IMG/VR virus record: IMGVR_UViG_3300044640_001869
Coordinates: 106,191 to 126,190 of that record
Reading direction: 5' to 3' (one strand)
Source: an uncultured virus (IMG/VR IMGVR_UViG_3300044640_001869)
Lineage: Duplodnaviria > Heunggongvirae > Uroviricota > Caudoviricetes
DNA: 20,000 bases
The translations under genes were made by a program, and so were the position numbers. Numbering within the stretch: position 1 is the first letter of the stretch; every line of letters begins with the position of its first letter. The notes under the pieces were generated by a model. That model saw nothing but the letters and a program-made list of their open reading frames with translations. It was not told the DNA's origin and did not search any database. Below, piece by piece: positions 1-20,000 of this stretch.

Positions 1-61
1 CTCTATCAATTATTTTTTGGAAATTATCAATTAATTTGTTTTCTGTAATTAGTATTTTCAT
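1..61 (-). CDS. Partial ORF running off the window (MKILITENKLIDNFQKIIDR...), [I/L]-x-E leader family
   Basis: ATG at 61, 4 nt downstream of TATTTAT (66-72); open to the window edge; N-terminus resembles those of 609..953, 1558..2130 and 2269..2673. Confidence 0.75.
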   Translation of the reverse strand, partial: MKILITENKLIDNFQKIIDR

Positions 62-65
62 ATCA

Positions 66-72
66 ATAAATA
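66..72 (-). promoter_or_regulatory. TATTTAT putative phage late promoter
   Basis: Same heptamer lies just upstream of start codons at seven sites in the window. Confidence 0.6.
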
Positions 73-189
73 CTCACCAAATAATAAATCGCGGGCGGGG
101 GGAAAACAAAAAGACGACCGAAGGTCGGACACGGTTACCGGTATATAAGATATTTTCTTCCTTTTTTATTCCCCCAAATATATAAGCAT

Positions 190-217
190 AAAAAACCCCA
201 CTCAAAAAGAATGGGGG
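190..217 (-). terminator. Rho-independent terminator
   Basis: CCCCATTC/GAGTGGGG stem followed by a T6 run on the minus strand, right after the stop of 224..529. Confidence 0.8.
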
Positions 218-223
218 ATTATA

Positions 224-529
224 TTAACCTTCACTATTAAATAACTTATGCCATTTCTTACCTACCTCATATGGATTCTCAACATACTTGTTAAGTTCAT
301 CCATAGCTTCAGTTACACTTCTAAATGGAATCTCCTTACATCCAACACTAATAACACATCCAACACTTAAAAAACGAAGACGTATCTCGTATTCCCTAAG
401 TAATTCCTGTTTCTTAGGTATATACTCTTTCTTCAACTCCATTTCAGGTTCTCTATCATAACCTCTTATCGGTGCCTCCGCCATCACTCCCATATCTTGT
501 ACAGGTTCGTTAACATCATATTCTCTCAT
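224..529 (-). CDS. Hypothetical phage protein (101 aa)
   Basis: ORF with its own promoter and terminator. Confidence 0.85.
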   Translation of the reverse strand: MREYDVNEPVQDMGVMAEAPIRGYDREPEMELKKEYIPKKQELLREYEIRLRFLSVGCVISVGCKEIPFRSVTEAMDELNKYVENPYEVGKKWHKLFNSEG

Positions 530-544
530 AATCTTTTTTATTTA

Positions 545-573
545 ATTATACAGAAATTAAATGATGAGGTCAA
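545..573 (-). promoter_or_regulatory. Canonical sigma70-type promoter TTGACC-N17-TATAAT
   Basis: Minus strand -35 at 568-573 and -10 at 545-550, 17-nt spacing, 15 nt upstream of ATG 529. Confidence 0.6.
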
Positions 574-575
574 AT

Positions 576-602
576 AAAAAACCCCACCGATAAAGAAGGG
601 GT
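576..602 (-). terminator. Rho-independent terminator
   Basis: ACCCC...GGGGT stem plus T-run after the stop of 609..953. Confidence 0.7.
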
Positions 603-608
603 CGTATA

Positions 609-953
609 TTATTTATTTAATCTCTGTTCCTGATGTTTCCTTGATAACTCAATTAAGTAATCCCTAACAATTTCAGGGGGAAACATCTTAAATTCCCTCA
701 GTCTCTCAGGTCTACCATTACTTTCATAAAAGTGTAATTCGTTATCTTCCCCAACTTGGAATTTAAATACATAAAAATTTTGTAAACCAAAGTTATTACC
801 TCGTTTACTAAAATTAAGACATCCTGTTATAACCCTTTCATCATCCCCATTTATATAACCCGGCATAGAACGGAATTCTATATTAATATCACTTCTTTCC
901 AACCAATCAGAAAATAACGAATTGAATCTGTTTTCACTCAATATAAATCTCAT
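609..953 (-). CDS. Hypothetical protein with MRFILSE leader
   Basis: 114-aa ORF; TATTTAT 4 nt upstream; terminator downstream. Confidence 0.85.
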   Translation of the reverse strand: MRFILSENRFNSLFSDWLERSDINIEFRSMPGYINGDDERVITGCLNFSKRGNNFGLQNFYVFKFQVGEDNELHFYESNGRPERLREFKMFPPEIVRDYLIELSRKHQEQRLNK

Positions 954-957
954 AACA

Positions 958-964
958 ATAAATA
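958..964 (-). promoter_or_regulatory. TATTTAT putative late promoter
   Basis: GTATTTAT-TGTT-ATG. Confidence 0.6.
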
Positions 965-968
965 CCTA

Positions 969-1571
969 TTACCACAATTTAATATATACACCACCTTGAT
1001 ATTGAATGGATTTATTAGGTCCCAATCCAATACCCACCGAAAATATCCTATCCTTCTTTGTCTTTAATAAAAGGGAGGGACTGAATGATGTAAACACTGT
1101 CTTATTATTTAACCCCAACTCAGAACCCAAATAAAATTGATTCTTAGGTAATTCCTTAACAATCATCTTATCATTAATCGTAATCTTATTTATATGAGAA
1201 TCCCAAACTCTACTCAATATACTATTATTGGATATTGTATCAGTAACTGATACATACCCCAAACTATCCTTCAACTTTAAGGTGTCCTTATAAACAACCT
1301 TACTGTAATAATCTTTTATAACCTGAACCGTATCTATACGACCCGGTAACTCAACGTATATTGGAATATCCCTATATATATCTTTCCCCCTCTTATAGAC
1401 CGTTTGAACAGTGGGGACATATAAAGTATCCACCGTGTGTTTAATAACCTCATACGGTTTACCATCAATAGTCACAATCTTACCATCAGGTTTAACATTA
1501 CAAAACCTTAAACAGAATATGGTTATAATAAGACCAACTATTATAATCAATTTTAAATCAACCTTTTTCAT
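969..1571 (-). CDS. Membrane-anchored envelope protein, candidate lysis (spanin-like) protein
   Basis: Likely start MKKVDLKLII at 1571; hydrophobic N-terminal helix ending in LRFC; DT[L/V]/V-rich middle; C-terminal amphipathic beta strands ending in an aromatic residue (GGVYIKLW). Confidence 0.6.
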   Translation of the reverse strand: MKKVDLKLIIIVGLIITIFCLRFCNVKPDGKIVTIDGKPYEVIKHTVDTLYVPTVQTVYKRGKDIYRDIPIYVELPGRIDTVQVIKDYYSKVVYKDTLKLKDSLGYVSVTDTISNNSILSRVWDSHINKITINDKMIVKELPKNQFYLGSELGLNNKTVFTSFSPSLLLKTKKDRIFSVGIGLGPNKSIQYQGGVYIKLW

Positions 1572-2130
1572 TTTCAATTTTCTTCGCAGCATCCAATGAT
1601 GACTTATAGTCGTTTAATCGTTTTACGGTAGTAGGGTATTTTGAAACATCATATTCTTTTTTACTTGGGTCACCCATTTTTCTACCAAACCATTTACCAT
1701 CTTTATTTTTATATTCCCAAACAGTATCTTGAGGTATATTCATCCAATCATCACTATTTGGTTCTTGTTTATCACCACCTTTCATTTCCTGTTGTAATTC
1801 ATAACGTATCTTACTATCAGTAGTATAAACAACACCATCTTCATCTTCAGGACAATAATTATCACCTGTTTTACAATACATCGGTGTCCCACCTTTTTCT
1901 GTAATATACTTTACCATCGCATCATTAAAACTTTTATCTAACCAATTACCATCAACAGGAATCTTGAACTCAGGATACTTTTTATTAAAAAATTCTTGTT
2001 CCTTTTTTATTTGTTGAGATTTAGGACTTCTTAATCTCTCAGGTCCCAACTCAGGTAGGTTATTCACATTCTCTTCATATAAACCCATTATATGTTTTCT
2101 TTCTTCTTCTGTAATAATAAATTTTTTCAT
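1558..2130 (-). CDS. Hypothetical protein with MKKFIITEEE leader and a possible peptidoglycan-binding-like segment
   Basis: QEFFNKK...IPVDGNW...NDAMVKY resembles the PG_binding_1 pattern (Q..LN...VDG.[W/F]G..T..A); TATTTAT upstream. Confidence 0.7.
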   Translation of the reverse strand: MKKFIITEEERKHIMGLYEENVNNLPELGPERLRSPKSQQIKKEQEFFNKKYPEFKIPVDGNWLDKSFNDAMVKYITEKGGTPMYCKTGDNYCPEDEDGVVYTTDSKIRYELQQEMKGGDKQEPNSDDWMNIPQDTVWEYKNKDGKWFGRKMGDPSKKEYDVSKYPTTVKRLNDYKSSLDAAKKIENEKG

Positions 2131-2144
2131 ATATACTTTTTCCT

Positions 2145-2151
2145 ATAAATA
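2145..2151 (-). promoter_or_regulatory. TATTTAT putative late promoter
   Basis: Motif upstream of 1558..2130. Confidence 0.55.
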
Positions 2152-2155
2152 CTCT

Positions 2156-2178
2156 AAAATTTTTCCAGAAATTTTTTT
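2156..2178. repeat. 23-bp direct repeat AAAATTTTTCCAGAAATTTTTTT, copy 1
   Basis: Identical copy at 2730-2752. Confidence 0.8.
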
Positions 2179-2235
2179 TCACTATTAACCCCTTTTTAGA
2201 TATGTCGATTTTTTTAGGAAATTTAAACATATAAC

Positions 2236-2264
2236 AAAAAACCCCTCCGTTGAAGGAAGGGTTT
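2236..2264 (-). terminator. Rho-independent terminator
   Basis: CCCTTCC/GGAGGGG stem plus T6 after the stop of 2269..2673. Confidence 0.8.
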
Positions 2265-2268
2265 AATA

Positions 2269-2673
2269 TCAATCAATTTCTTTAATTGATTTCTTATCTA
2301 ACACATTGTCTATGTGGAGACTTAACCTTTGAGAAATTGGGGTTAGGTCTTCAATGTCTTCCTCATTATCACCAACAATATCAAATGCCGATTCAATAAA
2401 TGATTTTAAATATACACTCCACTCATCTTTTTCTTCTTGTGATAAATTAGATGGAACTTCGTGAGTCAATTTAAGTATTGCAACTTGAAGTTGTAGTTTA
2501 GCTCTTTCAAGACGAGTTTGTACTTTAGGTTTCTCACCACTAAAAAAAGAACCACCCCCAAGTAAATAATCGTCGTTATTAAATTTAATTATATCATAAT
2601 CATCAGACTCATTAATAACCCTCTTTACTATTCGAATCAAATCAGACTCAGTTAATCTTATTATTTTTTTCAT
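2269..2673 (-). CDS. Hypothetical protein with MKKIIRLTESDLIRIVKRVINE leader
   Basis: 134-aa ORF; N-terminal motif I recall as common in large freshwater phage proteins; TATTTAT at 2689-2695. Confidence 0.85.
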   Translation of the reverse strand: MKKIIRLTESDLIRIVKRVINESDDYDIIKFNNDDYLLGGGSFFSGEKPKVQTRLERAKLQLQVAILKLTHEVPSNLSQEEKDEWSVYLKSFIESAFDIVGDNEEDIEDLTPISQRLSLHIDNVLDKKSIKEID

Positions 2674-2688
2674 ATATAATTTTTTATT

Positions 2689-2695
2689 ATAAATA
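2689..2695 (-). promoter_or_regulatory. TATTTAT putative late promoter
   Basis: Motif upstream of 2269..2673. Confidence 0.55.
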
Positions 2696-2729
2696 CACCC
2701 CCGTTTAAATAGGAGGTCCCTTTTCCCCC

Positions 2730-2752
2730 AAAATTTTTCCAGAAATTTTTTT
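2730..2752. repeat. 23-bp direct repeat, copy 2
   Basis: Identical to 2156-2178. Confidence 0.8.
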
Positions 2753-2819
2753 AGAGTTTTTAGTTACACGCTTTCTCAAAGGCATTATCCCCCCTTTTTG
2801 ACCCCCAAAATAGCCGGAA

Positions 2820-2876
2820 GGGGAGGGGGGATACGTAGGGGGGAGGGGTGTATAGGGGTATAGGGGGGTGGTAGGG
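2820..2876 (+). other. G-run cluster, potential G-quadruplex
   Basis: Seven G-runs of 3-6 nt separated by 1-7 nt loops in an otherwise AT-rich genome. Confidence 0.7.
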
Positions 2877-2976
2877 AGTATATCTCCCCCTGTCTGACTG
2901 TTTAAACCAAATTACCCCTCCCTGTCTGTAACGTTATGTATGGGGGTCAAGTCAAATAAATGATATATCCAAATAG

Positions 2977-3078
2977 AGTTATTAACCTGACAGTGTGTCA
3001 TAGTGGAGTTATTAACAGTGGGGATGTTGATAACTTCTTGGGGGTGACAGTGTGTCAGTTAGTAAGATGTTAATAACT
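2977..3078. promoter_or_regulatory. Cluster of DnaA-box-like 11-mers (TGTTRATAACT) and TGACA-N3-TGTCA palindromes, cluster 1
   Basis: AGTTATTAAC 2977-2986, TGACAGTGTGTCA 2988-3000, AGTTATTAACA 3007-3017, TGTTGATAACT 3025-3035, TGACAGTGTGTCA 3045-3057, TGTTAATAACT 3068-3078. Confidence 0.6.
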
Positions 3079-3117
3079 ATGATGGGGGAATGTAGTGCGT
3101 GGTATGATAATAATTTG

Positions 3118-3125
3118 TATCTTTG
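3118..3125 (+). promoter_or_regulatory. Bacteroidota-type -7 promoter element TATCTTTG
   Basis: Perfect TAnnTTTG immediately upstream of a structured non-coding stretch. Confidence 0.55.
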
Positions 3126-3129
3126 ATAA

Positions 3130-3310
3130 GTCAATGGTAATACCGAGACGGGTCAGGGATAGAATGAATCTCTAAGAGGGTAGACTCCAACCTGCCTTAT
3201 AGTGTAGTAAGACTTGGGGGTTATAAGCAGGTTCCCTTAGAACTCCCCACACTAAGTATATAGTCCGCCCGTCTTAACTACTCCCGTAAGTGACGGTACT
3301 AAGTTACGGA
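3130..3310 (+). ncRNA. Putative structured ncRNA (rod-like with a central bubble; 6S-like candidate)
   Basis: Nested stems 3145-3152/3268-3275, 3171-3180/3234-3241, 3189-3201/3222-3233; 3' hairpin 3284-3289/3304-3309; no ORF; upstream promoter. Confidence 0.5.
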
Positions 3311-3351
3311 TAATAATTGATTCCCCCACTATAAATGTTTATATTTTAACT

Positions 3352-3507
3352 ATGAAAACATTTCTTATAGTGATTGGTCTTATCTCCCTGATAATCATAT
3401 CGTTCATAGTGATTGAGTATATTGTTGGGAGACTACCTGAAGACCACAGGTTTGTATTGTGGTGGAGGAGACACGTTGTTGGAGTTAGTGACGACGACCT
3501 CTTCTAA
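3352..3507 (+). CDS. Small single-pass membrane protein (51 aa, MKTFLIVIGLISLIIISFIVIEYIVGRLPEDHRFVLWWRRHVVGVSDDDLF)
   Basis: Manually translated ORF below the track cut-off; hydrophobic N-terminal helix; stop overlaps the stop of the convergent gene. Confidence 0.7.
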   Translation: MKTFLIVIGLISLIIISFIVIEYIVGRLPEDHRFVLWWRRHVVGVSDDDLF

Positions 3508-3791
3508 GGTAGAGTAAAGAAATTAATTAGTTGAGTCAGGGAATGAGTCCTGATTCCCATTTGGACCTCATTGAACTTCTCTGAAGACAGTGGGGTTTTC
3601 TTATGTATATATTCTAATACATCCCCCATATCTGAATGGGTTAATAGATATATGTTTCCTGATTGAAGTTTAGACAGTGGGGATGTCTCTGTATATACAC
3701 AGGTCCCTGAATAGTTCTCTAATGAATAGACCACTTTATATATTGGGGATTCATTTACTATCTCTATGTTGAAGTCATTTAGTATTTCCAT
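3504..3791 (-). CDS. Hypothetical protein
   Basis: Track ORF 3504..3815; ATG at 3791 (MEILNDF) lies 4 nt after TATTTAA, a variant of the late motif. Confidence 0.65.
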   Translation of the reverse strand: MEILNDFNIEIVNESPIYKVVYSLENYSGTCVYTETSPLSKLQSGNIYLLTHSDMGDVLEYIHKKTPLSSEKFNEVQMGIRTHSLTQLINFFTLP

Positions 3792-3853
3792 ATCATTAAA
3801 TATAGTTATGAACAATTAAATAGTGTATTGGTTCATATTAAATCCCCACACCC

Positions 3854-3905
3854 TGTTGATAACTTTTTAGTCTGACACTATGTCAGGGGGGAATTGTTAA
3901 TAACT
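3854..3905. promoter_or_regulatory. Composite site TGTTGATAACT-N8-TGACACTATGTCA-N9-TGTTAATAACT, cluster 2
   Basis: Same three elements in the same order as 3025-3078. Confidence 0.6.
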
Positions 3906-4224
3906 TTTTATGTTAAAAAACTTGATTTTGTCAGAATGTCAGTCGTGTTTGACGATGGGGATAATCCTTTACCCCACGCTTGACGGGGTTTTGAGTTCCC
4001 ACATCTTACCACATTCATATAAATTTAACACTAGAAGTTTAGTTGTTGATAGTGTCAGGACCAATTTATTACCCCTGATGATAGTGTTAGAGGTAATTTA
4101 TTAGGTATATATAAAACCCAGCGAATAAAGATAGTTATGGTGTATAGCCGGGGGACAGTCCTTTAGGACGTTATAGTATAACTTCAACGGGAACGTCAGT
4201 GGTAAAAAGTGGGACATAATAAGA

Positions 4225-4479
4225 CCCCCGTCATTAGAGACTATATATAAAATCACTATAAGGTTTAGTAGAATAAGTTATAATATATCCTGTAGTAAGA
4301 TGGGGTTTACCCCAATATAGGAGGATAGAATAGTAACTTAAAATAAAACCACTATGAGAAGGTTTCGTTATTAAATGGATGTCATATACCTTCACGTAAG
4401 TGAAGTGTTCTTAAATCCATTGTTTAGTGGGTAAACCTGTGATAGATTACCTCATCAAAGTCTTGTCATAGAATGGGGG
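4225..4479 (+). ncRNA. Putative multi-branched structured RNA (strand tentative)
   Basis: Nested complementary segments 4252-4267/4432-4443, 4274-4280/4334-4340, 4286-4291/4322-4327, 4301-4314 hairpin, 4349-4354/4425-4430, 4374-4380/4415-4421, CTTCAC-GTAA-GTGAAG GNRA hairpin 4390-4405; no ORF. Confidence 0.5.
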
Positions 4480-4560
4480 ACAGTTATAATGGGGGGAAAA
4501 TATATATAGGGTTATAGTATGAATGGATAACGTAGTGGAGTGTTAACGGAACGGGAGTTA

Positions 4561-4578
4561 GGAATGAATAGTGTAATC
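4561..4578. repeat. Direct repeat flanking the R-M cassette, left copy GGAATGAATAGTGTAATC
   Basis: 17/18 identical to 5941-5958. Confidence 0.75.
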
Positions 4579-4590
4579 CCTATATATATT

Positions 4591-5157
4591 TTATACTAAG
4601 AACTTCTTAGGGTCATACCAAAAACAACCTACACAAGTTCCTTCATAATTTATATTACCTTGTACAACTGAAACTGAACAACCTCTTTCTTTTGCATCAT
4701 ATCTAATGTTAGTCTTAGAACATTTTAGACAGTCAGACCTTTTTTGTTTATTAAGACTTTCTAATAGTGGTTGGAAATCATCTATAGTTTGTTTATCTAA
4801 ATTAAGTACATCATCAGGATATCTCCCATCTTTATGGTCTACTTCTATTTTGTGTCCGTTGTTTAGTTTAAGATTAGTAATAACACAGGGTTTGTTTCTA
4901 ACTTCATCCCATATATCTTTTCTGATTCTTCTTGTTCCGTTGTTATCTTTATACCCATTGAATCTCCATTGGGTTTCGTTATCTACAATACGTTTTTCGA
5001 ATATATATTTTTTAAGACCGACGTTTCTATACCAATGGTTTCCATTCTTTGGGAATAGTGTAATATATTTCCCCACGCATTCGGATTTGTTCACCCATCT
5101 TGATACACCATTTTGGTCGGGATTAAACAGTTCTATAACTAATTCGGTATTATTCAT
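4591..5157 (-). CDS. iceA: IceA1/NlaIII-family HNH restriction endonuclease-like protein
   Basis: Motifs PDQNGVSRWV, VGKY, IEVDHKDGR, QTIDDFQ, CLKC and CVGCFWYDP match Helicobacter IceA1 / R.NlaIII as I recall them; overlaps the stop of the upstream MTase. Confidence 0.8.
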   Translation of the reverse strand: MNNTELVIELFNPDQNGVSRWVNKSECVGKYITLFPKNGNHWYRNVGLKKYIFEKRIVDNETQWRFNGYKDNNGTRRIRKDIWDEVRNKPCVITNLKLNNGHKIEVDHKDGRYPDDVLNLDKQTIDDFQPLLESLNKQKRSDCLKCSKTNIRYDAKERGCSVSVVQGNINYEGTCVGCFWYDPKKFLV

Positions 5158-5929
5158 ATTTGTTTATTCTATCAATTGAGTATTCCACTTGTTCTTTACT
5201 AATTTCACTACCTATATAGTTTCTGTTATTCATCTTACAGGATAAACCTGTTGTCCCCGTTCCCATAAATGGGTCATATATAATATCTTGTTCTTTTGTA
5301 TATATGTTTATTAGTTTGGTACAGAGTTCTGATGAGTATGTTGCTTTATTAAGGTTAGTTGATTCGTCATTATTTTTTGCGGTGATAAAGTTATCAATTA
5401 CTTCATAGTAGTTCTGACCTTTCGGGGATGTTTTGGTAATTTGTTTATTACAGTTAAACGTTTTCACCTCATCTTTCCTGACGATAACAAAAATAAACTC
5501 TACGATTCTGTTTAATCTATTGTATGATGCTGGGTGAGGAATACTATTACTTTTCTTCCATACGATAGTATCTACCACCGTGAACGGAGTATTGTTAATG
5601 ATATGTGCTATCATTGTGTATGGTAGTGCGGGATTTTCTATTGAGTATGAGAAGTTATATAGTATAGTTCCGTTATTGATTAGGACCTTATCTATATTAT
5701 TGAATATCATTGAAGTCCACGTCAGGTATTCTTCTTCGGTTTTCCAATCAACGTATGTATCGTATCTATTTTGTTTATCTGCATATCCCCCTTTTCTTTT
5801 GGTCATATTGTATGGTGGCGACGTTATCACGCAATGAATGGATTTTGGTTCCATTCTATTCATTGTTATTATGCAGTCCTCGTTATATATTGTATTAATC
5901 ATATCAGTAATATAGTAATTATTTTCCAT
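5150..5929 (-). CDS. Beta-class N4-cytosine/N6-adenine DNA methyltransferase (N6_N4_Mtase family)
   Basis: Catalytic motif IV ITSPPY near the N-terminus and SAM-binding motif I DPFMGTGTT near the C-terminus, then YIGSEIS; SPPY favours m4C. Confidence 0.93.
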   Translation of the reverse strand: MENNYYITDMINTIYNEDCIITMNRMEPKSIHCVITSPPYNMTKRKGGYADKQNRYDTYVDWKTEEEYLTWTSMIFNNIDKVLINNGTILYNFSYSIENPALPYTMIAHIINNTPFTVVDTIVWKKSNSIPHPASYNRLNRIVEFIFVIVRKDEVKTFNCNKQITKTSPKGQNYYEVIDNFITAKNNDESTNLNKATYSSELCTKLINIYTKEQDIIYDPFMGTGTTGLSCKMNNRNYIGSEISKEQVEYSIDRINKYE

Positions 5930-5940
5930 AAATTAAATAC

Positions 5941-5958
5941 GGAACGAATAGTGTAATC
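5941..5958. repeat. Direct repeat flanking the R-M cassette, right copy GGAACGAATAGTGTAATC
   Basis: 17/18 identical to 4561-4578. Confidence 0.75.
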
Positions 5959-5963
5959 GTATA

Positions 5964-5970
5964 TATTTAT
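5964..5970 (+). promoter_or_regulatory. TATTTAT putative late promoter
   Basis: 5 nt upstream of ATG 5976 on the plus strand. Confidence 0.55.
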
Positions 5971-5975
5971 GATAT

Positions 5976-6314
5976 ATGAATAAGGAATTAGAATCTAAAT
6001 CGAAAGTAATAATTAAGTTTATTGATAAGATATATAACCCAACTAAGATTGAGGTTGATACTCTTCGTAACTATGATACAGTAGAAATTGTTATTGATGT
6101 TTTCTTTGATGATATTGATGATAAGTATAATACTAATCCCCTCAACAATAATATTAGACGACTGAAGGAAACTAATTTTGGATTAAAGATTAGGAAAGAC
6201 ATACATAAATACTTTCGTATTATGACATCAGGTTTATCTCTTGAGGGGTTTGCACCATATAAACATCATGGGATAACTATTAAGGTTCATTTAAACATCC
6301 CTGATGAAAATTAA
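5976..6314 (+). CDS. Hypothetical protein (112 aa)
   Basis: ORF with an upstream TATTTAT and plausible composition. Confidence 0.8.
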   Translation: MNKELESKSKVIIKFIDKIYNPTKIEVDTLRNYDTVEIVIDVFFDDIDDKYNTNPLNNNIRRLKETNFGLKIRKDIHKYFRIMTSGLSLEGFAPYKHHGITIKVHLNIPDEN

Positions 6315-6431
6315 ATCATCGCTATGATAATATTTAGTACTATCAATCCTTTCCCAAATATCTAATTTATCATTATACTGAACATAAAATGTTTCATCAG
6401 AATATTTTGTTTTAACTAAATTAGTTTCCAT
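6291..6431 (-). CDS. Small hypothetical protein (46 aa, METNLVKTKYSDETFYVQYNDKLDIWERIDSTKYYHSDDLIFIRDV)
   Basis: Manually translated; starts 6 nt after the stop of 6438..6770. Confidence 0.6.
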   Translation of the reverse strand: METNLVKTKYSDETFYVQYNDKLDIWERIDSTKYYHSDDLIFIRDV

Positions 6432-6437
6432 ACTGTA

Positions 6438-6770
6438 TTAAATAAAACCGTTATGTGACCCCTTTCTTAATTCATCGGCCAATATGGTTATAGTATCTTT
6501 TACTATTGGGTGATTCTTATATGGTTTACCGAATACTAATAAAGTTCTTAATATCCCTCGATTAGTTTCGTTGGTATATTTCATCAGGTATTGGTTATAT
6601 TTAGTCATTACCTCATCGGATGGTGTTCCTGATTTCTCCCCCGTGAATGGTTCGAGATATTTTGATGCTCCTAATATTTCTATACAGTCTTCTGTTATAT
6701 CGTGGAAAACTTTCATATTATCGTTAGTTTCCTTGGAGAACATTGTCTTGTATTCGTATTCTTCTCTCAT
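6438..6770 (-). CDS. Hypothetical protein
   Basis: 110-aa ORF in an operon. Confidence 0.8.
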   Translation of the reverse strand: MREEYEYKTMFSKETNDNMKVFHDITEDCIEILGASKYLEPFTGEKSGTPSDEVMTKYNQYLMKYTNETNRGILRTLLVFGKPYKNHPIVKDTITILADELRKGSHNGFI

Positions 6771-6771
6771 C

Positions 6772-6963
6772 TTATTTTGAATTATTAATGATTAGTTCGT
6801 CAATTTCTTGAGCAGTTTGTGTTACCTTGAATCCACCATTGTTGTGTGTTGTAATACCAACAATTGTTACTTTATCAGAACTATTATAATAATGTCCGAT
6901 TTGGTTAATATTCATTCTAATTTCGTTACCCGCAACTGTTGTTAATTTTATAAACCCTTTCAT
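6772..6963 (-). CDS. Small hypothetical protein, possibly FlbD/SwrD-like fold
   Basis: FIKLT...I.[M/L]N...I...V.Q...EI..LI pattern; first gene after a TATATTTG promoter. Confidence 0.7.
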   Translation of the reverse strand: MKGFIKLTTVAGNEIRMNINQIGHYYNSSDKVTIVGITTHNNGGFKVTQTAQEIDELIINNSK

Positions 6964-6989
6964 ATATCCTTCTGTTTTTTAGTGTAGAA

Positions 6990-7026
6990 CAAATATAATA
7001 AAAAAAGGGATAACTTTCATTACCCC
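6990..7026 (-). promoter_or_regulatory. Terminator (GGGGTAA/TTATCCC + T7) fused to a TATATTTG promoter
   Basis: Hairpin 7007-7026, T-run 7000-7006, TAnnTTTG at 6990-6997; near-identical to 16686-16724. Confidence 0.75.
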
Positions 7027-7066
7027 ACGTTAATAGTTTTAAAATAATCGGCAATTGACTTTGATA

Positions 7067-7549
7067 CTACCATATACTCAGGACCTCTACGTAATGGTTG
7101 TAGATTATCATATCATCTAACAGTCCTGAGTGTTTCCATTTTCTGTTAATATCATCCATATCAGAATAAGAGATTGGTTTTTTCTCTGATAGTTCGGGGA
7201 TGTGTTTATAGAACCATTTAGTAAATATTGATTCTATTTTGGTATTATCAAATTGCATAACCCCTTTATAGAAATAGTTCCATATATAATCATCAACCGT
7301 TACAATATCTTGGTTATCTTCATAAATAAGGAATATATTCTTTTTTAAGTAATAGGTCCACGCTTTTTTAACATAACCACTAACATCCATTGGAACTAGG
7401 TTATCAATTAAGTAATCAAGATAAGATTCAGGATTATCAATATATGCTTGTCTGATAATATCTTTATTATTCCCGAATAAATTTATGGCTTTAGGTAGAC
7501 CGTGAGTGTTAACGGTTTCTCTTACTTTATCTATTTGTTGTTGGTTCAT
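7067..7549 (-). CDS. Hypothetical protein
   Basis: 160-aa ORF translationally coupled to the upstream gene. Confidence 0.85.
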   Translation of the reverse strand: MNQQQIDKVRETVNTHGLPKAINLFGNNKDIIRQAYIDNPESYLDYLIDNLVPMDVSGYVKKAWTYYLKKNIFLIYEDNQDIVTVDDYIWNYFYKGVMQFDNTKIESIFTKWFYKHIPELSEKKPISYSDMDDINRKWKHSGLLDDMIIYNHYVEVLSIW

Positions 7550-7731
7550 TATGGTAGATATGTTAAGGTATAATAAATCCCCATTGCAAATGAGTTAGAT
7601 ATTGCGATTACTAATAACATTAACCACAGTTTTGGGTCTTGGTCAAATATATCGTAGTTACCATATAGTTTTTTAAACCTCATCAATCCGAAGATTGAGT
7701 ATAATGTTGAAAGTATTGTTATTGTTATCAT
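7549..7731 (-). CDS. Small membrane protein (two hydrophobic segments)
   Basis: 60 aa, overlapping start/stop codons with its neighbours. Confidence 0.75.
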   Translation of the reverse strand: MITITILSTLYSIFGLMRFKKLYGNYDIFDQDPKLWLMLLVIAISNSFAMGIYYTLTYLP

Positions 7732-7967
7732 TGTTTTTTATTTAGTTGTATTAATAATAAATCCACCCCTCTGATTGCACGTTCTGCAGCATCTTCAGGT
7801 GAGTAACCATTTGTGATTAGTCCTGACATTATTTGTGTTGCCATATATTCTCTTTTGGTCATACCTTTATTAGGATAACCTGAACCTGTATGTAATGGGA
7901 ATGCTAGTTGTTTCCCCACTTCCATTGCTTGTTCTTTGTTTAAGTTGTTTGCGTCTTCCTGTGTCAT
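7728..7967 (-). CDS. Conserved phage hypothetical protein (AFP...GMTKREY.A...M.GL family)
   Basis: Motif typical of a widespread small phage protein family. Confidence 0.8.
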   Translation of the reverse strand: MTQEDANNLNKEQAMEVGKQLAFPLHTGSGYPNKGMTKREYMATQIMSGLITNGYSPEDAAERAIRGVDLLLIQLNKKQ

Positions 7968-8024
7968 AATTTCAGATGTATTTATTACTCTCGTTTATAT
8001 TATAGGGGTAAGATTTACCCTCGT

Positions 8025-9347
8025 TTAATTTAATGTTTCTTCCACCTCATCTTCGCAGTCATCTAATAGGGACCACGTTGAGTCTACCTTACAATTTAGG
8101 GTATCTTCTACCCTCAAGAAGCGTGTGTTTCTTCCACAAAAAGTTGAATCTACCTTACAATTTAGGGTATCTTCTACCCTTAAAGGAAGCGATGATTGAA
8201 TATATGATGTTGAGAGTACCTTACAATTTAGGGTCTCTTCCACCTGTGTTCTATGTTTTCCGTTAAACCAATTTACCTCATCAACCTTACAATTGAGGAC
8301 CTCTTCCACCAAAATTTCATCGTTTTGAAAAACCCCAAGTGTTGAATCTACCTTAAAATTTAGTGTATCTTCTACCACACCACGATTTTCATTTTCATCA
8401 AAATAAATTGAATCAACCTTACAATTTAGGGTCTCTTCCACAAGTAATTCATTCCCATCTTTGTACCATTGGGCTCTGTTTACTTTACAATTTAGGGTAT
8501 CTTCCACATCCCTCGGAATAAATTTATTAATACTTACTGTTTTTACTACATTAAAATTTAGGGTCTCTTCCACCTCATCTTCGGTTAATTCTCTACCCGC
8601 CCATGTTGAGACTACCTTACAATTTAGGGTATCTTCCACCCCCTGGGCAGAATCTCCGTAACCCATTCCCGTTGTGTCTACCTTACAATTTAGGGTATCT
8701 TCCACATCCCTCGGAATAAATTTATTAATACTTACTGTTTTTACTACATTAAAATTTAGGGTGTCTTCTACCCCAGAACGCTCCAAATCGAGAAGATACT
8801 GCGTTGAGAGTACCTTACAATTTAGGGTGTCTTGCACCCAGGGGTTAATTGTTCCAACCACTCCTTGAGTTGAGTCTACCTTACAATTTAGGGTGTCATC
8901 CACCGGAATTGGTAAATATGAATCTCTGGAAACTGTTGAGTCTACCTTACAATTTAGGGTCTCTTCCACCTCAAAACGAGGGGCATTCCCATATCTAAAA
9001 GTTGAGTCTACCTTACAATTTAGGGTGTCTTGCACCGCGGTATTTTCATCTAAGTTGTGTAATTCAGTTCTACCTACCTTAGCATTTAGTTTATTTTCCA
9101 CCCATTCAGAGATTAATTCCTGAAACACCTCACTAGTCATTGCTAGCAAACTTGTAATCTTTTTGAAGTAATCATATCTCCACCACAGGTAATTGGTTTC
9201 AATTTTATATTCAAGGAACCAATATTTTCTTTCTCGGTTAACAAACCAAATCCCTTTTGTGTTTGGGTTATATATAATCTCACATTGATTGAGTTCTTTC
9301 TCAATACGTTTATAAAACCCCTCTTTATATTTTTCGGTATAATTCAT
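8025..9347 (-). CDS. Tandem-repeat protein: 82-aa N-terminal domain + 16 x 22-aa units (VEDTLNCKVDST + 10 variable aa) + terminal VEETLN
   Basis: 440-aa ORF with no stop codon in any variable segment; repeat variation is largely synonymous or conservative. Confidence 0.85.
   Translation of the reverse strand: MNYTEKYKEGFYKRIEKELNQCEIIYNPNTKGIWFVNRERKYWFLEYKIETNYLWWRYDYFKKITSLLAMTSEVFQELISEWVENKLNAKVGRTELHNLDENTAVQDTLNCKVDSTFRYGNAPRFEVEETLNCKVDSTVSRDSYLPIPVDDTLNCKVDSTQGVVGTINPWVQDTLNCKVLSTQYLLDLERSGVEDTLNFNVVKTVSINKFIPRDVEDTLNCKVDTTGMGYGDSAQGVEDTLNCKVVSTWAGRELTEDEVEETLNFNVVKTVSINKFIPRDVEDTLNCKVNRAQWYKDGNELLVEETLNCKVDSIYFDENENRGVVEDTLNFKVDSTLGVFQNDEILVEEVLNCKVDEVNWFNGKHRTQVEETLNCKVLSTSYIQSSLPLRVEDTLNCKVDSTFCGRNTRFLRVEDTLNCKVDSTWSLLDDCEDEVEETLN
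8028..9101. repeat. 66-bp-period repeat-spacer array (CRISPR-like architecture) within a CDS
   Basis: Plus-strand consensus GTTGAGTCTACCTTACAATTTAGGGTATCTTCCAC at 8077, 8143, 8209 ... 9067, exactly every 66 bp, separated by 31-nt mostly unique spacers. Confidence 0.95.
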
Positions 9348-9613
9348 AATCCGTTAGTGATTTTCACATTTAATAATTCTACATTAAACTCATTAACTAA
9401 TGATAGTAAAACCTCATCAGTCTTAGCCAATTTCGATAATTTACCCCAAGTTGTTTTGGAGAATTCTTTACCGAATTTCCCCAATATATTATTCGGTGAC
9501 CCGAAAGATTTATCAGGATAGTTAGTCATTACGTATAATTCAATTTTATCTTCTATGTCTCCAAGTTTCATAGCTTGTCCGTAATTCAATACCATTCCTT
9601 TGGTCATACTCAT
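9344..9613 (-). CDS. Hypothetical protein
   Basis: 89 aa, ATGA-coupled to both neighbours. Confidence 0.8.
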   Translation of the reverse strand: MSMTKGMVLNYGQAMKLGDIEDKIELYVMTNYPDKSFGSPNNILGKFGKEFSKTTWGKLSKLAKTDEVLLSLVNEFNVELLNVKITNGL

Positions 9614-9831
9614 AATAGTTTTTTAAATGATTCTACAATATAACAAAAAAACATAATAAACACAAATACAAATGACGTGATTATTGCAAATGGTGGTATG
9701 AACAATATAATCTTAACTATTTTATTTAAATCACCGTCACCCCAATCATCCATTAAGGAATTAAACACTACTGTATTAGCAAGTAACACTGATAAGAACG
9801 CCAAAATAATTGAGATAATAATCATAACCAT
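9610..9831 (-). CDS. Small membrane protein (two TM segments)
   Basis: Track TTG start at 9852 lies inside the promoter; ATG at 9831 is more likely. Confidence 0.75.
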   Translation of the reverse strand: MVMIIISIILAFLSVLLANTVVFNSLMDDWGDGDLNKIVKIILFIPPFAIITSFVFVFIMFFCYIVESFKKLL

Positions 9832-9849
9832 AGTTTTTATTTGTTTCTT

Positions 9850-9887
9850 CAAATATAATAAAAAAACCCCAACTTATCATTGGGGTT
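9850..9887 (-). promoter_or_regulatory. Terminator (CCCCA/TGGGG + T7) fused to a TATATTTG promoter
   Basis: Hairpin 9865-9887, TAnnTTTG 9850-9857; repeat of 12393-12433 and 15115-15153. Confidence 0.8.
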
Positions 9888-9892
9888 GTTAA

Positions 9893-11191
9893 TTATTTCT
9901 TTCTTGTTGGTATAAGACATAATTCATCAAATTCATCTTTTTGGATTTTCCAATCAAATTTATTATCTAAATAAAATGATTTATAACTAAACAAACCAAA
10001 AACTCTTTTACCAATAAGTTGTCGCTCATTTAATTTATATCCGTCACCTAATAAATTATCAAAATTAATACTACCATCATCTTGTTTGAGGTATTTTGAC
10101 AATATTGATTTTTGTTTATCATTTGAAGCAAAAAACATTTCATTAACTTCTTCTTTTGTTAAATCAATATAATTTTCTAATGGATTTCTATATCCAAAAC
10201 TCTTCAATTTACCTTGCCATTCGTCACAAGCGACCGAATATATTTCTTTTAATCCTTCTCTTGATAATTTTTGTGTTTCCATATTTTTCTCTTCTTTAAT
10301 AATTTCAGCCCATTTTCCATTTGCATATATAAATCCAAAACCTCCTTCAATACAACTACTTCCATATTTGGGGAACATATTAATTTCTTTAATGAATTTA
10401 TAAGGAACCCCATTTGAATTTAATGGAATGTATTTTGTCCCAATCGGGTAATGTTTTTTGGTGTGATATATTCTACCTTCAAGGGTTGTTAAATCAAATT
10501 CTTCTCCTTTAATAATTTCAGCCCATTTTCCATTTGCGTATATATAACCTTCCCCACCTTCTAACATCCCTTCTAACATCCCTTCAGGATGTAATCTGAT
10601 ATCATAATTAATGGACCTAATATTATGTACCCCCCAACTTTTACCTGTACTATATAATGGAATATATTTTGTTCCAATTGGATAATGTTGTCTTGCGTAA
10701 GCCAATCTTCCTTCAATGGTTGTTAAATCAAATTCTTTATCCATCTTAACTGTTAATTGAGATTCTTTTGAAAATTGTTCCCCACCATTTATATGTTGTT
10801 GTGATTCCATATAATCAATATGATTAATCATATCATCAATATGGATTTCCGTTCCGAATGGTATTTTAATGCCCCACCCTTCATCATTAATAACACCATA
10901 ATAAGGTCTATCAGAATTGAATATCCGACCACAAAAATCGGTATTATAATTTTTATTCAACCATTGAATATATTTCCCCCATTTAATTCCATCATCGCAG
11001 CTTTTAACACAGAATGATTCAGGTAGTTCGGTGATGACAACATCATCATTAAATAAACAATGGTTACCATTCTTTCCTGTAAAACACCTTTTAGGTAATC
11101 TAATGTCATAATAAACATCAATAATCTGATTATTTAAATATCTGTTATACCAAGTTGATTTATTATTTGAACTTAATATTTTAACTTTCAT
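9893..11191 (-). CDS. Mosaic multi-domain hypothetical protein with an internal duplicated domain (EFDLTT.EGR...YPIGTKYIPL...YANGKWAEIIK x2)
   Basis: Likely start MKVKIL at 11191 (ATGA overlap); duplication visible in protein and DNA. Confidence 0.85.
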   Translation of the reverse strand: MKVKILSSNNKSTWYNRYLNNQIIDVYYDIRLPKRCFTGKNGNHCLFNDDVVITELPESFCVKSCDDGIKWGKYIQWLNKNYNTDFCGRIFNSDRPYYGVINDEGWGIKIPFGTEIHIDDMINHIDYMESQQHINGGEQFSKESQLTVKMDKEFDLTTIEGRLAYARQHYPIGTKYIPLYSTGKSWGVHNIRSINYDIRLHPEGMLEGMLEGGEGYIYANGKWAEIIKGEEFDLTTLEGRIYHTKKHYPIGTKYIPLNSNGVPYKFIKEINMFPKYGSSCIEGGFGFIYANGKWAEIIKEEKNMETQKLSREGLKEIYSVACDEWQGKLKSFGYRNPLENYIDLTKEEVNEMFFASNDKQKSILSKYLKQDDGSINFDNLLGDGYKLNERQLIGKRVFGLFSYKSFYLDNKFDWKIQKDEFDELCLIPTRKK

Positions 11192-11487
11192 ATTATATTT
11201 TTTGTTAGGATTAAACAACCATCTTCATCTAATGCGGGTATAATATCACAGGAACATTCTTTTTCAGGTTCAGTACAACCATCAGGTAACCCACAAGACA
11301 TAACAACCCAAACATCCCATCCATCCAAATCATTTTTAGGAACATCACGTTCAATATCTTCGCAGTTATGTAGTGATAGTTTATATTTAACTAAATCAAA
11401 ATTTAATAACGGTCTTGTTGTCCCTAGTATAACTGTGTTAACAAACACGTAATAACCTTCTTCTTCTTTATATAAAATCCCCTTCAT
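11188..11487 (-). CDS. Hypothetical protein, paralog of 11484..11993
   Basis: Shared LSL.NC..IE, WDV..VM and PALDE.GCLIL; start MKGIL at 11487. Confidence 0.8.
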   Translation of the reverse strand: MKGILYKEEEGYYVFVNTVILGTTRPLLNFDLVKYKLSLHNCEDIERDVPKNDLDGWDVWVVMSCGLPDGCTEPEKECSCDIIPALDEDGCLILTKNII

Positions 11488-11993
11488 ATTCTTCTCAGGA
11501 TTAAACAACCATTTTCATCTAAAGCAGGCTCAGGAACTGCATAAACTTTATCACCACAAATATCCATTACAATCTCAACATCCCATTCAGTTTGTTGTAG
11601 TGATTGGATATGTGTATTATACTCGTTTCTTGAGATTGCATTGTCTAAATTAAACCCAAGTTGGAACATGAATTTTACATCCTCCTCACTAAACTTCTTA
11701 TCACTAAGAATTTCAAGTGCTTTTTTGAAACCCCATTCAGCACCATTTGCGTTACTTTTTTTAATCATTGAATTAATTGATTCATTAGTGGTTGGTCCAT
11801 CACCCAATTCACATTCAAAATCTTCATCAGCAAGTTTCCTTATTTCATCCAAATCATAACCATTCTCAATAGCTTGACAGTTTTTGAGTGATAACATTCT
11901 ACCCACCATTGTTCCTGATGTAATTCCTAACACAGTTTTGTCTTTGGAATATAATATGTAATCGTTTCCTGTCTTAACTAATTTCTCTGTCAT
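11484..11993 (-). CDS. Hypothetical phage protein (LSLKNCQAIE...WDVEIVM...LDENGCLIL family)
   Basis: 169-aa ORF, paralog of the downstream gene. Confidence 0.85.
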   Translation of the reverse strand: MTEKLVKTGNDYILYSKDKTVLGITSGTMVGRMLSLKNCQAIENGYDLDEIRKLADEDFECELGDGPTTNESINSMIKKSNANGAEWGFKKALEILSDKKFSEEDVKFMFQLGFNLDNAISRNEYNTHIQSLQQTEWDVEIVMDICGDKVYAVPEPALDENGCLILRRI

Positions 11994-11994
11994 A

Positions 11995-12375
11995 TTATTT
12001 CTTTTTAACTAATTCAATTAATTTATCAATTGATGCGGATTCGGCGTCACCCCAACTATCAAACCTATTAGGAAATTCGTGGGTGATTCTATCATCAGAT
12101 AACGTCCACTCAACTATTTTAACTTCATAATCATCTAAATAATCTTCAATAACCACCGTTAATCTATAACCCCTGAAAAATTCAAACACTTGTGAACGGA
12201 GTGGTGCGATACACGCGTTATTTTTATCACCGAATTGAGTATTAAGGTGTCCTGAGTAAATATTTATAACCCATTCATCACTTTGTTTTGTATCGTATTT
12301 ACCCATACAAGGTTCATCGAAGCCTAACTCTTTCAAAGCTAATGATTGTTCGTATGTTACAAAATGTTTTTCCAT
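11995..12375 (-). CDS. Hypothetical phage protein (FVTYEQ.LALKELGFDE family), paralog of 16274..16681
   Basis: Shared N-terminal motif and APL...V...FR. Confidence 0.85.
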   Translation of the reverse strand: MEKHFVTYEQSLALKELGFDEPCMGKYDTKQSDEWVINIYSGHLNTQFGDKNNACIAPLRSQVFEFFRGYRLTVVIEDYLDDYEVKIVEWTLSDDRITHEFPNRFDSWGDAESASIDKLIELVKKK

Positions 12376-12392
12376 ATCTCAATTTGTTTCTT

Positions 12393-12433
12393 CAAATATA
12401 ATTAAAAAACCCCAACTTTAACAGATGAGGTTT
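12393..12433 (-). promoter_or_regulatory. Terminator + TATATTTG promoter cassette
   Basis: Near-identical to 15115-15153. Confidence 0.8.
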
Positions 12434-12453
12434 CATTTCTTTTTATATTAATT

Positions 12454-13146
12454 TTACTTGATTGGGTTATGTTTATTATTAACATACGACATTTCTTTAT
12501 GCACATCATTACGGTATAACGAACTTATTTGATTTTTGTGAATTCGATTACAGATTAAGACATCATTAATTACTACAGGTAACCCATATTTTATATAAAG
12601 TTGATAATACATTTCACAATCCATCAACATAACTAAATTCTCATCAAATAAACAATCACAATCTTTTTTAAATGACAATACTGACGGTGAACTTATTGTA
12701 TTAACACCTGAAAGAATATTTTCATTCCAATGAGGTATCATATCACCAGAACATACCACACCATCGTGAGTTTGAGTACTACCGTTAACCACCCAACCAC
12801 AATTATCATTATTAAATGATTGAACAATCTTATCTAATGAGTTGTCATTTACAAAAAAATCATCTTGAAACATTATTTTAATAATGTCACCGTCAGAATT
12901 TTTAATGGCGTTATTTGTGTTATGAGGACCATTCCCTAATTTATCATTGTTTTTAATATAAATAATTTCAAATTTATCCCTATATTCATTACAAAGGACT
13001 TCAATTACGTTAGTTATACTATGGTCGGAGATTACGACATTAAAATTTCTATAACTTTGTTTATTAATACTTTCAAATAATTGAGTTAAAAACTCAACAC
13101 CTTCACCATAATATTCATAAGTTGGTATACAAATAGATATTTTCAT
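12454..13146 (-). CDS. Glycosyltransferase family 2 (GT-A fold)
   Basis: KISICIPTY start, VVISDHS, N.N.AIK...GDIIKIMFQDD (DxD-equivalent), later SPS and LMDCE motifs. Confidence 0.9.
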   Translation of the reverse strand: MKISICIPTYEYYGEGVEFLTQLFESINKQSYRNFNVVISDHSITNVIEVLCNEYRDKFEIIYIKNNDKLGNGPHNTNNAIKNSDGDIIKIMFQDDFFVNDNSLDKIVQSFNNDNCGWVVNGSTQTHDGVVCSGDMIPHWNENILSGVNTISSPSVLSFKKDCDCLFDENLVMLMDCEMYYQLYIKYGLPVVINDVLICNRIHKNQISSLYRNDVHKEMSYVNNKHNPIK

Positions 13147-13226
13147 AATTAAACATTTATTAATATATATTTTAGAATATTATTTATTTTTATATTCTTC
13201 AAACCAAACATTGAAGTTTGCCGTTC

Positions 13227-13442
13227 TTATAATTCTTCATCGTAATTAAATGTTGTCCAATTATTAATACAATCTTGTTTATCCCACCCTTGTAGGTCCA
13301 TAAAGATTGGTTCACCTTCATCAGTTCTAATAACAATCCAATCTTCACCTTCGGCTTCAATAATACTACCTGTTAAGTCATATCTTCTACCTGCGAAACC
13401 ATTACAGAAGAAGTCCTTAATTTCTTTACCGATATTACTCAT
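13227..13442 (-). CDS. Hypothetical protein
   Basis: 71-aa ORF in a coupled operon. Confidence 0.8.
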   Translation of the reverse strand: MSNIGKEIKDFFCNGFAGRRYDLTGSIIEAEGEDWIVIRTDEGEPIFMDLQGWDKQDCINNWTTFNYDEEL

Positions 13443-13662
13443 CGTTTTTTTCTATTTTAATTGTTTGATAGAACTTTGGGTTAATTGCTTTTTTTGAATA
13501 CAGGTGAGCGTTCTTCAAATATTTTGGTTTAATGAAAAAATGCTTAATCTTCAATAGAAGATTCTTCCATTTATTATCATACCAAACAGTTTCCCCATTA
13601 ATATCCGTTCTTACTATTTTGGTTATATAAGGTAACCAAACATATCCTTTTTCTTTACTCAT
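13435..13662 (-). CDS. Hypothetical protein
   Basis: 75-aa ORF, overlapping its neighbours. Confidence 0.75.
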   Translation of the reverse strand: MSKEKGYVWLPYITKIVRTDINGETVWYDNKWKNLLLKIKHFFIKPKYLKNAHLYSKKAINPKFYQTIKIEKNDE

Positions 13663-13976
13663 AGTCTTTTAGATTTATTTTTAGACCACCAACTAAATTC
13701 GGAATAATTCCACCAACCTATTGGTTTAGCATAAACAAATTGTCTTTTAAAAATATCCCATTTCCTTTTGCTCGCATTTTTTTTGGGGACCTCACCTGTT
13801 GCTGGAATGGAATAACATTCGTGATTATCACATTTCGGATAATGAGTGTGGGAATGACTTGAAATACAATGACAGTTCACACAAAACCAATTGGCTTTCA
13901 TATGTTGACCATTAGATTGAACATTAACTGTCCCACTAATTTCTAACTTACTAAATTTCCTTCCCATATTTCTCAC
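13659..13976 (-). CDS. Hypothetical Cys/His-rich protein, possible Zn-binding
   Basis: CVNC...H...C..H.C cluster. Confidence 0.75.
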   Translation of the reverse strand: MRNMGRKFSKLEISGTVNVQSNGQHMKANWFCVNCHCISSHSHTHYPKCDNHECYSIPATGEVPKKNASKRKWDIFKRQFVYAKPIGWWNYSEFSWWSKNKSKRL

Positions 13977-14148
13977 TAGCTTTTAATGCACTTGAAAGAT
14001 AATCCCAAGCACCATCATTAACTTCTTTACCATTAACAGACATTACCGTGTATGCCCATTCATTATAGTGATTTTGTTCGTGAATAACAACATTATCACC
14101 TTTATCATTTTTCAGATGTAGTTTTTTATATGATACGTGTTTACCCAT
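13951..14148 (-). CDS. Hypothetical protein
   Basis: 65-aa ORF in an operon. Confidence 0.75.
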   Translation of the reverse strand: MGKHVSYKKLHLKNDKGDNVVIHEQNHYNEWAYTVMSVNGKEVNDGAWDYLSSALKASEKYGKEI

Positions 14149-14149
14149 C

Positions 14150-14359
14150 TTATAAGTCGTTGTAATCAGTTAATGTAATACTTGTCCCGTCAACACATCT
14201 AACCTCAGCAATATCACCAAGACTTGTTGGTGTGAAGCACACAGTATAACCACCACCGATTGCCGTTGATTTTAATTGTTTCTCTTTCGCCCATTCCGAG
14301 AATTTTTTAACTTGTTCTGCGGATAAGGTGAATGTCATTTCTTTATATTCTTTATTCAT
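14150..14359 (-). CDS. Conserved small phage protein (AIGG.YT..FTPTSLG...LTDY family)
   Basis: Motif recurrent in phage hypothetical proteins. Confidence 0.8.
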   Translation of the reverse strand: MNKEYKEMTFTLSAEQVKKFSEWAKEKQLKSTAIGGGYTVCFTPTSLGDIAEVRCVDGTSITLTDYNDL

Positions 14360-14615
14360 AAATCAAATTTTCTTCTCGTTCATACCATTCCTCACCATTC
14401 TCATCTTCAAAAAAGTAGATATACTCAGCACGTCTAAACCCTACTTCAGTTACGGTTATCACATTACCTTCGCGTGTTTTAACAACGTCACCTTTGTAAT
14501 ATAATGGTAATAATACATTGTCAGGTATTAAATCTAATATCTCACCAACTTTATCGGAATTACCAAGTAGTTCCCTTAACTTTCGTTCAAAACCCATTGT
14601 ATTTTCGTTTTCCAT
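14352..14615 (-). CDS. Hypothetical protein with a C-terminal SH3/KOW-like (YorP-like) segment
   Basis: YKGDVVKT...G.V..V...Y...E..L; ATG start at 14615. Confidence 0.7.
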   Translation of the reverse strand: MENENTMGFERKLRELLGNSDKVGEILDLIPDNVLLPLYYKGDVVKTREGNVITVTEVGFRRAEYIYFFEDENGEEWYEREENLIYE

Positions 14616-14623
14616 AATATCTT

Positions 14624-14704
14624 TTATAAGAACCAAGTTATAATATACAATATTACTAATGGTGAGATTATAATCAAAGCAATCTTCGTTATTAATTTAT
14701 TCAT
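14624..14704 (-). CDS. Micro-protein, single TM helix (MNKLITKIALIIISPLVILYIITWFL)
   Basis: Manually translated 26-aa ORF filling the gap between two operon genes. Confidence 0.55.
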   Translation of the reverse strand: MNKLITKIALIIISPLVILYIITWFL

Positions 14705-14705
14705 A

Positions 14706-14906
14706 TCAATATTTAATTACTTGGTCTCTTAAATAAACATTACTAATTTCCATCCCGATAATATTCGTACCAACACCAAGATGAACTTGTTTACCATCTA
14801 TTTTGGTAATCTTACCTGAATCTTCAACTGAACCTGTAATTCGGTTAATTACTTTAACATAATCACCTACTTTGATGTCTCTCCCGTTTTTATCTGTCGT
14901 TTCCAT
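14706..14906 (-). CDS. Small KOW/SH3-like protein (DKNG..IKVGD.V motif)
   Basis: 66-aa ORF; TATATTTG 4 nt upstream. Confidence 0.8.
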   Translation of the reverse strand: METTDKNGRDIKVGDYVKVINRITGSVEDSGKITKIDGKQVHLGVGTNIIGMEISNVYLRDQVIKY

Positions 14907-14910
14907 AAAT

Positions 14911-14918
14911 CAAATATA
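14911..14918 (-). promoter_or_regulatory. Bacteroidota-type promoter TATATTTG
   Basis: TATATTTG-ATTT-ATG. Confidence 0.65.
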
Positions 14919-14924
14919 ATAAAC

Positions 14925-15095
14925 TTAATTTGTTTCAGTATGTGTTCTTTCTTGTTGGTCAACTTTAAGTGCTTGTAACTTTTTCATAATTAAATCGTTA
15001 GCACTTTCTGGCATCCCTTTACCTGTCACAAAGATTGTTTCGATTTCATCAATAATCTGTAATTTTTCTTCGATAGTCAATAATCTGTTCATCAT
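14925..15095 (-). CDS. Small hypothetical protein (56 aa, MMNRLLTIEEKLQIIDEIETIF...)
   Basis: Manually translated; directly downstream of the promoter at 15115-15122. Confidence 0.75.
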   Translation of the reverse strand: MMNRLLTIEEKLQIIDEIETIFVTGKGMPESANDLIMKKLQALKVDQQERTHTETN

Positions 15096-15114
15096 ATTTC
15101 GTTTTAGTGTTCAT

Positions 15115-15153
15115 CAAATATAATAAAAAAACCCCAACTTTAACAGATGGGGT
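15115..15153 (-). promoter_or_regulatory. Terminator + TATATTTG promoter cassette
   Basis: Near-identical to 12393-12433 and 9850-9887. Confidence 0.8.
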
Positions 15154-15159
15154 GTGAAA

Positions 15160-15375
15160 TTAATCTTCAAGTTCTAATTCTGACGCTTCATCACATTCAC
15201 TACAATCAGTCGCTTCAATTTTATAATAAGGTTTACCATATTTGGTTAAAGTATCTAAAATCAATACTCGATTATTATATAACTTATATTTTGTTACATC
15301 ACCAATATCGTGTTTGAACTTACTATTACAGGAGAATAATATTCCCACTAACATTATTACAACTAATTTTCTCAT
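15160..15375 (-). CDS. Small lipoprotein
   Basis: Signal peptide MRKLVVIMLVGILFS-C. Confidence 0.8.
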   Translation of the reverse strand: MRKLVVIMLVGILFSCNSKFKHDIGDVTKYKLYNNRVLILDTLTKYGKPYYKIEATDCSECDEASELELED

Positions 15376-15376
15376 A

Positions 15377-15619
15377 TTAATGTATTTGATTTAGTTCAAC
15401 TTTATATAACTTGTATTCTTCAATAACTCGGTGAGAACCAGTACCACTAACTAATTTATAACATTGTTCATTATTTTTAGTTATAGTATCTTGAACTACT
15501 AACAACCCTTTAACAAGTTTTTGTTCTACCAAATCCCCTCGTTTATACATCCATTCTTTTTGGTCACAATTACAGGATAGTAATATCCCCACTAAGATTA
15601 CTAATATTAATTTTCTCAT
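15377..15619 (-). CDS. Small lipoprotein, paralog of 15160..15375
   Basis: Signal peptide MRKLILVILVGILLS-C; shared GD.V..KL...DT.TK....YK. Confidence 0.8.
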   Translation of the reverse strand: MRKLILVILVGILLSCNCDQKEWMYKRGDLVEQKLVKGLLVVQDTITKNNEQCYKLVSGTGSHRVIEEYKLYKVELNQIH

Positions 15620-15624
15620 ATTAT

Positions 15625-15975
15625 TTAATCTCTAAACGTTGAAGTGGTAATTTTAAACCCACCTGTTTTTGTATAATCTTCGTCAATTACACCTGTTTCT
15701 AACCAAGAATCTTCACCATCCCAAGCGGAGTTACTATATTCGGTCCATTCAGGTTCCCACATTTTACTTAGTTCAGATAATACATCCTCATCTATTTCTT
15801 CATAGATAACTTCATACAGTTCATACATATTCTCTTCTAAGTAAGCTAAAAACTCCTCATCAGTTTCACCTTCAAAAGGGATTGATAAGTTTTTAAAGTC
15901 TTCGGGATTTAAGTTGGCAACTTCGGTTGAATTAAAAACCGTTACTCTTTCACATTTTCTAATTTGCATAATCAT
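15625..15975 (-). CDS. Acidic hypothetical protein
   Basis: 116-aa ORF, very D/E-rich. Confidence 0.8.
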   Translation of the reverse strand: MIMQIRKCERVTVFNSTEVANLNPEDFKNLSIPFEGETDEEFLAYLEENMYELYEVIYEEIDEDVLSELSKMWEPEWTEYSNSAWDGEDSWLETGVIDEDYTKTGGFKITTSTFRD

Positions 15976-16287
15976 TTATTTATAAAACCATTTATCTTCT
16001 TCATCGTAATAATATGATTTTGAATCATAATTATCAAGATTCAATATCTCACAATACACCTCGTGTTCTTTACAAATTTCTTCACACAGGAATGTATCAG
16101 GACCATCAATATCATCACCTTCTAAATCAAAGATTATTTTAAATTCTTCCTCTTCCTCATCAAAGTCATTTTTAACCTCAGCATCAGGATAATCCACATT
16201 AAATCTCTCTGCGATTTTAACGGATAATTCTTTTCCATAACTTGGTTCATCGCTAAACCCGTAAAATATTACACTAATTCCCATCAT
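15976..16287 (-). CDS. Acidic hypothetical protein
   Basis: 103-aa ORF, very D/E-rich. Confidence 0.8.
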   Translation of the reverse strand: MMGISVIFYGFSDEPSYGKELSVKIAERFNVDYPDAEVKNDFDEEEEEFKIIFDLEGDDIDGPDTFLCEEICKEHEVYCEILNLDNYDSKSYYYDEEDKWFYK

Positions 16288-16681
16288 TTATTTTTTGTAT
16301 TAAATAATTAATTAATTCCGACTCAGGTTCTTCACGAGTTCTATATAAAACCGAATATAAACCATCTTTCCACCCCCATTCTTTTTCTGTTAAATCATTG
16401 GGATTACCAAAGAATTCGTATACAACATAAGAAAACTTAGGTTCAGTTGTACAATCAATATGAACTTCTCCGTATAATTGGTGTTTATCTCTAAACCATT
16501 GGAGTACTTCTGTTTTAAGTGGTGCGGATATATAAGTTTCATCCCCAATTCCGTTCATATAGAACGTATGTTTACCATTTGATTTATATAATGAACATTC
16601 ACTACCAAACCGCGAATATTTATCATACCCAATTTCTTTTAACGCTTTTGCTTGTTCGTAAGTAACAAAAAAATCTTCCAT
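16274..16681 (-). CDS. Hypothetical phage protein, paralog of 11995..12375
   Basis: FVTYEQAKALKEIGY...APL...V..WFR. Confidence 0.85.
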   Translation of the reverse strand: MEDFFVTYEQAKALKEIGYDKYSRFGSECSLYKSNGKHTFYMNGIGDETYISAPLKTEVLQWFRDKHQLYGEVHIDCTTEPKFSYVVYEFFGNPNDLTEKEWGWKDGLYSVLYRTREEPESELINYLIQKINDGN

Positions 16682-16685
16682 ACAA

Positions 16686-16724
16686 CAAACATAATAAAAA
16701 AAGGGATAACTTTCATTATCCCCC
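16686..16724 (-). promoter_or_regulatory. Terminator (GGGATAA/TTATCCC + T7) + TATGTTTG promoter cassette
   Basis: Near-identical to 6990-7026. Confidence 0.75.
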
Positions 16725-16925
16725 TTTAAATTTATTTAATGTTTCAATGATTTTATTATCAAGAGTAACCATTTTATCTTGGTCAATATTATTGGTATAA
16801 ATTCTATTATCACCCAATTCACGATAAAGAACACCTCGTTCTAATAACCCGTTGGGGTAATCACCTTGTTTTATACCGTGTAACGCTAATACCTCTTTAA
16901 GAAGTTCTATTAATTCATTCTCCAT
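16716..16925 (-). CDS. Hypothetical protein
   Basis: 69 aa; TAATTTCG promoter variant 4 nt upstream (16930-16937). Confidence 0.75.
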   Translation of the reverse strand: MENELIELLKEVLALHGIKQGDYPNGLLERGVLYRELGDNRIYTNNIDQDKMVTLDNKIIETLNKFKGG

Positions 16926-17017
16926 AATACGAAATTATGAATTATGTTTAATATATTCAATAGCTCTTACTAGTAAATAAATATTAAGTAAACATTAAAA
17001 ATTACCGAACACTGTTA

Positions 17018-17056
17018 TTATTTATTTAGTGAACGTTTATTTTCTTGTAGGTTCAT
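17018..17056 (-). pseudogene. Truncated leader-only remnant MNLQENKRSLNK*
   Basis: 17041-17058 is identical (18 nt) to 17642-17659, the start of 17058..17657. Confidence 0.45.
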
Positions 17057-17057
17057 A

Positions 17058-17657
17058 TTACCACATATTTCTTTTATTAATTATTTCAATAGATTCAAAA
17101 TCGTTACAAGCGATATTAGTTAATCCCTCTTCTAATGTTACAAAACCATAATAACCTTTAGATTCAATAAAATCTAAAAACTTATCAGTTTCAATTACCG
17201 CCCACGAATCATTCCATTTTGTAATAAAATAATATAATAAACCAACCATATCATCTTCATCACCATTCTTATCACTCACAAAATATTCCATTACTTCTTC
17301 AACACTGTCAACACCCGTTCTATTCCATTCATCAATAAAATAGTCAACATTATTTTCAAATAAATCTAACACCTCATCTTTGTATTCTTCTAAAGTATAT
17401 TTGATTCCATAATCATTAATATGTTTGAATGTGTTGAATACCCTATTTGGGTCAAATTTTAATTTAACCTCATATGTGTATTTTCTATCAATGAATGTAT
17501 TAGGCTCGTTTGAGAAAAATAAATAACTATTTTTCTTTCTGTTTCTAAGTTGTGGTTTGAATAAATCAATATTATAGTCTGAATTGTGATAAAAAATGCC
17601 ACCACCATATTCGGATTCTTCCCTTATTATTCTTCTTATAGTTTCTTGTAGGTTCAT
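17058..17657 (-). CDS. Hypothetical protein with MNLQETIRRIIREE leader; possible ADP-ribosyltransferase-like (polyvalent-protein type) fold
   Basis: FYH.S...F...LFFS...Y.Y.V.L and C-terminal GY.GF...E......F...I.II resemble ART-like domains of phage proteins (weak inference). Confidence 0.6.
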   Translation of the reverse strand: MNLQETIRRIIREESEYGGGIFYHNSDYNIDLFKPQLRNRKKNSYLFFSNEPNTFIDRKYTYEVKLKFDPNRVFNTFKHINDYGIKYTLEEYKDEVLDLFENNVDYFIDEWNRTGVDSVEEVMEYFVSDKNGDEDDMVGLLYYFITKWNDSWAVIETDKFLDFIESKGYYGFVTLEEGLTNIACNDFESIEIINKRNMW

Positions 17658-18139
17658 ATCATATTTTGTTTAATCTTATCCCCCACTTTTTGGAAGAATT
17701 CAAGTAGACCATCTTCAAGGTCAACATTCAGGTCAACAAAATCTTCACCATCGTGTATATCAAATGAATGAACGTTTAAATCTTCGTCGGTATACATTGT
17801 TCCATAATATTCTTCATCATCATAAAAGAATTGTCCCATATGTTTAAATTCCACAGGGTCATCATCCCATTCTTCTGAACCATCATAAATGAATCTAATA
17901 TCGACACCATCAATATTATCATTAAATTCATAACCTGTATCAATACTAGCAATGTCAGAAACCTCATCATCTTCAATGTCCTGAGATTTGTTATCAAGAA
18001 ATCTTCGTTCCATTTTACTCAATGAATCAATCCCGTAACTATTAATCTTATCTAATATACGATTAGTTAGTTCATCGTTTTCATTTAAACCTTGAACCTC
18101 TTCCCTTAATATTCTTCTTATTTTATCTTGTAACCTCAT
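17654..18139 (-). CDS. Acidic hypothetical protein with MRLQDKIRRILREE leader
   Basis: Contains ILDKI...GIDSLS..E..FL helical-hairpin motif (DUF6576-like). Confidence 0.8.
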   Translation of the reverse strand: MRLQDKIRRILREEVQGLNENDELTNRILDKINSYGIDSLSKMERRFLDNKSQDIEDDEVSDIASIDTGYEFNDNIDGVDIRFIYDGSEEWDDDPVEFKHMGQFFYDDEEYYGTMYTDEDLNVHSFDIHDGEDFVDLNVDLEDGLLEFFQKVGDKIKQNMI

Positions 18140-19248
18140 ACTAAATCAACATTTATATACATATTATCTTGGTCCGTCACCGTAGTCATATTCCATATAT
18201 AATTCATTGCTTCATCATATAATTCGTCTTGGATATAATCAATATATTTATCACCATTACTACCTTCGTTTAAGAAATCATTTAACTCATCATCCGATAG
18301 TTCAGTTACTTGATTATCATTATTAGTTAATTTAAAATTAGTTAATCTCGCATTAATAGTTAAGTTAACTTCACTACCACTAACATTAACCCAGAACTCA
18401 TCTGAACCTAATTTAACATCACCAATTAAATCAACTTTTTTATTGAAGTATTTAATTCTAAACTTTTTAACATTAACAATACTTTGTCTAATATTGTCGT
18501 AATCAGTTTTATTAATGTAAAATTCTTCGGGTGTGTTAACTATAAGGTAGGAATCAAACTTAAATTGAATTTTAAATCTATCAAGCCCAAATATTTTAAT
18601 AAATTTATTAAACATTTTATCAATATAATTTTCAATAACCGCTTGACTGTAAGATAAATCATTTGGATTATCAATATTAAAGATTATTCTTTTTTGACCA
18701 TCGTCTTCTAATTTAGGTTTTAAAATTATCCCCTTGAAATTTATTTCCCCCTTTTTAGTTAATCGTGAGTAAAAAATTTCAATCAATTGTTCATTACTAA
18801 TTCTTTGGGTTTCCTCGTTTAATACTCTTTTGATTGATTCCTGTAATGACATTTCCTCGTCATCCTCATCCGATTTAAATGTTTCACTATTAATGAATAT
18901 TTTACATTCGGGATTATATTTAGACCAAGAAGGTTCAACTTTAAACGGAACGTATTTATTAATCATATTACAAAAATGACTATCAAACCAAGAATCAGTA
19001 TTAACAGCAGTTCCAGGATTAATATGTGGTTTAATAATATAATCACCATCATTTCTTACAACCTCAATAAATAATGCCTCAGTTAAATCATTGAAATAAA
19101 CAAAATTTTTGGTTATTTCTAACTGAGTTTCAACATCTTCCCAATCTTTACCTAACATAGATAATATCTTATCCATAGTTAATCCTGTGGAATCTATTAG
19201 TTTCTTATAACCAATTTTATTAACTATTTTTTTAACTTTTTCTTCCAT
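18136..19248 (-). CDS. Hypothetical protein, probable fusion with an internal MSLQESIKRVLNEE leader
   Basis: 370-aa ORF; TATTTAT upstream. Confidence 0.85.
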   Translation of the reverse strand: MEEKVKKIVNKIGYKKLIDSTGLTMDKILSMLGKDWEDVETQLEITKNFVYFNDLTEALFIEVVRNDGDYIIKPHINPGTAVNTDSWFDSHFCNMINKYVPFKVEPSWSKYNPECKIFINSETFKSDEDDEEMSLQESIKRVLNEETQRISNEQLIEIFYSRLTKKGEINFKGIILKPKLEDDGQKRIIFNIDNPNDLSYSQAVIENYIDKMFNKFIKIFGLDRFKIQFKFDSYLIVNTPEEFYINKTDYDNIRQSIVNVKKFRIKYFNKKVDLIGDVKLGSDEFWVNVSGSEVNLTINARLTNFKLTNNDNQVTELSDDELNDFLNEGSNGDKYIDYIQDELYDEAMNYIWNMTTVTDQDNMYINVDLV

Positions 19249-19255
19249 TATATCT

Positions 19256-19302
19256 ATAAATACTTTACCAATAAAAAAAAGGGATAACTATTTAGTTATC
19301 CC
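19256..19302 (-). terminator. Terminator (perfect GGGATAACTA/TAGTTATCCC stem + T8) followed by a TATTTAT promoter
   Basis: Hairpin 19281-19302, T-run 19273-19280, TATTTAT 19256-19262. Confidence 0.8.
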
Positions 19303-19323
19303 CAATATATTTAGATTTTTAAA

Positions 19324-19815
19324 TTAATACCATTTATCACTAGTATCTTTCTCATATTGTTCCATAACGCCATCAATCAATTCGTATAAGTGAATTGTTT
19401 TTAATAATGGTTTTTTATTCACATCCATATCATCGTACTGAACTGATGTTGAGTGAACCTCATGCCAATCATCAAACTCATCTTTCTCATAAACATTCAC
19501 ATCATAACCTTGTTTAAACAACCCAGTTAAATTTATTAAATGGTCTTTACCTTTTTCTAACTCAATTTCTTCTAAACCAATATTATTTAAACCCAAATAA
19601 TTACGAGCATTCGGTTGATTAAAATAATCTTGAATTGTTTTAAGCATACATTCACGAGTTAAGTAGTCAGTTCCTTTTAAAATCTCTTTTAGGTTTTTAT
19701 AACCACCAACTAATTTAGAACCTTTAATTAACCCATTGTTTTGAATGTAATTTAATAATGTTTGAGTTTTTTTATCAATCTCTTCAGATAATATTCGTTT
19801 AATAATATTCTTCAT
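19324..19815 (-). CDS. Hypothetical protein with MKNIIKRILSEE leader
   Basis: ATG at 19815 lies 4 nt after TATTTAT (19820-19826), so it is preferred over the track start at 19851. Confidence 0.85.
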   Translation of the reverse strand: MKNIIKRILSEEIDKKTQTLLNYIQNNGLIKGSKLVGGYKNLKEILKGTDYLTRECMLKTIQDYFNQPNARNYLGLNNIGLEEIELEKGKDHLINLTGLFKQGYDVNVYEKDEFDDWHEVHSTSVQYDDMDVNKKPLLKTIHLYELIDGVMEQYEKDTSDKWY

Positions 19816-19831
19816 ACCAATAAATATATTA

Positions 19832-19999
19832 TTACAATTTTCCATAAACATCTATAACGGCATCAAGTATTTCGTACAAATGAATGGTATCTAAAACATA
19901 ATTACCATTGCGGAATTTTGAATCATAGTTGAATGATAACCAATCAACAGGTTCTTCATCAAAATAACCATCGTCACCTATTTCATATGTAACTACTTC
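19832..19999 (-). CDS. Partial ORF (C-terminal 55 aa), paralog of 19324..19815
   Basis: ...VLDTIHLYEILDAVIDVYGKL* versus LLKTIHLYELIDGVMEQY. Confidence 0.8.
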   Translation of the reverse strand, partial: EVVTYEIGDDGYFDEEPVDWLSFNYDSKFRNGNYVLDTIHLYEILDAVIDVYGKL

Positions 20000-20000
20000 A

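Follow-up and report, generated by a model that had tools for sequence, protein, structure and literature searches.

A phage gene with a translated repeat-insert array and Cas13b-like repeat features

Described arrays, decoys and repeat proteins

The CRISPR arrays of type VI-B systems, as found in Segatella buccae ATCC 33574 (L194) and in Flavobacterium spp. (L189, L229), are built from 36-nt repeats and 30-nt spacers that recur with a period of 66 nt. The repeats of Cas13b loci start with G.TG, end with [AG]GGTA....CAAC and have a U-rich middle. The part of PMC13187072 that we draw on describes the acquisition of VI-B spacers at the first repeat, and a fall of about 1000-fold in Cas13b defence when a non-targeting crRNA is supplied in trans; the corresponding part of PMC8092290 describes a VI-B array lacking cas1 that is filled in trans by a type II-C Cas1, with dissimilar leaders and repeats. 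Host repeat features are also carried by phages themselves, as Racrs, solitary repeat units and viral mini-arrays, for which the titration of Cas effectors is plausible (portions of PMC10651486 and PMC11656645). Racrs are described as small non-coding RNAs of one or two repeats with at least 90% identity to host repeats, and the cited portion of that survey, in which open reading frames were masked, reports no type VI example (Camara-Wilpert et al. 2023, PMC10651486).

Diversity-generating retroelements provide another precedent, a phage gene with a hypervariable region of preserved length. Multi-core cyanobactin precursors, TAL effectors and variable lymphocyte receptor-like scaffolds all alternate constant segments with hypervariable short ones on uniform repeat DNA, and to our knowledge none of them has a CRISPR-type repeat, a 36+30 architecture or polar addition of units. 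Right-handed parallel beta-helix proteins such as tailspikes and pectate lyases have about 22 residues per coil. Our literature search, which covered sources other than the supplementary SRU lists of PMC10651486, found no published description of a translated CRISPR-like array in a phage.

The gene described here lies in a stretch of 20,000 nt of phage DNA (the window). It has in common with type VI-B arrays the 36-nt repeat, the 30-nt insert and the 66-nt period, a G.TG start and AAGGTA....CAAC end in register, and the orientation relative to what lies upstream. Also shared, as a pattern with kinship among arrays being ignored, are unit turnover on the upstream side, conservation of the opposite end, and a terminal half repeat resembling the degenerate last repeat of host array L189. 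It differs from them in lying within a translated reading frame fused to a protein domain, in the protein-level selection on its inserts, and in its repeats, which lack the in-frame TGA codons carried by host repeats. There is no cas gene in the locus, and none in 40 related phage records, most of them fragments, in which both Cas1 and Cas13b were sought (the same Cas13b model detected 2 of 401 bacterial genomes); protospacers were not found in the collections searched. With Racrs and mini-arrays the gene shares phage-borne host repeat features and a plausible way of titrating a Cas effector. Unlike Racrs, it has 16 repeats with at most 75% identity to host repeats, they stand inside a reading frame, and the family contains hundreds of diverse inserts. 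The array also has no template/variable repeat pair as in diversity-generating retroelements. Its inserts show no mutual relationship, where such an element would produce adenine-mutated copies, and they do not recur elsewhere in the record; a reverse transcriptase was found in none of 13 records of the family, including a 100% complete genome of 293,850 bp. The 22-residue unit agrees with the coil of right-handed beta-helix proteins, without a sequence-family match and with a unit length far more rigid than is usual for them.

The array gene and its family

The gene comes from a giant lake phage, represented by a jumbo-phage fragment of 126 kb (31% GC), in which it occupies an early or accessory region outside the tail module. 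The phage occurs in 20 sequencing runs from one lake, and no RNA run was listed among 24 runs. Its features are collected in Table 1.

Table 1. Coordinates of the array gene, its parts and its neighbours within the window.
Feature	Position	Strand	Remarks
Whole array gene, protein P0001	8025..9347	minus	440 codons + stop (stop 8025-8027); ORF and translation
N-terminal domain (N-domain), residues 1-82, non-repeat	9102..9347	minus	Predicted structure, family comparison
Unit 1, most degenerate repeat VENKLNAKVGRT	9036..9101	minus	Insert ELHNLDENTA
Units 2-16, 15 x 66 nt	8046..9035	minus	Each VE[DE]TLNCKVDST + 10 variable residues
Duplicated unit copy, repeat variant VE.TLNFNVVKT	8477..8577	minus	Insert VSINKFIPRD; second copy 8675-8775
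Last full unit	8046..8111	minus	Insert WSLLDDCEDE; conserved 'trailer' end
Terminal half repeat VEETLN	8028..8045	minus	Repeat retained for roughly its first 19 nt; stop follows
Downstream gene, 79 aa	7728..7967	minus	Syntenic in L005
Upstream ORF, 89 aa	9344..9613	minus	Stop overlaps array-gene start codon by 4 nt, operon-like

The earlier note, made from the sequence alone, had described this gene as an in-frame CRISPR-like array doubling as a protein, and the Cas13b-type repeat features, whole-unit turnover and purifying selection on inserts reported below agree with that description. The sequence and its translation confirm 16 units of 12 constant and 10 variable amino acids, each exactly 66 nt (22 codons) and together spanning 9101 down to 8046, a first unit that is the most degenerate and abuts the N-domain, variable codons that are all free of stops in the frame of the gene, and an ending on a half repeat and stop (8045-8025). 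The exact 66-bp period was recovered both by TRF, which reports a period of 66 and a super-period of 198 nt for the window, and by a second repeat finder (13 in-register copies at 66-nt spacing with one step of 132). The dimensions first given, a repeat of about 35 nt and spacers of 31 nt, are corrected by base frequencies in 108 unique units to a 36-nt repeat and a 30-nt insert. As DNA, the repeat of units 2-16 begins one base 5' of the Val codon and is followed by the insert; the last residue of the N-domain is Trp (TGG), and the G that closes this codon opens the first 36-nt repeat as its base 1. The GC-rich spacers noted at the outset are real for unit 7 (8640-8669, 60% GC), but the overall enrichment is mild, with 39.6% in the inserts of the family against 31% in the genome. 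No cas family, reverse transcriptase or recombinase gene was found among the 39 window ORFs in Pfam and PHROGs searches, as had been stated. The same searches revealed no modifying enzyme or protease gene beside the array gene, and a RiPP precursor was rejected because no modifying enzyme lies nearby. The array is probably transcribed together with the gene, in the crRNA-sense orientation.

A profile search for relatives returned at least 500 cluster representatives at E<=1e-3, and relatives were located at 28+15 loci in viral records and at about 80 in metagenomes; behaviour like that of CRISPR arrays is seen in more than 100 related phage genes. Conservation of the N-domain is strong, and the domain precedes the repeat in 76 of the 79 5'-complete ORFs that contain the repeat. 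Many phages of the family have two to four tandem paralogs, while P0001 has none of its own in the 126-kb record, where it matches only itself at 100%. Unit 1 is identical at protein level, letter for letter, in the closest relative, L005, whose homologue has 263 aa; the insert of the last full unit is also identical in L005, and reads WVLADDCEDE in L006, with synonymous changes, and WSLLDDREDV in P0002. DNA comparison with GenBank phages gave nothing beyond chance matches of 28 nt in the N-domain and tblastn gave none, P0001 had no usable family match in Pfam or PHROGs, and Rfam returned two chance rows for 7900-9400 and nothing else. The Pfam model PLCG EF-hand motif 1 reached 25.7 bits, its cut-off being 23.9; no single stretch passed, and we regard it as repeat noise.

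The N-domain is predicted by AlphaFold to consist of a helix, a four-stranded sheet and two helices (pLDDT 94, pTM 0.82). It has no clear relative among PDB sequences by profile, in Foldseek (E of at least 0.9) or by VIA, where the best hit was to homeodomain helices (Z 5.4, rmsd 2.5, 55 aligned), and in the ESM Atlas the domain or protein met unnamed viral clusters alone, at 0.80. In the model of the whole protein the repeats are poorly predicted (pLDDT 25-70). Within this low-confidence model, residues ~285-440 resemble right-handed beta-helices by VIA, with middling Z values for repeats of 10.5 to 8 against tailspikes, the CAP C-domain and pectate lyases (best CBA120 TSP3, Z 10.5, rmsd 3.2, 147 aligned).

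These observations bear on a somewhat unlikely reading, in which the gene encodes an ordinary, old solenoid-repeat protein. Each 22-residue unit would form one coil, constant on one face and free in its loop. Homologous recombination within the array, among tandem paralogs and between co-infecting phages would shuffle, delete and duplicate units, and concerted evolution would hold the repeat DNA uniform. No CRISPR enzyme would act today, and the likeness to Cas13b repeats would be a relic of origin or chance. The beta-helix-like model and the tandem paralogs that could exchange units speak for it, as do the duplication of a unit inside the window (units 6 and 9 share their insert, 101 nt at 95%) and an insert common to L006 and L007 that stands at differing positions in the two. 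The low confidence of the repeat model tells against it, and so does the composition of the inserts, whose variable positions have an entropy of 4.1-4.2 bits and no positional preference, which is odd for the loops of a folded coil.

The 36-nt element and the Cas13b repeats of Bacteroidota

The constant element spans 36 nt, and its register is shifted by one base relative to the codons. Of 108 unique units, 93% have G at position 3 of the last 'variable' codon, irrespective of the amino acid, and any base may stand at position 3 of the last constant Thr codon, where the distribution is random. Synonymous sites within the repeat are nearly fixed (GTG.86, GAA.97, AAT.90, AAG.93, GTA.85), on codons of which several are used little in the genome (GTG 10%, AAG 14%, ACC 12%, CTA 7%). 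In diverged lineages the same codon is used at conserved residues in 433 of 558 comparisons for the repeat versus 895 of 1824 for the N-domain, whose synonymous sites are saturated in 13 lineages, agreeing as often as codon bias by itself predicts. The 36-nt element, with the pattern GGTGGAAGA.....TAAAT..TAAGGTA....CAAC, is thus under selection at the nucleotide level. An ordinary solenoid protein would not lead one to expect the same rare codons in 13 lineages next to an N-domain at codon-bias level, nor a G imposed ahead of the unit and a sharp 36-nt boundary. GC-biased gene conversion was rejected, since the fixed codons are not uniformly GC-ending, as were replication iterons or partition sites, there being no dyad and 66 bp not corresponding to an integral number of helical turns; translation starts at internal GTG codons and pauses of the Shine-Dalgarno type were considered and set aside.

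A distant clade with the repeat VEDTIQNGVKET keeps the peptide with other nucleotides. Its units are less strict in length and lack the preceding G, and it contains conserved cassettes that recur in differing orders. These features fit a protein-first history and favour the solenoid protein.

Two patterns were used to look for host repeats. The first and fuller one, including GAAGA and TAAAT, had no match in 185,579 species genomes, so no known host repeat equals that of the phage. The second was a guided test that required two phage-type repeats 66 nt apart and kept only those conserved positions that are typical of Cas13b repeats. It returned 93 stretches, nearly all in Bacteroidota and oriented as the sense strand of the phage gene, which comprise 62 distinct 36-nt repeats with 30-nt spacers; the best identity between a host and a phage repeat is 27/36 (75%), 13 of these positions being forced by the pattern. 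Among 33 large neighbouring ORFs tested, 25 passed the NCBI Cas13b model. A search by protein only located Cas13b loci in 2 of 401 bacterial genomes, and both have an array of this kind downstream. The ends and the AAGGTA....CAAC block of phage and host repeats match in register, and the 5' third and the loop differ. By sequence comparison, the 36-nt element appears to match the Cas13b repeats of Bacteroidota at the level of motifs, and Bacteroidota are the likely host phylum. BLAST showed no similarity between the phage array and five array-bearing bacterial genomes, and host arrays were not seen to share a leader motif with the last part of the N-domain.

In an unlikely alternative the RNA is the point and translation is secondary. 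The transcript, with its 16 repeats, would imitate Cas13b pre-crRNA in many copies and act much like a Racr, as a decoy that loads host Cas13b with harmless guides, and translation would serve, for example, to stabilise a long RNA or ensure its full transcription. Nucleotide selection that falls exactly on the 36-nt element in sense orientation, and the ends and block held in common with Cas13b repeats, are as such a decoy would have them; a central stem (positions 10-16 with 22-28) has at least five of seven pairs in 285 of 350 unique repeats in the sense strand versus 87 in the antisense. Inserts that match nothing in the phage are what a harmless guide should be, the effect of a non-targeting crRNA on Cas13b defence is in keeping with a decoy (PMC13187072, in the part cited), and a mimic inside a reading frame would have been missed by Racr surveys that masked ORFs and, in the portion cited, found no type VI (PMC10651486). 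On the other hand RNAalifold found no consensus hairpin on either strand, and the hand-defined hairpin, with pairing in 85.9% of cells in sense, 23-49% with slid partners and 78.6% in antisense, covaries no more than in shuffles. The identity to host repeats, with its differing 5' third, also stays below the 90% given for Racrs in that portion of PMC10651486, and a pure RNA decoy would need neither the conserved, fused N-domain nor purifying selection on inserts and a frame that is open in every member of the family; it leaves polar turnover and insert diversity unexplained.

Insert turnover, selection and sources

Of 398 intervals between units, 380 measure 66 nt or a multiple of it, and related arrays differ by whole units, in keeping with the length-preserving diversification proposed from the window. 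The 500 unique inserts fall into 436 clusters, 342 of which are each confined to one ORF. Pairwise they differ at 1-6 or at about 22 of 30 positions, with none at 7-8, and are thus either near-identical or unrelated. Position-by-position conservation of mutually alignable spacers, which the earlier note had named as the mark of an ordinary old solenoid protein, is not seen: the inserts do not align, and are conserved solely as colinear cassettes. Shared inserts are colinear in 94 of 95 array pairs, and comparison of unit order among relatives places turnover at one end, the last unit being identical in 53 of the 95 pairs versus 9 for the first. Singleton inserts number 61, 35 and 23 in successive thirds of the array from the N-domain side (p = 7e-5, kinship ignored), and in five of five groups there are more kinds of first unit than of last unit (kinship likewise ignored). 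Unique inserts accumulate beside the N-domain, and the C-terminal end is conserved. The family therefore shows the population behaviour of CRISPR arrays, with gain and loss of whole units, colinearity, a conserved far end and novelty beside the N-domain. The polarity could also reflect stronger selection on the C-terminal units. For the solenoid protein, polar novelty is a difficulty, since recombination alone should be symmetric, as is the confinement of 342 clusters to one ORF each, with no intermediates between like and unrelated inserts; a shufflon-type inversion was rejected because no inverted repeats were detected in the array by the repeat finder.

Within insert clusters, 52 of 93 changes are at codon position 3, and 51 (55%) are synonymous versus 26% expected (p = 9e-9). 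Repeat and inserts are under purifying selection at the protein level, as had been surmised, and as the solenoid protein would also have it. Read-level variation, looked for in Logan contigs of four lake runs, was absent: array pieces had no differences, so turnover is not fast. An apparent shortening of the array by 528 nt (8 units) was rejected, as it rested on one low-depth contig joint with 22 nt on one side.

The proposed search of spacers against phage and host genomes yielded no source in the collections sampled. None was found for 114 inserts in the phage's own record and the locus flanks, for the window's 15 inserts in 19 related phage records, for the window array in five array-bearing bacterial genomes or in 401 Flavobacteriaceae genomes, for another locus in 401 Bacteroidota genomes (two candidates per genome were scored in each set of 401), or for three insert cores in IMG/VR. 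The best match in the Flavobacteriaceae set lay in a PDZ-protease gene and was a chance likeness to the repeat, not to an insert. Sources and cas genes missing from the searched records sit comfortably with the solenoid protein; Cas1 and a reverse transcriptase, which had been suggested as targets in wider genomes, were not recovered from the 40 and 13 records mentioned above.

Activation of Cas13 arrests the cell and so would harm the resident phage too, which counts against the highly improbable idea that the array supplies host Cas13b with guides chosen by the phage and directed at competing phages or at transcripts of the host. Orientation as crRNA, with probable transcription along with the gene, and the viral mini-arrays known to use host Cas proteins against related viruses would support it, but the repeats of mini-arrays are identical to those of the host and those of the phage array are not (PMC11656645, in the part cited). 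Nor does any of the 15 inserts match the 19 related phage records, or the three cores IMG/VR, and the 401+401 sampled bacterial genomes gave nothing; protein-level selection would also go unexplained.

Our preferred reading, to which we give even confidence, is that the gene contains a translated array derived from type VI-B that would grow at the N-domain end, probably by means of host adaptation enzymes. It reads through as protein because 66 nt are 22 codons and the phage repeat is free of stops in the frame used. The N-domain occupies the place of a CRISPR leader, and new units would be inserted beside it by CRISPR-type integration, the likeliest agent being host Cas1-Cas2 acting in trans, as on VI-B arrays that lack cas1. 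Only stop-free inserts would survive. The product would probably be a beta-solenoid-like protein with a changing set of 10-residue peptides, and the transcript, with its 16 Cas13b-type repeats, may additionally soak up Cas13b; the benefit may come from protein, RNA or both. More tentatively, we propose the conversion of a CRISPR array into a protein-coding generator of diversity: the phage would keep a Cas13b-type repeat with no stop in one frame, host spacer integration would add random 30-nt pieces beside the N-domain that are translated, selection would act on a growing library of 10-residue peptides on the repeat scaffold, and the transcript may disarm Cas13b.

If this is true, CRISPR repeats can reside in genes and be translated, and array finders, along with Racr surveys that mask ORFs, miss a whole class of viral CRISPR-like elements with at least 500 cluster representatives. 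The family would be the first candidate for a repeat-based counter-measure or mimic against type VI-B systems. It would also offer, alongside diversity-generating retroelements, a testable form of length-preserving, cassette-wise protein diversification, and a natural 12+10-residue scaffold with hundreds of unrelated 10-mers. On the soberest alternative, too, the family is a case of unusually strict dual coding, with selection on DNA and on protein acting on the same 36 bases. Under the preferred reading a virus would be reusing the hardware of adaptive immunity for protein evolution, which may represent a new viral route to protein variation or to the blunting of host immunity.

The array gene and its family

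Translated CRISPR-type arrays and mimics of Cas13b repeats in phage genes have no description in the full-text literature that we searched. In a survey of Racrs, small phage-borne RNAs that mimic host CRISPR repeats, solitary repeats are reported for all types but type VI, and confident ORFs were masked ahead of the search (PMC10651486). The earlier note had described an in-frame repeat array within a single ORF of the window, and this description is borne out by TRF and a second repeat search, which agree on an exact 66-nt period. The encoded protein comprises an 82-residue N-domain, 16 units of 22 residues (VE[DE]TLNCKVDST followed by ten variable residues) and a half unit, VEETLN. The terminal repeat breaks off after about 19 nt, as does that of the host array L189 from Flavobacterium jejuense, and the ORF lies among a series of small genes, all on its own strand and of unknown function. 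The window forms the final 20 kb of an IMG/VR virus record of 126,190 bases, with an estimated completeness of 42%. T4-like genes for head, portal, terminase and prohead protease are encoded in this record, along with a Lon-like protease, an RNA ligase and a thymidylate synthase. The phage has a GC content of 31%, and the nearest cultured phage by major capsid protein is Flavobacterium phage vB_FspM_immuto (39%).

Coordinates of the array gene and other features
Sequence	Position	Strand	Feature
Window	2674-3503		about 0.8 kb, gene strand without a listed ORF of at least 50 aa
Window	2845-2882		20-nt tandem repeat
Window	4591-5929	minus	restriction-modification pair: ICEA/NlaIII-family endonuclease (Pfam E 5.6e-35) overlapping N6/N4 DNA methyltransferase (E 2.1e-38)
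Window	7867-7944		11 differing sites of a minor strain, in the gene downstream of the array
Window	8025..9347	minus	array-bearing ORF, 440 codons
Window	8025-8554		exactly 8 array units dropped in one low-depth contig
Window	9893..11218		441-aa ORF
Window	10290-10500		10500 joined back to 10290 (211 nt) in contigs of 4/4 lake runs
Window	10331-10472		skipped by contigs of 3/4 lake runs
Window	10557-10585		12-nt tandem repeat
L189	10390-10905		171-codon ORF spanning a genuine host Cas13b array

The array gene is one of a large family carried by big phages of lakes. A word-indexed protein search returned only four relatives, and a profile built from these matched at least 500 cluster representatives at E<=1e-3, 260 of those listed at <=1e-10. 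We fetched 28 viral loci, 15 loci of a distant clade and at least about 80 metagenome loci (at least 127 stretches); contigs carrying family members reach 294 kb. The N-domain stands at the start of 76 of the 79 5'-complete repeat-holding ORFs, a motif having identified it in 55 and inspection by eye in another 21; of the remaining three, those at loci L112 and L119 are single chance matches in unrelated genes and L127 is a fragment of 70 residues. None of the repeat-holding ORFs examined was a 'naked' array, and the family was not found in 50,697 GenBank phage records. Many phages carry two to four tandem paralogs, lying head to tail (loci L008, L018-L022, L029, L030, L062 and L123), each with its own N-domain and its own insert set, and genes at orthologous positions in different phages fall into colinear groups of their own. 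In the distant clade (loci L034-L048; proteins P0121 and P0133-P0156, up to 562 aa) the repeat peptide, VEDTIQNGVKET, persists; the nucleotides differ, unit lengths are looser, and conserved cassettes (e.g. ...EYGDWLDGDER..., ...HDDVYHHKGR... and ...SLQIDGSCV...) recur in differing orders between proteins.

Array behaviour and constraint at two levels

The phage arrays behave like CRISPR arrays. Among 398 intervals parsed from 122 ORFs, 319 measure 66 nt, 61 a multiple of 66, reflecting a degenerate repeat missed by the parser, and 18 some other length. The 681 units hold 500 unique inserts in 436 clusters, and insert pairs differ either by 1-6 bases (90 pairs) or, as unrelated sequences, by about 22 of 30, with none at 7-8 differences. 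Order and polarity were examined in 85 distinct complete arrays, of which 49 have two or more inserts in common with another array, in counts that ignore shared ancestry. Shared inserts are colinear in 94 of 95 array pairs, and the last unit is common to 53 pairs and the first to nine. Counted by thirds of the array from the N-proximal to the C-proximal end, singleton inserts number 61, 35 and 23 and shared inserts 69, 77 and 73 (Mann-Whitney p = 7e-5, ancestry uncorrected), and distinct first units outnumber distinct last units in all five groups of at least three arrays (8 v 3, 8 v 5, 6 v 2, 4 v 2 and 3 v 1). The closest relative of the window gene, L005, has eight units; unit 1, insert 11 with a single synonymous change, and the final insert are common to the two genes and stand in the same order.

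The window array is identical in contigs of four lake runs. Run X9/X13 also contains a minor co-occurring strain at about a quarter of the depth, and a contig whose loss of array units is supported on one side by 22 nt only. Further along the window, the joins within the 441-aa ORF suggest that tandem-repeat length differs between the record and the populations.

Base frequencies in 108 unique units from 24 loci reveal constraint on the nucleotides themselves. Whichever amino acid is encoded, 93% of units have a G directly 5' of them, at the third position of the final 'variable' codon. At the third position of the final constant codon (Thr, ACN) the four bases occur at random (A.30, C.21, G.20, T.29); the conserved element is therefore 36 nt long and one base off the codon frame, leaving 30 nt for the insert. 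Synonymous sites within the element are almost invariant (GTG, GAA, AAT, AAG, GTA), and GTG (10%), AAG (14%), ACC (12%) and CTA (7%) are rare codons in the genome (126 ORFs, 32,402 codons). Between lineages with N-domains less than 60% identical, the same codon is used at 895 of 1824 conserved residues of the N-domain, about the level expected from codon bias alone, and at 433 of 558 in the repeat consensus. Neither shared ancestry nor codon bias explains codon fixation in the repeat, and the constant segment is conserved as DNA or RNA, not as peptide alone. RNAalifold predicted no consensus pairs for the repeat on either strand. For a candidate hairpin that joins columns 11-16 to columns 22-27 and the two ends to each other, the share of paired cells is 85.9% on the sense strand and 78.6% on the antisense strand, with covariation no better than in column shuffles; among 350 unique repeats, two pairs are preserved via G-U wobble on the sense strand only.

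The array is also a protein. On minimal spanning trees of the insert clusters, 52 of 93 changes fall at codon position 3 and 51 are synonymous, against the 26% that neutral change would give once stops are excluded (p = 9e-9), an excess corresponding to a dN/dS near 0.3; relatives likewise differ by synonymous changes in the conserved last insert. An RNA decoy that is translated only incidentally would fit the fixed codons of the repeat, but sits poorly with this excess, and we regard it as improbable. Nine fully variable positions have entropies of 4.1-4.2 bits and no positional preference, and the composition of the variable residues lies between that of randomly translated 40%-GC DNA (KL 0.055) and the phage proteome (KL 0.082). 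The AlphaFold model of the N-domain is confident (pLDDT 94), with no clear solved relative in structure and profile comparisons. That of the repeats is poor (pLDDT 25-70), and the best-modelled part of this low-confidence model resembles right-handed beta-helices with a middling score (Z 10.5, rmsd 3.2, 147 aligned). Such a fold would suit an ordinary solenoid protein with units shuffled by recombination, an explanation that is possible though unlikely given the polar novelty of the inserts and the fixed codons.

Likeness to Cas13b arrays

Cas13b repeats typically start with G.TG and end with AAGGTA....CAAC. A first pattern, containing most of the conserved bases of the phage repeat, had no match in 185,579 species genomes. 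A second, a guided test limited to the Cas13b-typical positions and requiring two repeats separated by a single insert and oriented in the sense direction of the gene, matched 93 stretches, nearly all in Bacteroidota (including Flavobacterium, Mesonia, Myroides, Sphingobacterium, Parapedobacter, Prevotella/Segatella and Dysgonomonas). These are genuine 36+30 arrays; their 62 distinct repeats are identical to phage repeats at up to 27 of 36 positions, 13 of them forced by the pattern. The NCBI Cas13b model was passed by 25 of 33 large ORFs tested near host arrays; two fell below the cut-off, two had no match and four were unrelated genes not adjacent to the array. A search by protein only gave Cas13b loci in 2 of 401 sampled Bacteroidota genomes, and both have the same kind of array downstream. 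Host and phage repeats differ in the 5' third and the loop, and VI-B host repeats such as that of L189 contain TGA codons in the phage's frame, whereas the phage repeat has none. Because 66 is a multiple of three, a host array can stay open for 171 codons by chance.

BLAST found no similarity between the phage array and the array-bearing bacterial genomes, and no leader motif is common to host arrays and the phage gene. The host repeats closest to the window's own (26/36) start with GGTG and form many two- or three-repeat mini-arrays in Parapedobacter and Sphingobacterium (loci L222, L235, L183 and L204), spread across 2-3 kb, interleaved with small PIN-like and RelE/ParE-like ORFs and with no cas13b within 10 kb.

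A model for array growth

We think that in the array gene a VI-B-type array has become readable as a protein. According to one report, each type VI-B crRNA is a spacer-repeat unit, the repeats being 36 nt and the spacers 30 nt long; Cas13b cleaves at or near the 3' end of the repeat, and new spacers enter at the first repeat (PMC13187072). A second report describes II-C Cas1 filling a cas1-less VI-B array in trans despite unlike leaders and repeats, the leader-distal end being common to both repeats (PMC8092290); in crRNA sense this end reads ...ACAAC, which the phage repeat keeps too. Neither Cas1 nor Cas13b was found in 40 phage records, nor a reverse transcriptase in 13, among them a complete 293,850-bp genome. 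New units would be inserted behind the N-domain through CRISPR-type integration, the integrating enzymes probably being the host's. Guide hijack is highly improbable; no source sequence of the inserts was found in the sampled parts of the collections. In the model that we favour, stop-free units would persist, as about 54% of random 30-mers would be, and selection would then act on the peptides. Supplying a non-targeting crRNA in trans is reported to weaken Cas13b defence about 1000-fold (PMC13187072), and the array transcript may additionally titrate Cas13b, to the presumed benefit of the phage.
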